Below, one piece after another: positions 1-64,000 of a stretch of DNA of 64,000 nucleotides; position 1 is the stretch's first letter, and every line of letters begins with the position of its first letter. Origin of the DNA: Bacilli bacterium (GTDB lineage Bacteria; Bacillota_I; Bacilli_A; RF39; UBA660); the NCBI GenBank assembly GCA_017436345.1, contig JAFSDH010000004.1, positions 200,084-264,083 on the forward strand, in the 5' to 3' direction. The notes under the pieces are model-generated. The model saw only the letters and a list, made by a program, of their open reading frames with translations. It was not told the origin of the DNA and did no database searches. A program made the position numbers and the translations under genes.

Positions 1-342
1 TCTATTATTAAATATATTTATAATGTCAGTAATATCGTTATTATTAAGATTGGAACTTAATAAAAGTATTTTTAAATGTGATAGATATATTTTTTTATTA
101 GTCTTTAAATAAATCTTATTAAAAGCATCATCTAAATTATTAACTTCTAGATTAATAACTTTATATTTATCATTTTCTAAATAAGTATTAAAAGAAACAA
201 TATATTTATTATCATTTTTATCAATACCAATCCCATCAATAATCATTACATTACTAAACTCATCATAATTACTACAGCCAGTAATAAGTATTAAAAAAAT
301 ACCTAAAAACAGTATAAAAAAAACATATTTTTTATTTTTCAT
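1..342 (-). CDS. Spore germination Ger(x)C-family lipoprotein, N-terminal fragment (gene continues beyond window start)
   Basis: Not in the ORF track because there is no stop inside the window. Minus-strand ATG at 340-342. Translation MKNKKYVFFILFLGIFLILITGCSNYDEFSNVMIIDGIGIDKNDNKY... gives a signal peptide plus lipobox (LITGC). The start overlaps the stop of the upstream GerA-type gene by 11 nt, as in ger operons. Confidence 0.65.
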   Translation of the reverse strand, partial: MKNKKYVFFILFLGIFLILITGCSNYDEFSNVMIIDGIGIDKNDNKYIVSFNTYLENDKYKVINLEVNNLDDAFNKIYLKTNKKIYLSHLKILLLSSNLNNNDITDIINIFNNR

Positions 343-1756
343 TTTTTCTCCCTCTAACTAAATTTCTTTTTGAAAGCAAACTATTTCTATACTTTGGATT
401 AGTATCATATTTAATTAAAGAATCACTTAAATCAACAGAAGAAATGGGTGCAAGTGGATAAGTATATGGATAACCAAAAGAATCAAGCGATGCTAGTTTT
501 ATGATTAATAATACAAAGGATAAAAAGATGCCATATAATCCAAAAAAAGTTCCTAAAATTACACAAAAAAGCCTTAAATACCTAATTAGATAAATAATAG
601 ATATATTCGAAAAAATAAGTCCACTAATTGAGGATATTGCAACAACAATAATCATAATTGGCGATACAATTCCCGCACTAACTGCTGCTTCACCTAATAT
701 TAAACCTCCGAGTATTGAAATAGATGATCCCATCTTGCTTGGAATTCTTAAATCAGTTTCACGAAGTATTTCAAAAGCAATTAATAAAATAATACACTCA
801 ACAAAACTAGGAAAAGGAACACTAAGCCTTTGACTTATAAGATTATGAAGAAGAAGAGAAGGAACAACATCAATATTATGAGTAGTTAAACTAATATAAA
901 TACCTGGTAAAAAAATAGCGATAAAAAAAGCAAGTAATCTAAGAATTCTTACAAAACTGATATTAATATTTTTTTCATAATAATCATCAGGAGTATGAAA
1001 AAAATCAATAAAAAAAGTAGGTAATATTAAAACAAAAGGACTATTATCTACAACAATGATTACTTTGCCTTCTAAAAGAGCCTGACTAGCAATATCAGGT
1101 CTTTCAGTTATAAATACTGTTGGAAATATTTTTGACTTAGATAAATATTTTCTAATATAACTAGTATCAATAACGCCATCAATATCAATATCATCAATTT
1201 TATTTTTTATATTAAATAATAAATCTTTATTAACAATATTATTCATATAACAAATACCAATTTTTGTTTTTGAAGATAAACCAACTTCTAAATTATCAAC
1301 ATATAATTCACTTGTCCTAAGTCTTTTACGAATAAGCCCAACATTATCATTAAATCTCTCATTAAAACTATCTTTTGGACCTAATATAGATACTTCAACC
1401 TCACTATTAGGAATACCTCTATCTAAGTTATTTCTAGCTTCAATAGCCATTAAAAAATCATCACAGATGATAATACAAAAACTTTTATATAAATAATCAA
1501 TTACCTCATTAAAAGAATATAATTGTACTTTATTAATTCCCGATAATAAACTATTAATATTAGTAATACAAAAATCTATATTATTAGTATTTAATTTTAT
1601 AAAACTTTTAACTATATATTCACTAATGAAACTACTACTAGATAAAGTCTCACTATAAATAATATTTATTTTCTTTTTATTTACAAAAATTTCTTTATAA
1701 ATAATATCGCAACTATTACCAGTAGTTTTCTTTATTCTTTCAATCATTTTATCCAT
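332..1756 (-). CDS. Spore germination protein, GerA/GerKA A-subunit family
   Basis: 474 aa. A soluble N-terminal domain is followed by a C-terminal block of about 5 hydrophobic helices (LAFFIAIFLPGIYISL, ISILGGLILGEAAVSAGIVSPIMIIVVAISSISG), which is the GerA-family architecture. Coupled to a Ger(x)C-like lipoprotein gene. Confidence 0.85.
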   Translation of the reverse strand: MDKMIERIKKTTGNSCDIIYKEIFVNKKKINIIYSETLSSSSFISEYIVKSFIKLNTNNIDFCITNINSLLSGINKVQLYSFNEVIDYLYKSFCIIICDDFLMAIEARNNLDRGIPNSEVEVSILGPKDSFNERFNDNVGLIRKRLRTSELYVDNLEVGLSSKTKIGICYMNNIVNKDLLFNIKNKIDDIDIDGVIDTSYIRKYLSKSKIFPTVFITERPDIASQALLEGKVIIVVDNSPFVLILPTFFIDFFHTPDDYYEKNINISFVRILRLLAFFIAIFLPGIYISLTTHNIDVVPSLLLHNLISQRLSVPFPSFVECIILLIAFEILRETDLRIPSKMGSSISILGGLILGEAAVSAGIVSPIMIIVVAISSISGLIFSNISIIYLIRYLRLFCVILGTFFGLYGIFLSFVLLIIKLASLDSFGYPYTYPLAPISSVDLSDSLIKYDTNPKYRNSLLSKRNLVRGRKNEK

Positions 1757-1839
1757 ATTTTCACCTTAATATTTAGTATTGGAATTATTAAGAAAAATAT
1801 GTATAATAAAAAAGAAATAAATAAAAAAGAGGTATTATT

Positions 1840-3066
1840 ATGAATAGTATTTTAAATCAAAAAATAGAGAAATTAGATCATTTTGGAAGAGGAATTATCA
1901 AAGTAGATAAAGACATTATCTTTGTCGAAAATGCTCTTCCTAATGATATTGTTGATATCGAAATTATAAAACAAAAAAAGAATATAAAAGAAGCTAAAGT
2001 AACAAAATATTCATCAAGATCAAACTATTATCAAGATTCTATTTGTAAGTATTCAAATACTTGTGGGGGATGTAATATTATCAATCTTATTTATAGTGAA
2101 CAATTAAACTATAAAAAACAAAAAGTCCAAGAACTTATTGATAAAATGCTAAAAATAGATATAAAAGTAAAAGAAATAATTAATAGTAATACTTTTTATA
2201 ATTATCGAAATAAAATAACTATTCATGGTAATGATAATAAACTAGGTTTATATAAGAAAAAAACTAATGAAATAGTAGAGATAGAAGAATGTAAATTAGT
2301 AAATCCAAAAATAAATGAGATTTTAAAAAGAATAAAAAACTATCAAAGAAATAATAACTGTCAAATAAATGATTTAGTTATTAAAACAACATCATTAAAT
2401 GAAACAATGATAAGTATCTATGGCAGTATGGACTATGAACATTTTAAAAAAGAATTTAATGATATCAAAGTAATTATTATAAATAACCAAATAGTTACCA
2501 AAGATAAATATATAAAAGAAAGATTACTTGATAAAGAGTTCTATATATCAAACCATTCATTCTTTCAAGTAAATATGTATAATACATCTCTTTTATATCA
2601 AAAAGTAATTGATCTAATAAAAGAAAAAAAATATAAAACCTGTTTAGATCTATATTGTGGTACTGGAACAATAACAATACTTGTGTCTGACTATATTGAA
2701 AAAGTATATGGTATTGAAGTAGTAGAAGATGCTATAAAAGATGCTAATAGAAATAAAGAATTAAATGAAAAAGATAATGTAGAATTTATCTTAGGAAAAA
2801 CAGAAGAGCATCTAGATAAATTTAAGGATATAGACTTAATTATTGTTGATCCACCAAGAGAAGGATTAGACAAAAAAACTAAAGATAATTTAAAAAGAAT
2901 TAATCCACAAAATATTATTTATGTATCTTGTGAAGCATCAACATTAATGCGTGATTTAAATGAATTAAAAGATAAATATGAAATTAAAGAGATTTCAACG
3001 TGTGATATGTTTCCCAATACTTATCATGTAGAAACTATTGCTTATCTAGAAAAAAGAAAAGATTAA
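1840..3066 (+). CDS. rlmCD: 23S rRNA (uracil-C5)-methyltransferase, RumA/RlmCD family
   Basis: 408 aa. N-terminal TRAM-like domain. Fe-S cysteines C-x6-C-x2-C (SICKYSNTCGGCN) plus a distal Cys (ECKLVNP). SAM-MTase motifs LDLYCGTGT, DPPREGL, YVSCEASTLMRDL. Confidence 0.8.
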   Translation: MNSILNQKIEKLDHFGRGIIKVDKDIIFVENALPNDIVDIEIIKQKKNIKEAKVTKYSSRSNYYQDSICKYSNTCGGCNIINLIYSEQLNYKKQKVQELIDKMLKIDIKVKEIINSNTFYNYRNKITIHGNDNKLGLYKKKTNEIVEIEECKLVNPKINEILKRIKNYQRNNNCQINDLVIKTTSLNETMISIYGSMDYEHFKKEFNDIKVIIINNQIVTKDKYIKERLLDKEFYISNHSFFQVNMYNTSLLYQKVIDLIKEKKYKTCLDLYCGTGTITILVSDYIEKVYGIEVVEDAIKDANRNKELNEKDNVEFILGKTEEHLDKFKDIDLIIVDPPREGLDKKTKDNLKRINPQNIIYVSCEASTLMRDLNELKDKYEIKEISTCDMFPNTYHVETIAYLEKRKD

Positions 3067-3092
3067 ACCTAAAATGTTTAATCTTTTTTATT
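3061..3092 (+). terminator. Intrinsic terminator
   Basis: GATTAAAC, 7-nt loop, GTTTAATC, then TTTTTTATT. Confidence 0.7.
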
Positions 3093-3143
3093 GAATAATA
3101 ATCTAAAAAATAGTACAATATTTATAGAATAGGAGGAATATAT

Positions 3144-4997
3144 ATGAAAAGAAAATATATAATTTTTATATTATTTTTTATATTATTACTGCCTATAAAT
3201 GTTTTAGCAACTAATGTCGAACTAGAACAAAATGGAACTAAAACAACTTATGAAACATTAAATGAAGCATTAAATAATGCACTAGATAATACAGAAGTAA
3301 AAATAACATTATTAAACGACTTATCAATAAATAGTACTATAAATATAAATGCTAATAAAAACATTATTATTGATGGAAATAATTATAATTTAACTTATTT
3401 AAATAATAATGGAATTTGGTATACTGGACAATTATTTAATATAAAAGCAAATGGAACTCTTACACTAAATAATTTAACTATTGATGGCAATAATAATTAT
3501 CTATTTGATAATGAAACATATCAAAGTGATTTGAAAAATAATTATAAAGCAGAAAATGTTTCTAAATATCTTACATCCGAATTAAATAAACCCAATATAA
3601 CAGCTAATATGATTAATAATGCAGGAAATTTAACTTTAGATAATGTAACTATTAAAAACTTTTTTAGTACGAGTGGAAAAAATTTAATAAATGGAAGCGC
3701 TAATACTATAACAAAAATTATAAATACTAAAATAGAACATTGTGCTACTACAAGTGGTGGTTTAGTTATATATGTTTCGGGTGCTAATGCTAAAGTATAT
3801 GTTGAAGATGGTACCATAATAAATGATAACTATGTAGCAAGTAATGGTGGAATATTCAAAATATATAGTGGTGCTGTACTTGAGATGAATGGTGGAGAAG
3901 TAAAAAATACAAAAGCTGCTAATACAAATGGTGTAGTATCTATGACATATGGTACAGGGTCATCATTTATCTTAAATGACGGAATAATTTCAAATAACTC
4001 AGGAGTTGCGGGAGCAAATAACGGAAGAAATGCTCCATTTTACGTTCACAGTGGAAGCAAATTTATAATGAATGGTGGAATTATCGAATATAATTATGGT
4101 TCGTCTAATGGCGGTTTAGATGCTCCAGGATATTCAAATGCTGATGTTGAATTAAATGGTGGAACTATTCAATATAATGAAACAACAAAACCAGGATATG
4201 AACAAAGAAGTGATGTAAATATTCAATATGATTATGATTTAACTTTAGGTAAAGATATGAATATAAATGGAAATATTTATGTTGTAGGTGACTTAACTAA
4301 TAATGGTAATATTAATGGTAATGTTATTCTTGATTTAAGTACTTCAACAACATCAAATACTATAACAGGTGAAGGAAAAATTACTGGAGATGTTATTATT
4401 AAATATTCAGGAGAAACAGAACCTGTTATTAATGAAAATATCAATATCACAGGGCGTCAAGTATCATATGAAACAACAACAGAAGCTGTAGCTAGATTTG
4501 AGTTTAATGGTGGAAAAGACAAAGAAGGATATAGCTACGATTTAATTGCTGTTACTAAAGAAGATGGAACTTTAGATAGAATTCCAACCCCAACTAAAGA
4601 AGGTCATACTTTTATTAATTGGTATACTGATAAAGACTTAACAATGATATGGAATAATTCTAAAGTAACAACAGATATTACTTTATATGCTTCATGGCAA
4701 ATAAATGAATATATTATAACTTGGGATGTTGATGGTAAGAAAACAACTGCAGTCTATAAGTATGGTGATATCATTAAATTACCAGAAGAACCTATAAAAG
4801 AAGGATATACTTTTACTGGTTGGAAAAACTACGAAGAAAACATGACAACACCTGCAAGTAATATGACCTTTATTGCAACATTTGAAAAAATTAAAAATCC
4901 AAACACAGGTATAACAACACCACATTTAGTATTAACAGTATTATTACTATTAAGTATTGGTTTTATTAAGTTAACAGATAAGAAAAAATATATATAA
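3144..4997 (+). CDS. Secreted beta-helix-type surface protein with two Listeria-Bacteroides (Flg_new-like) repeats and a C-terminal NPNTG sorting-like signal
   Basis: 617 aa. Signal peptide MKRKYIIFILFFILLLPINVLA. Repeated NGG-x-I/GG-rich beta-helix-like units. EGHTFINWYTDKDLT and EGYTFTGWKNY modules. C-terminus KNPNTG + hydrophobic helix + KKKYI. Confidence 0.7.
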   Translation: MKRKYIIFILFFILLLPINVLATNVELEQNGTKTTYETLNEALNNALDNTEVKITLLNDLSINSTININANKNIIIDGNNYNLTYLNNNGIWYTGQLFNIKANGTLTLNNLTIDGNNNYLFDNETYQSDLKNNYKAENVSKYLTSELNKPNITANMINNAGNLTLDNVTIKNFFSTSGKNLINGSANTITKIINTKIEHCATTSGGLVIYVSGANAKVYVEDGTIINDNYVASNGGIFKIYSGAVLEMNGGEVKNTKAANTNGVVSMTYGTGSSFILNDGIISNNSGVAGANNGRNAPFYVHSGSKFIMNGGIIEYNYGSSNGGLDAPGYSNADVELNGGTIQYNETTKPGYEQRSDVNIQYDYDLTLGKDMNINGNIYVVGDLTNNGNINGNVILDLSTSTTSNTITGEGKITGDVIIKYSGETEPVINENINITGRQVSYETTTEAVARFEFNGGKDKEGYSYDLIAVTKEDGTLDRIPTPTKEGHTFINWYTDKDLTMIWNNSKVTTDITLYASWQINEYIITWDVDGKKTTAVYKYGDIIKLPEEPIKEGYTFTGWKNYEENMTTPASNMTFIATFEKIKNPNTGITTPHLVLTVLLLLSIGFIKLTDKKKYI

Positions 4998-5028
4998 AAT
5001 AGTTAAATTTAATTAACTATTTTTTTTA
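4998..5028 (+). terminator. Intrinsic terminator
   Basis: AATAGTTAA, loop, TTAACTATT, then a T-run. Confidence 0.7.
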
Positions 5029-5037
5029 TTAAACTAA

Positions 5038-5046
5038 TGTTATAAT
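5038..5046 (+). promoter_or_regulatory. Extended -10 element (TGTTATAAT)
   Basis: TGnTATAAT lies 20 nt upstream of the SD of 5067..6140, right after the upstream terminator. Confidence 0.4.
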
Positions 5047-5066
5047 TAAAGTATAAAGGTGATAAT

Positions 5067-6140
5067 ATGAAAAATAAATTTATAATTATATTAACATTAC
5101 TATTTATTATAGTTCCCATTAGAACTGATGCTGCATCAATTAAAAGTACATCAGCTGTAGGATTAAGTTCTGTTGAAGTAGGAGAAGAAATAAAAGTAAA
5201 ATTTTATATCAACTTTGATGGAGTAGATAAAAATGATAAAGAGAGTTTAGGAATATATGAATTAGCATATGAAATTATGTATGATCCGAGTGTATTAGAA
5301 TTAAAGACAATTTATTCCAGTGGTTTTAATTCTTTTGTATTTGAAGAAAATGGAGCGTATTTTGCATACAGTATCTTACAAAAAAATATACCAAGTACAG
5401 TAAGATGTAGTGATGGAGTTTTATTTTGTTCTAGTTACATGATGGAAGCAACATTTAAAGCTTTAAATAACTCTAAAGAAACAACCGAAGTAAGTATTGG
5501 TGATGTTGAAGTAGGAGTTCATCCAATGACTACTGATGGTAATGTTTATGAAGATGATATAACTTATATTTCAACTTCATCTCTTGCTACTAAAAAAATC
5601 AAAATTACAAAACCAACAACTAATAATAATACAAATAATAATAGTAATAATAACACCAATAACTCAACAAATAATAAAGTAGAAAAAGAAGAAGAAAAAT
5701 CAAGTAATAAGTATTTAAAAGAATTAAAAGTAAAAAACTATGAAATTGATTTTAATAAAAATGAAAATAATTATACAATAACAATTCCTAAAGATATTAA
5801 TAGCTTAGAAATAGAAGCAACTCCAGAAGATGCAAAATCAACAGTTACAATAAATGGTAACGATGACTTAAAAAAGTATAATGATAAAATATTTATTGTA
5901 GTAACTTCCGAAGATGGATCAACTAATACTTATACAATTAGTGTTACTTATACAGAAGAGAACGAAGAGGTAGTAGAAGAAGTTGAAGAACTTGAAGAAA
6001 AAGACTCATTTAAGCTAACAAAAGATCAAATATTACTAATTGGAATTGCTTTAGGAATAATATTGATCATATTTATAATAATTATCATTGTAGTAAAAAT
6101 AAATGATAGAAAAATCGATAAAGCATTAGATGAACTATAA
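5067..6140 (+). CDS. Membrane-anchored surface protein with cadherin-like beta-sandwich module
   Basis: 357 aa. Signal peptide, N-terminal beta-sandwich (cohesin-like, weak call) and an Asn-rich linker TNNNTNNNSNNNTNNSTNN. The module YLKELKVKNYEIDF...STNTYTISVTY resembles the cadherin-like beta-sandwich domain. Acidic stretch, then a C-terminal TM helix. Confidence 0.6.
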   Translation: MKNKFIIILTLLFIIVPIRTDAASIKSTSAVGLSSVEVGEEIKVKFYINFDGVDKNDKESLGIYELAYEIMYDPSVLELKTIYSSGFNSFVFEENGAYFAYSILQKNIPSTVRCSDGVLFCSSYMMEATFKALNNSKETTEVSIGDVEVGVHPMTTDGNVYEDDITYISTSSLATKKIKITKPTTNNNTNNNSNNNTNNSTNNKVEKEEEKSSNKYLKELKVKNYEIDFNKNENNYTITIPKDINSLEIEATPEDAKSTVTINGNDDLKKYNDKIFIVVTSEDGSTNTYTISVTYTEENEEVVEEVEELEEKDSFKLTKDQILLIGIALGIILIIFIIIIIVVKINDRKIDKALDEL

Positions 6141-6166
6141 AAGTAGATATAAATCTACTTTTTTTG
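6141..6166 (+). terminator. Intrinsic terminator
   Basis: AAGTAGAT-ataa-ATCTACTT, then TTTTT. Confidence 0.7.
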
Positions 6167-6188
6167 ATATAATAATCTTGGTGATAAT

Positions 6189-6986
6189 ATGAAAAAGATA
6201 TTATTTTTACTTTCGATAATAGTATTTCTATATAGTCAAAATTTTTTATTAACAGTATCAAATTATAAAATAATTAATAGTAAAATCCCAGAAAGTTTTA
6301 ATAACTACAAGATTGTACAAATATCTGATTATCATAATGAAACTAATAAGTTATTAAATAATAAATTAATTAAAAAAATAAAAGATATAAAACCTAATAT
6401 TATAGTAATAACAGGTGATTTAATTGATTCTACTAATACTAATATTGATCAAGTTATAAAATTAGTTGATGGTATTAAAAATATCTCAGATATATATTAT
6501 GTAACAGGTAATCATGAAACATGGACTAACGAATATGAACAACTAAAAATAGAATTAGAAAAAAGAAAAGTTCATATTTTAAATAATGAAGCAGTAAAAT
6601 TAAAAAGCGATATTTCTGAAATAAATTTAATTGGTATAAACGATACCAAAACAAACGAAGAATTTCAGATAAACATTGAACAAGTAAATTATAATAAAAA
6701 TAATTATACAATCCTATTATCACATCGTCCTGAACTTTATAATGAATACGTAAAAAAAGACATTGATTTAGTTTTAACTGGACATGCGCATGGCGGACAA
6801 ATAAGAATATTTAATCAAGGATTAATTGCGCCTGACCAAGGGTTATTACCTAAGTATACTAGTGGATTAATAGAAGAAAACAATACAACAATGATAACTA
6901 GTAGAGGAATTGGTAATAGTGTTATTCCAATAAGAATAAATAATCATCCTGAATTAGTTGTAATAACTTTAAAAAATAAGAACTAA
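6189..6986 (+). CDS. Metallophosphoesterase (calcineurin-like, YkuE/YaeI-type) with N-terminal membrane anchor
   Basis: 265 aa. Motifs QISDYH, GDLID, GNHE, GHAHGGQ. Confidence 0.85.
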   Translation: MKKILFLLSIIVFLYSQNFLLTVSNYKIINSKIPESFNNYKIVQISDYHNETNKLLNNKLIKKIKDIKPNIIVITGDLIDSTNTNIDQVIKLVDGIKNISDIYYVTGNHETWTNEYEQLKIELEKRKVHILNNEAVKLKSDISEINLIGINDTKTNEEFQINIEQVNYNKNNYTILLSHRPELYNEYVKKDIDLVLTGHAHGGQIRIFNQGLIAPDQGLLPKYTSGLIEENNTTMITSRGIGNSVIPIRINNHPELVVITLKNKN

Positions 6987-7046
6987 ACCAACAGTCGATT
7001 GTTTTTTCCAAATATAAAAAATAAAATTATCATGAGGTGTAATAAT

Positions 7047-8123
7047 ATGGAAAATAATAAAATAGGTATGTTTATTCAACAACTTCGAAAAGAAAAAAGT
7101 TTAACGCAACAAGAACTAGGTGATAAATTATTTGTTACTGATAAAGCAGTATCAAAGTGGGAAAGAGGAATAAGTCTACCTGATATAGCTATTTTAGAAA
7201 ATTTAGCAAAAGAATTAGATGTTGATGTATCAGAAATACTAAGCGGTAAAAAAGGTAAAAAGAAAATTGATATTGATCAAGTTCTTGAAGAAGAAAGAAA
7301 CAAAATAAAAAATAATAATAGAAAAAAGATAATTATAATATCTATACCAATTATATTAATTATAATTTTATTAGTTTTCTTACTATTTAAACATATTTAT
7401 TTAGGATACAATCTAAAAACGATTAACTATAATCATACTTATTATCCTAAAGATATAGAAATAGGTATACCTAAATTATCATTTATGATGAAAAATAATG
7501 ATAGGAGTTATTCCTATAAAAATTTAAGAAGTGCAACTGTTTTAGAAACTGAAATAAAAAGATATTTGAAAACACTTGAATATGTTAATTGTAATGATAC
7601 AATTTACTATTATGATATAAAAAACGATTTTACAATTATTAATTACGGGGTAAAAGATAATCTTTTTTACAGTACTATTTCTTATGAAATTATTGATGGT
7701 GATTATTGTTTTATTAAAAAAAGTAAAGAATATACTGAAAAATTAAATTATTTAAGAGGTATTCATAATATGAATGGATACATTAAAGCAGAAGAAGAAT
7801 GGAATAGTAAATTAACTGTTACTTTTCAAGATGATATTGATATGGAAAAAAGACCATATAAATTTGTAGGTGAATTATTAGTTACTTATCATACTAATAA
7901 AAAGAAAAATAGAATGGACTATCAAAGTATAACTTTAGAAGCATCTCATGGTGAATTTGAAATAAAAGGAAATAAGTTGTACTATTATCGAAAAAAAATA
8001 ACAAAGCAAGATGAAAGTATAACAATACCAGAAGTATCAACATTTAATATTGAAGATGGTAAATTAATACTAGTTGATAATTATTTAAAAGATTATCATG
8101 ATAATGATATAGTTTTAAAGTAA
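7047..8123 (+). CDS. XRE-family HTH transcriptional regulator with TM helix and extracytoplasmic C-terminal domain
   Basis: The track ORF starts at 6999. ATG 7047 follows SD GAGGTG (7034-7039). HTH_3 motif LTQQELGDKLFVTDKAVSKWERG. TM helix IIIISIPIILIIILLVFLLF. Confidence 0.8.
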   Translation: MENNKIGMFIQQLRKEKSLTQQELGDKLFVTDKAVSKWERGISLPDIAILENLAKELDVDVSEILSGKKGKKKIDIDQVLEEERNKIKNNNRKKIIIISIPIILIIILLVFLLFKHIYLGYNLKTINYNHTYYPKDIEIGIPKLSFMMKNNDRSYSYKNLRSATVLETEIKRYLKTLEYVNCNDTIYYYDIKNDFTIINYGVKDNLFYSTISYEIIDGDYCFIKKSKEYTEKLNYLRGIHNMNGYIKAEEEWNSKLTVTFQDDIDMEKRPYKFVGELLVTYHTNKKKNRMDYQSITLEASHGEFEIKGNKLYYYRKKITKQDESITIPEVSTFNIEDGKLILVDNYLKDYHDNDIVLK

Positions 8124-8134
8124 TAGGTGATAAT

Positions 8135-8698
8135 ATGAAAAAGATATTTATGTTATTAATTGGAGTTATATTGGTATGTGGTTGTCAAAATAGAGAAAAT
8201 AATTATGATAGTTTTAAACATTATGAATTGAATCAAAGTCAAAAGGATTACTACAATTATATTGATAAAAATGGTAAAACAGAAGTATATGTAATTGCCG
8301 ATATTACTCCTAAAAATTATGAATATAAATTAGATGGTTTATTTTATGAAATATCTAGTAATGACTATATATTATTAGATGAGATTGAAAATAATAATTC
8401 CAAAGTATTTCAACACGAAAATAAATTATATGTAACAGCTTGTAATTCAATGTGTCATTATGAATATACTTTAGATAAAGAAAAAACATCAAAAAAAGAA
8501 CTTAATTTTAATGTATCAGAAGTAGGAAAACAATTAACTTTATATGAGGCTATAGATCTAAAAGATAATAATATTTATTATCGCGCTAAAATGTATGATT
8601 CTTCCATTGATGAAACATATTGGGGAAAAGAGTATGTTTTAAAGTGTGATTTAAAAACATATAAATGTGAAGAAGAAAAAATACAAAATAAAAAGTAA
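8135..8698 (+). CDS. Hypothetical lipoprotein
   Basis: 187 aa. Signal peptide with lipobox-like LVCGC. No recognised domain. Confidence 0.55.
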   Translation: MKKIFMLLIGVILVCGCQNRENNYDSFKHYELNQSQKDYYNYIDKNGKTEVYVIADITPKNYEYKLDGLFYEISSNDYILLDEIENNNSKVFQHENKLYVTACNSMCHYEYTLDKEKTSKKELNFNVSEVGKQLTLYEAIDLKDNNIYYRAKMYDSSIDETYWGKEYVLKCDLKTYKCEEEKIQNKK

Positions 8699-8752
8699 AT
8701 CTTTAATGATTTGCTTTTTTTATGATATGATAATATTGAAAGGATGATAAAT

Positions 8753-8950
8753 ATGAAAGTAAAATTAAATCCAGATGAAAAAGTTGTAAATACTATAAAA
8801 GAAGGACTAAAACAAACTGGTGGTTATTGTCCATGTCGAATGGAACGAACTGAAGATACAAAATGTATGTGTAAAGAGTTTCGCGATCAAATAAAAGATC
8901 CTAATTTTGAAGGATATTGCCACTGTATGTTATATATAAAGGAGAAATAA
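8753..8950 (+). CDS. Ferredoxin:thioredoxin reductase catalytic-subunit-like small Cys-rich protein
   Basis: Cys pattern CPC-x10-CMC-x17-CHCMLY resembles the FTR catalytic chain (CPC...CPC...CHC). ATG 8753 is better spaced from SD GAAAGGA than ATG 8744. There is 1 nt to the thioredoxin gene. Confidence 0.6.
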   Translation: MKVKLNPDEKVVNTIKEGLKQTGGYCPCRMERTEDTKCMCKEFRDQIKDPNFEGYCHCMLYIKEK

Positions 8951-8951
8951 T

Positions 8952-9248
8952 ATGGAAATTAAATTAAATAAAGATAATTATGAAAAAGAAATAAAAGATA
9001 AAGGAATTGTTATTGTTGACTTTTATGCAACTTGGTGTGGACCATGTATGATGCTAGCACCAATTCTTGAAGAATTAAGTTCTAAATATAAAGTATGTAA
9101 AATAAATGTTGATGAGGAGCAAGAATTAGCTAGAGAAAACGCTATTATGAGTATTCCTACAGTTTATATCTATAAAGATGGTAAACTATTAAATAAATTT
9201 ATTGGTTATAAGACAAAAGAAGATATAGAAAGTATTATTAATAATTAA
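8952..9248 (+). CDS. trxA: Thioredoxin
   Basis: 98 aa. Active site WCGPC. Thioredoxin fold length. Confidence 0.95.
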   Translation: MEIKLNKDNYEKEIKDKGIVIVDFYATWCGPCMMLAPILEELSSKYKVCKINVDEEQELARENAIMSIPTVYIYKDGKLLNKFIGYKTKEDIESIINN

Positions 9249-9249
9249 A

Positions 9250-9756
9250 ATGACAATTGTACTTGGTAACATTATTGCTTTAATAGGATCCTTCTTAATG
9301 ATTTATGTTGGTCTATTAAAGAAAAAGAAGAAAATAATATTTGTTCAAACTATTCAAATAGGATTGTTGGTTATAAGTAATATTATATTAGGTGGTATAA
9401 CAGGTGCTATAACTAATAGTGTTAGTTGTTTAAGAAATATTTTATGTTATAAAAATAAATATGATAAAAAAGTAAAAATTGGTTTAATAATTCTTTCCGT
9501 AGCATTATCTTTATCCTTTAATAATTTAGGTTTTATTGGATTATTACCAGTAATAAGTAATGTCTTATATACTTGGTTAATGGATACTAAAAGTGTTATT
9601 AGATTTAAATACTTAGTAGCTTTAACTTTATTGTTATGGTTTATCTATGATTTATATATAATGTCTTATACATCTGCGATATTTGATCTAATAAGTTCTA
9701 TTTCTAATTTAATTGGAATTTATGAAATAAAGAAAAGTCATAAGAGAAAGAAGTGA
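9250..9756 (+). CDS. Small polytopic membrane protein (YgjV-like, tentative)
   Basis: 168 aa, about 5-6 hydrophobic helices. Resembles the YgjV inner-membrane family in size and layout only. Ends TGA followed immediately by TAA. Confidence 0.4.
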   Translation: MTIVLGNIIALIGSFLMIYVGLLKKKKKIIFVQTIQIGLLVISNIILGGITGAITNSVSCLRNILCYKNKYDKKVKIGLIILSVALSLSFNNLGFIGLLPVISNVLYTWLMDTKSVIRFKYLVALTLLLWFIYDLYIMSYTSAIFDLISSISNLIGIYEIKKSHKRKK

Positions 9757-9760
9757 TAAG

Positions 9761-10219
9761 ATGATTATTAACTATTCTGATGAAGAAATAAAAAAAGGAG
9801 AAAAATCAATCTTTCTAGCTGGTCCAACATCGAGAAAAGAAAGTACTAGGTGGCGAAAAGAAGCGATTGAAATATTAGAAAAGTTAGGCTTTGATGGAAT
9901 TGTATATAATCCAGAATATTCTACTAATTTACCAAAAGAAGATTATGTTGATCAAGCAATGTGGGAAAGACATGGTCTAACGAATGCTACTATAATTTTA
10001 TTTTGGGTTCCTAGACATTTACCTGATATGCCAGCCTTTACAACTAATGTTGAATTTGGTTATTGGCTTCATTCTGGTAAAGTTCTTTATGGAAGACCAG
10101 ATGATGCTGAAAAAATAAAATATCTAGACTGGTTATATGAATTAGATTATAATAAGAAACCAATAAATGATTTAAAATCATTGTTAGAAGAAGCAGTAAA
10201 AATAATAAATAATAAATAG
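9761..10219 (+). CDS. Nucleoside 2-deoxyribosyltransferase-like protein
   Basis: 152 aa. IFLAGP near the N-terminus and ILFWVPRHLPDMPAFTTNVEFGYW, the pattern of the NDT-like (N-glycosidase fold) family. Confidence 0.5.
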   Translation: MIINYSDEEIKKGEKSIFLAGPTSRKESTRWRKEAIEILEKLGFDGIVYNPEYSTNLPKEDYVDQAMWERHGLTNATIILFWVPRHLPDMPAFTTNVEFGYWLHSGKVLYGRPDDAEKIKYLDWLYELDYNKKPINDLKSLLEEAVKIINNK

Positions 10220-10234
10220 ACAGGGAGGGATAAT

Positions 10235-11293
10235 ATGCTAAAAGATTTATGTTTTGAGATTCTAAAAGCATGTCCCAATAACTGTCTTTTTTGTTCTTCA
10301 AACGCAGGTATTAACTGTAATGAAGTAATAGAATTAGAACTATTTAAAAAAACATTAAATCATATTTATGATAAATATGGAATTGAAGAAATATCGATAT
10401 CTGGTGGAGAACCTTTCTTACATCCTAATTTATTTGAAATAATAAAAGCTTGTAAAGAAAAAAATATAAGAACCATTATCTTTACTAGTGGTATAAAAAG
10501 AAATAGTGATATACCTTTGGATGAAAAAGAAGTCCTAATAGAAGAAATGAAAAAGAAGCTAGAAGAAATTGAAAAACATGAACCATGGAATCAAAAAGCT
10601 AAAGATAGAATAACTAATTATTATCAAAGTCTTTTAAACCCAAGAAATTTTACTAACTTATCAACTGAAGAATTACAAAAATTAAAAGATATTGGGCTTG
10701 ATAAAATTGTTTTTGATTGGCAAGCATTAACTGAAGATAACTATAATGAATTAATGGGAACAAAAAAACTTCTTACTTCTTTATTAACATCTGTTATAAA
10801 AGCAAGTAGTGTTGGTTTAGATATTGATGTTCATTTTATCCCTAATAAAATTAATTACCAAGAATTTCCTGATATTTTAGAATGTTTAGAAATAGCTGGT
10901 GTAAAAAATATAAGTATTTTAAACTTTGTTCCTCAAGGAAGAGGAGAAATAAATCAAGAACGACTTCTTTTAGATAGTGAAGAAATGCAGGAGTTTATTG
11001 ATATATATAATAATTGTAAAGATCTTTTTACAGGAAAAATTAGAGTAGGTATTCCTTTGAGTAAAGATTCCACTCATAAATGTACTGCCGGATTAGATAA
11101 ATTAGTCATTAAATATGATGGAACGGTTTTACCTTGTCCAGCTTTTAAAGAAATCGATATAGAATTATTAGAAAAATATGGTGTAAAGAAAATAAACATA
11201 AGAGAAAATCTTGAAGATATAAGAGTTATCAATGGTACTAGAAAAAATCCATTATGTAAGACAATTTATGATAACAACAAACTAAAAATATAG
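10235..11293 (+). CDS. Radical SAM enzyme with C-terminal twitch/SPASM-like element
   Basis: 352 aa. CX3CX2C = CPNNCLFC, SAM-binding SGGEPF, a helical insertion (residues ~95-160), and C-terminal CTAGLDKLVIKYDGTVLPCPAFK. Confidence 0.8.
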   Translation: MLKDLCFEILKACPNNCLFCSSNAGINCNEVIELELFKKTLNHIYDKYGIEEISISGGEPFLHPNLFEIIKACKEKNIRTIIFTSGIKRNSDIPLDEKEVLIEEMKKKLEEIEKHEPWNQKAKDRITNYYQSLLNPRNFTNLSTEELQKLKDIGLDKIVFDWQALTEDNYNELMGTKKLLTSLLTSVIKASSVGLDIDVHFIPNKINYQEFPDILECLEIAGVKNISILNFVPQGRGEINQERLLLDSEEMQEFIDIYNNCKDLFTGKIRVGIPLSKDSTHKCTAGLDKLVIKYDGTVLPCPAFKEIDIELLEKYGVKKINIRENLEDIRVINGTRKNPLCKTIYDNNKLKI

Positions 11294-11326
11294 TATAATA
11301 ATTTATAGTAGAAAGAGGTGTTTAAA

Positions 11327-11995
11327 ATGATTAAAGCATCACAAGCATATGAATTATTAATCGAAGATGTAATTTATAAAAAAGAAGATATGTTTAAACC
11401 AGAAAATAAATGGGTACTTCATTGTGTTTTTACAGCTATCGCATCTCAAAGAATTGCCCAAAAGTTAGGATTAGATTCTAATAGAGCTATGGCTATGGGG
11501 TATCTTCATGATATTGGAAGAAAGATAAGTCATCCTAATCATGCTATAGAAGGATATAAATATTTATTAAATGAAGGATTAAAAGAAGAAGCATCTATTT
11601 GCTTAACACATTCTTTTATTGATAATGATATAACAATGACCGCAGGTGGTGGACCTGAAACTCAAGAAAAGTATGAATATATAAATAATTTCTTAGTTAA
11701 TACACCATGTACAATATACGATAATATTGTTCAAATGAGTGATTTATTTTGTTTAGAAACAGGTTTTACAACAATGGAAAATCGCCTACTAGATATAAGT
11801 AAAAGGAAAGGAATCTATCCTAACTCTCTAGATCATTTTAAAAAGGCTATGTCCTTAAAAGAAAGACTTGATACAATGCTTGGATGTGATTTATATGATT
11901 TGTTTCCTGAGATAAAAAAAGAAGATAAAGAAAGAATTAATGAAGATCGAAATGAGTTAATGACACTGCTTTCCAATCCTCAAAAAAAATTATAG
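11327..11995 (+). CDS. HD-domain phosphohydrolase
   Basis: H...HDIGR motif (VLHCVF..., GYLHDIGRK). ATG 11327 follows SD AAGAGG. The track start 11318 is a GTG inside the SD. Confidence 0.75.
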   Translation: MIKASQAYELLIEDVIYKKEDMFKPENKWVLHCVFTAIASQRIAQKLGLDSNRAMAMGYLHDIGRKISHPNHAIEGYKYLLNEGLKEEASICLTHSFIDNDITMTAGGGPETQEKYEYINNFLVNTPCTIYDNIVQMSDLFCLETGFTTMENRLLDISKRKGIYPNSLDHFKKAMSLKERLDTMLGCDLYDLFPEIKKEDKERINEDRNELMTLLSNPQKKL

Positions 11996-12068
11996 AATTA
12001 TAATAAAAAAATATGACAAAAAAATATATTATGATATAATAGAATATATAATAAGGAGTTGTGTTAGG

Positions 12069-12323
12069 ATGAACGTAGAAGAATTAAAAAAATATCAAGA
12101 AACATTAGAAAATAAATATGAAGAAATTGACCATTTAATTACGCAAATAGAAGAAATAGAAGAAAAAGAAGCTGAACTACAACGTTTAGAATATATTCAA
12201 GATAAAATAGATGATCAATTAGATTTATTAGATGACATTATTGAAGGAATATATGAAGTTCCACGTAAATATAATGAACTTTTAGGACTAAAAAAAGAAT
12301 ATGAAAAATTATTAGGTGATTAA
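12069..12323 (+). CDS. Hypothetical acidic coiled-coil protein
   Basis: 84 aa, Glu/Leu-rich heptad-like sequence. First gene of a 3-gene operon. Confidence 0.5.
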   Translation: MNVEELKKYQETLENKYEEIDHLITQIEEIEEKEAELQRLEYIQDKIDDQLDLLDDIIEGIYEVPRKYNELLGLKKEYEKLLGD

Positions 12324-12324
12324 G

Positions 12325-14241
12325 ATGAATAATAGTAGTATCCATATTTCTAAATTTGGATATTTCTATTCTTACTGTCTTAATAACGAACATGATAAAA
12401 AAATAAAAAGGGAAATATCAAAATTAAAAGAAATAGTTTATTTAACTAATAATCTAGGTGCTGTAAATAATAACGTATATAATAAAAAAGTATCTCGTAA
12501 AGAAGAAAGAGTAGAGTCTATTTTAAAAAGAATAGCTAAGAAAAATCCAGATTTTTTAATTTCATTTCTTGAAGAATATAATTATGAAAATGAAATATCT
12601 AAAAAAGAGTCTGATCCATTAATTATTGCAAGACATATTGCTCAATCATTTTATGATACATATCAAATAAAGAAAAAAAGAAAAAGTAATATAGTATCTA
12701 GAAAAAATAATTATCAAGCTAAAGAAAATGATATAGTTATTAATTTAACTGATGAAGAAAAAGAAAAATTAGATTCTAAAAGTCATACTAATGAAGAGTT
12801 TTCTAAATTCCTATCAGAACTAAAAAAATGTAAATATAATAATATAATTAGACAAATAACTATTTTAGATAATATTTTGCATACTGAATTTAAACAAGAT
12901 ATTACTAAAGAAGACTTTGATAAAGTAGTAAAAGTAATGTCTAGATATGCTAATTATAATATCGATGTATTATTTAAAAAAGGATATAATTATCCATTTA
13001 GAAAAGATTTTATTAAAGTATTATCTAAATTAATATATATTTATAAATTAGACGAAAGAACTTTAAGTGATTTAAACAAACATTTAAAAGAAACATTTAA
13101 AAAAGAATTATTAAATAAATATAGTAATTATAAAAATACAAAAAAGAAGAAAAAAGATTTTGGATATGAAATATCTAATGATACTTCTACTAATATGTTA
13201 GTAAAAATAAATGGAGATTTATTAGAAGAAAAAAAGATTTTAATTGATAAATATAATAAAGGCGAAAAGATAAAATTTGATCGTCCGTATTCAAATTCAA
13301 TTCAAGCTAAAAAAGTAGATATTATTAATTCATACTTTGATGAAAGATATGAATTTGAATTAACACATGATTCAACTGAAGAAGAATTTGTAAAATTTAT
13401 TATGAATTTATGTAACTTGGCTGATGAAATTACTGATGACATGTTTAAAGAAGTATTATTCGCTGCTCATGATTCTTCTAATCTAGCGCAAGTTCAATCG
13501 TATGAAAAAAATGAAGCTCTTCGTACATTATATTCTTTGTATCCATCAAAAGATAGATTAGAAAAATATGAAAAAACTAAGAGAAAATTTGAACAAACAT
13601 TCCAAAAACTAACTAATACTAAAAGAGATAATATTTATAAAAAAGTATATGAAGAAAAACAAAAGAAACATATACCAATAAATGAATTATTACCAAGTAA
13701 AGAAGCTATTCTTAGTGATTTAGTTATAAGAGAAACAAAGTTCATTGATTCTCACGCTGTTGAAGAGTTTAAACATAAAGCCCTAAATTATGGTAAATAT
13801 CTAAATTATGATTTAGAAATAGTAGCAAGAGACATTGATGTTAACGAACTACCTGGTATATATCAAAAATTAAAAAGAAATATTACATATACTAACTTTG
13901 TTGAAGAAATAAAACCTGGTGAAGATCGTGAAAAGAAATATAAAGAAGCAAGAATAATTCAAAGAAAAACTTTAGCTGTAGCTCAAGAAATGATTGCTAA
14001 AACAATACTTAACAAAAGTTATAGTCGTGAATATGATATGTCATACGATAGTTACCAAGCTATTTTAAATAATATTTATAAGAATATTCTTCATGAAGAA
14101 AAACTTCTTAATTCATATGATGAATTTAATGACGAAGAAGAATTATTAGAAAGATCATATAATGAGAAAAAGAAAGAATGGGATGAAAAAAGTGCCTTTG
14201 TTAAAGCTTTGTATTTAGTAATCTCTAATAAAGAAGGATAG
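12325..14241 (+). CDS. Hypothetical large Lys/Glu/Asn-rich protein
   Basis: About 638 aa from ATG 12325 (alternative GTG 12316). No motif recognised. Coupled to the flanking small genes. Confidence 0.6.
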   Translation: MNNSSIHISKFGYFYSYCLNNEHDKKIKREISKLKEIVYLTNNLGAVNNNVYNKKVSRKEERVESILKRIAKKNPDFLISFLEEYNYENEISKKESDPLIIARHIAQSFYDTYQIKKKRKSNIVSRKNNYQAKENDIVINLTDEEKEKLDSKSHTNEEFSKFLSELKKCKYNNIIRQITILDNILHTEFKQDITKEDFDKVVKVMSRYANYNIDVLFKKGYNYPFRKDFIKVLSKLIYIYKLDERTLSDLNKHLKETFKKELLNKYSNYKNTKKKKKDFGYEISNDTSTNMLVKINGDLLEEKKILIDKYNKGEKIKFDRPYSNSIQAKKVDIINSYFDERYEFELTHDSTEEEFVKFIMNLCNLADEITDDMFKEVLFAAHDSSNLAQVQSYEKNEALRTLYSLYPSKDRLEKYEKTKRKFEQTFQKLTNTKRDNIYKKVYEEKQKKHIPINELLPSKEAILSDLVIRETKFIDSHAVEEFKHKALNYGKYLNYDLEIVARDIDVNELPGIYQKLKRNITYTNFVEEIKPGEDREKKYKEARIIQRKTLAVAQEMIAKTILNKSYSREYDMSYDSYQAILNNIYKNILHEEKLLNSYDEFNDEEELLERSYNEKKKEWDEKSAFVKALYLVISNKEG

Positions 14242-14249
14242 GTGGAAAT

Positions 14250-14507
14250 ATGTTTGAAGAATTATTACAGCAATATCAAAAACTACCTATTGATAGTAAA
14301 AGAGAAAAAAATATTGAAGAATTAAAACTAGTAGTTGCTATGTTACAGTTATTGTGTGATCATAAAAAAATTAAATATGAAGATATAAATATCGTTGATA
14401 CAAATAGTTTCCAAAATGAAAGTGAATATTTAAATATTATTTATACATATGTAACAGCACTAAAAGAACAATTAGGTAGTTATGTACTAGAAGTAGAAAA
14501 AAAGTAG
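14250..14507 (+). CDS. Hypothetical small helical protein
   Basis: 85 aa. 8 nt after the preceding stop, followed by an intrinsic terminator. Confidence 0.5.
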   Translation: MFEELLQQYQKLPIDSKREKNIEELKLVVAMLQLLCDHKKIKYEDINIVDTNSFQNESEYLNIIYTYVTALKEQLGSYVLEVEKK

Positions 14508-14526
14508 TAGAAATACTACTTTTTAT
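14501..14526 (+). terminator. Intrinsic terminator
   Basis: AGTAGTA-gaaa-TACTACT, then TTTT. Confidence 0.65.
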
Positions 14527-14527
14527 A

Positions 14528-14575
14528 TTTACAAAAAAAATAAATACTGGTATAATTAAATAGTAATCATTACTA
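14528..14575 (+). promoter_or_regulatory. perR-rbr promoter with Fur/PerR-type 7-1-7 box
   Basis: TTTACA (14528-14533), 17 nt, TATAAT (14551-14556). Perfect inverted repeat TAGTAAT-C-ATTACTA at 14561-14575. Confidence 0.6.
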
Positions 14576-14592
14576 ATAAGGGGAGATGTAGT

Positions 14593-14949
14593 TTGCGTAA
14601 TACAAAGCAAAAAGACCTTATCTTAAAGATTATTAATAATAGTTGTAATCATCCAACAGCCAATGAAGTATATGAAATTGCTAGATTAGATATTCCCAAT
14701 ATTAGTTTAGGAACAGTATATCGTATATTAAATAATCTAGTAGAAAAAGGCAAAATTAGAAATATTAATACTATGGATGATATTCATCATTATGATAATA
14801 TTAATCATAAACATGATCATTTTATTTGTATAAAATGTGGTTTAGTTGAAGATGTTGAAAAAAAGAGTAAAGAAATAAAAACTATTAATAATAATCAAGT
14901 ATTAGATTGCGACATAACATACAAAGGCATATGTGAAAAATGTATATAA
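14593..14949 (+). CDS. perR: Fur-family metalloregulator, PerR-like
   Basis: 118 aa, TTG start. Winged-helix LGTVYRILNNLVEKG, a His cluster HHYDNINHKHDH, and structural CxxC pairs CIKC / CEKC. Upstream of rubrerythrin, with a 7-1-7 box in its promoter. Confidence 0.75.
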   Translation: MRNTKQKDLILKIINNSCNHPTANEVYEIARLDIPNISLGTVYRILNNLVEKGKIRNINTMDDIHHYDNINHKHDHFICIKCGLVEDVEKKSKEIKTINNNQVLDCDITYKGICEKCI

Positions 14950-14964
14950 AATGGAGGAAATATT

Positions 14965-15507
14965 ATGGAATTAAAAGGAAGTAAAACAGAACAAAATTTA
15001 ATGGCAGCATTCGCTGGAGAAAGTCAAGCAAGAAATAAATATACTTATTATGCTAGTAAAGCTAAAAAAGAAGGATATGAACAAATTGCTGCTTTATTTG
15101 AAGAAACAGCTAACAATGAAAAAGAACATGCTAAAATGTGGTTTAAAGAATTACATGGTGGAGAAGTTCCTACTACAGCTGAAAATTTATTAGATGCAGC
15201 TGAAGGTGAAAACTATGAATGGACTGATATGTATGCAGAATTTGCAAAAACAGCTAGAGAAGAAGGATTTACTCGTATTGCATTATTATTTGAAGGTGTA
15301 GCTAAAATTGAAAAAGAACATGAAGAAAGATATCGTAAATTATTAGAAAACGTTAATAATGAAATGGTATTTAGTAAAGACGGAGAAAAAGTATGGGTAT
15401 GTCGTAATTGTGGACATGTACATGTTGGAAAAGATGCTCCAAAAGTTTGTCCAGTATGTGCTCATCCACAAGCATACTTTGAAGTTAAAGCAGATAACTA
15501 TATGTAA
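14965..15507 (+). CDS. rbr: Rubrerythrin
   Basis: 180 aa. Di-iron four-helix ExxH motifs ([16 protein letters not shown]) plus a C-terminal rubredoxin-like CRNCG...CPVC. Confidence 0.95.
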
Positions 15508-15512
15508 AATGA

Positions 15513-15538
15513 AAAAGCATTTGAAAAATGCTTTTTTT
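15513..15538 (+). terminator. Intrinsic terminator
   Basis: AAAAGCATTT-gaa-AAATGCTTTT, then a T-run. Confidence 0.75.
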
Positions 15539-15539
15539 A

Positions 15540-15548
15540 TGTTATAAT
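15540..15548 (+). promoter_or_regulatory. Extended -10 element (TGTTATAAT)
   Basis: Directly after the rbr terminator and ahead of 15574..16125. Confidence 0.4.
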
Positions 15549-15573
15549 ATGAGCCACAAAAAGGGGGATATAT

Positions 15574-16125
15574 ATGGAATTAAAATTTTATAGAACTTAT
15601 AGTTGGGGCGGAGTAGAAGGAAGAGATATTGAAAAAAGAGATTTTGTTACAGAATCTCTAGCTAGAAAAGATGCTCTTTTAGATACTTGGAATAATGGTT
15701 TCTCATTACATGAAGTTACTTTAACAATTGACAAAAGAGTTACAGAAAAAGATAAAGTATTAGAAAAAGAACTTGAATGCGGTTATGATATTATCATGAG
15801 AAGACGTGAAAATGGAGAAAAGGTATCTATTGATATCAACCCAGCACGTAGAAAATTTTATGAAGAAACAAAATTTCCTAAAAGCATAATTAGTTATTAT
15901 CGTACATATAGTTATGGTATAGAAGGACCACAAATTGAAACAAGGGATTTTAAAACAGAAGAAGATGCACGTCAAAATGCTTTAGATGATAAATATAATT
16001 CAGGTTTTACATTAGCGAGAGTAGATTTAATATTAGAAGGTAGAATTACTAAAAAAGTAACGGAATTGGGAGAAATAAAAAAAGAAGGTGCATCTTTAAT
16101 TGAAAACAAAGGGATTACAAAATAA
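15574..16125 (+). CDS. Hypothetical protein with an internal tandem domain duplication
   Basis: 183 aa. YRTYSWGGVEGRDIEKRDFVTESLARKDALLDTWNNGFSL repeats as YRTYSYGIEGPQIETRDFKTEEDARQNALDDKYNSGFTL. Confidence 0.55.
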   Translation: MELKFYRTYSWGGVEGRDIEKRDFVTESLARKDALLDTWNNGFSLHEVTLTIDKRVTEKDKVLEKELECGYDIIMRRRENGEKVSIDINPARRKFYEETKFPKSIISYYRTYSYGIEGPQIETRDFKTEEDARQNALDDKYNSGFTLARVDLILEGRITKKVTELGEIKKEGASLIENKGITK

Positions 16126-16161
16126 TCTCTTTTTTATGCTATAATAGACATAGGTGATTAT

Positions 16162-16704
16162 ATGAACAACATAGAAATAATGTATGATATTTTAATGAAT
16201 GATAATGTCGTAGAAAGTATTAATGAAAATTTAGGGACAATTTTGATGTTAATTCCTGAACTAAAACCGACTATTGGATTCGAACACAAACATCCGCATC
16301 ATCATTTAGATGTTTGGGATCATACGCTATATGCTTTAGGTCAATCAATAAAAGATTTTGATGTTAGATTAACACTTTTATTACATGATATTGGTAAGCC
16401 TCATTCTTATCAAGAAAAAGATGGTATAAGACATTTTAAAGGTCATCCTAAAGAATCAAAGAAAATGACTAAGAAAATATTGAAAAGATTAGGATTTAAT
16501 GATTTATATAATAAAAAAATATGTTATTTAGTAGGTAAACATGATGAACCAATTACTAACAAGGATATTAATAAATATCCAGAACTAACTAATAAACGAT
16601 TTGAAATTCAAAGATGTGATGCATTAGCGCATCATCCAGATAAATTAGAAAAAAGAATTAATTATTTGAACTATATAAGAGAAAAAATAAAAGTAAAGAG
16701 TTAA
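16162..16704 (+). CDS. Stand-alone HD-domain protein (similar to the HD half of CCA-adding/polyA-polymerase family enzymes)
   Basis: 180 aa. HHHLDVWDHT and LLLHDIGKP motifs. Confidence 0.7.
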   Translation: MNNIEIMYDILMNDNVVESINENLGTILMLIPELKPTIGFEHKHPHHHLDVWDHTLYALGQSIKDFDVRLTLLLHDIGKPHSYQEKDGIRHFKGHPKESKKMTKKILKRLGFNDLYNKKICYLVGKHDEPITNKDINKYPELTNKRFEIQRCDALAHHPDKLEKRINYLNYIREKIKVKS

Positions 16705-16759
16705 AAATATAAATTATATATGCTATACTTAAATAGATGATGAAAATAGGAGTGATTTT

Positions 16760-18499
16760 ATGGCATTCGGAAGACCAAAAAAATTAAAAGCAAAATGGGA
16801 AAAATTTTATTCTAAAGAAGAAATCGAATTTGAAGTTCCAAATATATCAATATATGAACAAGTAATGCAAACTGCTAAAACTTATCCAAATTATAAAGCA
16901 TATACTTATTTTGGTACTAAAGATACATTTAGAGGTTTTCATAAAGAAATATTAAGATGTGCAAAGGCTTTTAATGCTTTAGGTGTTAGAAAAGGTGATA
17001 TTGTTACTATTTGTATGCCTAATACACCAGAAGCTATTATTGCATTCTATGCTTTAAATAGATTAGGTGCTATTTCTAATATGATTCATCCATTATCTAG
17101 CGAAGAAGAAATCAAAAATTATTTACAAGAAGCAAAAAGTAAATATATGGTAATGGCTGATTTATGTTATGAAAAAGTAAAAAATATAAAAGATGAAACT
17201 AATTTAAAAAAGATTATTGTAGTTTCACCTAAAGATTCTATGCCAATGTTATTAAAAGTTGGTTATACTTTAACAAAACAAAGAAAATATAAAAGACCTA
17301 AATATAATAAGACTTATATATCTTGGTTAAAGTTTTTAACATATTCTTTAAAAAGAGAAACTTTACCAGAAATAGATTTTGGTAAAGATGATGCCGCAGT
17401 AATATTGCATAGTGGTGGAACAACTGGTAAACCAAAGGGAATTATTTTATCAAATGGTAGCTTTGTTGCTTTAACCCAACAAATAAAATATAAATTTAAA
17501 AGATTAAAACCAGGAGATTCTTGTCTAGCTATAATGCCGATTTTCCATGGTTTTGGATTAGCTGTTGGTATTCATACTTTTTATGCTTTAGGAATGAGTA
17601 CATCTATTCTTCCACAATTTGACGCAAAGACTTTTGATAAACTTTTAGATAAATATAAACCAAACTTAATGATTGGAGTTCCAACATTATATGAGGCTTT
17701 ATCCAATAACAAAAACGTAAAAAATCTGGATTTATCTAACTTAAAATATGTTATTTGCGGTGGAGATAGTCTTAACTATAACCTAGAACAAAAAATAACT
17801 AAATATTTAGAAGATCATGGTTGTACAGCAGGTATTCAACAAGGTTATGGAATGACTGAAGCACTAGCAGCAGTCGCATCAGGTTCTAAAGAAGTAAATA
17901 AAATAGGAAGTATCGGAGTTCCTTTTCCAGGAAATTATATTCAAATAGTTGATCCGGCAACCAAAAAAGAAGTTAAACCGGGAGAAAGTGGAGAAATATG
18001 TATCTGTGGACCAACTGTTATGATGGGATATTTAGATAATGAAAAAGAAACTAATGAAATGCTTCAAATTCATAAAGATGGTCATGTCTGGTTACACACT
18101 GGGGATTTAGGACATATGGATGAAGAAGGATTCATCTTCTATGAACAAAGATTAAAAAGAATGATTGTATCATCAGGTTATAATGTATATCCTCAATACG
18201 TAGAAGAAGCAATTGAAAAACATCCGGCTGTTTTACAATGTACAGTAGTAGGTGTACCACATCCATATAAAATGGAAGTACCAAAAGCCTTTATTGTTTT
18301 AAAAGAAGGGTATCACGCAACATTAATGACTAAAATAAGTATTAAAGATCACTGCAAAAAACATGTTGCGCATTATGCTGTTCCAAATAAATTTGTTTAT
18401 CGTAAATCACTACCAAAAACATTAATAGGTAAGATTGACTTTAAAGCTCTTCAACAAGATGAAGATGGCGATGATTACGATGAAGAAATAGATGAATAA
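16760..18499 (+). CDS. AMP-dependent synthetase/ligase (long-chain fatty acid-CoA ligase-like)
   Basis: 579 aa. LHSGGTTGKPKGI, YGMTE, GDLGHMDEEGFIFYEQRLKRMI. Confidence 0.9.
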   Translation: MAFGRPKKLKAKWEKFYSKEEIEFEVPNISIYEQVMQTAKTYPNYKAYTYFGTKDTFRGFHKEILRCAKAFNALGVRKGDIVTICMPNTPEAIIAFYALNRLGAISNMIHPLSSEEEIKNYLQEAKSKYMVMADLCYEKVKNIKDETNLKKIIVVSPKDSMPMLLKVGYTLTKQRKYKRPKYNKTYISWLKFLTYSLKRETLPEIDFGKDDAAVILHSGGTTGKPKGIILSNGSFVALTQQIKYKFKRLKPGDSCLAIMPIFHGFGLAVGIHTFYALGMSTSILPQFDAKTFDKLLDKYKPNLMIGVPTLYEALSNNKNVKNLDLSNLKYVICGGDSLNYNLEQKITKYLEDHGCTAGIQQGYGMTEALAAVASGSKEVNKIGSIGVPFPGNYIQIVDPATKKEVKPGESGEICICGPTVMMGYLDNEKETNEMLQIHKDGHVWLHTGDLGHMDEEGFIFYEQRLKRMIVSSGYNVYPQYVEEAIEKHPAVLQCTVVGVPHPYKMEVPKAFIVLKEGYHATLMTKISIKDHCKKHVAHYAVPNKFVYRKSLPKTLIGKIDFKALQQDEDGDDYDEEIDE

Positions 18500-18503
18500 A
18501 TAT

Positions 18504-18536
18504 AAAAAATAGTACTTATTTAAGTACTATTTTTTA
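18504..18536. terminator. Bidirectional terminator between convergent genes
   Basis: ATAGTACTTA / TAAGTACTAT palindrome flanked by an A-run and a T-run. Confidence 0.7.
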
Positions 18537-19183
18537 TTTGTTTTAACTAATTTTTTAACGGGTGTAATACCTAGTTCATGATATCTTGTATTATCAAGTT
18601 CTTCTTTTTTAATTTTATTAGTTAATTTTCTAACTTGGAAATAATTCATAAAATTAATATCATTTATACATAAATTTTTAACTTTCTTTGATTTAGTCAC
18701 TATATTATTAGTATTTTCATCAACAACAACATCTTCATTCTCGCTATTAATTTTATCTTTATATTTTAAAAATAAATTAAATTTAAGAGAAGCTAATTTA
18801 TAAACAAATGTACTAGCTGGTAATAGAGTAGCAGGAACATATAATAGAGTTGACCACTTAGCAACACTAACAGCAGCTGGCCATCCTCAAATAAATAGTG
18901 CAATAACTCCACCAATCATAGTAATTGCAAAAGCCCCAAATGTAGCAAGTCCTAAACAAGCACCTGTAAATTGAGCTAACTCAGAACTATCAGAATATTC
19001 CGATTCATTATAATCACGAATTTGTCTTTCTTCTAAATAATTTAATTTTTTCTTTGTACTATCATTATTATCAACTACTAACTTTGAATTATCAGCATAT
19101 TTTATAACAATAGAATCACCTTTTTCTTTATAATACTTAATAAAGGTTTTACTTTGTTCTTTGCTTAAAGAATAATTTAACAT
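18527..19183 (-). pseudogene. Membrane protein gene interrupted by one in-frame TGA (nonsense pseudogene or recoded gene); paralog of 19259..19897
   Basis: The track ORF 18887..19183 (98 aa) ends at TGA 18887-18889. The same frame then stays open for 119 more codons (GWPAAVSVAKWSTLLYVPATLL...LCINDINFMNYFQV...) to TAG 18527-18529, inside the bidirectional terminator. The 218-codon total matches the 212-aa neighbour in length and layout. Confidence 0.7.
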
Positions 19184-19258
19184 AAAAATCCCCCTATAAA
19201 TTACTCATCATATTATACTTATCTTTAAAAAAAAATCAAGAAAAAAGAATAGCTAAAA

Positions 19259-19897
19259 CTATTCCTTAGTTGAATTAGGTAAATATTTCTTCGATAAAAC
19301 TTTAGGTCTAGCTATCCCAAACTTTTCATCTCTATCAATATCTGATAATATTCTTGTTACATTTTCATAACTCATATTATGGATATCATTGATATTTAAA
19401 ATTGTATTAGTTTCTTCTTTCTTTACTGGATTTAAAGTCTTATCTTTAATCTCTTCATTACCACGATTTAAATATTCATTAATTCTTTTATTGTTTCTCA
19501 AAAATACTTCGTGTTTTTCTAAGTCTTTTAAATTCTTATTACAATTTTTATATCTTAGTAGATTGCCAGTTCCTGCAATAACAAAACAACCAATTGCAAT
19601 TCCTGTTAATAAAGATGGATTAACAATCATCATAATAGCATTAAATAGCAGAAAAACTCCATCATATATTAACCAATTTTTTGCACTCTTTTTTTCTTTT
19701 TGTTGTTTCGATTCGAATCTCCAAGCATTATCAACTTGTTGTTCCATAACCTCAAGTAAATGTTTTTTATTTTCTTCAGTATTAGGAACTGGATAATCTT
19801 CTCCGCTAGCTAAATTAACTTTTATATTATCTCCATCTTCTTCAAAAAATAAAATAAAGTTTTTAGCCATATCTTTATCTAAAGAATAATCTAACAT
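19259..19897 (-). CDS. Hypothetical membrane protein (two-helix hairpin), paralog of 18527..19183
   Basis: 212 aa. N-terminal MLDYSLDK... domain, hydrophobic hairpin, and the C-terminal LNINDIHNMSYENV motif shared with its neighbour. Confidence 0.6.
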   Translation of the reverse strand: MLDYSLDKDMAKNFILFFEEDGDNIKVNLASGEDYPVPNTEENKKHLLEVMEQQVDNAWRFESKQQKEKKSAKNWLIYDGVFLLFNAIMMIVNPSLLTGIAIGCFVIAGTGNLLRYKNCNKNLKDLEKHEVFLRNNKRINEYLNRGNEEIKDKTLNPVKKEETNTILNINDIHNMSYENVTRILSDIDRDEKFGIARPKVLSKKYLPNSTKE

Positions 19898-20022
19898 TAT
19901 AATTCCCCCTAAGCATTTGCGTTTTTTATATTATCATATTATATTTGAAAATAAAAGAATTAGTTGAAAAATAAATAAATATATGTTAATATCTAAATGA
20001 ATTTAAGGAAAGGAGTGGGAAA

Positions 20023-20100
20023 ATGAAAAAATTAAATTTACTAAAATTAAATATCAGTAGTAGTCAAAATGGGATAAGTATATTTTCCCATGTCTTTTAA
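20023..20100 (+). CDS. Candidate 25-codon leader ORF upstream of the ABC exporter
   Basis: SD AAGGAAAGGAG, ATG 20023, peptide MKKLNLLKLNISSSQNGISIFSHVF. An intrinsic terminator follows 15 nt downstream, ahead of the exporter's SD. Confidence 0.35.
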   Translation: MKKLNLLKLNISSSQNGISIFSHVF

Positions 20101-20114
20101 TAATCTAATATATT

Positions 20115-20148
20115 AAGAAGCTACTATTAATAGCTTCTTTTTTATTTT
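20115..20148 (+). terminator. Intrinsic terminator/attenuator between the leader ORF and the ABC exporter
   Basis: AAGAAGCTA, 7-nt loop, TAGCTTCTT, then TTTTTATTTT. Confidence 0.7.
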
Positions 20149-20163
20149 ATAAGGAGGTAGAAA

Positions 20164-21897
20164 ATGACAAAAGTAAAAAAAGAAAACTTGATATTTAAAT
20201 ATTTAAAAAATGACAAATTAAAATTAATAACTTACTTAATCTTAGTATTTACCTCTTATGTTCCATCACTAGGAGCTGCATTCTTTTGGGGGTTAGCACT
20301 AGAAAAGTTAATTATTAAAGATTTCAGTAACTTTGTCTTATATCTAGCTATTTGGGAAGGATTATATATATTATTTTATTCAATTCTTTCTATGCCAAGA
20401 GATTACTTATATAATTATTTAGAAATAAAGTTCACAAAAAATGTAATTAAAGATTTATATCATAAAATATCAGATTTACCTTCAATTGCCTTTGAAGATA
20501 TTGGTGTAGGTGAATTTATAAATAGAATGTATACTGATCCAGATCGCATTATGGAATTACTTGCTAAATTAATTAAAATGGTTTGTCGTGCATTAGTAGT
20601 TATTGCGGTATTGATCATTTCATTTAAAGTATCATTAATCTTAGGATTAGAAGTAATAATATTTGCTTTTATAATGGGATTTATTTCATATAAATTTTTC
20701 CCAAAAATAAAAAAGACTCAAGAAAAAATAAAAAAAGAGTCTGATGAATATGTAAAAACAGCAACTGAAAATTTAACAGGTATAAGAGAAATAAAGGCTT
20801 TAGGTATTAAGAAAAATATTGAAAATAGAATATATAATAATATAAATAATTTATTTACAAACCAAAGAAAAATAAAGTTATATGAAATAATCTATTATAA
20901 TCTAAATAATTTCACTTATTTTACACTTCAATTTATTATTCTTTTTACTTGTGGAGTCTTATTTATTGAAGGGAAAATGAGTTATGCTACTTTTATAATT
21001 ATTGAATCATATTTATGGAGAATTGATGAAGTAGTAGAAAGCATTAGTGATTTTGGAGTTAACTATAATAAAATAAAAGTATCTTTAAAAAGAATTGATG
21101 AAATAATTAATAATAAACTATATCAAGATGAAAGATATGGAGATAAGATAATAGATAATCCAAAAGGTATAATAGAGTTTAAAAAAGTAAAGTTTAAATA
21201 TCGAGAAGAAGAAGATAATACATTAAAAAATCTAAATTTAAAAATAGAATCAAATAAAAAAGTTGCAATAGTGGGTAGAAGTGGTAATGGTAAATCAACC
21301 ATCTTTAATTTATTACTACGTTACTTTGACGCAACTGAAGGAAAAATTTTGATAGATGGAATTAATATTGAAGATTTAACAGAAGAATCTTTAAGAAAGA
21401 ATATCTCTATCATTAGACAAAGTCCATTCTTGTTTAATATGACAATTATGGATAACTTTAGATTAGTAAAAGAAGATGTTACACTAGAAGAAATAAGAGA
21501 AGTATGTAAAAAAGCATATATTGATGAATATATAGAGTCTTTACCAAATGGTTATGAAACAATTGTTGGTGAAGGTGGTATTAATTTAAGTGGTGGTCAA
21601 AAACAAAGAATCGCTATTGCTAGAACATTGCTTTTGAATACTAAAATTATATTATTTGATGAAGCAACATCAGCTCTTGATAATGAATCACAAGAGTATA
21701 TTAAAAAAACTATTGATGATTTAGTAAAAGATCATACAGTTATTATTGTAGCGCATCGATTATCTACAATCGTTGATGCTGATGTAATACATGTAATTGA
21801 TAATGGTAAATTAGAAAATTCTGGTACTCATAAAGAATTATTAAATAAATCCAAAGCTTATAATAGTCTTTATCTAACAGAATCCTTAAATTCATAA
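20164..21897 (+). CDS. ABC exporter, fused permease/ATPase (MsbA/BmrA-type half transporter)
   Basis: 577 aa. Six-helix TMD plus an NBD with Walker A GRSGNGKST, signature LSGGQKQR and Walker B ILFDEATSALD. No C39 peptidase domain. Confidence 0.9.
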   Translation: MTKVKKENLIFKYLKNDKLKLITYLILVFTSYVPSLGAAFFWGLALEKLIIKDFSNFVLYLAIWEGLYILFYSILSMPRDYLYNYLEIKFTKNVIKDLYHKISDLPSIAFEDIGVGEFINRMYTDPDRIMELLAKLIKMVCRALVVIAVLIISFKVSLILGLEVIIFAFIMGFISYKFFPKIKKTQEKIKKESDEYVKTATENLTGIREIKALGIKKNIENRIYNNINNLFTNQRKIKLYEIIYYNLNNFTYFTLQFIILFTCGVLFIEGKMSYATFIIIESYLWRIDEVVESISDFGVNYNKIKVSLKRIDEIINNKLYQDERYGDKIIDNPKGIIEFKKVKFKYREEEDNTLKNLNLKIESNKKVAIVGRSGNGKSTIFNLLLRYFDATEGKILIDGINIEDLTEESLRKNISIIRQSPFLFNMTIMDNFRLVKEDVTLEEIREVCKKAYIDEYIESLPNGYETIVGEGGINLSGGQKQRIAIARTLLLNTKIILFDEATSALDNESQEYIKKTIDDLVKDHTVIIVAHRLSTIVDADVIHVIDNGKLENSGTHKELLNKSKAYNSLYLTESLNS

Positions 21898-21898
21898 T

Positions 21899-21927
21899 AA
21901 AAACAGGAATAATCCTGTTTTTTTCTT
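21899..21927 (+). terminator. Intrinsic terminator
   Basis: AAACAGGA-ataa-TCCTGTTT, then a T-run. Confidence 0.75.
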
Positions 21928-21969
21928 GGAAAAAAACAAAAATAATATTAAAATTAAATAGGTGATAGT

Positions 21970-22497
21970 ATGAAGACAATGATAATCTCTGATATTCATG
22001 GTTATAGTAAAAATTTAAAAATAATACTAGAAATAATTAAAAGAGATAATATAAAAAGATTAATAATATTAGGGGATTTATTATCACCAGGATCAGATTA
22101 TGAAGAAGTAAAAGAATTATTAAATAATTTAAATATATCTATTCTATGTATGAAAGGAAATAATGATAATTATATTTATCCTGGTGAATTGAATTTTAAT
22201 ATAATAGATGATTATTTAAATATAAAACTAGATAGTAATAATACTTATATAACACATGGTCATAAGTTTAATAAAAATAATCTTCCTATTGAAGATAAAG
22301 ATATAATTATTGTTGGTCATACTCATATTTGTTCAATGTGTAAAGACACTAATAAATATTTTTTAAATCCAGGGTCTATTTCTCTTCCTAGAGATAATAC
22401 TGATGGAACATATATTATTTACGAAGATAATAAATTTTATTTATATGATATATATGAAAATTTACTAAATTATTTAGAAATAGAAAGATGTGATTAA
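21970..22497 (+). CDS. YfcE/MJ0936-family metallophosphoesterase
   Basis: 175 aa. ISDIHG, LGDL, GNND, THGH, VGHTH. Confidence 0.85.
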   Translation: MKTMIISDIHGYSKNLKIILEIIKRDNIKRLIILGDLLSPGSDYEEVKELLNNLNISILCMKGNNDNYIYPGELNFNIIDDYLNIKLDSNNTYITHGHKFNKNNLPIEDKDIIIVGHTHICSMCKDTNKYFLNPGSISLPRDNTDGTYIIYEDNKFYLYDIYENLLNYLEIERCD

Positions 22498-22909
22498 TAT
22501 GCCTAAGAATACGCCTAAAGTAAATCGTCATCCTAAAACTGGAGATAGATTGACCAATCCCCCTAAAGTAAATCATAAGGAAGAAAAAATAAATATTAAT
22601 GATACTCCTTTACTCAGTATGGAAGTAATTACAAGAAAAGAACAAGAAAAAGAATTACTTAGAAAAAATAAAATAAAAGAACAACAAAAGAAGGAAGAAG
22701 AAAATATTGCCAAAGAATCTGATAAGGGATTAGCGTTTTTTATATTTCTTTGCATACTAGCTGGATTTTATGGAGTAATGCCTTTAATTGGATTTATTAC
22801 TTTACTATTATCGAAAGATCTATATATAAATAAAAATATAAAAAACTTTTTAATAATATCAAGTTTAATAGAAATAATTATAACAATATGTATAAATATG
22901 TTAATTTAA
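22490..22909 (+). CDS. Hypothetical membrane protein
   Basis: 139 aa (alternative ATG 22499). Basic N-terminus with a duplicated PKVN(R/H) unit, then C-terminal hydrophobic helices. Confidence 0.5.
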   Translation: MINMPKNTPKVNRHPKTGDRLTNPPKVNHKEEKININDTPLLSMEVITRKEQEKELLRKNKIKEQQKKEEENIAKESDKGLAFFIFLCILAGFYGVMPLIGFITLLLSKDLYINKNIKNFLIISSLIEIIITICINMLI

Positions 22910-22936
22910 AGTATTGCAAAACAATACTTTTTTTAA
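22909..22936 (+). terminator. Intrinsic terminator
   Basis: AAGTATTG-caaaa-CAATACTT, then TTTTT. Confidence 0.7.
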
Positions 22937-22963
22937 TTATTTAAATGCAATCAATAATTAATA

Positions 22964-22972
22964 TGTTATAAT
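22964..22972 (+). promoter_or_regulatory. Extended -10 element (TGTTATAAT) upstream of folD
   Basis: TGnTATAAT lies 19 nt before the folD ATG region and SD GGAGAG. Confidence 0.4.
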
Positions 22973-22990
22973 TAATATAGGAGAGATAAT

Positions 22991-23824
22991 ATGAAATTGA
23001 TAGATGGAAAAAAAATACAAACAGAAATGATTGAAGAGTTAAATCATAAAGTAAGTGATTTAATGTTTGCACCAAAATTAGTTATTATTCAAGTAGGTGA
23101 TTTTGGTCCTAGTAACAAATATGTAGCACAAAAGAAAACAGTAGGAGAAAAAGTTGGAATAGATGTTGAACATATTCGTTTTTATGAGGATAATACAGAA
23201 GAAGAAATTCTTAATAAAATAGATGAATTAAATGAAGATCCTAAAGTAAATGGTATAATGGTTCAATTACCTTTACCAAAAGGATTTGATGAAGATAAAA
23301 TTACTAATCGTGTTAGTAGTAAAAAAGATGTTGATGGATTGACAACTGAAAATATAGGATTATTGTTTGATGGTAAAAATGCTTTTACACCATGTACAGC
23401 ATTAGGTGTAATGGAACTATTTAAAAGATATAATATTGATTTAAAAGGAAAACATGCAGTAATCTTAGGAAGAAGTAAATTAGTAGGAAAACCTTTAATA
23501 GCATGTTTATTAAATGAAAATGCTACAGTAACAGTATGTCATTCAAAAACTGAGAATTTAAGTTCTATTACTAAAAAAGCAGATATTTTAATAGTTGCAA
23601 TTGGAAAAAAACATTTTGTAACTAAAGATATGATAAAGAAAGGAACAGTTATTATAGATGTTGGAATAAATGTTGAAGATGGTAAAATCTATGGGGATGT
23701 TAATTTTGATGATGTTAAAGAAAAAGCATCTTTCTTAACACCAGTACCAAACGGAGTAGGAAGAATGACCGTTATATCTTTAATGAATAATGTTATTAAA
23801 GCATACCAAGAACAATCCAAATAA
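22991..23824 (+). CDS. folD: Bifunctional methylenetetrahydrofolate dehydrogenase/methenyl-THF cyclohydrolase
   Basis: 277 aa. VQLPLP, DVDG, GRSKLVGKPL, TPVPNGVGRMT. Confidence 0.95.
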   Translation: MKLIDGKKIQTEMIEELNHKVSDLMFAPKLVIIQVGDFGPSNKYVAQKKTVGEKVGIDVEHIRFYEDNTEEEILNKIDELNEDPKVNGIMVQLPLPKGFDEDKITNRVSSKKDVDGLTTENIGLLFDGKNAFTPCTALGVMELFKRYNIDLKGKHAVILGRSKLVGKPLIACLLNENATVTVCHSKTENLSSITKKADILIVAIGKKHFVTKDMIKKGTVIIDVGINVEDGKIYGDVNFDDVKEKASFLTPVPNGVGRMTVISLMNNVIKAYQEQSK

Positions 23825-23886
23825 CTATTGATAAAAAAAGTATTTACGATTAAAATATAATTAAGATAAAGTAGAGGGGAATAAGT

Positions 23887-25449
23887 ATGGAAGGAAAGAA
23901 AACAATCCTATTCTTAGCTAATGGCTTTGGTATGGAAGCAAAAGATTCATATAGCCTTGGTGATGATTTAATTCCTACAGTAACTAAATTAAGCCAAGAA
24001 TATATGTTTACAGGAATATCAGCTAGCGGTAAAGAATGTGGTTTCTCTAAAAATCAAGTAAGCGCATATAAAACAGGATATTCTTGTTTTTCAAATGGTG
24101 GATATGTTGATTTAGCTGTTCAAAGTATGGATAAAAGAATTTTGGAAAACAATTTTATTGATCAAAACATGCTTAACAGTATCGATTTTGCTGTTCAAAA
24201 TAAGTCTAAAATGCATGTATTCTTCATGATTGGTGATAAATTCTCTTATTCAACAGGTGATCAATTAAAAGCTTTTGTAAAAAAATGTGTAGAGCAAGGT
24301 GTTAAAAGAGTATGTATCCATTTATTTGTTGGTTATAACAGTGAAAGAGGTTTAAAAACTGCTAAGGACTCAATAAAAGCAATAACAAGAACTATATCTG
24401 AATATGAAAATGTAAAAATATCTTTAATTGTTGGCGTAGATCAAGTTAGTGATTCGACATCCGTTACAAATTTATCTAAAATATATAAAATTTGTACAAC
24501 TTCAATTGGTGAAACCTGGCCAGATTGGCAAGAATTATTTGATACAAGATATAAAGCTGGAGTTCCAGATGAACAAATAAATCCATTCTTAATTAGAAGA
24601 GAAGTTTTATTTGAAAGTAATGATAGTATTTTTATCTTTAATTATGAATCGATGCCTATTACTAGGTATTTAAGTATCATCGTTAATCCAAAACAATTAT
24701 TTAATGTTGATACTAATCCAACTAATATAAAAATAACTTCACTATTACCAATTCAAGAGAAAACAACTTTAGCGCATTGTTATGAATATGATATGCCAAC
24801 AAATTATTTTACAAAAGATTTAGAAACACTAGGTAAAAAAGCAACATTAATAGCTGACAGTTCAAGAGCTGGTTTTATCAATAGTGTTTTAAATGGAAAT
24901 AGAAATGAAATAAGTCCATTCTTAAATACTAAATCAGTTAAAATTAATAATGATTATTTTGCTGAAATGACCCAAATATTACTAAATGAAATCCAAAATG
25001 GACAAGATGAGATAATTATTATCGATTATAATTTAATGAATGATTATAAAAAAGGTGATGTCGAAAAATTAAGATTTAATTTTGGACAAATGGATAAAGC
25101 TTTAAGAAAAGTTTATGAATATACATATAAGAATCATCATCGTTTAATCTTTACATCATTATATGGTGTAAAAGAAGAGGCTATAGTTAAAGAAGAAAGA
25201 GTCTTAATAAACTATGCAAATCGTGTACCATATATTATTGTTGATGATGAATATACTAGAAATACTGCTCTTTTAGCAGGGGATTCTATTAGTCTTATAT
25301 CTCAAACTTTATTGTATGTATCCGGTGATAAGAAAAGAAGAACAATGGTAATATTAAAAGGAAAAGGATCAAGTGGTAACTTAAAAATATTATTAATAGG
25401 ATTTATCATATTAGTAATTATGATTGTAGTAAAGTTACTTTTAGGGTAG
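23887..25449 (+). CDS. Cofactor-independent phosphoglycerate mutase (iPGM)-like protein with degenerate active site and C-terminal TM anchor
   Basis: 520 aa. Collinear with recalled iPGM blocks (KKTILFLANGFG vs KKP..LIILDGFG; KMHVFFMIGD...VCIHLFVGYNSERG vs LHLFGLLSDGGVHSH...VYIHGFLDGRD; DSIFIFNYESMP vs DSVIFYNFRPDR). Catalytic Ser and metal ligands are replaced. Ends with helix ILLIGFIILVIMIVVKLLL. Confidence 0.55.
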   Translation: MEGKKTILFLANGFGMEAKDSYSLGDDLIPTVTKLSQEYMFTGISASGKECGFSKNQVSAYKTGYSCFSNGGYVDLAVQSMDKRILENNFIDQNMLNSIDFAVQNKSKMHVFFMIGDKFSYSTGDQLKAFVKKCVEQGVKRVCIHLFVGYNSERGLKTAKDSIKAITRTISEYENVKISLIVGVDQVSDSTSVTNLSKIYKICTTSIGETWPDWQELFDTRYKAGVPDEQINPFLIRREVLFESNDSIFIFNYESMPITRYLSIIVNPKQLFNVDTNPTNIKITSLLPIQEKTTLAHCYEYDMPTNYFTKDLETLGKKATLIADSSRAGFINSVLNGNRNEISPFLNTKSVKINNDYFAEMTQILLNEIQNGQDEIIIIDYNLMNDYKKGDVEKLRFNFGQMDKALRKVYEYTYKNHHRLIFTSLYGVKEEAIVKEERVLINYANRVPYIIVDDEYTRNTALLAGDSISLISQTLLYVSGDKKRRTMVILKGKGSSGNLKILLIGFIILVIMIVVKLLLG

Positions 25450-25454
25450 TTTAA

Positions 25455-25985
25455 ATGACAAAAGATGAAGCAGAAAAAAGTTTTTGGATATCTATTATAT
25501 CTTTAGTTTTATTTTCAGTATTTGGAATTTATTTAATGCTTAAACCAGATACAACAATTGCTATGATATCTAAAGTTTTAGCACTAATTACTTTAGCAAT
25601 ATCAATCTTTGGAGTTGTAAGATATTTTATAAGAAAAGATAAAACTAAAAAAATAGATATTAATATAATATATGGATTAATAGCTTTAATAATAGCTATA
25701 ATCTTATATTTTAATCCATATTTAATTAAAGGTATAATTCCCATTGCATTAGGTGGATTTATGCTTATAAATATTGTTCTAAAAATAGGATATATAAAAC
25801 AAGTTAAAAAAAATGAAAAAAATGATTTTGGAGTATGTATATTTACATTTATAATGATGTTAATATTAAGTGCATTAGTAATACTAAATCCATTAAATAG
25901 TAATCAAATATTAGGAATGACGATAATATTTTATCAAGTATTAGATGTAATATTATGTTACTTATTTAAAAATAATATTTTATAG
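25455..25985 (+). CDS. Polytopic membrane protein (DUF308/HdeD-like, tentative)
   Basis: 176 aa, about 6 hydrophobic helices in pairs. Confidence 0.45.
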   Translation: MTKDEAEKSFWISIISLVLFSVFGIYLMLKPDTTIAMISKVLALITLAISIFGVVRYFIRKDKTKKIDINIIYGLIALIIAIILYFNPYLIKGIIPIALGGFMLINIVLKIGYIKQVKKNEKNDFGVCIFTFIMMLILSALVILNPLNSNQILGMTIIFYQVLDVILCYLFKNNIL

Positions 25986-25994
25986 GAGGAATAT

Positions 25995-26267
25995 ATGACA
26001 GGAAATGTAGTAATGATGTCGATTATTTATATCTTAGCAATCGCATTATTAATAATATTAATTATTCTAGGAATAAAGGCAATATTTGCTGTTGATACAT
26101 TAAACGATAATTTAAAAGAAGTTAATAAAAAGATTCATTCATTTGATGGTCTGTTTGATTTTATTGATGGATTAAGTTATAGTTTATCAGTAGTAAATAA
26201 AAAATTTATATCAAAAATGGATTATATTTTAGGATTAATTCCTAAATTTAGAAAGGGTGATAAATAA
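25995..26267 (+). CDS. Small membrane-anchored protein (DUF948-like, tentative)
   Basis: 90 aa. One N-terminal TM helix plus a helical tail. The stop overlaps the ATG of the YtxH-like gene (TAATG). Confidence 0.45.
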   Translation: MTGNVVMMSIIYILAIALLIILIILGIKAIFAVDTLNDNLKEVNKKIHSFDGLFDFIDGLSYSLSVVNKKFISKMDYILGLIPKFRKGDK

Positions 26268-26668
26268 TGAGTAAAAAAACAGGATGGGGAAAATTTGCAT
26301 TAGGAGCAGCTGTAGGTGCAGCATTAGGTGTATTATTCGCACCTAAATCAGGAAAAGAAACAAGAAAGGAATTAAAAGCAAAAGCAGAAGAATTACTAAA
26401 AAAAGCTAAAGAAATTGATATTGTTGAAGTAAAAGATAAAGTTGTTTGTAAAACTCAAGAAATTATTGAAACAATCAAAGAATTAGATAAAGAAACTGCT
26501 AAAGAAATCGCATTAGAAAAAATTGATTTACTAAAATTAAAATGCGAAGAACTTGTTGAATATGCTAAAGAAAAAGCAACTCCTGTAGTTGAAAAAGCTG
26601 CTGATGAATTAAGAAAAAAAGCACTTTCAGTTACTAAAGATATTGAAAAAAAATTAGAAAATAAATAG
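26267..26668 (+). CDS. YtxH-domain general-stress-type protein
   Basis: 133 aa. GAAVGAALGVLFAPKSGKETRKELK is the YtxH signature, followed by a long amphipathic helix. Confidence 0.75.
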   Translation: MSKKTGWGKFALGAAVGAALGVLFAPKSGKETRKELKAKAEELLKKAKEIDIVEVKDKVVCKTQEIIETIKELDKETAKEIALEKIDLLKLKCEELVEYAKEKATPVVEKAADELRKKALSVTKDIEKKLENK

Positions 26669-26694
26669 AAGTATAGAAATATACTTCTTTTTTA
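26667..26694 (+). terminator. Intrinsic terminator
   Basis: AGAAGTATA-gaaa-TATACTTCT, then TTTTT. Confidence 0.75.
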
Positions 26695-26706
26695 AAAGGA
26701 GTATTT

Positions 26707-27345
26707 ATGGTTAATCAAAAAAGAGTTAATGAAATAATAAATGAAATAAAACCAGCAACATTAGTAGCAGCAACTAAATATGCGTCAATAGAAGATTTAT
26801 ATGAACTAGAAAAAGTAGGTGTAACAATATTCGGAGAAAATCAAGTCCAATCTCTTTTAGAAAAATATAAAAATTATAATGGGAAAAGTAAATTTCATAT
26901 GATTGGAACACTCCAAACTAATAAAGTTAAATATATTATTGATAAAGTTAATTTAATTCATAGTGTAGCTAATTATAGATTAATAGATGAAATCGATAAA
27001 CAATCAAAAAAACATAATAAAAATATGGATATTTTAATTCAAGTAAATATTGCAAAAGAAGATAGCAAACATGGATTTTTAGAAGAAGAACTAGATGATG
27101 TTTTTGAATATTTAAAAAATAAAAGCAATTTAAATCCTAGAGGACTAATGATTATGGCGCCTAACATTGATCCTGAAAAAACAGACATATATTTTAAAAA
27201 AGCAAAAGAATTACTTAATACTCTAAAAAATAAATTTTCTAATTATAATTTAACTGATTTATCAATGGGGATGAGTAATGACTATCAGTATGCCATTAAA
27301 AATGGTGCAACATTAGTTAGAGTAGGAAGTTTATTATTTGAATAA
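26707..27345 (+). CDS. yggS: YggS/YlmE-family pyridoxal phosphate homeostasis protein
   Basis: 212 aa. VAATKY (Lys), GENQVQ, HMIGTLQTNKVKY, LSMGMSNDY. Confidence 0.9.
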   Translation: MVNQKRVNEIINEIKPATLVAATKYASIEDLYELEKVGVTIFGENQVQSLLEKYKNYNGKSKFHMIGTLQTNKVKYIIDKVNLIHSVANYRLIDEIDKQSKKHNKNMDILIQVNIAKEDSKHGFLEEELDDVFEYLKNKSNLNPRGLMIMAPNIDPEKTDIYFKKAKELLNTLKNKFSNYNLTDLSMGMSNDYQYAIKNGATLVRVGSLLFE

Positions 27346-27372
27346 AAAAAGACAAAAAAATGTCTTTTTTTT
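27344..27372 (+). terminator. Intrinsic terminator
   Basis: AAAAAGACA, A-loop, TGTCTTTTT, then a T-run. Confidence 0.65.
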
Positions 27373-27434
27373 AATTTCATTTCGTAATATTATGATATAA
27401 TGATATATGTATAATAAAGGGGTCTGATTTGATT

Positions 27435-30041
27435 ATGGCTAAAGAAGTAAATGAAAAAATAACAAATATGATTGATGAATTAATAATAAAGGCAAAAATA
27501 GCAAGTGAAGAGTATAAGAAACTAACTCAAGAAGATGTTGATAATATTATTAAGAAAATGTCTATGGCAATATTAGAAAACCATATGCATCTTGCTAAAA
27601 TGGCAGTTGAAGAAACAGGTCGTGGAATATACGAGGATAAAATAACTAAAAATATCTTTGCATCTGAATATATTTACCATAGTATTAAGTATGATAAAAC
27701 TGTTGGTGTTGTTCAAGATAATGAAGAAGAAGGATACCAAATGATTGCAGAACCAATTGGGATAATTGCGGGAGTAACACCAGTAACTAATCCAACATCT
27801 ACTACTTCATTTAAATCTTTAATAGCAGCAAAAACGAGAAACGTAATTGTTTTTGGTTTCCATCCATCTGCCCAAAGATGTAGTGTTGAAACAGCTAAAA
27901 TATTAAGAGATGCTGCAATAAGTGCAGGAGCACCAGAAAATTGTATTTTATGGATAGAAGAACCATCTATTGATGCAACTAGTGCATTAATGAATCATCC
28001 TGATGTAAGTCTGATTCTAGCAACAGGTGGAACTGGTATGGTAAAAGCTGCATATTCTTGCGGTAAGCCAGCATTAGGTGTAGGACCAGGTAATGTACCA
28101 TGTTATATTCATAAAAGTGCTAAATTAAGAAGAAGTGTTACTGATTTAATATTATCTAAATCGTTTGATAATGGAATGATTTGTGCTAGTGAACAATCAG
28201 TAATCGTTGATAAAGAAATTAGTACCGATTTTGAAAGTTTAATGATTGAAAATGGTTGTTATTTCCTAACACCACGTGAAAAATCTAAATTACAAGAATA
28301 TATGTTTAAAATTAAATATAATAAATTTGATTTAAATAGTGATGTAGTAGGTCAAAGTCCATATAAAATTGCGCAAGAAGCTGGAATTGATGTACCTAAA
28401 GATACTAAAATCCTAGTCGTAAAAGAAAATGGTGTTGGAGAAGAGTATCCATTCTCAAAAGAAAAACTAAGTCCTGTTTTAACTTATTACACAGTAAAAA
28501 ATAGCGATGAAGGAATTGCTTTAGCCGAAACCCTAGTTGAATATGGTGGACTTGGACACTCTGCTGTAGTTCATGCTGAAGATGAAGAAATAATTGATAA
28601 ATTCTCAAATACTTTGAAAGCAGGAAGAATTATTGTTAATACGCCATCTACACATGGCGCTATAGGTGATTTATATAATACTAATATGCCATCACTTACT
28701 TTAGGTTGTGGTACATTTGGTGGAAATTCAACAACTGATAATGTATCAAGTGTCAATTTAATAAACCTAAAAAGAGTTGCAAAAAGAAGAGTGAATATGC
28801 AATGGTTTAAAATACCAAATAAAATTTATTTTGAATGCGGTTCTATTGAATACTTATCAAAAATGCATAATGTAGAAAGAGTTTTTATTGTAACGGATGA
28901 ATCAATGATAAATTTAGGATACGTTGATAAGATTATTTATCAATTACGCAAAAGAAAAAATAATCCACAAATAGAAGTTTTTTCTCAAGTAGAAGCAGAT
29001 CCATCATTTACAACAGTTGCAAGAGGAGTATCTGAAATGAACAGATTTGAACCAGATACAATCATTGCACTAGGTGGTGGAAGTCCAATTGATGCTGCAA
29101 AGGGGATGTGGTTATTCTATGAACATCCTGATGTTGATATTGAAGGTTTAAAATTAAAATTTTTAGATATAAGAAAAAGAACATATAAGTACCCAACTCT
29201 TGGTAATAAATCAAGATTAGTAGCAATACCTACAACTAGTGGTACAGGTAGTGAAGTAACATCATTTGCTGTTATTACTGATAAAGAAAGAAATATTAAA
29301 TACCCATTAGCTGATTACGAATTAACGCCAGATGTTGCAATTATTGATCCAGACTTAGTTATGACTTTACCAAAAGGATTAACAGCTGATACTGGTATGG
29401 ATGTATTAACTCATGCAATTGAAGCTTATGTTTCAACTATGGCTAATGACTATACTGATGGTTTAGCAGAAAAAGCTGTTGAGCTAGTATTTAATAATTT
29501 ATTAGAAGCTTATGAAGATGGAACTAATAAAACAGCACGAGAACATATGCATAATGCTAGTTGTATAGCTGGTATGGCTTTTACTAATGCGTTCTTAGGA
29601 ATAAATCATTCAATTGCTCATAAATTAGGAGGAGAGTTCCATATCCCACATGGTAGATGTAATGCTATATTACTTCCATATGTAATTAGATATAATGCTA
29701 CAAAACCAACTAAATTTGTATCATTTCCTAAATATGAGTATTACGTGGCTGATGAAAGATATGCTGCTCTTGCCAAAAGAGTTGGTCTATCAGCAAGAAG
29801 TACTGAAACAGGAGTTAATTCTTTAATTAATGCTATTAATTTAATGAATAAAAAGTTAGGTATTCCTAAAACACTAAAAGAATATGGAATAAGTGAAAAT
29901 GAATTTTTGGAAAAAGTAGATTATCTAGCCGAAAAAGCTTTTGAAGATCAATGTACTCCTTCAAATCCTAGATTACCACTTGTAACTGAATTAAAAGAAT
30001 TATTATTACAAGCGTACTATGGAGATGAAGAAAATAATTAA
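27435..30041 (+). CDS. adhE: Bifunctional acetaldehyde-CoA/alcohol dehydrogenase
   Basis: About 868 aa from ATG 27435 (the track uses TTG 27429). The ALDH half has a catalytic Cys in [12 protein letters not shown]. The Fe-ADH half has [10 protein letters not shown] and [12 protein letters not shown]. Confidence 0.95.
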
Positions 30042-30059
30042 TAGATAAGGGGTGATATT

Positions 30060-30326
30060 GTGAACATAGATATTATTATATTTCTATTAACAATCAATAT
30101 CATTTCCTTTTTTTTATGTGTTTTTGACAAATATTTAGCTATAAAAAAGAAATATCGTATATCAGAAAAAATTTTATTAGGAAGTTGTCTTATTGGTGGT
30201 GTGTTTGGCTTTTTTATAGCAAGTCGCATAATAAGACATAAAACAAAAGATAAAATTTTTAAAATATTTTTCTATCCAATATTATTTCTTTGGATAATTA
30301 TATTAATTTATTTAAATTTATGTTAG
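30060..30326 (+). CDS. DUF1294-family small membrane protein
   Basis: 88 aa, GTG start. FDKYLAIKKKYRISEKILL...GGVFGFFIASRIIRHKTKDKIF matches the DUF1294 pattern. Confidence 0.7.
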   Translation: MNIDIIIFLLTINIISFFLCVFDKYLAIKKKYRISEKILLGSCLIGGVFGFFIASRIIRHKTKDKIFKIFFYPILFLWIIILIYLNLC

Positions 30327-30362
30327 AATATTTATAGATAGTAAGATCCATGGAGGGATAAT

Positions 30363-32036
30363 ATGGATGATTTAAATAATTATAGTCTTGATGCAATATA
30401 TGAAATGATACAAGATGGAACAATTAGTGTTGAAGATTTAGCTGAATATATAACAGAAGTAGCAGCAGAAATGCCTCCAACTGAAGAATTAAGAGAATTT
30501 TTAATTGCTGCTAGTGAATATATGGATCGAAGAATTGAAAGTGGTTATGAAGTAAGCGAACCATCTCCAAAAGAAGAAACTATTCAAGAAGTTATTGAAG
30601 AGGCTGAAGCTGTACCAAAACCAGAGCAAGTAGTAGAGCAACCAGAACCAGTTGTAACGCCAACACCTGTTTTTGTATCACCGGTTATTGAAGAGCCAGA
30701 ACCAGTATTAGAAGTAGAACAAGAAGAAAAAACTAATGATAATGTTGAAGTACCAGAACTAGCAGCTACAGAATATCCATTCTTTGAAAGTGATGGGAAT
30801 TCATACGAAGAAGCAAGACAAGCTATGGATGAAGTATACTTATATTGTCAAACTGCTGGTATGAGTGTTGAAGATATATCACTATCAGGAAAAGGTGGCC
30901 GTGGTCCTCATATAAGTTTTGAAATTAATCATGAAAGTAAACAATTCTTAGACCATTTAATGAATGAATTCTATCAAGATAATGATGGAATATCTTTAGA
31001 ATTTATGCGTGATATGACTAATAAACAAGAAATCTTTACGATTAATATTAATCCCGAAAATATGAGTAGAGAACAGTTTTTCAACCACGTTAAAGAAACA
31101 TTCCAAAGAATATATGGTGTAATAGAAACAACTAGAAAAGACTTTGATTACGAAAGTGCTATGCCAGACGGATTAAAACAAATAAAAGATCGTTTTGCAA
31201 ATGATGATCCTGATATTAATCAAGATTTTACAATTGGTTATATTAATAAAGATGGTAAGGATACGTATTATTTAGTAGCAGATAATGATGCTGCTGCAAT
31301 TGAATATGCAAGAAGTATTGGTTATGAAATTAAGAGCAAACCAGGAGCTAATATTCATGAAATAGACGCTACAAATACAATTGGTACAAAACTAGATGAT
31401 GCTGCTATAGCGTTAGAAGATGAAAAAGATGTTTATGATATAAAAACAAATGGAGTAGCTGATTTAGATATATATGGTTCTTTAGAACAAGATCCTCGTG
31501 TTGAAATGATTGAAAACTTTATTGAAACAAGTAATGACCCACATCTTATGTGTATTTTAGAAGTTGAAGTACCTGTTGATAATCCTAGTCAAAGAATTGT
31601 TAAGATGAAAACAGAAATGGGTGGAAGCGATGTCGTTGTCTTTACTGATGGTCATGAATTTGATAATAAAGTTTTACCTAAAGTAATTGATACATATGCC
31701 CAAAATAACCCAATTGAACAACAAAATATTTCAGTATCTAGTCCAGATCCATTAGACCGAGCTAGTTGCCAAGTTGAATCTGAAAACAATACAACATTTA
31801 TGGCAAGTGGATATAGCTCTAATGAAGTAAATAAAATGGTTAGTGATATAGAATCAAAATCTCAAACTTATGCATCAGAACAAACAAATGAAAAAACTAA
31901 TGCTAGACAAAAGACTATTGGAACATATCCAAATAGTAATACAACACAAGATAACGCTTTTGTTTCAATGCCTGTACTATTTGTTATTTGCATTTTGTTT
32001 GTACTTATGCTAGCATTAATTATATTTGCTGGATAG
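30363..32036 (+). CDS. Hypothetical acidic tail-anchored protein
   Basis: 557 aa. Pro/Glu/Val-rich linker (EPSPKEETIQEVIEEAEAVPKPEQVVEQPEPVVTPTP). Single C-terminal TM helix VLFVICILFVLMLALIIFAG. Confidence 0.6.
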   Translation: MDDLNNYSLDAIYEMIQDGTISVEDLAEYITEVAAEMPPTEELREFLIAASEYMDRRIESGYEVSEPSPKEETIQEVIEEAEAVPKPEQVVEQPEPVVTPTPVFVSPVIEEPEPVLEVEQEEKTNDNVEVPELAATEYPFFESDGNSYEEARQAMDEVYLYCQTAGMSVEDISLSGKGGRGPHISFEINHESKQFLDHLMNEFYQDNDGISLEFMRDMTNKQEIFTININPENMSREQFFNHVKETFQRIYGVIETTRKDFDYESAMPDGLKQIKDRFANDDPDINQDFTIGYINKDGKDTYYLVADNDAAAIEYARSIGYEIKSKPGANIHEIDATNTIGTKLDDAAIALEDEKDVYDIKTNGVADLDIYGSLEQDPRVEMIENFIETSNDPHLMCILEVEVPVDNPSQRIVKMKTEMGGSDVVVFTDGHEFDNKVLPKVIDTYAQNNPIEQQNISVSSPDPLDRASCQVESENNTTFMASGYSSNEVNKMVSDIESKSQTYASEQTNEKTNARQKTIGTYPNSNTTQDNAFVSMPVLFVICILFVLMLALIIFAG

Positions 32037-32046
32037 GTGATTAGTA

Positions 32047-32331
32047 ATGAAAAAATTAAGTAATGAAGAAAAATATGAAAATTATAAAAAAAGAGAAAAG
32101 ATTCGTATCGCTATAATAATAAATAGTATTATAACAATAATATTAGCAATTTTAAGTCTAGTTATTAAATTAGATATAACCTTTGCTCTTATCTTTTTCT
32201 GTATAACATATTTCTTAAAAAATAAAAGGGCAAAGCTTGAAAATGAAGTAAAAGAACCAGAAAAAGATAAAAAAAGTAATGAAAAGAATAAAAAAACAGA
32301 AAAAACTACTAAAAAAGATAAGAAAAAGTAA
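32047..32331 (+). CDS. Hypothetical small membrane protein with Lys-rich tail
   Basis: 94 aa, two hydrophobic helices, C-terminal KKTEKTTKKDKKK. Confidence 0.45.
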   Translation: MKKLSNEEKYENYKKREKIRIAIIINSIITIILAILSLVIKLDITFALIFFCITYFLKNKRAKLENEVKEPEKDKKSNEKNKKTEKTTKKDKKK

Positions 32332-32338
32332 TTTTTTG

Positions 32339-32367
32339 TTGACATATCAATAAAAAATGCATATAAT
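32339..32367 (+). promoter_or_regulatory. Sigma-A-type promoter of the infC operon
   Basis: TTGACA (32339-32344), 17 nt spacer, TATAAT (32362-32367). Confidence 0.65.
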
Positions 32368-32520
32368 TAGTAACGTAAATAAAAAAAGGAAAGCGATGTA
32401 CCTACATCCACCTGATTGCGAAAAGTGATAGGTAAAAGGCCGATAAAAGAATATATATAAATAGAATTATATTGTTTTTTATGGGATAAAGTAGGTACAA
32501 TGTACCTACTTTTTATTATT
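32368..32520 (+). promoter_or_regulatory. L20-leader-type transcription attenuator upstream of infC-rpmI-rplT
   Basis: Terminator AAAGTAGGTACA-a-TGTACCTACTTT + T-run (32488-32520). An upstream copy of GTACCTAC (32398-32405) can pair with the 5' terminator arm GTAGGTAC (32491-32498). The position matches the Firmicute L20 leader. Confidence 0.6.
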
Positions 32521-32537
32521 TAATGGAGGTGTTTTTT

Positions 32538-33062
32538 ATAGCAAGTTCAAAGAACGATTTGTTAATTAATGAAAAAATAAGAGTTAGTCAAGTTTTAGTT
32601 ATTGGTCCTAATGGAGAACAAGTAGGAGTAAAATCAACACAAGATGCATTAACTTTAGCAAGTTATGCAGGATTAGATTTAGTACTAATCAATCCTAATG
32701 GTAATCCACCAGTATGTAAAGTAATGGATTACAACAAATTTAAGTATGAAAAAGCAAAGAAAGAAAAAGCTGCTTTAAAGAAACAAAAAGCTAGTATTAC
32801 AGAAACAAAAGAATTTAGATTATCACCAACTATTGATGTAGGAGATATTGAAACTAAATTAAAAAATGTTACTAAATACTTAGAAAAAGGAGATAAGATT
32901 AAATTATCTATTCGTTTCAAAGGTAGACAAATGGCTCATACAGATTTAGGAAAAGAAGTACTTGTTAAATTTGCTGCAAGATTAGAAGATATTGCAGATA
33001 TTGAACAACAACCAAAACTAGATGGTCGTAGTATGACTATGTTATTGGCACCAAAGAAATAA
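32538..33062 (+). CDS. infC: Translation initiation factor IF-3 (non-canonical ATA start)
   Basis: SD GGAGGTG (32525-32531) lies 6 nt before the in-frame ATA 32538. The track ATG 32523 overlaps the SD. The product (M)ASSKNDLLINEKIRVSQVLVIGPNGEQ... aligns with IF3 N-termini. Confidence 0.9.
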   Translation: MASSKNDLLINEKIRVSQVLVIGPNGEQVGVKSTQDALTLASYAGLDLVLINPNGNPPVCKVMDYNKFKYEKAKKEKAALKKQKASITETKEFRLSPTIDVGDIETKLKNVTKYLEKGDKIKLSIRFKGRQMAHTDLGKEVLVKFAARLEDIADIEQQPKLDGRSMTMLLAPKK

Positions 33063-33081
33063 AATTAAGGAGGAAATTATA

Positions 33082-33273
33082 ATGCCTAAAATAAAAACAC
33101 ATAAAGGTTTAAAGAAAGTATTAAATGTAAGAAAAAGTGGAACTGTAACAATTGGTAGACCAGGTTCACGTCATAATACAGGAAGTAAAAGTCAAGCTGT
33201 AAACAGAAAAAATAGAAAAGGTTCAGTTTTATCAAAAGCTGATAGAAACAGATTACAAAATATTATTAAGTAA
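33082..33273 (+). CDS. rpmI: 50S ribosomal protein L35
   Basis: 63 aa, MPKIKTHKGLKK... basic. Confidence 0.95.
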   Translation: MPKIKTHKGLKKVLNVRKSGTVTIGRPGSRHNTGSKSQAVNRKNRKGSVLSKADRNRLQNIIK

Positions 33274-33298
33274 TTAGATTGAGTAGGAGGAAATAGAA

Positions 33299-33853
33299 AT
33301 GACAAGAGTTAAGAATGGTGTTACTACAAAAAAACGTCATAAAAAAGTTTTAAAAGCTGCTAAAGGTTATTTTGGAAGTAAACATAGATTATATAAAACT
33401 GCAAAAGAACAATTAATGCATTCAGGACAATATGCGTTCCGTGATAGAAAACAAAAGAAAAGAGACTTCAGAAAATTATGGATTACAAGAATTAATGCTG
33501 CATGTCGTGAAAACGAAATCAGTTATTCTAGATTCATCGAAGGTTTAACAAAAGCTGGTGTAGAAGTTAACAGAAAAATGTTATCTGAAATCGCTATCAA
33601 TGATCCTGCATCATTTGCAGAAATCGTAAAAACTGCTAAAGCTGGATTAGAAGGAAAAGTAAAAGCTAACGTTAAAGAAGTTAAAAACGAAGTAGTTAAA
33701 GCATCTGCTAAAGCAGAAAAGAAAGCTACTAAAAAAGAAGAAAAAACAGAAGTAAAAGAAGAAAAGAAAGTAGCAAAAAAAGCTACAGCTAAAAAAGAAA
33801 CAGCAGAAAAGAAACCTGCTGCTAAAAAAACAACTAAAAAAGAAGCAAAATAA
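33299..33853 (+). CDS. rplT: 50S ribosomal protein L20 with ~65-aa Lys/Ala/Glu-rich C-terminal extension
   Basis: 184 aa. The core [26 protein letters not shown]...[12 protein letters not shown] is followed by an [26 protein letters not shown]-type tail. Confidence 0.95.
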
Positions 33854-33943
33854 AAAAATCATATTAATGAATTGATTTATCTAGTGCCGAAAGGTGATAA
33901 ATTTTAGAAATTAATAAGTGTATAACGAAAAGGAGAAAATAAA

Positions 33944-34882
33944 ATGACAGTAGTTTCAATGAATTATTTATTAGAAGCTGGTGTTCAATTCGGACACCAA
34001 AAAAGAAGATGGAATCCAAAGATGAAAGAATATATCTTTACATCTCGTGATGACATTTATATAATCGATTTACAAAAAACAGTAAAAAAATTAGAAGAAG
34101 CATATGCTGCTATGAAAACAGTAGCAGAAAACGAAGGAAAGGTATTATTTGTTGGTACTAAAAAACAAGCTCAAGAAGCAGCAGAAGAATCAGCAGTAAG
34201 AACTGGAATGTACTTCGTTAATGAAAGATGGTTAGGTGGAACTTTAACTAACTTCAAAACTATCCGTTCAAGAATTAGAAGAATGGAAGAAATCGAACAA
34301 ATGGAAAAAGATGGTATCTTCAACTTATTACCTAAAAAAGAAGTTATCCAAATTAGAAAAGAATATGATAAATTAAACAAAAACTTAAGAGGAATCAGAG
34401 ATATGAAAAAACTTCCTGATGCTTTAGTTATTGTTGATCCTAAAAAAGAAGAAATCGCTATTAAAGAAGCTAGAATTTTAGGAATTCCTGTATTTGGTGT
34501 AGTTGATACTAACTGTGATCCAGATATGGTTGATTATGTTATCCCAGGAAATGATGACGCTGTAAGAAGTGTTAAATTAATGATTGGTGTTTTAACTAAC
34601 GCTATTTGTGAAGTTCTTGGTAAAGAAGTAATTGATTATGTTACTGAAGATGATAAAGCTAAGAAAGAAACTAAAAAAGAAGTAAAAAAAGAAACTAAGA
34701 AAGAAGAAACTAAAGAAGAAGCTACTCCAGTAGTAGAAGAAACTGTAGTTGAAGAAGTAAAAGAAGAAAAAGTAGATTATTCTGCTATGACTTTAACTGA
34801 ATTAAAAGAAGTTGCTAAAGCACAAGGGGTTAAAGGTTATTCAAAAATGAAGAAAGAAGAATTAATTAACGCTTTAAACTAA
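33944..34882 (+). CDS. rpsB: 30S ribosomal protein S2 with C-terminal extension ending in a Rho_N/SAP-like helix-extended-helix motif
   Basis: 312 aa. S2 core ([19 protein letters not shown]...VDTNCDPD...). The tail is [16 protein letters not shown]... then [31 protein letters not shown]. Confidence 0.95.
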
Positions 34883-34904
34883 GAGTAATTAATTAAATAG
34901 GAGG

Positions 34905-35786
34905 ATGTCTAATATGTTTAGTGCAAGTGATATAAAAGCTTTAAGAGAAAAAACAGGAGCTGGAATGTTAGATTGTAAAAAAGCTCTTGAAGAAACTAAA
35001 GGGGATATGGATGCTGCTGTTGACTACCTAAGAGAAAAGGGAATTGCTAAAGCTGCTAAAAAAGAATCAAGAATAGCTGCTGAAGGTTTAACTGAAATGG
35101 TAGTAAACGGAAACAAAGCTGTTATCGTTGAAGTAAATTCAGAAACAGATTTCGTTGCTAAAAACGAAGAATTTAGAAATTTCATTAGTGTAATTAGTAA
35201 TGCTATTTTAAATAGTGATGCTAAAACAATGGAAGAAGCATTAAATATCGAAACTGAAAATGGAACTATCAGTGAATACTTAGTTAATTTAGTAGCTAAA
35301 ATAGGTGAAAAGATTAGCTTTAGAAGATTTGAAGTAGTTGAAAAAACAGATAAAGATATCTTTGGATGCTATTCACACATGGGTGGAAGAATAAGCGTAT
35401 TAACAGTAATCGAAGGTGCAAATGAAGATGTAGCTAAAGATGTAAGTATGCATGTAGCTGCTATGAATCCTGGTTACTTAAATAGAGATGAAGTTCCTGC
35501 TGAAGTTATTGAACATGAAAAAGCAATCATTAAAGAACAAGCTATGAATGAAGGGAAACCTGCTGATATAGCTGAAAAAATGGTTATGGGAAGAATTAAT
35601 AAATACTACAAAGAAGTATGTTTATTAGAACAAGCTTTTGTTAAAGACCCAGACTTAACAGTTGAAAAATTTGTTGCTAACAATGGTGGAACAATTAAAT
35701 CTATGATTCGTTATGAAGTAGGAGAAGGAATCGAAAAACGTCAAGATGACTTCGCTGCTGAAGTAATGAGCCAAATTAATGGATAA
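34905..35786 (+). CDS. tsf: Elongation factor Ts
   Basis: 293 aa. [25 protein letters not shown]-like N-terminus. Follows rpsB. Confidence 0.95.
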
Positions 35787-35787
35787 T

Positions 35788-35818
35788 AAAAGAAGAGGTA
35801 ACTCTTCTTTTTATTTTT
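35788..35818 (+). terminator. Intrinsic terminator after tsf
   Basis: AAGAAGAG-gtaa-CTCTTCTT, then TTTATTTTT. Confidence 0.75.
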
Positions 35819-35916
35819 AGATAAATAGAAATTGATTAACGATAAAATTAATCATATAATTATATTGAAAAAGACTTTATGAAGTGATAAAATTACAAAC
35901 AAAGAAAGGTGATAAT

Positions 35917-36603
35917 ATGAGTATAATTAAGAAAAAAGAAAGAGGAAGTCTAATAGTTATTTCTGGACCTAGTGGAGTAGGAAAAGATACTGTTGTTAAT
36001 GAATATGTAAAAACACATGATAATGCATGGATATCTGTTTCAACTACATCACGACCAATGAGACCAGGTGATGTTGAAGGAGAAACATATAATTTTGTTA
36101 CAACAGAGGAGTTTGAAAGACTAATAAAAGAAGATTACTTTTTAGAGTATGCAGACTATGTCGATAAATATTATGGTACACCTAAAAAGTTTATTAATGA
36201 AAAATTAGAGAAGGGTATAGACGTTTTCTTAGTAATCGAAATACAAGGTGCTATGAAAGTAAAAGAACTAATCCCTGATGCTTTATTTATTTTCTTATTA
36301 CCACCAAACTTAAAAACTTTAAAAAGTCGTTTGAAAAATCGTGGAACAGAAACAAAAGAAAAAATGATAGAAAGATTTAAGGCTGCATATCATGAAATGA
36401 ACCAAGTAACTAAATATAATTATGTTGTAATTAGTGAAGAATTAACTGAAACAGTAAAAAAGATAGAAGCTATTTTAATATCTGAAAAGTTACGTTGTGA
36501 TCGTATTGAGGAAGTATATCTAAATAACGAAGAAGAATATATGCATGAAATGTTATTAGAAGATAAAGAAATGCCAAATAAAATTTTAGAGGTTGAAGAA
36601 TAG
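35917..36603 (+). CDS. gmk: Guanylate kinase
   Basis: ATG 35917 follows SD AAAGGTGA (the track start 35884 is upstream of the SD). P-loop GPSGVGKDT. TTRPMRPGDVEGETY-like STTSRPMRPGDVEGETY. Confidence 0.9.
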   Translation: MSIIKKKERGSLIVISGPSGVGKDTVVNEYVKTHDNAWISVSTTSRPMRPGDVEGETYNFVTTEEFERLIKEDYFLEYADYVDKYYGTPKKFINEKLEKGIDVFLVIEIQGAMKVKELIPDALFIFLLPPNLKTLKSRLKNRGTETKEKMIERFKAAYHEMNQVTKYNYVVISEELTETVKKIEAILISEKLRCDRIEEVYLNNEEEYMHEMLLEDKEMPNKILEVEE

Positions 36604-36631
36604 AATGTAAATTTACATTCTATTTTTTTTA
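36601..36631 (+). terminator. Intrinsic terminator after gmk
   Basis: TAGAATGTAA / TTACATTCTA palindrome, then T8. Confidence 0.75.
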
Positions 36632-36687
36632 TTTAAAACAAAAACAAAAAAACATTTAGTATAATATATATAATAGAGGTGTAATAT

Positions 36688-37788
36688 ATGAAAAAACTAA
36701 TAAAATTTTTACCAATATATATAATACTTATTTTATTAACTGTTAAAGTAGAAGCTTTTTCTGGGGCAACATCAATAAGTGAATTACCCATAAATACAGA
36801 AAAAGGACAATATATAACTTTGTATCATACAGTTGATACTAGCACGTTAGATATGTCTATTGATTATACATATGATAGTGGTTACTTAAAATTAGTAGGA
36901 TTTATAAATTCCAATAACTCTAAATGTTCATTAACTGCTAATACAATTACATGTAGTAATGTTTCTGCTAAAAATGCTTTTGTTTATCCTATTTTCAAAA
37001 TAATAAATACATTTAATAGTAATAAAGATATATCAGCAACTTTTAATACAACAGAAGCTCATAATACTACTAAAACAACTATAACTAAAGTTGATAAAGT
37101 TATAGAAGTTTCATCTGTTGAATTAGATAGTTATGAAGAAAGTTTATTAGTTGGTGCTACTTATCAAATTATTGCAACTATTCTTCCAGAAAATGCTAAT
37201 AATAAATCAGTAACATATAATGCTACTAATCCTGAAGTAGCAACTGTTACTCAAACGGGTTTAGTAACTGCCATTCAAGAAGGAACAACAACAATAACTG
37301 TATCAAGCGGAAATCAAAAAGCTATTTTTACAATAAATGTTAGTAATGAAGAAATTCCATTAGAAAGTATATCAATTCAAGAAAAAATTGAACTAAAAGA
37401 AGGCGAAAGTGAAGCTTTGAAAGTTGTTTATACTCCTGAAGATACTACTGTTAATATTAGAGATTTAGTATATTCATCAAGTGATGAAAAAATCGCAATA
37501 GTTGATTCAACAGGTAAAGTTATCGCAATTAAAGAAGGAACTGCTACAATTACTGCTAGTTTAGGAGAGCAAACAACATCATCAACTATAACAGTTACAA
37601 AAGAAAAAGTAGAAGAAAAAGAAAAGAAAGAAAGTTCTTTTGTACCATGTTTAATTACAGGAATAGTTACCTTTATTGTAACAGTATTAATATTCTTTAT
37701 AAAATCACTAATTACAAGAAAAAAAGAATTAGATGGTGGTAATGATCCTAGTAATGATGATGATATTAGTTTAAGTCCATATATATAA
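36688..37788 (+). CDS. Membrane-anchored surface protein with two bacterial Ig-like (Big_2-type) domains
   Basis: 366 aa. Signal peptide. Two repeats (LLVGATYQIIATILPENANNKSVTYNATNPEVATVTQTGLVTAIQEGTTTITV and LKEGESEALKVVYTPEDTT...IAIVDSTGKVIAIKEGTATITA). C-terminal TM helix plus tail. Confidence 0.7.
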   Translation: MKKLIKFLPIYIILILLTVKVEAFSGATSISELPINTEKGQYITLYHTVDTSTLDMSIDYTYDSGYLKLVGFINSNNSKCSLTANTITCSNVSAKNAFVYPIFKIINTFNSNKDISATFNTTEAHNTTKTTITKVDKVIEVSSVELDSYEESLLVGATYQIIATILPENANNKSVTYNATNPEVATVTQTGLVTAIQEGTTTITVSSGNQKAIFTINVSNEEIPLESISIQEKIELKEGESEALKVVYTPEDTTVNIRDLVYSSSDEKIAIVDSTGKVIAIKEGTATITASLGEQTTSSTITVTKEKVEEKEKKESSFVPCLITGIVTFIVTVLIFFIKSLITRKKELDGGNDPSNDDDISLSPYI

Positions 37789-37793
37789 TAGAT

Positions 37794-37826
37794 AAAAAGA
37801 TTAATTTTTCAATTAATCTTTTTTTA
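37794..37826. terminator. Bidirectional terminator between convergent genes
   Basis: AAGATTAATT-tttc-AATTAATCTT flanked by A- and T-runs. Confidence 0.7.
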
Positions 37827-37843
37827 ATAAAAAAAGAATGATT

Positions 37844-39592
37844 TTAATCATTCTCATAATCTAATCTCTTTACTTTTTGATTATTAACTACTAATGCTTG
37901 ATCAATCTTATTACTATAGTCATATGCTAGATATTGTTGTCTTTCAAGTTCTTTTTCGATTGAAAAAATATTTTTAATTAATTCATCATATTCAGGTATT
38001 TGTCCTTTATACTGACTAAATTCTTTTTCAAAAGTATCTTTCATATAAGTAATATTTGAAAAAGCATCTTCTATATTATCTAAAATACTTTTAACAGTAT
38101 CTTTACTACTTAAAATATCTCTAGAATAATCAGTAACTGTTACATCAATTTTTTCTCTTGTTTCTTCTCTTGGTGTAAAAGCAGTTGCCATTAAATGAGC
38201 AGCAGTAGCATATAAAGTTGCTTTAAATAAACTACCAGCAGGAGTAGGCGGAATTGCTTGAGCAGAAGCTAACATAAATGTTGCTTGAAGCATTCTATTA
38301 ACATCCGGTACAATTTCAAAAGTTGTTTCCATTCTTTTAGAAATTTCTGTATTATTAGCAATTTTTTCTTCCAATTCTTTAATAATACTGTTCATTTCTA
38401 AGTTATAATTATCAACCATTTTATTAATATTTTCAACATCGGCATATTGATCTTGTAAAAGTATAAAATCATCATCACGAATACTAAAATCAACTAACTT
38501 AGATTCAACACTTTCTTCAACAATATCCTTTTGTTTTTCTATTTCTATAATATTATTAATAATTCCAATAAATTCCTCAATTTCATGAATTTGATTAAGA
38601 GTAGTAGAATTATCTATTCCATCTTTACCATTACCAATATAATCACTAATCGAAAATCCTAAATCTAAATTATTAATAAGAGTTATATCTTGAATAGAAA
38701 TATTAGAATAAGCATAATCATATTTCTTTTTAATCTCATTAAATTTTTTTATTAAATCTTCTAATTCTTTTTGAATCTTCTCAATATTTTCAAGAAGAAC
38801 TTCATCTTTTTCTTGATTATTTAAAACTTCAATTTTATATTTAATATCATTTAAATCATAATAATCATTTCTAAGTAAATTATCTATTTCTTCAATGATA
38901 GATACTTGTATTAATTCTGGTTTTTCAATTGAAGATTCTTCAGATATTTCTACTTCATGAACACTCGGAAATAATTGATTAACTTCACGTCTTTCTTTTT
39001 CTTCTTGACGACTTTGTTCTTTTAAATCTTCAACAACATCTTCATCGATAAAAAGAGTAGGAGCTTGAGGGATATTTTCCTCACTAGCTTTTTCACTAAC
39101 TTCTATTATCTTATCTTTAGGTTTAATTTCTTCTTTATCTTTTTCTACTTCTTGTTCCTTTATTTCTAAAGTCTGTTTATTATCTTCAGGAATTTCCAAA
39201 ATTTCAGCATTATCTTTATTCTTATCTCCTTCTTCTGTTGCAAGAGGTTTATTTTCAGGTACTTCCATTGTTTTCGTTTCAATAATTTCCTCTTGTTTAT
39301 TTGGTTTAACTTCAGGAGTTTCACTTTTATCTTGAATTTGTTCTTGAAGATTATCTATTTCTAAATCACTTTCGATAACGATATCTTCAGCTTGAACAAC
39401 AGGAGCTATTTCTTCTTTAACTTCAATATCATCATCGTGCCTTTTATTTTTTCTACGTTCTTTAAGACGTTCAGCAATTAAATTTTCTTCTTCTTTTTTT
39501 GCTTCTAGCTCTTCTTCACGTATTTTTCTTGTTCTTTCAGAAAATAGCCACGAAATAATTCGATCTCTATTTCCACCCTTAGCACCTTTCAT
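37844..39592 (-). CDS. Hypothetical large acidic coiled-coil protein
   Basis: 582 aa. Basic N-terminus, long Glu/Lys-rich region, one hydrophobic segment (ATFMLASAQAIPPTPAGSLFKATLYATAAHLMATAF). 20 nt downstream of the ZnuA-like gene. Confidence 0.6.
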   Translation of the reverse strand: MKGAKGGNRDRIISWLFSERTRKIREEELEAKKEEENLIAERLKERRKNKRHDDDIEVKEEIAPVVQAEDIVIESDLEIDNLQEQIQDKSETPEVKPNKQEEIIETKTMEVPENKPLATEEGDKNKDNAEILEIPEDNKQTLEIKEQEVEKDKEEIKPKDKIIEVSEKASEENIPQAPTLFIDEDVVEDLKEQSRQEEKERREVNQLFPSVHEVEISEESSIEKPELIQVSIIEEIDNLLRNDYYDLNDIKYKIEVLNNQEKDEVLLENIEKIQKELEDLIKKFNEIKKKYDYAYSNISIQDITLINNLDLGFSISDYIGNGKDGIDNSTTLNQIHEIEEFIGIINNIIEIEKQKDIVEESVESKLVDFSIRDDDFILLQDQYADVENINKMVDNYNLEMNSIIKELEEKIANNTEISKRMETTFEIVPDVNRMLQATFMLASAQAIPPTPAGSLFKATLYATAAHLMATAFTPREETREKIDVTVTDYSRDILSSKDTVKSILDNIEDAFSNITYMKDTFEKEFSQYKGQIPEYDELIKNIFSIEKELERQQYLAYDYSNKIDQALVVNNQKVKRLDYEND

Positions 39593-39612
39593 ATAATTTC
39601 ATCATCCCTTAT

Positions 39613-40479
39613 TTAATCTTTATTATATATTTCTAATTTAAGTATTTCTAAATTATCCTCCATAATTGAAATATAATCATCATCATTATTTCTTTGTTCA
39701 TCACTAATACTATCTAATCTATATAAATAAACAATTTCTATTTGATTAGTCTTTAAGAATGTTTTTAATTCTTCTGTAGGTTCATCGTCTTTAAACATAA
39801 ATATGTACTTTATATCACCATTTTTTACTAACGTTTTAACATCTTGATATGTTTTATCGATTGCATCATCATACAAAATAGTAACCTCAAATCCATATTT
39901 TTCTAAAAACATAAGAGATTGATTATAAACAACTATTTTTGGATTATCAGCATTTTGAACTGTTAATTTAAATTCAGCATCTAATTCTGATAATGAAACT
40001 TTTAAATCTTGATAATTATCATCTATTTCTTTTACTAAATATGAATTAGATACATATTCTTCTAAACCATTCTTAATATTTAAAGCCATCATAAGTACAT
40101 TAGATGGATCAAGCCATAATTCTTCGTTCCCATAAGTATATTCCATACCTAAAGTTGAATCAATAAGTAATAAATTATCATTTCTATTAATTAAGCTAAG
40201 CGCAATATCGCTTGAATTTTCACCATTATAAACAAATAAATCTTTATCACTAAAATTATTTAATTGCTTATTATTAAAATCATAATTATCTATTACTTCT
40301 CCATCTGGAAAAATATTTTCGATATCAGCATGATCACCATAAATTTCATTAACTAAATACTCAATAGGGTAAGCGGAAGTAATAATTTCTATATCTTCCA
40401 TACTATCTCTTTTTACACATCCAACAGTACTTATAAGTCCAAGTAAAAGTACAAATATTAATAAATTTAATTTCTTCAT
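39613..40479 (-). CDS. TroA/ZnuA-fold (cluster 9) solute-binding lipoprotein homolog with degenerate metal site
   Basis: 288 aa. Lipobox LISTVGC. IITSAYPIEYLVNEIYGDHADIENIFPDG aligns with the ZnuA/AdcA N-terminal block. The positions I recall as His ligands read N/L/N (IDNYDF, EELWLDP, YNQSLMFLEKYGF). No ABC partner is adjacent. Confidence 0.55.
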   Translation of the reverse strand: MKKLNLLIFVLLLGLISTVGCVKRDSMEDIEIITSAYPIEYLVNEIYGDHADIENIFPDGEVIDNYDFNNKQLNNFSDKDLFVYNGENSSDIALSLINRNDNLLLIDSTLGMEYTYGNEELWLDPSNVLMMALNIKNGLEEYVSNSYLVKEIDDNYQDLKVSLSELDAEFKLTVQNADNPKIVVYNQSLMFLEKYGFEVTILYDDAIDKTYQDVKTLVKNGDIKYIFMFKDDEPTEELKTFLKTNQIEIVYLYRLDSISDEQRNNDDDYISIMEDNLEILKLEIYNKD

Positions 40480-40625
40480 TTTTCTTCTCCTTCATAGAAT
40501 ATTTTTATATTCTAGCACTATATATAATTTTACTATTAAATGTAGTTTTTTTCAATACGACCAATAAAAAAGATAAAATAATTTCTTTTTAAAAGAAAGT
40601 AGGTTATAATTAAATAGGTGATAAT

Positions 40626-41297
40626 ATGGATAAACTATTTAAAAAGTTAGGGATTGTTCCCAATGAAAGTAGACTTTATATGATAGCGTTTTCGCATTCT
40701 TCATATGCTAATGAGAATAATTTGAAAAGTGATTATGAAAGACTAGAATTTTTAGGTGATGCAGTGCTAGAATTAATTAGTAGTGAATATTTATATAAAA
40801 ATTTAAATGTAAAAGAAGGAGATATGACTAAACTTAGAGCAAGTTATGTATGTGAAAATGCTTGTTATACATATGCAACTGATTTAGGCTTTAGTAATTA
40901 TATAAAAGTTGGTCATGGGGAAGAAAAAGATGGAGGTAAATTTAAGAAAGTAATAGTTGCTGATATCTTTGAAGCTTTTACCGGAGCACTTTATTTAGAC
41001 CAAGGATTTGAAAAAACAAAAGAAATAATTTTAAACATAATTGTTCCATATATAGAAAATCCAAATGTAATTTTCTTTAGTGATTATAAGTCGGCTCTTC
41101 AAGAATCTATTCAAACAGAAAAAAGGAGTTTAGAATATGTTTTAATTGATGAACAAGGTCCTGCTCATAATAAAACATTTACAATGATTGTTAAAGTAGA
41201 TGATATTGTATATGGAAAAGGAACTGCTGGTTCAAAAAAAGAAGCAGAACAAGAAGCTGCTAAGGATGCACTTGCTAAGCTTGCTATAAAAAATTAA
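40626..41297 (+). CDS. rnc: Ribonuclease III
   Basis: 223 aa. ERLEFLGDAVLEL signature and a C-terminal dsRBD (GPAHNKTF...GSKKEAEQEAA). Confidence 0.95.
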   Translation: MDKLFKKLGIVPNESRLYMIAFSHSSYANENNLKSDYERLEFLGDAVLELISSEYLYKNLNVKEGDMTKLRASYVCENACYTYATDLGFSNYIKVGHGEEKDGGKFKKVIVADIFEAFTGALYLDQGFEKTKEIILNIIVPYIENPNVIFFSDYKSALQESIQTEKRSLEYVLIDEQGPAHNKTFTMIVKVDDIVYGKGTAGSKKEAEQEAAKDALAKLAIKN

Positions 41298-41324
41298 AAG
41301 AATATTATGTAATATTCTTTTTAT
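41297..41324 (+). terminator. Intrinsic terminator after rnc
   Basis: AAGAATATT-atgt-AATATTCTT, then TTT. Confidence 0.6.
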
Positions 41325-41387
41325 ATGTCTAAATATTGCAATTTTTCATAAAATGATATAAAATAACTCTCACCAGGGGGAATTAAT

Positions 41388-41996
41388 ATGAAAGAAGAAC
41401 TATTAGAATTACGCAATCTTACTAATGATTATTCATTAGCTAAGAAGAACTTTGAAGAAAGAAAAGAAGTTTTTAATGAAGATACAAAAACAACAATGGT
41501 AATATTAGCATCTACTGTTGTACCAGCAACTTATGAAACAGCTTGTGAATTCTACGATGAATATGAAACTTTAAATAGCTATGCTGAACAATTAAAAAAA
41601 GAGCATCCTAGATATGGAGAAAAAAGAGTTTCAGAAACATTACTTGCTATGTTTAAAGAAACTAAAGAATATCAAGATCGTACTTTATGCGCTAGTCAAA
41701 TCATTGATGCATATTTAGCTTTTGAAAAAGCTGGATTTAAAGAAGTTAGAGCATTAGAGGAAAATGCGAATAAAATTGGCGTAGAATTAGCTGGTAAAGT
41801 AAGTGATGTAAAAACTGAAAAAGTTGATGCTACAATAAAAGGTGTAAATGATGCAATTGAAACTATTAAACCATATGGTGAAATTGCTAAGAAACAATTA
41901 ACAGCATTTGGTGGTATTGCTAAAAATGCTATTGCCAGTGGTGCAAAAAGATTAATTAAAATCTTAGAAGAAGATAATACTCCTAAAGATGAATAA
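41388..41996 (+). CDS. Hypothetical helical protein
   Basis: 202 aa, no recognised motif. Own SD (CAGGGGGAA) and terminator. Confidence 0.5.
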   Translation: MKEELLELRNLTNDYSLAKKNFEERKEVFNEDTKTTMVILASTVVPATYETACEFYDEYETLNSYAEQLKKEHPRYGEKRVSETLLAMFKETKEYQDRTLCASQIIDAYLAFEKAGFKEVRALEENANKIGVELAGKVSDVKTEKVDATIKGVNDAIETIKPYGEIAKKQLTAFGGIAKNAIASGAKRLIKILEEDNTPKDE

Positions 41997-42020
41997 AAGA
42001 ATGGAAACATTCTTTTTTTA
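41995..42020 (+). terminator. Intrinsic terminator
   Basis: AAGAATG-gaaa-CATTCTT, then a T-run. Confidence 0.65.
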
Positions 42021-42109
42021 TTTAAAGAATTATATCTTTTATATTTTAAGAAATTATGATACAATGATAGCGGTCTAATTTTACTTATATAAAGAAAGGA
42101 GAAATTAAT

Positions 42110-43762
42110 TTGAGTAAAATAAAAATATTTAGTCTTGGTGGACTAAATGAAAATGGTAAAAATATGTATGTTGTCGAAGTAGACAAAGATATTTTTGTTT
42201 TTGATGCGGGTTTAAAATATGGAAACGATCAAATGTTAGGAATTGATTATATTCTTCCTGACTATAGTTATTTAATAGAAAATGAAAAAAGAATAAAAGG
42301 GATTTTCTTAACACATGGACATGAAAGTAATATGGGAGCTATGGCAGATGTTCTTACTGATTTAAAGAATGTTAATGTTTATGCAACTAAATATACTATG
42401 CAAATATTAAAAGACGATTTAAAAGAAAGTAATGTAGTATGTAAAAACTTGAAAGAGATTAGACCACATTCTAAAATTGCTTTTGGTAAAAATTCAGTCT
42501 TTCCAATTAGTGTAACTCACTCAATTCCTGATAGTGTAGCTTATGTGTTATACACTAAAGATGGAGCTATTGTTTATACCGGTGATTATGTTTTTGATTC
42601 AACTATGATGGGAAATTATAAAACTGATATTGGTAAGCTTGCTTATGTTGGTAAACAAGGCGTTCTATGCCTGTTAAGTGAATCTTTATATGCGGAACGT
42701 CCTGGACATACAAGTCCTAATAATAGAGTATATGATTTTATTAAAGAAGTATTAGTAAAAAGTAAAGATAGAGTAATAGCAACTATTCAACCAGCTCATA
42801 TCTATCGTTTACAAGAATTATTAAATGCCAGCGTAAAAACTAGAAAAAAAGTAATCATTATGGGAAAAAGGTTACAAGACTTAGTAAATGCTTCTATTGA
42901 TATGGGATATATTAATTTTGATAAAAATAATATAGGAGATTTATCTAATTTAAACGATACAAATGCTTTAGTAATTATTTCTGATGAAAAAGAAAAACCA
43001 TTTATGAACTTAGAAAGAATTATTAGAGGATTTGATAAATATATTAAATTAAAAGAAACAGATACTATCTTTTTAACAGAACCTCCATATGAAGGAATTG
43101 AAAAAAGAACAGCATTAATAATGGATGAAATAGCTAAAGTGGGAGTTACTGCGATTTCTTTATCAGCTAAGAAACATTTGCTTCATCATGCATCACGTGA
43201 AGATTTAATGCTTATGATTAATTTGATGGATCCAAAGTATTATTTCCCTGTAAAAGGAGAATATCGTCATCAAGTAATGAATGCTGAAGTAGCAGAAAAT
43301 TTAGGTATTCCTAAAGAAAATATCATCTTAAAACAAAATGGTGATGTAGCTATATTTGAAAATGGTGTTTTAACAGAAAATACTTTCCATATTCCAGTTG
43401 ATGAAATATTAATTGATGGAAAAAGCCAAGGAGATATTGGTGAACTTGTATTAAAAGATCGTGAAATGTTAGGTTCTAGCGGAATTGTTATTGTTAGTTG
43501 TACATTAGATAAAATAACAAAACAAGTTCTAAGTGGACCAGAAATATTAACTCGTGGATTTGTTTATGTTAAAGAAAGTGGCGAATTAATCAAAGAAACA
43601 CAAGACTTATGTTTGCAAATAATTGAAGAAAATATTGAAACAGATTCTAAAAAAGTTGATTATTCGAATATTAAGAATGCTGTTCGTGACCGTTTAGGTA
43701 AATATTTTTATAAACAAACAGAAACAAAACCTATGATAATTACAGTAATTCAAGAAGTGTAA
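42110..43762 (+). CDS. rnj: Ribonuclease J family protein with degenerate HxHxDH motif (RNase J2-like)
   Basis: 550 aa, TTG start after SD AAAGGAG. Beta-lactamase/beta-CASP blocks VTHSIPDS, TGDYVFD, LLSESLYAERPG. Motif II reads THGHESNMG instead of HGHEDHIG. Confidence 0.85.
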   Translation: MSKIKIFSLGGLNENGKNMYVVEVDKDIFVFDAGLKYGNDQMLGIDYILPDYSYLIENEKRIKGIFLTHGHESNMGAMADVLTDLKNVNVYATKYTMQILKDDLKESNVVCKNLKEIRPHSKIAFGKNSVFPISVTHSIPDSVAYVLYTKDGAIVYTGDYVFDSTMMGNYKTDIGKLAYVGKQGVLCLLSESLYAERPGHTSPNNRVYDFIKEVLVKSKDRVIATIQPAHIYRLQELLNASVKTRKKVIIMGKRLQDLVNASIDMGYINFDKNNIGDLSNLNDTNALVIISDEKEKPFMNLERIIRGFDKYIKLKETDTIFLTEPPYEGIEKRTALIMDEIAKVGVTAISLSAKKHLLHHASREDLMLMINLMDPKYYFPVKGEYRHQVMNAEVAENLGIPKENIILKQNGDVAIFENGVLTENTFHIPVDEILIDGKSQGDIGELVLKDREMLGSSGIVIVSCTLDKITKQVLSGPEILTRGFVYVKESGELIKETQDLCLQIIEENIETDSKKVDYSNIKNAVRDRLGKYFYKQTETKPMIITVIQEV

Positions 43763-43779
43763 AAAACACTTCTTTTTTA
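43752..43779 (+). terminator. Intrinsic terminator after the RNase J gene
   Basis: AAGAAGTGT, A-loop, ACACTTCTT, then TTTT. The stem overlaps the stop codon. Confidence 0.7.
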
Positions 43780-43843
43780 TTAGAAAATTTCTCTAATTTT
43801 TATACGATATTATTTTTATGATATAATGAAAATAGGTGATAGT

Positions 43844-44404
43844 ATGTTTGAAACAGAATATGAAAAATATTATCGTATGCAAAGTGATCCTGGTGATAAT
43901 CAGTTAATTCTTGTTTTTATAATTATTCCTATATTTATTTTACTAGCTCTAAATAAGATACTGCCACCACCAAATTTAAATCCATATCAAAAAGTAATGG
44001 CTGAAATATATATAACCCCAACAAATGATAAAATCGCCATTTATGAAGTAAAAGGAAAGACGTATAAAGAACTAGCCCCTCCATATTTACCTGAAGGTAA
44101 AATGCCAATCTATTATGATAAAAGAGATCCTAAACAAATAATGGGTGGTAATATGGAAGGTTATGAAGATAAGGGGTTAAAGTTCTATAAAGTAATATTA
44201 CCAAATGTAGTATTATATATAGTAATGCTTACAGTAGAATGTGTCTTTTACTTTAAGCATAAAAGAAAAAAAGAATTAAAAGAAAAATTTGAACAGCAAA
44301 GGGTAGAAGAAATTTTAAATAGACATTTTCAGAAAGACGGATTTATTAATAAACCACAAGAGAATGATATAAATGATTATACTATAATTGATAAAAGAAA
44401 ATAA
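43844..44404 (+). CDS. Hypothetical two-TM membrane protein (DUF3592-like, tentative)
   Basis: ATG 43844 follows SD AGGTGA. The track ATG 43826 lies inside the -10 element TGATATAAT. Two TM helices flank a beta-rich loop ending YYDKRDPKQ. Confidence 0.5.
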   Translation: MFETEYEKYYRMQSDPGDNQLILVFIIIPIFILLALNKILPPPNLNPYQKVMAEIYITPTNDKIAIYEVKGKTYKELAPPYLPEGKMPIYYDKRDPKQIMGGNMEGYEDKGLKFYKVILPNVVLYIVMLTVECVFYFKHKRKKELKEKFEQQRVEEILNRHFQKDGFINKPQENDINDYTIIDKRK

Positions 44405-44418
44405 TAAAGAATAAAAGG

Positions 44419-44447
44419 GTTTAAGAGATAAAAACTTAAACTTTTTT
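44419..44447 (+). terminator. Intrinsic terminator
   Basis: GTTTAAG, 9-nt loop, CTTAAAC, then TTTTTT. Confidence 0.6.
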
Positions 44448-44477
44448 AAATCTTATTAACTTTTTGTTAAAAACATA

Positions 44478-44516
44478 TTGACAAATTTATTTGTTATTAA
44501 TATAATGTTATTAACA
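44478..44516 (+). promoter_or_regulatory. Promoter of pncA operon with overlapping candidate NrtR operator
   Basis: TTGACA (44478-44483), 17 nt, TATAAT (44501-44506). Inverted repeat TGTTATTAA-N7-TTATTAACA (44492-44516). About 40 nt nearly identical to 51607-51645. Confidence 0.65.
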
Positions 44517-44539
44517 AAGACGAAAGAAGGAGAAAAAAT

Positions 44540-45163
44540 ATGAAAAATGTAAAGAATTTAAAAATGTATAAGAAAGTGTTAATTGTAGTAGATATGGTTA
44601 ATGGATTTGTTAGAGAAGGTGCTTTAGCAGATAAACATATCGAAGGAACTATAGCTAATCAAGTAGCGTTAATTAAACAATATAAAGAAGAAGGAAACTT
44701 AGTTATCTTTATTAAAGATACACATACTGAAAATTCAGTTGAACATGATCGTTTTGGAGGAGCACTTCACTGTATTAAAGGAACTAAAGAAGCAGAATTA
44801 ATTGATGAATTAAAACCTTATGAAAATACAGAAAATACTATTAGTATTGAAAAGAACTCTACAAGTTATATTTGGGCTGAAAATGAAGATGGAACTAAAT
44901 TCTTAGATGTATTAGAAGGATTAGAAAATGTCGGGGAAGTTGAAGTTGTTGGATGTTGTACAGATATTTGTATAACAAATGGAGTACTTCCAATGATGAA
45001 CTATTTTGATCAAAAAAATAGACGAGTAAATGTAACATTATATGAAGATGCAATTGATACTTATGGAATTCCAGGAATACATGATAGAAAACAATATGAA
45101 GATGCAGCATACTTGCTTTTAAAACAACAAGGTGCTAAAGTAAAAAAAATAGGAACTAAATAA
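44540..45163 (+). CDS. pncA: Nicotinamidase (isochorismatase/cysteine hydrolase family)
   Basis: 207 aa. VVDMVNGF, HCIKGTKEAELIDEL, catalytic-Cys block VVGCCTDICI. First gene of the operon with pncB. Confidence 0.75.
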   Translation: MKNVKNLKMYKKVLIVVDMVNGFVREGALADKHIEGTIANQVALIKQYKEEGNLVIFIKDTHTENSVEHDRFGGALHCIKGTKEAELIDELKPYENTENTISIEKNSTSYIWAENEDGTKFLDVLEGLENVGEVEVVGCCTDICITNGVLPMMNYFDQKNRRVNVTLYEDAIDTYGIPGIHDRKQYEDAAYLLLKQQGAKVKKIGTK

Positions 45164-45183
45164 TAGATATGGAGAGGTAATAT

Positions 45184-46764
45184 ATGGAAAACTTTGTAAT
45201 TAATTTAGATGAAAATAGAAAAGAAGAATTTTTAAGATTACTAGCTGAAAATGGTTTTGGAGAAATAACTTTAAAAGAAGATGAAACTAATATGACATTA
45301 ATGACAGATTTATATGAATTAACAATGTCACAAGTAAATTTTGATAGTAATGAACAAAATGATATTGCATATTTTGATGGATTTTTTAGAAGAGAACCAT
45401 TAGATGCAGGATATGGATTGATTTGTGGTACTGACACAATGATCGATTATATAAAAAATTTACACTTTACAAAAAGTGATATTGAATACTTAAGAAGTAC
45501 AAATAAATTTAATGAAGGATTCTTAGAATACTTAAGTAATTTTAAATTTACTGGTGATATTTGGGCAATCCCAGATGGAACACCAGTATTTAGAAATGAA
45601 CCATTTATTACAGTTCGTGGTAATAAAATCGAGACAAAGATTATTGAAACAGCATTACTTGCTATTTACAATAGTCAAATAGCTTATGCAACTGCTGCAA
45701 GAAAAATAGTTGAAGCAGCTAATGGAGTTGACGTTGTTGTAGAAGATGAAAAAACACATGAATTAATTCCTATTATGGAATTTGGTGCAAGACGTGCTTA
45801 CGGATGTAATGCTGCAATTGATGCTAGTAAATGTGCAGTTATTGTTGGATGTGCAGGTACATCTAATACTAAAGCTGCTAAAATGTATGGATTAACTCCA
45901 ATGGGAACAATGGCTCATAGCTGTGTAATGGAATCAACTAGTGAATATGAAGCATTTAAAAAATATGCTAAATCATTCCCAAATAAACCACTATTCTTAG
46001 TTGATACTTTTGATACTTTAAAAAGTGGTATTCCTAATGCTATCAAGGTATGTAAAGAATTAGGTATTGAACTAGGTGGTATTAGAATCGATAGTGGAGA
46101 CTTAGCTTATTTATCAAAAGAAGCTAAAGAATTACTAAAAAAAGAATATCCAAATGCTGTTATTTGCTTATCTAATGGATTAAATGCAAAATCAATTGAA
46201 TCACTTAAACAACAAGGTGCTGTAATCGGTTCAATTGGATGTGGAGATAATATTGCATCACCTGATAAAAGAGTAGGAGCAGTATATAAAATTTGTGCAA
46301 CAGAAGAAAATGGAGAAATCATTCCAAAAATTAAAGTTAGTGAAGATAAAATTAAAACTACAAATCCAGGATTAAAAAAGATTTGGCGTTTCTATGATAA
46401 AGATACAGGATATGCATTAGGTGATATTATTGCTACACATAATGAAGAAATTCCTCTAGATGGATATACTTTTGTTAACCACGAAGATACTCTTCAAACA
46501 AAAGATATAACAAATTATACGGTAAGAGAATTACAAGTACCAATTTTCCAAAATGGTAAATTAGTTTATACAGATCCAACACTAGCAGAAAAACGTGCAT
46601 ATTGTGATAAAGAAATGAAATCTTTATATCCAGAAGTTAGACGTGCAGAAAAACCACATAAATATATTGTTGACTTATCAAATGAATTAAGAGAATTAAG
46701 AGATCAATTAATTCGTGCCGTAAATAGCCAAGTTAAAGAACAACAAAAAGTAAAGGTAAAATAG
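45184..46764 (+). CDS. pncB: Nicotinate phosphoribosyltransferase
   Basis: 526 aa. LMTDLYELTMSQ, PMGTMAHS, GGIRIDSGDLAYLS. About 35-aa N-terminal extension. Confidence 0.9.
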   Translation: MENFVINLDENRKEEFLRLLAENGFGEITLKEDETNMTLMTDLYELTMSQVNFDSNEQNDIAYFDGFFRREPLDAGYGLICGTDTMIDYIKNLHFTKSDIEYLRSTNKFNEGFLEYLSNFKFTGDIWAIPDGTPVFRNEPFITVRGNKIETKIIETALLAIYNSQIAYATAARKIVEAANGVDVVVEDEKTHELIPIMEFGARRAYGCNAAIDASKCAVIVGCAGTSNTKAAKMYGLTPMGTMAHSCVMESTSEYEAFKKYAKSFPNKPLFLVDTFDTLKSGIPNAIKVCKELGIELGGIRIDSGDLAYLSKEAKELLKKEYPNAVICLSNGLNAKSIESLKQQGAVIGSIGCGDNIASPDKRVGAVYKICATEENGEIIPKIKVSEDKIKTTNPGLKKIWRFYDKDTGYALGDIIATHNEEIPLDGYTFVNHEDTLQTKDITNYTVRELQVPIFQNGKLVYTDPTLAEKRAYCDKEMKSLYPEVRRAEKPHKYIVDLSNELRELRDQLIRAVNSQVKEQQKVKVK

Positions 46765-46765
46765 T

Positions 46766-47458
46766 ATGATTAAAAAACAAAGTCTAGAAGAATTAAAAAA
46801 ACTTTTAGGAGAATTAAAAAGTGTTAAACAAGATATTGTACCTAAAGAAGAGGTATATAAAGAATATATTAGAGAAATAGATGGTAAAAAATATATCGCT
46901 TTAGATGATTTAACTAAAGGACAATTTATAACTAATGAAAGATATTTATGCACACTAAATAACGGTGAAACAATTATTCGAGAAAAAATTATGAAAGCTA
47001 AAAAAGATGGTTCAGCAGTTATTGTTATACCAGTAACTGATGATAATGAAGTAATTGTAACAGTTGAACCTCGAGCTTTTACTGAACAAACTGTTGGGAT
47101 TGGATTTCCCGCTGGCTATATTGAAGCAGGAGAAAAAAGAGAAGATTCTGCTTTAAGAGAATTACAAGAAGAAGTAGGAGTAATACCAAAAAAATTAATT
47201 CCGCTTGCATCTTTTTACCAAGATGAAGGAATATCAGCAGCTAAAAATACAGCGTATATTGCTTTAGGATGTACAGAAGGATACGAAAGAAATCTTGATG
47301 AAGGAGAGTTTGTTGAATACTTTAAATGTAGTTTTGAAGAAGTTTTAGAATTACAAGAACAAGGTTATATAGAAGGATCAAATTCTGTTATAGCAATAGA
47401 AAAAGCTAAAAAGTATTTTGATACAAAAGGAAAAGTAAAACAAAAATATTTGAAATAA
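46766..47458 (+). CDS. Nudix hydrolase, ADP-ribose pyrophosphatase-like
   Basis: 230 aa. Intact Nudix box GYIEAGEKREDSALRELQEEVGV. Confidence 0.8.
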   Translation: MIKKQSLEELKKLLGELKSVKQDIVPKEEVYKEYIREIDGKKYIALDDLTKGQFITNERYLCTLNNGETIIREKIMKAKKDGSAVIVIPVTDDNEVIVTVEPRAFTEQTVGIGFPAGYIEAGEKREDSALRELQEEVGVIPKKLIPLASFYQDEGISAAKNTAYIALGCTEGYERNLDEGEFVEYFKCSFEEVLELQEQGYIEGSNSVIAIEKAKKYFDTKGKVKQKYLK

Positions 47459-47470
47459 GGAGATAAAATT

Positions 47471-48229
47471 ATGTTTGATGCAAAAAAAGAAACAAAGAAA
47501 ATAGTAGAGTTTATTAGAGATTATTATAAGAAAAATAATTTAGGAGGAGCTGTCCTTGGTATTAGTGGAGGTAAAGATTCAGCTGTAGTAGTAGCATTAC
47601 TTGTTGAAGCTTTAGGAAAAGAAAATGTTTTAGGATTAACTCTTCCATGTCATTCTAAACAAAAAGATAAAGATGGAGCTAAATTAATTGCTGATTATTA
47701 TGGATTTCAATTATTAAATATTGATTTAACTCCTGTATATGATAGTTTTAAAGATCAAATTGCTTTATTAGGAGACTATACTGATGAACAATTAAAAAAT
47801 AGTGATATTAATATTAAACCAAGACTTCGCATGAGTAGTGTTTATTACATGGCTGCTTTAATGAGTGCATTAACTGGTAAAACATATTTAGTAGCAGGAA
47901 CATCTAATAAATGTGAACTATTCGTTGGATACTTTACAAAAGGTGGAGATTCAGTTCATGATATCGCTCCAATTGCTGATTTAACAGTTGATGAAGTAAT
48001 CGCTATTGGTGAAGAATTAAATGTACCAAAAGAAGTATTATATCGTACTCCAGATGATGGATTATCTAATCAAACTGATGAAGATAAATTAGGAGTAACA
48101 TATAAACAAATCGCATCATACATGGCTGGAGAAGAATTAGATGATGAAGTAAAATTAAAAATAGAAAAACTTCATAAAAATAATCTTCATAAATTTAGTA
48201 TTCCTACTTATCGTAAAGATAATAGTTAA
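47471..48229 (+). CDS. nadE: NH3-dependent NAD+ synthetase
   Basis: 252 aa. PP-loop GISGGKDSAVV. Confidence 0.9.
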   Translation: MFDAKKETKKIVEFIRDYYKKNNLGGAVLGISGGKDSAVVVALLVEALGKENVLGLTLPCHSKQKDKDGAKLIADYYGFQLLNIDLTPVYDSFKDQIALLGDYTDEQLKNSDINIKPRLRMSSVYYMAALMSALTGKTYLVAGTSNKCELFVGYFTKGGDSVHDIAPIADLTVDEVIAIGEELNVPKEVLYRTPDDGLSNQTDEDKLGVTYKQIASYMAGEELDDEVKLKIEKLHKNNLHKFSIPTYRKDNS

Positions 48230-48248
48230 AAGGCTTAAAGCCTTTTTT
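48228..48248 (+). terminator. Intrinsic terminator after nadE
   Basis: AAAGGC-ttaaa-GCCTTT, then TTT. Confidence 0.65.
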
Positions 48249-48304
48249 AATTGACAAAATCAACATCAAATGTTAGTATATATCTCGCAAACGGGGGGAT
48301 ATAA

Positions 48305-48541
48305 ATGACAAGACATAATTGTTTTGAAATGACAGGTTTAAATATTGATGCATTAGAATTAATCGCTAATACACCATCTCATCTTGTATATACAAAAATA
48401 CCAGGTGTTATATGTTTTGGTGGTAATACAATTGTTATTGATAAAGCACTAAGAAATGATGTATTTCCAATCACAGATGCACCAATTATGGAAAAAAGAC
48501 CATCATTAAGACAAAAAGTATTAAGAATGTTAAAAAAATAG
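48305..48541 (+). CDS. Hypothetical small protein
   Basis: 78 aa. SD GGGGGGA. Bracketed by two near-identical terminators. Confidence 0.5.
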   Translation: MTRHNCFEMTGLNIDALELIANTPSHLVYTKIPGVICFGGNTIVIDKALRNDVFPITDAPIMEKRPSLRQKVLRMLKK

Positions 48542-48564
48542 AAAAAGGCCAAAGCCTTTTTTTA
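48542..48564 (+). terminator. Intrinsic terminator (near-copy of 48228-48248)
   Basis: AAAAGGC-caaa-GCCTTTT, then TTT. Confidence 0.65.
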
Positions 48565-48618
48565 TTTACTTTAAAGGGATTTTATGGTAAAATATAAGCA
48601 CTTTTAAGGGGGATTATT

Positions 48619-50127
48619 ATGAGTAAAAAAGAATGCGATGTTGAATATAAAATTCATAGTTTACTATTAAAACTAAAAAAAGATAATGGTAATATATATG
48701 AACCAACTAAAAGAATTTTAAAATATTTATATAAAACAGTAAAAGAAGATTATTTTGAGCATCATATAGAATCAGAATATCGTAAAGATAAAGAAGATCG
48801 AATTAAAGTAATGATAAGCGCTGAAAAATGTTTATTTGAATATTATGTTAATGAAGAAGAAGGCGTTTTAGAAAATTTAATTGCTTTATGTAATGATGAT
48901 CGTAAATACTTTTATAAATTTTATGAAGGAATTGAAACATTCTTAGAAATGTCTGAAAATAATCTATTTTCAAATTATGGAGTATATAAATATGTTTTTA
49001 ATATGTATGCAATGTTAAAAGCCTATCAATATCATCATGATTTTGAAACTTTCAGTGTAGTTGTTGATGATTTGTCTAATTTTTTTATTGAGTCTATTTT
49101 AGATTTAAATAATTCATCCTACTCTTCAAGTATGTTTGGACTTCCTAAAAGAGAATTTGTTCATAAACAAGAATTAATTGATATTATTATGAGTTGTAAA
49201 GGTTATGAAAATAGACCGTTTCTTAGAGAAAATTTAAAAGAAGTTCTAAATAGTATTAATGAACCATATTCTGAAGGATATTTAGAAAAATATAAAGAAA
49301 TATTAAGATGTTATAAAGAACTAATTGATTTCCAAGAACAAAATCCTAAACTAGATCAAAAAAATTTTGAATCTATTGAAAATGATTTACTTAAAAATCT
49401 TGAAGCATGTAGTAAAAACTATCGTGGATATAATTATGATCGCATTGAATTCTTTAATTACTTTTTACCAATCTTGTTACAAAACAAGCGTTACGATTTT
49501 TTCAAAAATGAGTTGAATACAATTGAAGAAAATATAAAATATCGTAAAGATATTTTAAAACAAGTAGGTACTTTAGATATAGATTTCTTTGAATTTTTAA
49601 ATAAAGAACTAAAAACAGAAAATGATTCATTTATTTCAACAATTAAAGTAGTTTTTGATAGTGACACTTACTATGAATTACAAAGTAAATTAAATGATTT
49701 AAAAAAAGCAAGTAATTTATATAAAGAAAATCCACAAGAAGCCTTACAAATAATTAAAGAATTAACTACAAACAAACATAAAGAAGTAATTGATGGTATT
49801 ATGATGATTTGGCCAAGAACAAATACTGTTAATCAAATAGAAAAGCCAAAAACAATTATTGAAAGAACAATAGCACTTCACAAAAGGCTTGAGTATCCGT
49901 TAGAAGAAAAAGTATATCATGATAAAGCAAATTCTAGCTATTATCAAAATACAATCAAAGATTTCGTTAATAGTATTCAAAATGAAATAGCAAGTAATAA
50001 AAAGAAAATTATTGATGATATGAAAAAGAAAGAAGAAGAAGCAAAAGCTCAAGAACAAATTCCTGAACCACCAAAAAAACAAAAAGGTTTAGGAAGTATC
50101 TTTTCTCAATTTAAAAATAATAATTAA
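48619..50127 (+). CDS. Hypothetical large helical protein (paralog A)
   Basis: 502 aa. Shares LLKLKK, VFDSDTY-EL--KLN-LK-A, KHK, I-KP-TI--R and a C-terminal KK-KG--SIF with the next gene. Confidence 0.65.
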   Translation: MSKKECDVEYKIHSLLLKLKKDNGNIYEPTKRILKYLYKTVKEDYFEHHIESEYRKDKEDRIKVMISAEKCLFEYYVNEEEGVLENLIALCNDDRKYFYKFYEGIETFLEMSENNLFSNYGVYKYVFNMYAMLKAYQYHHDFETFSVVVDDLSNFFIESILDLNNSSYSSSMFGLPKREFVHKQELIDIIMSCKGYENRPFLRENLKEVLNSINEPYSEGYLEKYKEILRCYKELIDFQEQNPKLDQKNFESIENDLLKNLEACSKNYRGYNYDRIEFFNYFLPILLQNKRYDFFKNELNTIEENIKYRKDILKQVGTLDIDFFEFLNKELKTENDSFISTIKVVFDSDTYYELQSKLNDLKKASNLYKENPQEALQIIKELTTNKHKEVIDGIMMIWPRTNTVNQIEKPKTIIERTIALHKRLEYPLEEKVYHDKANSSYYQNTIKDFVNSIQNEIASNKKKIIDDMKKKEEEAKAQEQIPEPPKKQKGLGSIFSQFKNNN

Positions 50128-50137
50128 GAGGTAGAAT

Positions 50138-51538
50138 ATGCAAAAAAATATTGAAAATCAATTAGCAATTAATTTATTAAAATTGAAAAAAGAAAGCAAA
50201 GAAAAATATGATCAAGCATTAAATATTATTGAATTTTTATATAAAGATATAAAAGAAGATGGTATTGACAAGATTATAGATTATCATAATGCTATTTATC
50301 AAACTAGTAGACAAATTGATAAATATGAAATAGTGAGTCGATTTAATGCATTAAAAAAGGAATTGTTCAGTAAATTTATTGAAAGTGATGATGGTGTATT
50401 AGATATATTATTTGAAATGCTTAATGATGAAGATAATCGCTTCAAAGATAAATTTTTTGAAAGTGTTGAAGTGTCAATTGATATTTTGAAAAGAAAAGTA
50501 AGTTCTAGTAGTAGTAGCTATTTATATGCTTTTAATATCTATACACTATTAAAAGCATATGAACAAAATAAAGATAATTATCATAATTTTGAAAAAATAC
50601 TAGATGATGTAGTATTTCTATTTATTCCAAACGAAGAAATGACAAATATATCATATACTTCCAATTATATGGAAAAGAAAAGCTTGATAGATAGTATTGT
50701 TAAAATTGCCGATTATAAAGAGCTAAAAAGCCTTCAAAATCTTTTGAAAAAAGTTCTTAATGGTATTACTAAAAGAAATAGTGAAACAGAAGTAGCGCGC
50801 TTAAACGAAATGTTTAATATGTATCATGAATTTTATTCAGATATAAGAAAGTTAACAAGATTAGGTTATAATATCCCAGATGACCTAAAAATTGAAATAG
50901 CCGATGATATATCTCTATTAGTTCATGATGATTTATTACCAGGGATTTATCCATATTATAATGGTTCATTATTACTAGAAAATAGATATAAATATTTTAA
51001 AGAAAAAATAAGAGTTGTAAATCCACACTACCGAAAAGAAGTGTTTGAATTTATAAAAAAACTAACTCCAGGAATCTTTGAAAATAAAATAGGTGAAAAA
51101 GATTCGTTTGAAGAATATATGGACATTGTTTTTGATAGTGATACATACAAAGAATTAATGAATAAACTAAATGTATTAAAAGAAGCTCATGATAAATACG
51201 TAAGCGGTAATAAAGATACATCTTATTTATTAGATGAGTTAAGCGATAAAAGACACAAAGATAGTTTTGGAAAAATAATTATTAGTTATGAAAGTAGTAG
51301 TAATAATAAAATAGATAAACCAAATACTATTGATAAAAGAATGAAAAACTTATATAAAAAATATGATTTAGTAGGAGAAGAATTTGATTTTGATGAACAA
51401 AAAGAAAACTTGAGTTCGTTAATTAGTATTATTGATGAAGAAATTTTAAATTATGATATAAAAAAGAATAATTTAAACTTTCCAAAATCAGAATCGCAAC
51501 CAGTAAAAAAGAAGGGAAAATTCTCAATATTTGGATAA
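50138..51538 (+). CDS. Hypothetical large helical protein (paralog B)
   Basis: 466 aa. Collinear with 48619..50127. 10-nt gap with SD AGAGGTAG. Confidence 0.65.
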   Translation: MQKNIENQLAINLLKLKKESKEKYDQALNIIEFLYKDIKEDGIDKIIDYHNAIYQTSRQIDKYEIVSRFNALKKELFSKFIESDDGVLDILFEMLNDEDNRFKDKFFESVEVSIDILKRKVSSSSSSYLYAFNIYTLLKAYEQNKDNYHNFEKILDDVVFLFIPNEEMTNISYTSNYMEKKSLIDSIVKIADYKELKSLQNLLKKVLNGITKRNSETEVARLNEMFNMYHEFYSDIRKLTRLGYNIPDDLKIEIADDISLLVHDDLLPGIYPYYNGSLLLENRYKYFKEKIRVVNPHYRKEVFEFIKKLTPGIFENKIGEKDSFEEYMDIVFDSDTYKELMNKLNVLKEAHDKYVSGNKDTSYLLDELSDKRHKDSFGKIIISYESSSNNKIDKPNTIDKRMKNLYKKYDLVGEEFDFDEQKENLSSLISIIDEEILNYDIKKNNLNFPKSESQPVKKKGKFSIFG

Positions 51539-51567
51539 AAAGATAGATTTATTTCTATCTTTTTTTA
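51538..51567 (+). terminator. Intrinsic terminator after paralog B
   Basis: AGATAGA, 6-nt loop, TCTATCT, then T-run. Confidence 0.65.
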
Positions 51568-51606
51568 TTATTTTTTAATGTTTTTAACAAAATATTAAAA
51601 AGAGTA

Positions 51607-51645
51607 TTGACGTTTTATTATGTTATTAATATAATGTTAATAACA
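51607..51645 (+). promoter_or_regulatory. Promoter of the prs-nadD-pnuC-nadR operon with overlapping candidate NrtR operator
   Basis: TTGACG (51607-51612), 17 nt, TATAAT (51630-51635). Perfect inverted repeat TGTTATTAA-N7-TTAATAACA (51621-51645). Confidence 0.7.
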
Positions 51646-51663
51646 AAGGAAGAAGTGATTGGA

Positions 51664-52077
51664 ATGGAAATGAAATTTACTAAAGATGATTCAGTCAAAT
51701 TTATTGAGGAATATTATCAAAAATTTGAAAGTAGAAATATTAATGCCAAAATAAAAAGCGAAAAAACAACTTGTGGTTATGGAATGGGTGAAATGGATAC
51801 TTGCAGTACTAGTATCGTAATTGAAGAAGAAATAGAAATAATGGGAATAAAAACTAAAACAACTGAAAGATTAGGCGAAGATAAATTATTAGGAATATTT
51901 AAAGCTGTTTTAGAAGATTATGGATATGATGTAAAAAGTGCGAAGTTTGATGATGGTATAAATCATACTTGGGAAGGATGTTATATGAATGAACATCAAG
52001 TAGCTAGAGTTTATTGTAAAGGAGTAGAACTAAGTGTTCAAAAGCTAGTTAAACAAAAGTCAATTGGAGGTAAATAA
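51664..52077 (+). CDS. Hypothetical protein, first gene of the NrtR-type operon
   Basis: 137 aa from ATG 51664 (SD AAGGAAG). The track start 51607 is the TTG of the -35 box. No motif recognised. Confidence 0.55.
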   Translation: MEMKFTKDDSVKFIEEYYQKFESRNINAKIKSEKTTCGYGMGEMDTCSTSIVIEEEIEIMGIKTKTTERLGEDKLLGIFKAVLEDYGYDVKSAKFDDGINHTWEGCYMNEHQVARVYCKGVELSVQKLVKQKSIGGK

Positions 52078-52078
52078 A

Positions 52079-53149
52079 ATGAATGATTTAAGATTAATAG
52101 TACTAGATAATATTGATGAAGTAGGAAAAAGTGTTAATGAACATTTAAAGAAATTAAATAATACTAACGAAGATTATATTATTCCAATTAAAAGAGATCG
52201 TTTTTCTAATGGTGAAGGGAAAATAAGTATTAATGGGATGATTAGAGATAAAGACATATTTATCTTAAGTGATGTAGGTAATTACAATATTACTTATAAT
52301 ATGCATGGGTTTACTCATCACATGGCACCAGATGAACACTTTCAAGACATTAAAAGAGTAATATCAGCTATTAGTGGATATGCAACTAAAATAACTCTAG
52401 TAATGCCACTTTTATATGAATCAAGACAACATAAAAGAAAAGGTAAAGAATCTCTTGACTGTGCTTTAGCTCTTCAAGAATTAGAAAGACTAGGAGTAAA
52501 TCATATTGTCACATTTGATGTTCATGATCCTAATGTTGGTAATGCTATTCCTAATCTACCATTTGAAAATTTCTATGTTGCTCATGAAATTCTAAATGAT
52601 TTAATAGATAATGAAGATATAAATAATTTACTTGTAATATCTCCAGATATGGGAGCTATGGAACGTGCTCGATATTTTGCTGAAATGTTAGGAACTGATG
52701 TTGGTGTTTTCTACAAAAGAAGAGATTTATCAAAAGTAGTAAATGGTAAAAATCCAATCGTAGAACACGTTTATTTAGGAAGTGATGTTAAAGATAAAAA
52801 TGTTATTGTTGTAGATGATATGATTGCTAGTGGATCATCTATGATCGAAGTTGCTAGAGACTTAAAAGAAAAAGGAGCTAAGAAAGTTTATTTAGTATCA
52901 ACTTTTGCTCTTTTAACTGAAGGACCAGATTGTTTTATAAAAGCTCATCAAGAAGGTTTATTTGATAAACTATACTCTACAAACTTATCTTATGTATCTG
53001 ATAAAATAAAAGAAGAAAAATGGTATCATTCCGTTGACATGTCAGAGAAAACAGCTAGAATAATAAACACAATGCATAAACATGAATCTTTAAAACCCTT
53101 ATTCAATGGAAAAAAAGAAATATTAGATAAATTAGAAAGGAATAAATAA
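52079..53149 (+). CDS. prs: Divergent ribose-phosphate pyrophosphokinase (Prs) paralog
   Basis: 356 aa from ATG 52079 (SD GGAGG 52066-52070). Prs-like blocks RFSNGEGKI, VMPLLYESRQHKRKGK (vs YARQDRK), DVHDP, KRRD, VVDDMIASGSS (vs DDMIDTGGT). Confidence 0.7.
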   Translation: MNDLRLIVLDNIDEVGKSVNEHLKKLNNTNEDYIIPIKRDRFSNGEGKISINGMIRDKDIFILSDVGNYNITYNMHGFTHHMAPDEHFQDIKRVISAISGYATKITLVMPLLYESRQHKRKGKESLDCALALQELERLGVNHIVTFDVHDPNVGNAIPNLPFENFYVAHEILNDLIDNEDINNLLVISPDMGAMERARYFAEMLGTDVGVFYKRRDLSKVVNGKNPIVEHVYLGSDVKDKNVIVVDDMIASGSSMIEVARDLKEKGAKKVYLVSTFALLTEGPDCFIKAHQEGLFDKLYSTNLSYVSDKIKEEKWYHSVDMSEKTARIINTMHKHESLKPLFNGKKEILDKLERNK

Positions 53150-53150
53150 T

Positions 53151-53729
53151 ATGAAAATAGGAATTTTCGGAGGAAGTTTTAATCCCCCACATAAAATGCA
53201 TGAATCAATTGCTAAGCAACTGATAGAAAGAAAAATTATTGATAAAGTTATTTTTGTTCCAACAAGTAACTTTTATCCTAAGGCAGGATTAATCAGTGAT
53301 GAACAACGTTATGAAATGTTAAGCTTAATGATTAAAAATAAAAAAGAATATTCTGTATCAGATTATGAATTTGGAAGATTAACATATACATATCAAACTT
53401 TAGAATATTTTAAAAATGAAAATAAAGATGATGAAATATATTTCATTTGCGGAAGTGATAATCTAGAACAAATTGATACATGGAGAGAATACGAAAAAAT
53501 ATTAGGAGACTATAAATTAGTTGTTATACCTAGAAAACATAATATGATTGAACTATTAAAAAAATATGACGAATATAAAAATAATATTATAATAGCAGAA
53601 CTAGATAATAATTATTTATCTTCTACATTAGTAAGAGAATATTTAAAAGAAAAAAAATATGAAAAAGTAAAAGAATATATTAGTAATGATGTATTAGACT
53701 ATATAATTAAAAATAATCTATATCTTTAG
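53151..53729 (+). CDS. nadD: Nicotinate-nucleotide adenylyltransferase
   Basis: 192 aa. GIFGGSFNPPHKMH and SSTLVR motifs. Confidence 0.9.
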   Translation: MKIGIFGGSFNPPHKMHESIAKQLIERKIIDKVIFVPTSNFYPKAGLISDEQRYEMLSLMIKNKKEYSVSDYEFGRLTYTYQTLEYFKNENKDDEIYFICGSDNLEQIDTWREYEKILGDYKLVVIPRKHNMIELLKKYDEYKNNIIIAELDNNYLSSTLVREYLKEKKYEKVKEYISNDVLDYIIKNNLYL

Positions 53730-53738
53730 AGGTGTTAT

Positions 53739-54446
53739 ATGAAAATCAAGAAAAAGAACAAAGAAAAAAATGCATTTAGAAAAATATTAAACAAGTTTAC
53801 TTATTTTGAATGGGGAATGGTTTTAGCTGTAATAGGTTTTACATTATATTTTTCTATTATTGATACTACTAATACGGTTTTGTATTTAATTATTGATGCG
53901 ATAGCAGCAATAAGTGGAATCTTATGTGTAGTACTATGTGCTAAAGGAAAAAAATCTCAATATATATGGGGACTTATTAATGTAATTGGATATGTAATAA
54001 TAGCATTTATTAATAAATATTATGGAGAAGTAATGTTAAATGCTTTATATTATTTACCATCTCAATTTATTGGATATTATCTATGGAATAAGCATACAAA
54101 CATTGAAACAGAAAATGTAGAAGGAAACAAATTAAATTTAACTAAATCTATTTTATTAGTAATAGTTTGTACAATCGGAATTTTATTATATAAATTAGTA
54201 TTAGACTTATTAGGAGGACAAGGAACGCTTCTAGATAGTGCATCTACTACAATTAGTATTTTTGCTAATTTACTTATGATGTTAAGATATAGAGAACAAT
54301 GGTTATTATGGATTATTATTGATTTTATAACTGTAGTAATGTGGATCTTAGCAAAAGACTTTATTATGGTAACTATGTGGAGTGTATATTTAATAAATGC
54401 ATTCTATGGATATTATAACTGGACTAAAATCTCAAAGGAGAGATAA
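53739..54446 (+). CDS. pnuC: Nicotinamide riboside transporter PnuC
   Basis: 235 aa, about 7 TM. YIWGLINVIGYVIIAFINKYYGE...QFIGYYLW and WSVYLINAFYGYYNW Trp-rich repeats typical of PnuC. Adjacent to nadR. Confidence 0.8.
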   Translation: MKIKKKNKEKNAFRKILNKFTYFEWGMVLAVIGFTLYFSIIDTTNTVLYLIIDAIAAISGILCVVLCAKGKKSQYIWGLINVIGYVIIAFINKYYGEVMLNALYYLPSQFIGYYLWNKHTNIETENVEGNKLNLTKSILLVIVCTIGILLYKLVLDLLGGQGTLLDSASTTISIFANLLMMLRYREQWLLWIIIDFITVVMWILAKDFIMVTMWSVYLINAFYGYYNWTKISKER

Positions 54447-54448
54447 TT

Positions 54449-55459
54449 ATGAAAAAAATTGGAATGTATGGGGGAAGTTTCAATCCTCTACACTTAGGAC
54501 ATGTAAATGATATTATTGAAGCAGCTAACCAATGTGAAAAATTATATGTTGTATTAAGTAATACTAATGATCCTAAGGAAATAGATCATCGTGAAAGATT
54601 AATGTGGCTTAAAAATGTAACAGCTGATATGGAAAATGTCGAAGTATTTGAAATTTTTGATCGCAATACATCAAAAGATACTTATGATTGGAATTTAGGA
54701 GCTCAAGATATAAAAAACTATATAAACGCGCCAATTGATGTTGTTTTTTCTGGAGATGATTATCAAGGAAGAAATATTTGGGAAACTCTATATCCTGAAA
54801 GTGAAATAGTTTATTTCCCTAGAGAAGAAATAAACATCTCATCTACTCAAATAAGAGAAGATCCATTTAAGTATTATGATTACTTGCCAAAGATTGTTCA
54901 AAAACACTATATAAAAAAAGTATGTGTATTAGGAACTGAAAGTTGTGGTAAATCCACACTAGTTAGAAATTTATCTAAATATTTTAATACAACATTTGTA
55001 GAAGAGGCCGGAAGATTTATTTGTGATGAAGCAGGTGGTATTGATAATATGCAAAAGTATCATTATTTTGAAATTCTTTTTAAGCATAAGCAACTAGAGA
55101 AAGACGCATTAGATCAAGCTAATAGAGTTTTATTAATTGATACTGATTCGTTAATAACTTTATATTATTATCAATTAGGTTTTGGTAATGAAACCAAAAC
55201 AGATCAAGACTTTGAAAAAATCGCAACATCTATTTCACATCTAAATGATTATGACCTATATATTTTCTTAGAACCAGATGTTAAATGGGTTCAAGATGGT
55301 ACAAGAACATATGGTGATGATGCTATAAGAAAAGAAAATAATAATAAATTAAAACAAATTTTAGATGCAAATGGTATAAAATATGTTAGTATAGAAGGTA
55401 CTTATCAAGAAAGATATCAAAAAAGTAAAGAAAAAGTAAAACAATTAATTGGGAGGTAA
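54449..55459 (+). CDS. nadR: Bifunctional NMN adenylyltransferase / ribosylnicotinamide kinase (NadR type, no HTH domain)
   Basis: 336 aa. GMYGGSFNPLHLGH at residue 5. Kinase P-loop GTESCGKST. Confidence 0.85.
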   Translation: MKKIGMYGGSFNPLHLGHVNDIIEAANQCEKLYVVLSNTNDPKEIDHRERLMWLKNVTADMENVEVFEIFDRNTSKDTYDWNLGAQDIKNYINAPIDVVFSGDDYQGRNIWETLYPESEIVYFPREEINISSTQIREDPFKYYDYLPKIVQKHYIKKVCVLGTESCGKSTLVRNLSKYFNTTFVEEAGRFICDEAGGIDNMQKYHYFEILFKHKQLEKDALDQANRVLLIDTDSLITLYYYQLGFGNETKTDQDFEKIATSISHLNDYDLYIFLEPDVKWVQDGTRTYGDDAIRKENNNKLKQILDANGIKYVSIEGTYQERYQKSKEKVKQLIGR

Positions 55460-55462
55460 TTT

Positions 55463-55864
55463 ATGTTTAGTGAAAAAGAATTAAATGAATTCGTAAATAG
55501 AATGTTTGAAAATGCTTCAACTAATAATAGTGATGCTAAAGAAGGATTACAAACATTTAGAAAGTATTTAGAAACAACAAAAATGTGTTCTAATGAATAC
55601 TTAAAAAAGCTAGATAAAATAATTGAATGTAGTAGTGAATTAATCGCATTAAAATCAAAAATAGGAACATTAGATGTAACAAGTATTATTAAAACTGAAC
55701 CTGAAAAAACACCAAGACAAAAACCAAGACAAAAGTCACTTGGAACATATCAACCATCAAGTTCTTGTATGAATTCCACTTCATCAAGTAGTCGTTGTGG
55801 TAATTCTTCATCATCATACTCAGATAGTTGTGGTGGAGGAAGTAGTTATACTAATCGCTGCTAA
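55463..55864 (+). CDS. Small protein with Ser/Cys-rich C-terminal tail (candidate radical-SAM substrate peptide)
   Basis: 133 aa. Helical N-terminal ~95 aa. The last 36 aa are PSSSCMNSTSSSSRCGNSSSSYSDSCGGGSSYTNRC. The SD GGGAGG lies in the last codons of nadR. The stop overlaps the next ATG (TAATG). Confidence 0.65.
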   Translation: MFSEKELNEFVNRMFENASTNNSDAKEGLQTFRKYLETTKMCSNEYLKKLDKIIECSSELIALKSKIGTLDVTSIIKTEPEKTPRQKPRQKSLGTYQPSSSCMNSTSSSSRCGNSSSSYSDSCGGGSSYTNRC

Positions 55865-56784
55865 TGAAAAATATAGAAATTTTTGGTCAAGAAATATTAG
55901 TAAAAGATTCTCTTTGTGGACCAAGTCCTGAAGCAAGATGGGAAGTAGAACCTAACTTAAGACTATATATAAAAGTAACTGATAGCTGCAATGCTAAATG
56001 TGCTTTTTGTGCTAATGGTACTTGTAAAGATTTTGGAAGTATAGATTTTCAAAAGTTAGAATTTGTAATTAGATATTTAAAAGATAATAATCGTCTTCAT
56101 AGTATTGCTTTAACTGGTGGCGAACCAATGATTAATCCAGATAAAGTTAATGATATGTTAAACTTAATTTGGAGTATTGATGAAAATATCGAAGTACAAA
56201 TATCTACTAATGGTCTAAACCTAAGGGAAATAGCTGGTTTTGATAATCCTAATAATTTAGAAAGTATCCATATTTCTAGACATCATTATGATGATAAAAC
56301 AAATATAGAAATATTTAAAACTGATACTATCGCAACAACTGATGATATAATGTTCTTACAAGATGCACTTAGTAATAAAAAAATAATAAATATAAATACA
56401 ATAGTAATGAAAGATTACATTGAAGATCTAGAAGGTATAAAAAGGATGTTAGATTATGTTGGAGAAACAGGAGTATATAAAAATGGCTTTGTTTCTTTAA
56501 TGAAATGTAATGATTATGCTAAAGATCATTTTATAAACTTTAATGATATATTTAACAATTTAGATAACAACTTTTTACTAGCTAAACGTTTTTTTGCAGG
56601 TGAATATTGTGAGTGTATAGATGGGGTTTATACTTCTAAAAATGCTAAATTAGTAGAATTTTATGCTAGAATGGTCAAAGATTGTTCCTGTCCATATACA
56701 ACACAATTAGTATATACTTCAGATAATAAAGTAACTGCAGGGTTTGGTAAAAAAGTATTATTAAAAGATTTTCCAAAAAAATAG
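55864..56784 (+). CDS. Radical SAM enzyme (small MoaA/maturase-like)
   Basis: 306 aa. LYIKVTDSCNAKCAFC (CX3CX2C), ALTGGEPM, and a C-terminal Cys pairs CEC...CSC. Confidence 0.85.
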   Translation: MKNIEIFGQEILVKDSLCGPSPEARWEVEPNLRLYIKVTDSCNAKCAFCANGTCKDFGSIDFQKLEFVIRYLKDNNRLHSIALTGGEPMINPDKVNDMLNLIWSIDENIEVQISTNGLNLREIAGFDNPNNLESIHISRHHYDDKTNIEIFKTDTIATTDDIMFLQDALSNKKIININTIVMKDYIEDLEGIKRMLDYVGETGVYKNGFVSLMKCNDYAKDHFINFNDIFNNLDNNFLLAKRFFAGEYCECIDGVYTSKNAKLVEFYARMVKDCSCPYTTQLVYTSDNKVTAGFGKKVLLKDFPKK

Positions 56785-56794
56785 AGGTGATATA

Positions 56795-57664
56795 ATGCTT
56801 GGTGCAATTATAGGTGATGTCGTAGGCTCTTACTACGAAGTGTTAGAAATAGAAGAAAGAAAAAATAATAAAAAAAATAGAAGTTATGAAGAAAGAATTA
56901 AAATTCTAGATGAAAATATTCCTTTATTTACTGATAAATGTTCAGCAACTGATGATTCAATTCTTACATGTGCAATCTACGATGCTATAAAAAATGGAAA
57001 TAGAGATTATGAAAAATATTTAAAAATATATGGCATAAGAGAAATTAATTTAGGAAAAGATATATATGGAAGAAGTAGATTTGGAAGTGGCTTTGTTGAT
57101 TGGTTAGAAGGAAAAAAAGAAGGAAATAGTTTTGGTAATGGCTCAGCTATGCGAATAAGTCCTGTTGGGTTTTGTTTTAATACTTTAGAAGAAGTAAAAG
57201 AAGAATCAAAAAAAGCAACTATTCCATCACATAATCATGTAAATGCGATTATAGCTAGTGAAGCAGTTGCAACGAGTATTTTTCTTTTAAGAAAAGGTAT
57301 GAGTAAAGAAGAGGTAATAAAATACATAAAAGATAACTATTATGATTTAAATTATGATTTGGAAACCCTTCAAAAAAACTATTCATTCTCATCAAAAGCA
57401 TCTAACTCTGTACCTCAAGCATTATATATCTTCTCTATAGCAAATAGCTTTGAAGATTCAATTAGAAAAGCAATATCAATAGGTGGAGATACCGATACAA
57501 TTGCAGCAATTGTTGGGTCTTTGTCAGAAAGCTATTATGGAATACCTGAAAATCTAAAACAAAGAGTAAAACCATACTTAAAAGATTATATGTATGATTT
57601 GTTAAAAGATAAATATTATAAAAAAGAAAAAGTAAGGGAGAAAAAATATGAAACAAATAATTGA
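56795..57664 (+). CDS. ADP-ribosylglycohydrolase family protein
   Basis: 289 aa. GAIIGDVVGSYYE, ATDDS, GNGSAMRISP, GGDTDTIAAIVGSL. Ends in TGA 57662-57664. Confidence 0.9.
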   Translation: MLGAIIGDVVGSYYEVLEIEERKNNKKNRSYEERIKILDENIPLFTDKCSATDDSILTCAIYDAIKNGNRDYEKYLKIYGIREINLGKDIYGRSRFGSGFVDWLEGKKEGNSFGNGSAMRISPVGFCFNTLEEVKEESKKATIPSHNHVNAIIASEAVATSIFLLRKGMSKEEVIKYIKDNYYDLNYDLETLQKNYSFSSKASNSVPQALYIFSIANSFEDSIRKAISIGGDTDTIAAIVGSLSESYYGIPENLKQRVKPYLKDYMYDLLKDKYYKKEKVREKKYETNN

Positions 57665-58112
57665 TTTACTAAAAGAAAAAAATAAGACAATATCAACTAT
57701 GGAATCTTGTACTGGTGGTGGAGTTGCTAACGCTATTACTAATATCGAAGGAGCTAGTGAAGTATTAAGATATAGTGCTGTAACATATTCTAATGAATAT
57801 AAAATAAAAATGGGTGTTAGTGAAGATATAATTAATAAATATAGTGTATACAGTATGGAAACAGCTATTGAAATGGCAACGAATATAGCAAATTTTGCAA
57901 ATAGTAATATTGGGGTAGGTATTACTGGTAAATTAAATAGAGTTGATATAAATAATCCATATGGAGAGGATAATGTTGTATTTATATCAATCTATGATAA
58001 AGATAATAATAAATATTATAATTACAAAGTAGAAGCAACTGAAGGATCCAGAAAAGAAAATAAAGATCTAGTTATAAATAAAATAAAAGAAGAGTTAATT
58101 AATATAATTTAA
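57648..58112 (+). CDS. pncC: CinA C-terminal domain protein / NMN amidohydrolase PncC-like
   Basis: 154 aa. STMESCTGGGVANAIT...GASEV...AVTYSNEYK...GVGITG. 17-nt overlap with the ARH gene. Confidence 0.8.
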   Translation: MKQIIDLLKEKNKTISTMESCTGGGVANAITNIEGASEVLRYSAVTYSNEYKIKMGVSEDIINKYSVYSMETAIEMATNIANFANSNIGVGITGKLNRVDINNPYGEDNVVFISIYDKDNNKYYNYKVEATEGSRKENKDLVINKIKEELINII

Positions 58113-58129
58113 CTCTTCTTTTATTTTTT
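58087..58129. terminator. Bidirectional terminator ending the NAD operon and the convergent PRT-like gene
   Basis: 12-bp stem AAGAAGAGTTAA / TTAACTCTTCTT, then TTATTTTTT. Confidence 0.75.
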
Positions 58130-58622
58130 ATTCACTAACTTTATGAAAATCATAATATCTATAAAAACTATGTACATCATCTTCTTTAACTTTACTACCA
58201 TCATAGAATACATAAGTACTTATAAGACTTCCTTGATTTTCTAAAACAGCATTTTTAATTTTATCTCTAGTTCTACCTAAATAGAAACTATCGTCTATAA
58301 AGATGATTTTCTTATTTTTGATATTATAATCTTCCCAAAAAGAAATAACATCATAATCTTTTCTTAATCCTCCATTAACAACAATTATTTTTTTATTAAA
58401 ATTTGCATCTAAGTAATTATTACAATAGTCTTTAAAAACAACACCAAATTTACCACTAACAATAATATAGTCAAACTTTTCATTTTCTAAAACCTTATTA
58501 ATCATCATATTAATTAAAGTTTTATCATCACGCAACTTTTCATCAATCGCATCAAAAAACTTTTCTCCACCTTCGTGTTGCTTCAAACATTCGTTAACAA
58601 GACTAGTCATCTTACAAACCAT
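58128..58622 (-). CDS. Phosphoribosyltransferase-like protein (type I PRT PRPP-loop)
   Basis: About 164 aa from ATG 58622 (SD GGGGGA). KIIFIDDSFYLGRTRDKI resembles the PRPP-binding loop. Confidence 0.5.
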   Translation of the reverse strand: MVCKMTSLVNECLKQHEGGEKFFDAIDEKLRDDKTLINMMINKVLENEKFDYIIVSGKFGVVFKDYCNNYLDANFNKKIIVVNGGLRKDYDVISFWEDYNIKNKKIIFIDDSFYLGRTRDKIKNAVLENQGSLISTYVFYDGSKVKEDDVHSFYRYYDFHKVSE

Positions 58623-58679
58623 TATAATCCCCCACAAACTTGCCATATTATATCATGTTTTTAAAAAAAAGTCAATTTA

Positions 58680-58688
58680 TGTTATAAT
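58680..58688 (+). promoter_or_regulatory. Extended -10 element (TGTTATAAT) upstream of the HAD nucleotidase gene
   Basis: Sits in the divergent intergenic region 58623-58703. Confidence 0.4.
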
Positions 58689-58703
58689 TACCATGGTGAT
58701 TTT

Positions 58704-59276
58704 ATGAAAATTGGTTTAGATATTGATAATGTTATTTTAGATACAGATGAAACGATATTAGAAGAAATGATTAAAGAAGATAAGAATAAAAGAAATAAAG
58801 GCATTATTAATGATAAGGCTGAATATATCTTTTCTGGAATGTTTGATTGGTCAAAAGAAGAAATAGATAACTTTTTAAATGTGAAAATGGAAAAGATTGC
58901 AACGAGATTAAAAGCAAAAAAAGACGCTAAAAAATATATCAATAAACTAATTGAGAATAATGAAATAATTTTAATATCAAATCGATCTAAAAAACAATAT
59001 CAAGATGCTCTAAAAACAACTGCTGACAACTTAGAAAAAAATAATATTAATTATACAAAACTTATTATTACAGAAACAAATGACAAAACGGAAGCATGTC
59101 TTAGAGAAAAAATAGATGTATTTATTGATGATCGACCTAGAAATTGTTATTTATTAAAAAATAATAATATAAATTGTATTTTATTTAAGACAAAGTATGA
59201 AACAAGACTATTTAATGATTTAGAAACTGTTTCAAACTGGGATGAATTATATCAAAAATTAATGACAAGAAACTAA
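58704..59276 (+). CDS. HAD-superfamily 5'(3')-(deoxy)nucleotidase-like protein
   Basis: 190 aa. Motif I GLDIDNVILD (DxDxV). Motif IV VFIDDRP. Confidence 0.65.
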   Translation: MKIGLDIDNVILDTDETILEEMIKEDKNKRNKGIINDKAEYIFSGMFDWSKEEIDNFLNVKMEKIATRLKAKKDAKKYINKLIENNEIILISNRSKKQYQDALKTTADNLEKNNINYTKLIITETNDKTEACLREKIDVFIDDRPRNCYLLKNNNINCILFKTKYETRLFNDLETVSNWDELYQKLMTRN

Positions 59277-59316
59277 AATTATGTTATAATAACCCTCGTT
59301 AAAAAGAGGGGATAAT

Positions 59317-59883
59317 ATGCGTAAGAAAGAAGAGATAGAAAAAGACTTAGCTCAAGTTGATTTACAAATAGCTAAACTATGCTTTAATTCTTTTTCATCT
59401 GAAGATGAAAAAAATAAATATTGGAATTTAAAAGACCAGGCTAATGATTTAAGAGAAGAACTTCGTTTTTTAGGTTATAGAAAAATAGCAACTGATGAAG
59501 AAATTGATATATATGAAAACCCAGTCGAAAGAGGAGTAAAAAAATATCATATAACACTTCATAATGTTCCTAAAGAAATAGGTAGTATAAAAATTAGTTA
59601 TGGTGCAACTGCTATTCACAGATTTGGTCATATAGGGTATGAAATTGATGAAAAATATCGTGGACATAACTATACATTACGAGCTTTAGAAATGCTTAAA
59701 GATGAAATGATTGAAAAAGGTTTATTATTTCCAACAATAGCTGCATTCCCAAATAATTTGCCTTCAATTAGAATTATTGAAAATTTTGGTGGGAAGTTAA
59801 TTCATGAAGCTCAAAACAGATTCGATTGGAATATTTATCAAGTAAGACTAAAAGAAAAAACTAAAGAATTAGTAAAAAAATAA
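59317..59883 (+). CDS. GNAT-family N-acetyltransferase with N-terminal coiled extension
   Basis: 188 aa. GYEIDEKYRGHNYTLRALEML (motif A-like). Confidence 0.6.
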   Translation: MRKKEEIEKDLAQVDLQIAKLCFNSFSSEDEKNKYWNLKDQANDLREELRFLGYRKIATDEEIDIYENPVERGVKKYHITLHNVPKEIGSIKISYGATAIHRFGHIGYEIDEKYRGHNYTLRALEMLKDEMIEKGLLFPTIAAFPNNLPSIRIIENFGGKLIHEAQNRFDWNIYQVRLKEKTKELVKK

Positions 59884-59908
59884 ACACTCAAAAGAGTGTT
59901 TTATTTAT
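59882..59908 (+). terminator. Intrinsic terminator
   Basis: AACACTC-aaaa-GAGTGTT, then TTATTTATT. Confidence 0.6.
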
Positions 59909-59952
59909 TGCATAAAATATTTTTTTGTGTTATAATCAAATTGTTAATAAGA
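59908..59952 (+). promoter_or_regulatory. nrtR promoter with third (weaker) copy of the operator
   Basis: TTGCAT (59908-59913), 17 nt, TATAAT (59931-59936). TGTTATAAT-N7-TTAATAAGA (59928-59952) matches the 51621-51645 repeat at 15 of 18 arm positions. Confidence 0.5.
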
Positions 59953-59964
59953 AGAGGTGTAACT

Positions 59965-60792
59965 ATGGAAAAAGAATATAAAACCGAAGAAGAATTTTTA
60001 AAGAATTATGATTCATCAAAGTTCGAAAAATTATCAGCAACAACAGATATTTTAATATTTAGTGTTGCATCTTCTAAACAAGATAATTATCGTAAATTAA
60101 ATAATAAACATTTTAGTGTCTTATTAGTAAAAAGAAAACAGCATCCTTTTAAAGATATGTGGTGTCTACCAGGTGGATTTATTGGTATTGATGAAACTAG
60201 TGAAGATGCAGCTAAAAGAGTTTTAGCTCGTGAAACTAATTTACATAATATTTATTTAGAACAATTATACACATTTGATGAAGTAAATCGTGACCCAAGA
60301 ATGCGTATCATTAGTATTTCTTATGTAGCATTAGTAGATAAAAATAGATTAGATGACACATTATATGAAGATGCATCTTGGTTCAATATGGAAATTGAAG
60401 AAGATGAAAAAAATATTAAAATTAATTTAGATAATGGAGAAGAAAATTTTGATGTTGTAATTAAAAAAACTTTAAAAGAATTAACAACAGATCGTTATAA
60501 ATATACAATTGAAAAAAATACTCGTATAGCATTTGACCATGCCAAAACAATAGCTAGTGGTATTTCTCGTATAAAAAACAAATTAGAATATACAGATATT
60601 GCATTTAATTTAATGCCAGAATATTTCACTTTAGGAGAATTACAACAAGTATATGAAGTTATTTTAGGGAAAAAGTTATTAGATCCTGCTTTCCGTCGTA
60701 TTATTGCATCAAAAGTAGAACAAACTGAAATGACAAGAGTTAATGGTGGACATCGACCATCTAAACTATTTAAATATAAAGGGAATAAGTAA
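59965..60792 (+). CDS. nrtR: Nudix-related transcriptional regulator NrtR
   Basis: About 275 aa from ATG 59965 (SD AGAGGTG). The Nudix box is degenerate (GFIGIDETSEDAAKRVLARETNL: REUxEExGU reads RVLARETNL). C-terminal winged-helix-like region (FTLGELQQVYEVILGKKLLDPAFRR). Embedded in NAD genes. Confidence 0.75.
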   Translation: MEKEYKTEEEFLKNYDSSKFEKLSATTDILIFSVASSKQDNYRKLNNKHFSVLLVKRKQHPFKDMWCLPGGFIGIDETSEDAAKRVLARETNLHNIYLEQLYTFDEVNRDPRMRIISISYVALVDKNRLDDTLYEDASWFNMEIEEDEKNIKINLDNGEENFDVVIKKTLKELTTDRYKYTIEKNTRIAFDHAKTIASGISRIKNKLEYTDIAFNLMPEYFTLGELQQVYEVILGKKLLDPAFRRIIASKVEQTEMTRVNGGHRPSKLFKYKGNK

Positions 60793-61604
60793 TGAAACGT
60801 TTAATTAATAAAATTAAACTTTTTCCTAATGATAATGAAAAAAGTAAAGAAATAGAAAAAATTCTAATCGAAAGATTAGAACTAGCTAACTTTGAAATAG
60901 TAGATAGCAAATATGATTTAGCTATTGCAATTGGTGGAGATGGATCTTTCTTACGAATGGTAAAAAATAATGTATTTGATACTGAAACATTTTATGTAGG
61001 TATAAATGCTGGTACTTTAGGCTTTCTTCAAGAAATATCTATTGATGATATCGATATTTTTATAGAAAGATTGAGTAGTAATGATTTTACGATTCAAAAT
61101 TTTGGAATCCAAGAAACAAAAGTCACTACTAAAGATGGAAATATATCAAGATTTTATTCACTAAATGAAATAGTTGTTCGTGATAGAAATTTAAAAACAG
61201 CAAAATTAATTATCGAAATAGATAATGAATTATTAGAAAAATATATTGGTGATGGTGTTCTTGTATCGACATCAATTGGTTCTACAGCATATAATTTAAG
61301 TTTTGGTGGATCAATTGTATATGATGATTTACATACGCTTCAAATAACACCAATCGCACCCCTTAATACTAAAAGTTATCGTGATGTATTAAATTCTATT
61401 ATCATTCCTGAAAACAGAACAATAACAATAAAACCAACTGATGAAACAACTAGTTTAATAATTAGCGTTGATGGTGAAACAAATACTTATAAAGATGTAG
61501 AAGAAATAAGTACTATTGTAAGAAATAAAAAAATCAAATGTATAAGAATGAATAATTTTAGTTATGCTAAAAAGATAAATGAAAAGTTTTTAACTGAAAA
61601 ATAG
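60792..61604 (+). CDS. nadK: NAD kinase
   Basis: 270 aa. GGDGSFLR, TLGFL, SLNEIVV, STSIGSTAYNLS. Confidence 0.9.
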   Translation: MKRLINKIKLFPNDNEKSKEIEKILIERLELANFEIVDSKYDLAIAIGGDGSFLRMVKNNVFDTETFYVGINAGTLGFLQEISIDDIDIFIERLSSNDFTIQNFGIQETKVTTKDGNISRFYSLNEIVVRDRNLKTAKLIIEIDNELLEKYIGDGVLVSTSIGSTAYNLSFGGSIVYDDLHTLQITPIAPLNTKSYRDVLNSIIIPENRTITIKPTDETTSLIISVDGETNTYKDVEEISTIVRNKKIKCIRMNNFSYAKKINEKFLTEK

Positions 61605-61628
61605 AAGATATTTATATCTTCTTTTTTA
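61603..61628 (+). terminator. Intrinsic terminator after nadK
   Basis: AGAAGATAT / ATATCTTCT, then TTTTT. Confidence 0.7.
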
Positions 61629-61720
61629 AAAAAAGTAAAAAAATGTAAAATTTTGTTGTACAAAAAAACAATTTTGTGATATAATTCTTGTAGTAATGAC
61701 GGAAGGAGGGGAGAAAGTAT

Positions 61721-61927
61721 ATGATTAGAACTACTGTTAAAGATAATAATATCGATGCTGCATTAAAAAGATTTAAACAAAAAGTAGCAAGAGACGGAGT
61801 CCCTTCTGAATGTCGTAAAAGAGAATGCTATGACAAACCAGGAATAAGAAGAAGAGAAGCTAAAAAAGCTGGTATCAAAAATACTCAAAAGAGAAATAGA
61901 GCAAACAATAGAAATAATAATAAATAA
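61721..61927 (+). CDS. rpsU: 30S ribosomal protein S21
   Basis: 68 aa. IDAALKRFKQKVARDGV...CYDKPGIRRREAKK. Confidence 0.95.
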   Translation: MIRTTVKDNNIDAALKRFKQKVARDGVPSECRKRECYDKPGIRRREAKKAGIKNTQKRNRANNRNNNK

Positions 61928-61936
61928 TTTAAAACT

Positions 61937-61959
61937 AAGTGCATAAGCACTTTTTTTTA
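61937..61959 (+). terminator. Intrinsic terminator/attenuator after rpsU
   Basis: AAGTGC-ataa-GCACTT, then T8. Confidence 0.65.
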
Positions 61960-61998
61960 TTCTCTTTTTATGTTAGAATAAGTCAAGGAGATGAGAAT

Positions 61999-62442
61999 AT
62001 GAGCTTATTAGAAAAGTTTAATAAGGATATGATTACAGCCATGAAAGAACAAGATAAAGAAAGACTAACTGTTCTAAGAATGGTAAAAGGAGCTATGCAA
62101 CTAGAACATATTAATAATAAAAAAGAAGTAAATGAGGAATTATTAATTGATTGTGTAGGAAAACAAATAAAGATGCGTAATGATTCAATTAATGAATTTG
62201 AACGCGCTGGAAGACAAGATTTAGCAGATAAAACTAAATCAGAAGTAGTAATTTTAAATGACTATTTACCAGTTCAATTATCTGAAGAAGAAGTAAATGC
62301 TATTATTGATGAAGCATTTAATAAAATCAATCCAACTTCTGCAAAAGAAATGGGATTAATCATGAAAGAAGTAACACCACAATTAAAAGGTAAAGCTGAC
62401 ATGAAAAAAGTAAGTGAAATTATAAAAGGAAAACTAGGATAA
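61999..62442 (+). CDS. yqeY: GatB/YqeY-domain protein
   Basis: 147 aa from ATG 61999 (SD AAGGAG). MSLLEKFNKDMITAMKEQDKERL...LPVQLSEEEV...GKADMKKVSEIIK. Follows rpsU as in Bacillus. Confidence 0.85.
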   Translation: MSLLEKFNKDMITAMKEQDKERLTVLRMVKGAMQLEHINNKKEVNEELLIDCVGKQIKMRNDSINEFERAGRQDLADKTKSEVVILNDYLPVQLSEEEVNAIIDEAFNKINPTSAKEMGLIMKEVTPQLKGKADMKKVSEIIKGKLG

Positions 62443-62518
62443 GCCTAGTTTTTTTATTATATCGAGTTGAAGTGAATAAATATAAGTGATAAAATTTATT
62501 TATAATATGGAGGAACTT

Positions 62519-62929
62519 ATGGACGATTTAACAACTCTTATTTTAGAAAATAAAGAAATAGTATTATTATCATCAGGATTAATTTTATTAGCCATTATAT
62601 TATATCTATTGATAATTGCTATTGATAAAAAAAACAATACTATTAAGATAAAAGTAATTCCTAAAATAAATATAAATATCGAACTACATGAAGATGGTGC
62701 CGAGTTAATATCATATTCTTATATAGAGGATATTTTAAAATTAAACAAAATTCCTAAAAAAATATCAGTCGATGCTTTCTTTGAGTATATGCCTAAAGAT
62801 ATCGTTATCGAATATGATTATCAAATAACATTTATTTCAAATAACAATAATCAATCTAAAAGAGTAGGAATAACTACTGATATTGAAGAAATAAAAGATC
62901 AAATACTAAATTTAAAAAAATACCACTAA
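62519..62929 (+). CDS. Hypothetical single-pass membrane protein
   Basis: About 136 aa (alternative starts at 62486 and 62507). TM helix VLLSSGLILLAIILYLLIIAI. Confidence 0.45.
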   Translation: MDDLTTLILENKEIVLLSSGLILLAIILYLLIIAIDKKNNTIKIKVIPKININIELHEDGAELISYSYIEDILKLNKIPKKISVDAFFEYMPKDIVIEYDYQITFISNNNNQSKRVGITTDIEEIKDQILNLKKYH

Positions 62930-62994
62930 AGACATATCTATGTCTTTTTTTAATATTTTCATAAATAAATTAATATAATTATACAGGTGATAGT

Positions 62995-63228
62995 ATGTCA
63001 GGAATAATTAATTATATAAGAGATAATGAATTTAGAATAAATATATATGAAAATAAAGTTAATATTGTCAATTATATCGATTTATTATCGATGGAAGAAG
63101 AAAGAATATCACTAACGTCATCTATTGGTAGAGTTATAATTAAGGGTAATAATTTGTCGGTAAAAAAATTATTAAATAAAGAATTATTAATTGTTGGAAA
63201 AATCAATAATATAGAAATAGGTGATTAA
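62995..63228 (+). CDS. yqfC: Sporulation protein YqfC
   Basis: 77 aa. RVIIKGNNLSVKKLLNKELLIVGKINNIEI pattern. Immediately upstream of yqfD. Confidence 0.75.
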   Translation: MSGIINYIRDNEFRINIYENKVNIVNYIDLLSMEEERISLTSSIGRVIIKGNNLSVKKLLNKELLIVGKINNIEIGD

Positions 63229-64000
63229 ATGTTTAATAATTACTATGAATTAAAAATAGAAGGAAAAGATGTTAAACGTTTTTTAAGGCAACTATATAAA
63301 ATGAATATATATTTTGAAAACGTAAAATATATGAATCAATATGTATATGTAAAAGTAAATAAAGATAATTATGAAAAAATTAAAAAAATCAAAACTATAT
63401 ATAAAATAAAAATTAATAAATTATATGGATTGAATAAAATAAAAGATATTATCTATCGAAATAATATTTTTTTTATATGTATTCTTTTAGGAGTAATTTT
63501 ATTAAATGTACTCTGTAATATTATTTTTGAGATAGAAATAAAAACAGATAATAAGGAAATATCTAGTTTAGTAGAAAAAGAATTAAAAGAAAATGGTATA
63601 AAAAAATATAGTTTTATCAAAAAATATGAAAAACGTAAGGAAATTATCGAGAAAATACTTAATAATAATAAAGATGAATTAGAATGGTTAGAAATAGAAA
63701 GAAAGGGTACAAAATACATTGTAAGAGTTGAAGAAAGAATTATAAAAACAAAAAATAATAAATGTAAACCTAGAAACATTATAGCTAAAAGAGACGGTAT
63801 TATAATGAGTATTAATTCTTCTAGTGGTGAAATAAAGAAAGCAACAAATGATTATGTTAAAAAAGGCGATATTATAATTAGTGGAATCATTACTAAAAAT
63901 GAAGAAGAAAAAAATAGAATTTGCGCTGAAGGAAAAGTATATGCAGAAACATGGTATCAAGTTAAGGTTGAAGTTCCATATAACTATAAAGAAGTAATTT
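63229..64000 (+). CDS. yqfD: Stage IV sporulation protein YqfD, N-terminal part (runs off window end)
   Basis: Not in the track because there is no stop in the window. ATG 63229 directly follows the yqfC stop. MFNNYYELKIEGKDVKRFLRQLYKMNIYF..., TM helix NNIFFICILLGVILLNVL, then ...LEWLEIERKGTKYIVRVEERI...RNIIAKRDGII... Confidence 0.8.
   Translation, partial: MFNNYYELKIEGKDVKRFLRQLYKMNIYFENVKYMNQYVYVKVNKDNYEKIKKIKTIYKIKINKLYGLNKIKDIIYRNNIFFICILLGVILLNVLCNIIFEIEIKTDNKEISSLVEKELKENGIKKYSFIKKYEKRKEIIEKILNNNKDELEWLEIERKGTKYIVRVEERIIKTKNNKCKPRNIIAKRDGIIMSINSSSGEIKKATNDYVKKGDIIISGIITKNEEEKNRICAEGKVYAETWYQVKVEVPYNYKEVI

Follow-up and report, generated by a model that had tools for sequence, protein, structure and literature searches.

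The genes at 55463-55864 and 55864-56784 of the window (the whole 64,000-nucleotide stretch of DNA that was analysed) encode a small protein and a radical SAM enzyme that are a real and tightly coupled pair, and it is proposed here that they form a self-contained two-gene module. The conserved unit consists of a small helical protein and a non-SPASM radical SAM enzyme of about 300 aa with an SRHH motif. The pair is conserved and undescribed, is found inside gut-bacterial NAD-salvage operons and beside the same salvage genes in a giant phage, and points to a so far unrecognised step, cofactor or carrier in NAD metabolism. In the explanation that we favor (probability of about 0.4), the tail of the cognate protein would be the target of the enzyme, modified at its C-terminal cysteine or close to it, and the product would serve pyridine-nucleoside salvage. 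The features of the two genes are as follows.

55463-55864, + strand: small protein gene (133 aa), cognate partner of the radical SAM enzyme
55463-55690, + strand: N-terminal helical domain, residues 4-67 (AF2, conservation, HHalign)
55754-55861, + strand: disordered Ser/Cys-rich tail, PSSSC...SCGGGSSYTNRC (sequence, AF2, alignment)
55859-55861, + strand: codon for the terminal Cys, which hardly varies within the family (upstream-ORF comparison)
55864-56784, + strand: 306-aa non-SPASM radical SAM enzyme of an uncharacterised family (PF04055 and PF13353)
55915-55917, + strand: C18, invariant N-terminal cysteine, candidate auxiliary-cluster ligand (alignment A3)
55987-56010, + strand: CNAKCAFC radical SAM cluster motif with C42, C46 and C49 (invariant in alignments A2 and A3)
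56275-56295, + strand: SRHHYDD family signature (alignments A3 and A4)
56608-56616, + strand: C249-E-C251, invariant CxC, candidate auxiliary-cluster ligands (alignment A3)

The small protein and its tail

The AF2 model of the small protein has four main helices within residues 4-67 (pLDDT ~80), and residues 78-133 are predicted to be a disordered tail. A search with the protein as a whole found 34 homologues. The helical domain is strongly conserved in the alignment, and it is homologous across clades with HHalign probabilities of 98.6%, 98.4% and 85%. A Foldseek search of the PDB with this domain returned no structural match with an E-value below 2. We propose that it is a docking or leader domain. 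The complete protein had no significant match to a known family in Pfam, NCBIfam, PHROGs or PADLOC; besides a marginal match to HslJ, there was a sub-threshold match to the YxzE-like bacteriocin family PF25184 (18.7 bits against a Pfam cutoff of 40), which was driven by the low-complexity tail.

The tail encoded at 55754-55861 reads PSSSCMNSTSSSSRCGNSSSSYSDSCGGGSSYTNRC. Its 36 residues include 16 Ser and 4 Cys, with Cys as the last residue, just as the sequence-only reading had reported; on re-reading, all of the details which that reading gave for the small ORF and its neighbours were correct. This is the extreme Ser-plus-Cys stretch of the window, with 20 such residues out of 36 compared to 9 in the runner-up 36-residue stretch among the 63 ORFs of at least 100 aa. 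A recent repeat expansion was considered as the source of the tail and rejected, as TRF found no tandem DNA repeat in 55754-55861. The motif ...SSSYSDSCGGGSxYTxRC is kept among 28 aligned homologues, down to about 50% identity, and the tail is therefore not a product of chance.

Conservation of the pair and of the terminal cysteine

About 115 related loci were compared. Because they were retrieved by the enzyme sequence only, the sample is unbiased for gene context. A small ORF lies directly upstream of the enzyme gene in 24/24 evaluable close loci and in most of the distant ones; co-occurrence with the radical SAM gene was among the checks that the earlier reading had put forward. In most loci the two genes have a stop/start overlap or a gap of 0-3 nt, which implies that the pair is co-translated at similar amounts. 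In the window, the Shine-Dalgarno sequence of the small ORF is GGGAGG, formed by the last two sense codons of nadR; the nadR stop TAA comes next, and a spacer of three bases separates it from the ATG at 55463. The TAA of the small ORF overlaps the ATG of the enzyme gene as TAATG (55862-55866). Both of these signals had been described in the sequence-only reading and were seen again here. A full-text literature search on radical SAM enzymes with NAD salvage returned no description of the pair, and no curated family covering it was found, in agreement with the original impression that the combination lacks a described precedent.

By an unbiased rule, 84 of the 91 unique upstream small ORFs end in Cys, at enzyme identities from 27 to 100%. 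For comparison, Cys accounts for 1.0% of residues in the window, and only one of the 63 ORFs of at least 100 aa ends in it. The rest of the tail is variable in length, in composition and in the number of S-rich or CG units, and the length of the small protein ranges from 95 to 190 aa. The terminal Cys is the sole tail Cys in 13 of 90 Cys-ended homologues, while many tails have a second Cys 6-12 residues before it in the form C-G-x(3-9)-R-x-C. The clade D tails read ...RRRRLxxxLxPxC, and some tails contain HYxHY without a repeat array. Ser in the last 45 residues ranges from 0 to 28, and 19 of the 90 Cys-ended homologues have five or fewer. The tail is conserved as a motif among close homologues, but its Ser-richness is lineage-specific; the features that deserve attention are the C-terminal Cys and the helical N-domain, and not the regular Cys spacing that had been singled out for follow-up.

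The terminal Cys is missing in some distant members, which include a megaphage-sized contig (L115, ...DGCSGSRTYYGSLWANRDKAH), another locus (L084, ...SSGCS) and, in both L029 and L042, the second paralogue. These last two loci each contain two small-protein/enzyme pairs side by side, in which the N-domains are similar and the tails differ (...SSSGGFSHC compared to repeated GxCGRFW). This difference is as expected if each enzyme reads its own tail. Tailoring-type partners were also found in related clusters. One is a HemN-like class-C radical SAM gene, which in P0163 is fused to the enzyme; others are MiaB-like and RlmN-like enzymes and a MIO-lyase-like gene that is accompanied by a second radical SAM gene.

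The radical SAM enzyme

The enzyme has more than 305 close homologues, and 129 clusters at 50% identity were found with an E-value below 1e-30. In the 44-sequence alignment A3 (mean column identity 34%), three Cys are invariant in addition to the CxxxCxxC motif, namely C18, C249 and C251. The S, R and first H of SRHHYDD are invariant or nearly so in A3, and A4, an alignment of 12 sequences, shows no variation at the second H. A metagenome scan was run with the 12-sequence alignment since the 44-sequence one was too divergent. A possible auxiliary cluster had previously been placed at CEC...CSC. C249 and C251 are invariant and remain candidate ligands, whereas C274-S-C276, although present in this enzyme, is not conserved in the wider family. 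From this conservation pattern, we infer that C18, C249 and C251 may hold an auxiliary [4Fe-4S] cluster with one open iron.

Pfam gives only PF04055 and PF13353 for the enzyme, with no SPASM/twitch or PqqD/RRE domain, as had been noted from the sequence, and no PqqD-like RRE match in the small protein or the neighbouring genes. The enzyme also lies outside the characterised families, of which the sequence-only reading had named a MoaA-like one as a refuting case; membership in such a family was rejected because all curated family scores are far below their cutoffs. The MoaA models scored 70.4 against 284 bits (TIGR02666), 57.5 against 325 (TIGR02668) and 55.8 against 231 (NF001199), the viperin model NF038283 scored 45.6 against 180, and the HxsC model scored 41.8 against 267.9 with a match to the N-terminal core only. 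The named RiPP maturase models scored 21-32 bits against cutoffs of 265-625. Nine distant relatives of the enzyme likewise had weak MoaA, HxsC and viperin scores in NCBIfam. The enzyme was modelled by AF2 with moderate confidence (pLDDT 72, falling below 50 in the C-terminal 35 residues), and searches of the PDB by sequence and by fold returned generic radical SAM cores only, the nearest of which are the nucleotide-acting MoaA and viperin, with weak similarity (TM ~0.55). A role as a defence system was rejected: PADLOC gave a pVip match of 53.9 bits for the enzyme, limited to the radical SAM core (profile positions 4-148 of 257), and none for the small protein or the ADP-ribosylglycohydrolase (ARH).

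The NAD-salvage operon and its counterparts in other lineages

The pair lies within the second of two NAD operons in the window. The features of this region are listed below.

44492-44516, palindromic: second operator copy with 1 mismatch, upstream of the pncA-pncB-nudix-nadE operon (palindrome search)
51607-51635, + strand: promoter-like site of the second NAD operon, TTGACG, 17 nt, TATAAT (11/12 consensus positions)
51621-51645, palindromic: operator with a perfect palindrome, TGTTATTAA-N7-TTAATAACA, lying across the -10 box (sequence)
51664-52077, + strand: conserved protein of ~136 aa, FTKEE..IEEYY family, at the head of the operon (homologues at same position)
52064-53149, + strand: Prs-like ribose-phosphate pyrophosphokinase homologue (PF13793, PF00156, PF14572)
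53151-53729, + strand: NadD-like nucleotidyltransferase (PF01467, 84.6 bits)
53739-54446, + strand: PnuC nicotinamide riboside transporter (PF04973, 151 bits)
54449-55459, + strand: NadR, NMN adenylyltransferase plus ribosylnicotinamide kinase, no HTH (NF005988, PF01467, PF13521)
56795-57664, + strand: ADP-ribosylglycohydrolase family protein, between the enzyme and pncC (PF03747)
57648-58112, + strand: PncC/CinA-type NMN amidohydrolase (TIGR00199, PF02464)
59896-60792, + strand: NrtR-like Nudix/winged-helix regulator, start codon uncertain (NF050029, homologues)
60792-61604: NAD kinase, directly after the NrtR-like regulator (tblastn)

No terminator-like site was found on the + strand from 51607 to 58112. 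The earlier placement of the ARH gene and pncC in the same operon behind the operator-bearing promoter is upheld. The palindrome at 51621-51645 is probably an NrtR site. The same operator is found upstream of both NAD operons, with a weaker copy at 44451-44475, and matches with three or fewer mismatches number 11 in the window compared to 1.0 expected. The NrtR-like regulator scored 153.6 bits with NF050029, below the cutoff of 400, and its homologues carry PF21906 (WHD_NrtR). Riboswitch control was rejected, with no Rfam match in 43000-64000 at E-values up to 0.1. NadR scored 208 bits against a cutoff of 201 with NF005988 over profile positions 63-407; the HTH part (1-62) is absent, and both catalytic domains (PF01467 and PF13521) are present. 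PncC scored 80.1 bits against 68.9 with TIGR00199. The protein at 51664-52077 had no Pfam, NCBIfam or PHROG match, and its homologues hold the same position in many loci of the window's clade as well as in L001 and L004.

The tie to NAD that had been suggested from this one operon is borne out and goes much deeper, through four enzyme lineages. PnuC and/or NadR are encoded within 8 kb of the enzyme in all four, which are less than 50% identical to each other (55/94, 9/11 and 2/4 loci, plus the 642-kb phage LR756502, in which PnuC and NadR are convergent with the pair). The slot of the pair between nadR and pncC is fixed over enzyme identities of 54-100%, and some loci are four-gene units of small protein, radical SAM enzyme, NMNAT and PnuC. 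The pair also occurs with no NAD gene nearby, in phage-like contigs and other contexts.

NARP3 is a two-gene phage pathway for NAD reconstitution that consists of a PnuC-like transporter and a NadR-like enzyme (PMC13464706). The likeness is that PnuC and NadR act there as a mobile NAD-restoring phage unit and that LR756502 has both beside the pair; the difference is that the abstract of the NARP3 report mentions neither a radical SAM enzyme nor the small protein, and the term 'radical SAM' was counted zero times in the paper (PMC13464706).

NAD salvage is regarded as a fully mapped pathway. Throughout a clade of Bacilli from human and animal guts, the uncharacterised pair is a constant component of the NAD operon, and it also stands beside PnuC/NadR in distant Clostridia-like lineages and in the 642-kb phage. 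If it contributes to NAD supply, it would represent a new oxygen-sensitive step or cofactor in the vitamin B3 metabolism of the microbiome, and it might be an added component of phage NAD-reconstitution strategies.

The position in the NAD operon could also be without functional meaning, with the pair being an ordinary natural-product or bacteriocin cassette of the RiPP type. A precursor-like protein adjoins a radical SAM enzyme, the Cys-containing tails are hypervariable, the neighbours are of a tailoring type in some clades, phages carry the pair sporadically, and the tail gave the YxzE-like match described above. However, the association with PnuC/NadR recurs in four divergent lineages in a context-unbiased sample, and the slot between nadR and pncC is fixed. 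No peptidase, ABC exporter or immunity gene was found among the annotated or marker-identified genes of the operons, and the small protein has neither a signal nor a double-glycine leader, its N-domain being a folded 70-aa bundle. We consider such a cassette improbable.

The ADP-ribosylglycohydrolase

The sequence-only reading had also offered the Ser-rich tail as an ADP-ribose acceptor or carrier, for which the ARH would be the eraser. The ARH scored 105.9 bits against a PF03747 gathering score of 26.2, with DraG, Tri1 and ARH3 as candidate sub-families. The solved structures closest to it, each a weak match, are those of MJ1187, Lmo0067 and ARH3. It follows the enzyme directly in the window and adjoins it in 10 of the retrieved loci, its C-terminal 50 residues are weakly similar to the Ser-specific ARH3, and one locus (L109) has a macro-domain-like gene, judged by eye, and an ARH-like gene near the module. 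These loci are a minority, and most have no ARH; the ARH is a lineage-specific accessory gene and not a core part. The Ser-richness is not conserved, as the tail counts and the clade D tails demonstrate, no ADP-ribosyltransferase was found among the annotated or marker-identified genes of the operons, and an acceptor role leaves the radical SAM enzyme without a function. For these reasons the Ser-acceptor idea is not supported and is regarded as very improbable, while the other parts of the initial interpretation (the pair, its coupling and its tie to NAD) are supported.

Proposed action on the terminal cysteine

In the favored explanation, the folded helical N-domain of the small protein would serve as the docking or leader part, and the disordered tail would deliver the C-terminal cysteine to the dedicated enzyme. 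C18, C249 and C251 would hold an auxiliary [4Fe-4S] cluster with one iron open, and the terminal Cys would bind this iron via its thiolate and its free carboxylate. We propose that a last-position Cys is conserved because only a Cys at the C-terminus offers both groups. The 5'-deoxyadenosyl radical would then abstract a hydrogen from the tail, and this could lead either to a C-S cross-link or to the terminal Cys being oxidatively decarboxylated, much as MftC acts on MftA at its C-terminal Tyr. Once modified, the small protein or a piece derived from it would work with PnuC/NadR pyridine-nucleoside salvage, and in the source organism the module would be expressed from the NAD operon under its NrtR-type operator.

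This explanation is favored by the leader-plus-core architecture (a conserved N-domain with a variable tail), by the pairing and the Cys end in 84/91 small ORFs despite enzyme identities as low as 27%, by the paralogue-specific tails in L029 and L042, by the co-translation that the stop/start overlaps and short gaps imply, by an invariant Cys set in an enzyme of no known family, by the tailoring-type partners, and by the recurrent PnuC/NadR neighbourhood with its shared operator. Several results count against it. The nearest relatives of the enzyme, although weakly related, act on nucleotides; none of the identified operon genes encodes a peptidase, exporter or immunity protein; RiPP precursors are not usually coupled 1:1 in translation to their enzymes, and such coupling would suit a complex partner or a sacrificial donor just as well; and some members (L115, L084 and the second paralogues) end without Cys.

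The main competing explanation, which we consider somewhat unlikely, is that the substrate of the enzyme is a small molecule, for example a pyridine nucleoside or nucleotide (NR, NMN, NaMN, NAD or ADP-ribose), and that the small protein is an accessory. In that role the small protein could donate sulfur sacrificially, act from a swinging C-terminal arm as a dithiol or H-atom reductant, or carry Fe-S for the upkeep of the auxiliary cluster. The MoaA and viperin matches, the location of the module inside NAD operons or in four-gene NMNAT-PnuC units, and the tight 1:1 coupling fit this explanation, and the C-G-x(3-9)-R-x-C tails resemble a redox-active dithiol arm. The MiaB-like and RlmN-like partners belong to families that modify adenine rings, and LarE and THI4 are a precedent for a protein's own Cys as the sulfur donor. 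On the other hand, the side-by-side paralogous pairs with different tails argue for a specific reading of the tail, and the 13/90 tails with a single Cys rule out a dithiol as a mechanism common to the family. Some modules lie away from any NAD gene, and radical chemistry is required by no known step of an NAD pathway.

It is also conceivable, but unlikely, that a new prosthetic group or cofactor, derived from a pyridine nucleotide or from the peptide itself, is assembled on the C-terminal Cys or attached to it, or that this Cys is sacrificed as the sulfur source for a thiolated pyridine nucleotide. If true, the NAD metabolism of anaerobic gut Firmicutes would have a branch, so far unrecognised, that depends on radical SAM chemistry, and huge phages would carry it too, together with PnuC and NadR.

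For radical SAM enzymology, the pair provides a compact non-SPASM enzyme whose protein substrate or partner is genetically defined and comes built in. Since the key residue is known beforehand, the system is directly testable by co-expression and mass spectrometry.

Comparison with known systems

LarE and THI4 are sacrificial Cys sulfur donors with substrates derived from NaAD and NAD, and SoxY has a carrier Cys on a C-terminal GGCGG arm. Their proposed likeness to the small protein, a Cys in a flexible region that supplies sulfur or acts as a covalent carrier, is by analogy only, as they have no sequence or fold relationship to it and no radical SAM partner.

MoaA and viperin/pVip are similar to the enzyme in size and gave the top matches to it in sequence and fold. 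In MoaA, the substrate binds to the open iron of an auxiliary cluster that three Cys hold. In contrast, the extra Cys here are C18 and C249-x-C251 and not the C-terminal CX2CX13C of MoaA, the scores are far below the cutoffs (70 against 284 and 46 against 180 bits, TM ~0.55), the neighbours are NAD genes with no molybdopterin or antiviral context, and the cognate small protein is always present. The His-Xaa-Ser system (HxsABCD) differs in that neither HxsB nor HxsD nor a His-Xaa-Ser repeat array is present here.

In the SCIFF/ranthipeptide and sactipeptide systems of anaerobic Firmicutes (CteB, PapB), too, a Cys-containing tail is encoded beside a radical SAM enzyme. The open iron of an auxiliary cluster in CteB is ligated by a Cys of the substrate, and this is the model adopted here for the terminal Cys. 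Their maturases are SPASM enzymes with two auxiliary clusters and no known NAD context, whereas this enzyme has no SPASM domain and scored 28 bits against 340 (PapB) and 21 against 625 (StsB).

Mycofactocin (MftA/MftC) and PQQ (PqqA/PqqE) are redox cofactors made from peptides, and they likewise have a small encoded precursor beside a radical SAM enzyme. The mycofactocin chemistry targets a C-terminal residue, as is proposed here, with oxidative decarboxylation of the last Tyr of MftA and a subsequent cross-link, and the system is tied to NAD-binding nicotinoproteins. MftC and PqqE belong to the SPASM enzymes and depend on a chaperone of the RRE/PqqD type, and neither domain is present here; the mycofactocin model TIGR03962 scored 29 bits against 265. 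The candidate precursor differs as well, with 95-190 aa, a folded four-helix domain and a terminal Cys instead of Tyr, and no peptidase is among the identified neighbours.

Origin of the window

A phage origin of the window was rejected, as similarity to phage records covers 2-4% of the query and falls in pnuC/nadR or unannotated DNA. The genomes closest to the window are those of uncultured gut Bacilli or 'Tenericutes' MAGs, for example Ca. Coprovivens and Ca. Faecimonas.

The small protein and its tail

The ORF at 55463-55864 encodes a protein of 133 aa (the small protein) and is followed by a radical SAM gene at 55864-56784 (the enzyme). The sequence-only reading of this pair was correct in all its statements about the sequence itself. 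The 36 C-terminal residues of the small protein (55754-55861), PSSSCMNSTSSSSRCGNSSSSYSDSCGGGSSYTNRC, include 16 Ser and 4 Cys, one of the Cys being the final residue; GGGAGG, the closing pair of sense codons in nadR, lies immediately 5′ of the small ORF, where the Shine-Dalgarno sequence of that ORF had been placed; and the TAA of the small ORF overlaps the ATG of the radical SAM gene in the sequence TAATG. The Ser/Cys content of this tail (20 of 36 residues) was by far the maximum in the window, the runner-up stretch having 9, and Cys was the last residue in 1 of the 63 long ORFs of the window. No tandem DNA repeat was found beneath the tail. The AF2 model of the small protein consisted of four helices (residues 4-67) followed by a disordered tail, and no similar fold was found in the PDB.

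The NAD operon and its control

Five genes precede the small ORF on the same strand, in the order 51664-52077 gene, Prs-like, NadD-like, pnuC and nadR, the last with NMNAT and RNK domains but no HTH. The downstream genes were also as first read, an ADP-ribosylglycohydrolase family (ARH) gene and then pncC. The features that bear on expression are as follows.

44451-44475, palindrome site, grouped with the copies at 44492-44516 and 51621-51645
44492-44516, palindrome copy with one mismatch, upstream of the pncA-pncB-nudix-nadE operon
51607-51635, + strand, promoter-like site, 11 of 12 consensus positions matched
51621-51645, perfect palindrome TGTTATTAA-N7-TTAATAACA, spanning the -10 box of the promoter-like site
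51664-52077, + strand, conserved gene with no family, first of the five upstream genes
56795-57664, + strand, ARH-family gene, 3′ of the radical SAM gene
57648-58112, + strand, pncC, after the ARH gene
59896-60792, NrtR-like regulator, with an NAD kinase after it

Both NAD operons of the window have the palindrome upstream; at three or fewer mismatches it occurs 11 times in the window compared to 1.0 expected. It is likely to be an NrtR operator. The + strand had no terminator-like site from 51607 to 58112, and a riboswitch search of 43000-64000 gave no match. The pair is therefore predicted to be expressed within an operator-controlled NAD operon.

The gene heading the operon encodes a product of about 136 aa of a FTKEE..IEEYY..LEGR family, which had no match in Pfam, NCBIfam, PHROG or PADLOC and whose homologues occupy the same operon position in many related loci. 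The mechanically assigned start, TTG at 51607, falls on the -35 box, so translation probably begins at the ATG at 51664 or 51670. Between the two NAD operons, neighbouring ORFs of 502 and 466 aa (48619-50127 and 50138-51538) look mutually related by eye and had no match in PHROG, the sole library searched with them. Divergent from the operon end, 58128-58646 on the - strand encodes 172 aa, including a phosphoribosyltransferase-like motif, KKIIFIDDSFYLGRTRD; the product is without a family match and is conserved in one related locus (L007).

The radical SAM enzyme and its family

The enzyme has the CNAKCAFC, C249-E-C251 and C274-S-C276 motifs previously noted, and the impression that it lacks an obvious full SPASM or RRE domain was borne out by Pfam, which matched Radical_SAM and Fer4_12 only, with SPASM and PqqD absent. 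More than 305 close homologues were found, and a profile search over 1.84 billion representative proteins gave 129 clusters (50% identity, E below 1e-30), nearly all of about 300 aa and with a full-length match. In 44 diverse enzymes (34% mean column identity), C18, CxxxCxxC, GGE, the Ser of SRHH and C249/C251 were invariant, and the Arg and first His of SRHH were nearly so; the second His was invariant in an alignment of 12 sequences. C274/C276 were not conserved among the 44. Because C18 and C249/C251 amount to three extra invariant Cys, the alignment suggests a candidate auxiliary cluster with an open iron.

No curated family model claimed the enzyme family. Assignment to MoaA (70 bits against a cutoff of 284), to viperin (46 against 180) or to a known peptide maturase (21-32 against cutoffs of 265-625) was rejected. 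Sequence and fold searches of the PDB, the latter resting on a model of pLDDT 72, returned generic radical SAM cores only, with MoaA and viperin at a TM of about 0.55.

Conservation of the pair and of the terminal Cys

When one genome per species was scanned, the enzyme was found in 18 species, all of them uncultured gut Bacilli or 'Tenericutes' MAGs (e.g. Ca. Coprovivens and Ca. Faecimonas). The small protein had 34 database homologues, and 28 of them, when aligned, were strongly conserved N-terminally and shared the end ...SSSYSDSCGGGSxYTxRC. In 24 of 24 close loci, an ORF of 116-148 aa stops no more than a few bases from where the enzyme begins, each with Cys as its last residue, and the recurring gene order is unknown-Prs-NadD-PnuC-NadR-small-rSAM-PncC-NadK (rSAM, the enzyme). 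Besides the window, just 10 retrieved loci have the ARH gene adjoining the enzyme, and a MiaB-like radical SAM gene takes the ARH slot in locus L011. Most relatives in the clade of the window (e.g. L001, L004, L015 and L023) have a KHYxHY His/Tyr motif before the Ser/Cys-rich part; it is absent from the window's own small protein.

A wider census was made of 80 metagenomic loci retrieved by the enzyme sequence alone, with the contexts of distant homologues and phage records added. The small ORF was chosen by an unbiased rule, as the longest + strand ORF ending beside the enzyme or beside an intervening HemN-like gene, and Cys was the last residue in 84 of the 91 unique ORFs so chosen. Some of the exceptions were spurious ORFs in GC-rich DNA; in L027, L088 and L030 the small gene is located one gene further upstream and is Cys-ended in all three; the remainder were L084, the second paralogues of L029 and L042, and the megaphage-sized contig L115. 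Ser-richness was not a conserved trait, with 0-28 Ser in the last 45 residues, and in one distant clade the tails read ...RRRRLxxxLxP[GSH]C and hold no Cys besides the last. The N-terminal domains were homologous across clades (HHalign probabilities of 98.6%, 98.4% and 85%). In L029, side-by-side paralogous pairs have different tails, ...SSSGGFSHC and repeated GxCGRFW.

Both L029 (3825-7912) and L042 contain two tandem small-protein/enzyme pairs and a HemN-like gene within one NAD operon, and L029 also has a truncated MiaB-like radical SAM gene, making four radical SAM genes in total. The second small protein of each of these loci has the repeated GxCGRFW and no terminal Cys.

Possible activity of the pair

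The pairing is strict and stop/start coupled, a conserved docking-type domain is joined to a variable tail, the last-position Cys is nearly invariant, and the side-by-side pairs of L029 carry different tails. These features are best explained if the enzyme modifies its cognate protein in the tail, at the terminal Cys or close to it. A Cys at the last position would present a thiolate beside a free carboxylate, an arrangement that would suit chelation of an open cluster iron or oxidative decarboxylation. Precedents for such chelation and decarboxylation are CteB, HydG and MftC.

In the main rival reading, a pyridine nucleotide would be the substrate of the enzyme, and the small protein would serve it as a sacrificial donor of sulfur or electrons. 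The 1:1 coupling and the resemblance of the enzyme to nucleotide enzymes would fit this reading; paralogue-specific tails fit it less well. The suggestion that the tail is a Ser-ADP-ribose acceptor fails because homologues do not share the Ser-richness, most loci lack ARH, and the identified genes of these operons include no ADP-ribosyltransferase.

In its general type the pair is like radical SAM systems that have a precursor. The pair differs from those systems in its non-SPASM, non-RRE enzyme family, its predicted folded leader domain, its terminal Cys and its recurrent embedding in NAD salvage. The pair was not described in any paper found by full-text literature searches. NARP3, a PnuC/NadR pathway of phages, is described as a two-gene system, with no small protein or radical SAM enzyme mentioned (PMC13464706).

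Association with NAD genes and other neighbours

In four enzyme lineages that share less than 50% identity with one another, PnuC and/or NadR-like genes were found no more than 8 kb from the enzyme. They were present in 55 of the 94 loci of the large enzyme cluster, in 9 of 11 loci of a distant clade, often as a compact small-rSAM-NMNAT-PnuC arrangement, and in 2 of 4 in a clade with downstream DUF2201/VWA and MoxR-type AAA genes. The fourth lineage is that of the 642-kb phage LR756502, where the enzyme and its small protein (129 aa, ending ...GGGYSTSRC) are convergent with NadR and PnuC. In another clade the enzyme is paired with a HemN-like gene of the class-C radical SAM type, and in L025, L029 and L042 this arrangement is again inside a pncB-nadE-nadD-...-pncC-nadK-nrtR operon. 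A natural fusion, the 737-aa metagenomic protein P0163, joins a HemN-like class-C radical SAM domain (1-430) to the enzyme family (440-735), which argues that the two proteins would share one substrate.

The module also occurs without NAD genes nearby, in L026, L028, the phage-like L030, L112, L114 and L058/L089. Since it is found both beside and away from NAD genes, the pair is, on gene context, an autonomous two-gene unit that has been repeatedly recruited to NAD salvage. In L058 (7980-10472) and L089 (6941-9444), the next genes after the module encode a histidine/aromatic ammonia-lyase-like protein of 508 aa and then a second radical SAM protein, of 315 aa. The lyase-like call was made by eye from ASG (MIO motif) only, and the tails of this clade read ...HYxxxC.

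The module was seen in several genomes of huge-phage or megaphage size, namely L113 (LR756502.1, 142141-154794), L112 (LR756501.1), L114 (a 185-kb IMG/VR contig) and L115/L116 (contigs of 445-467 kb), and P0429, one of the related enzymes, is recorded on 192 contigs of up to 584 kb. A neighbouring protein in LR756502, also convergent with the pair, is TonB-dependent receptor-like by eye. DUF2201 (VWA-like) and MoxR-type AAA pairs elsewhere serve metal-cofactor insertion. In one distant clade (L027, L088, L092 and L096) a DUF2201 (VWA-like) gene follows the enzyme, with a MoxR-type AAA_5 gene also following in L027, L088 and L096, and in L027 and L088 a BspA-type LRR protein is located between the small gene and the enzyme.
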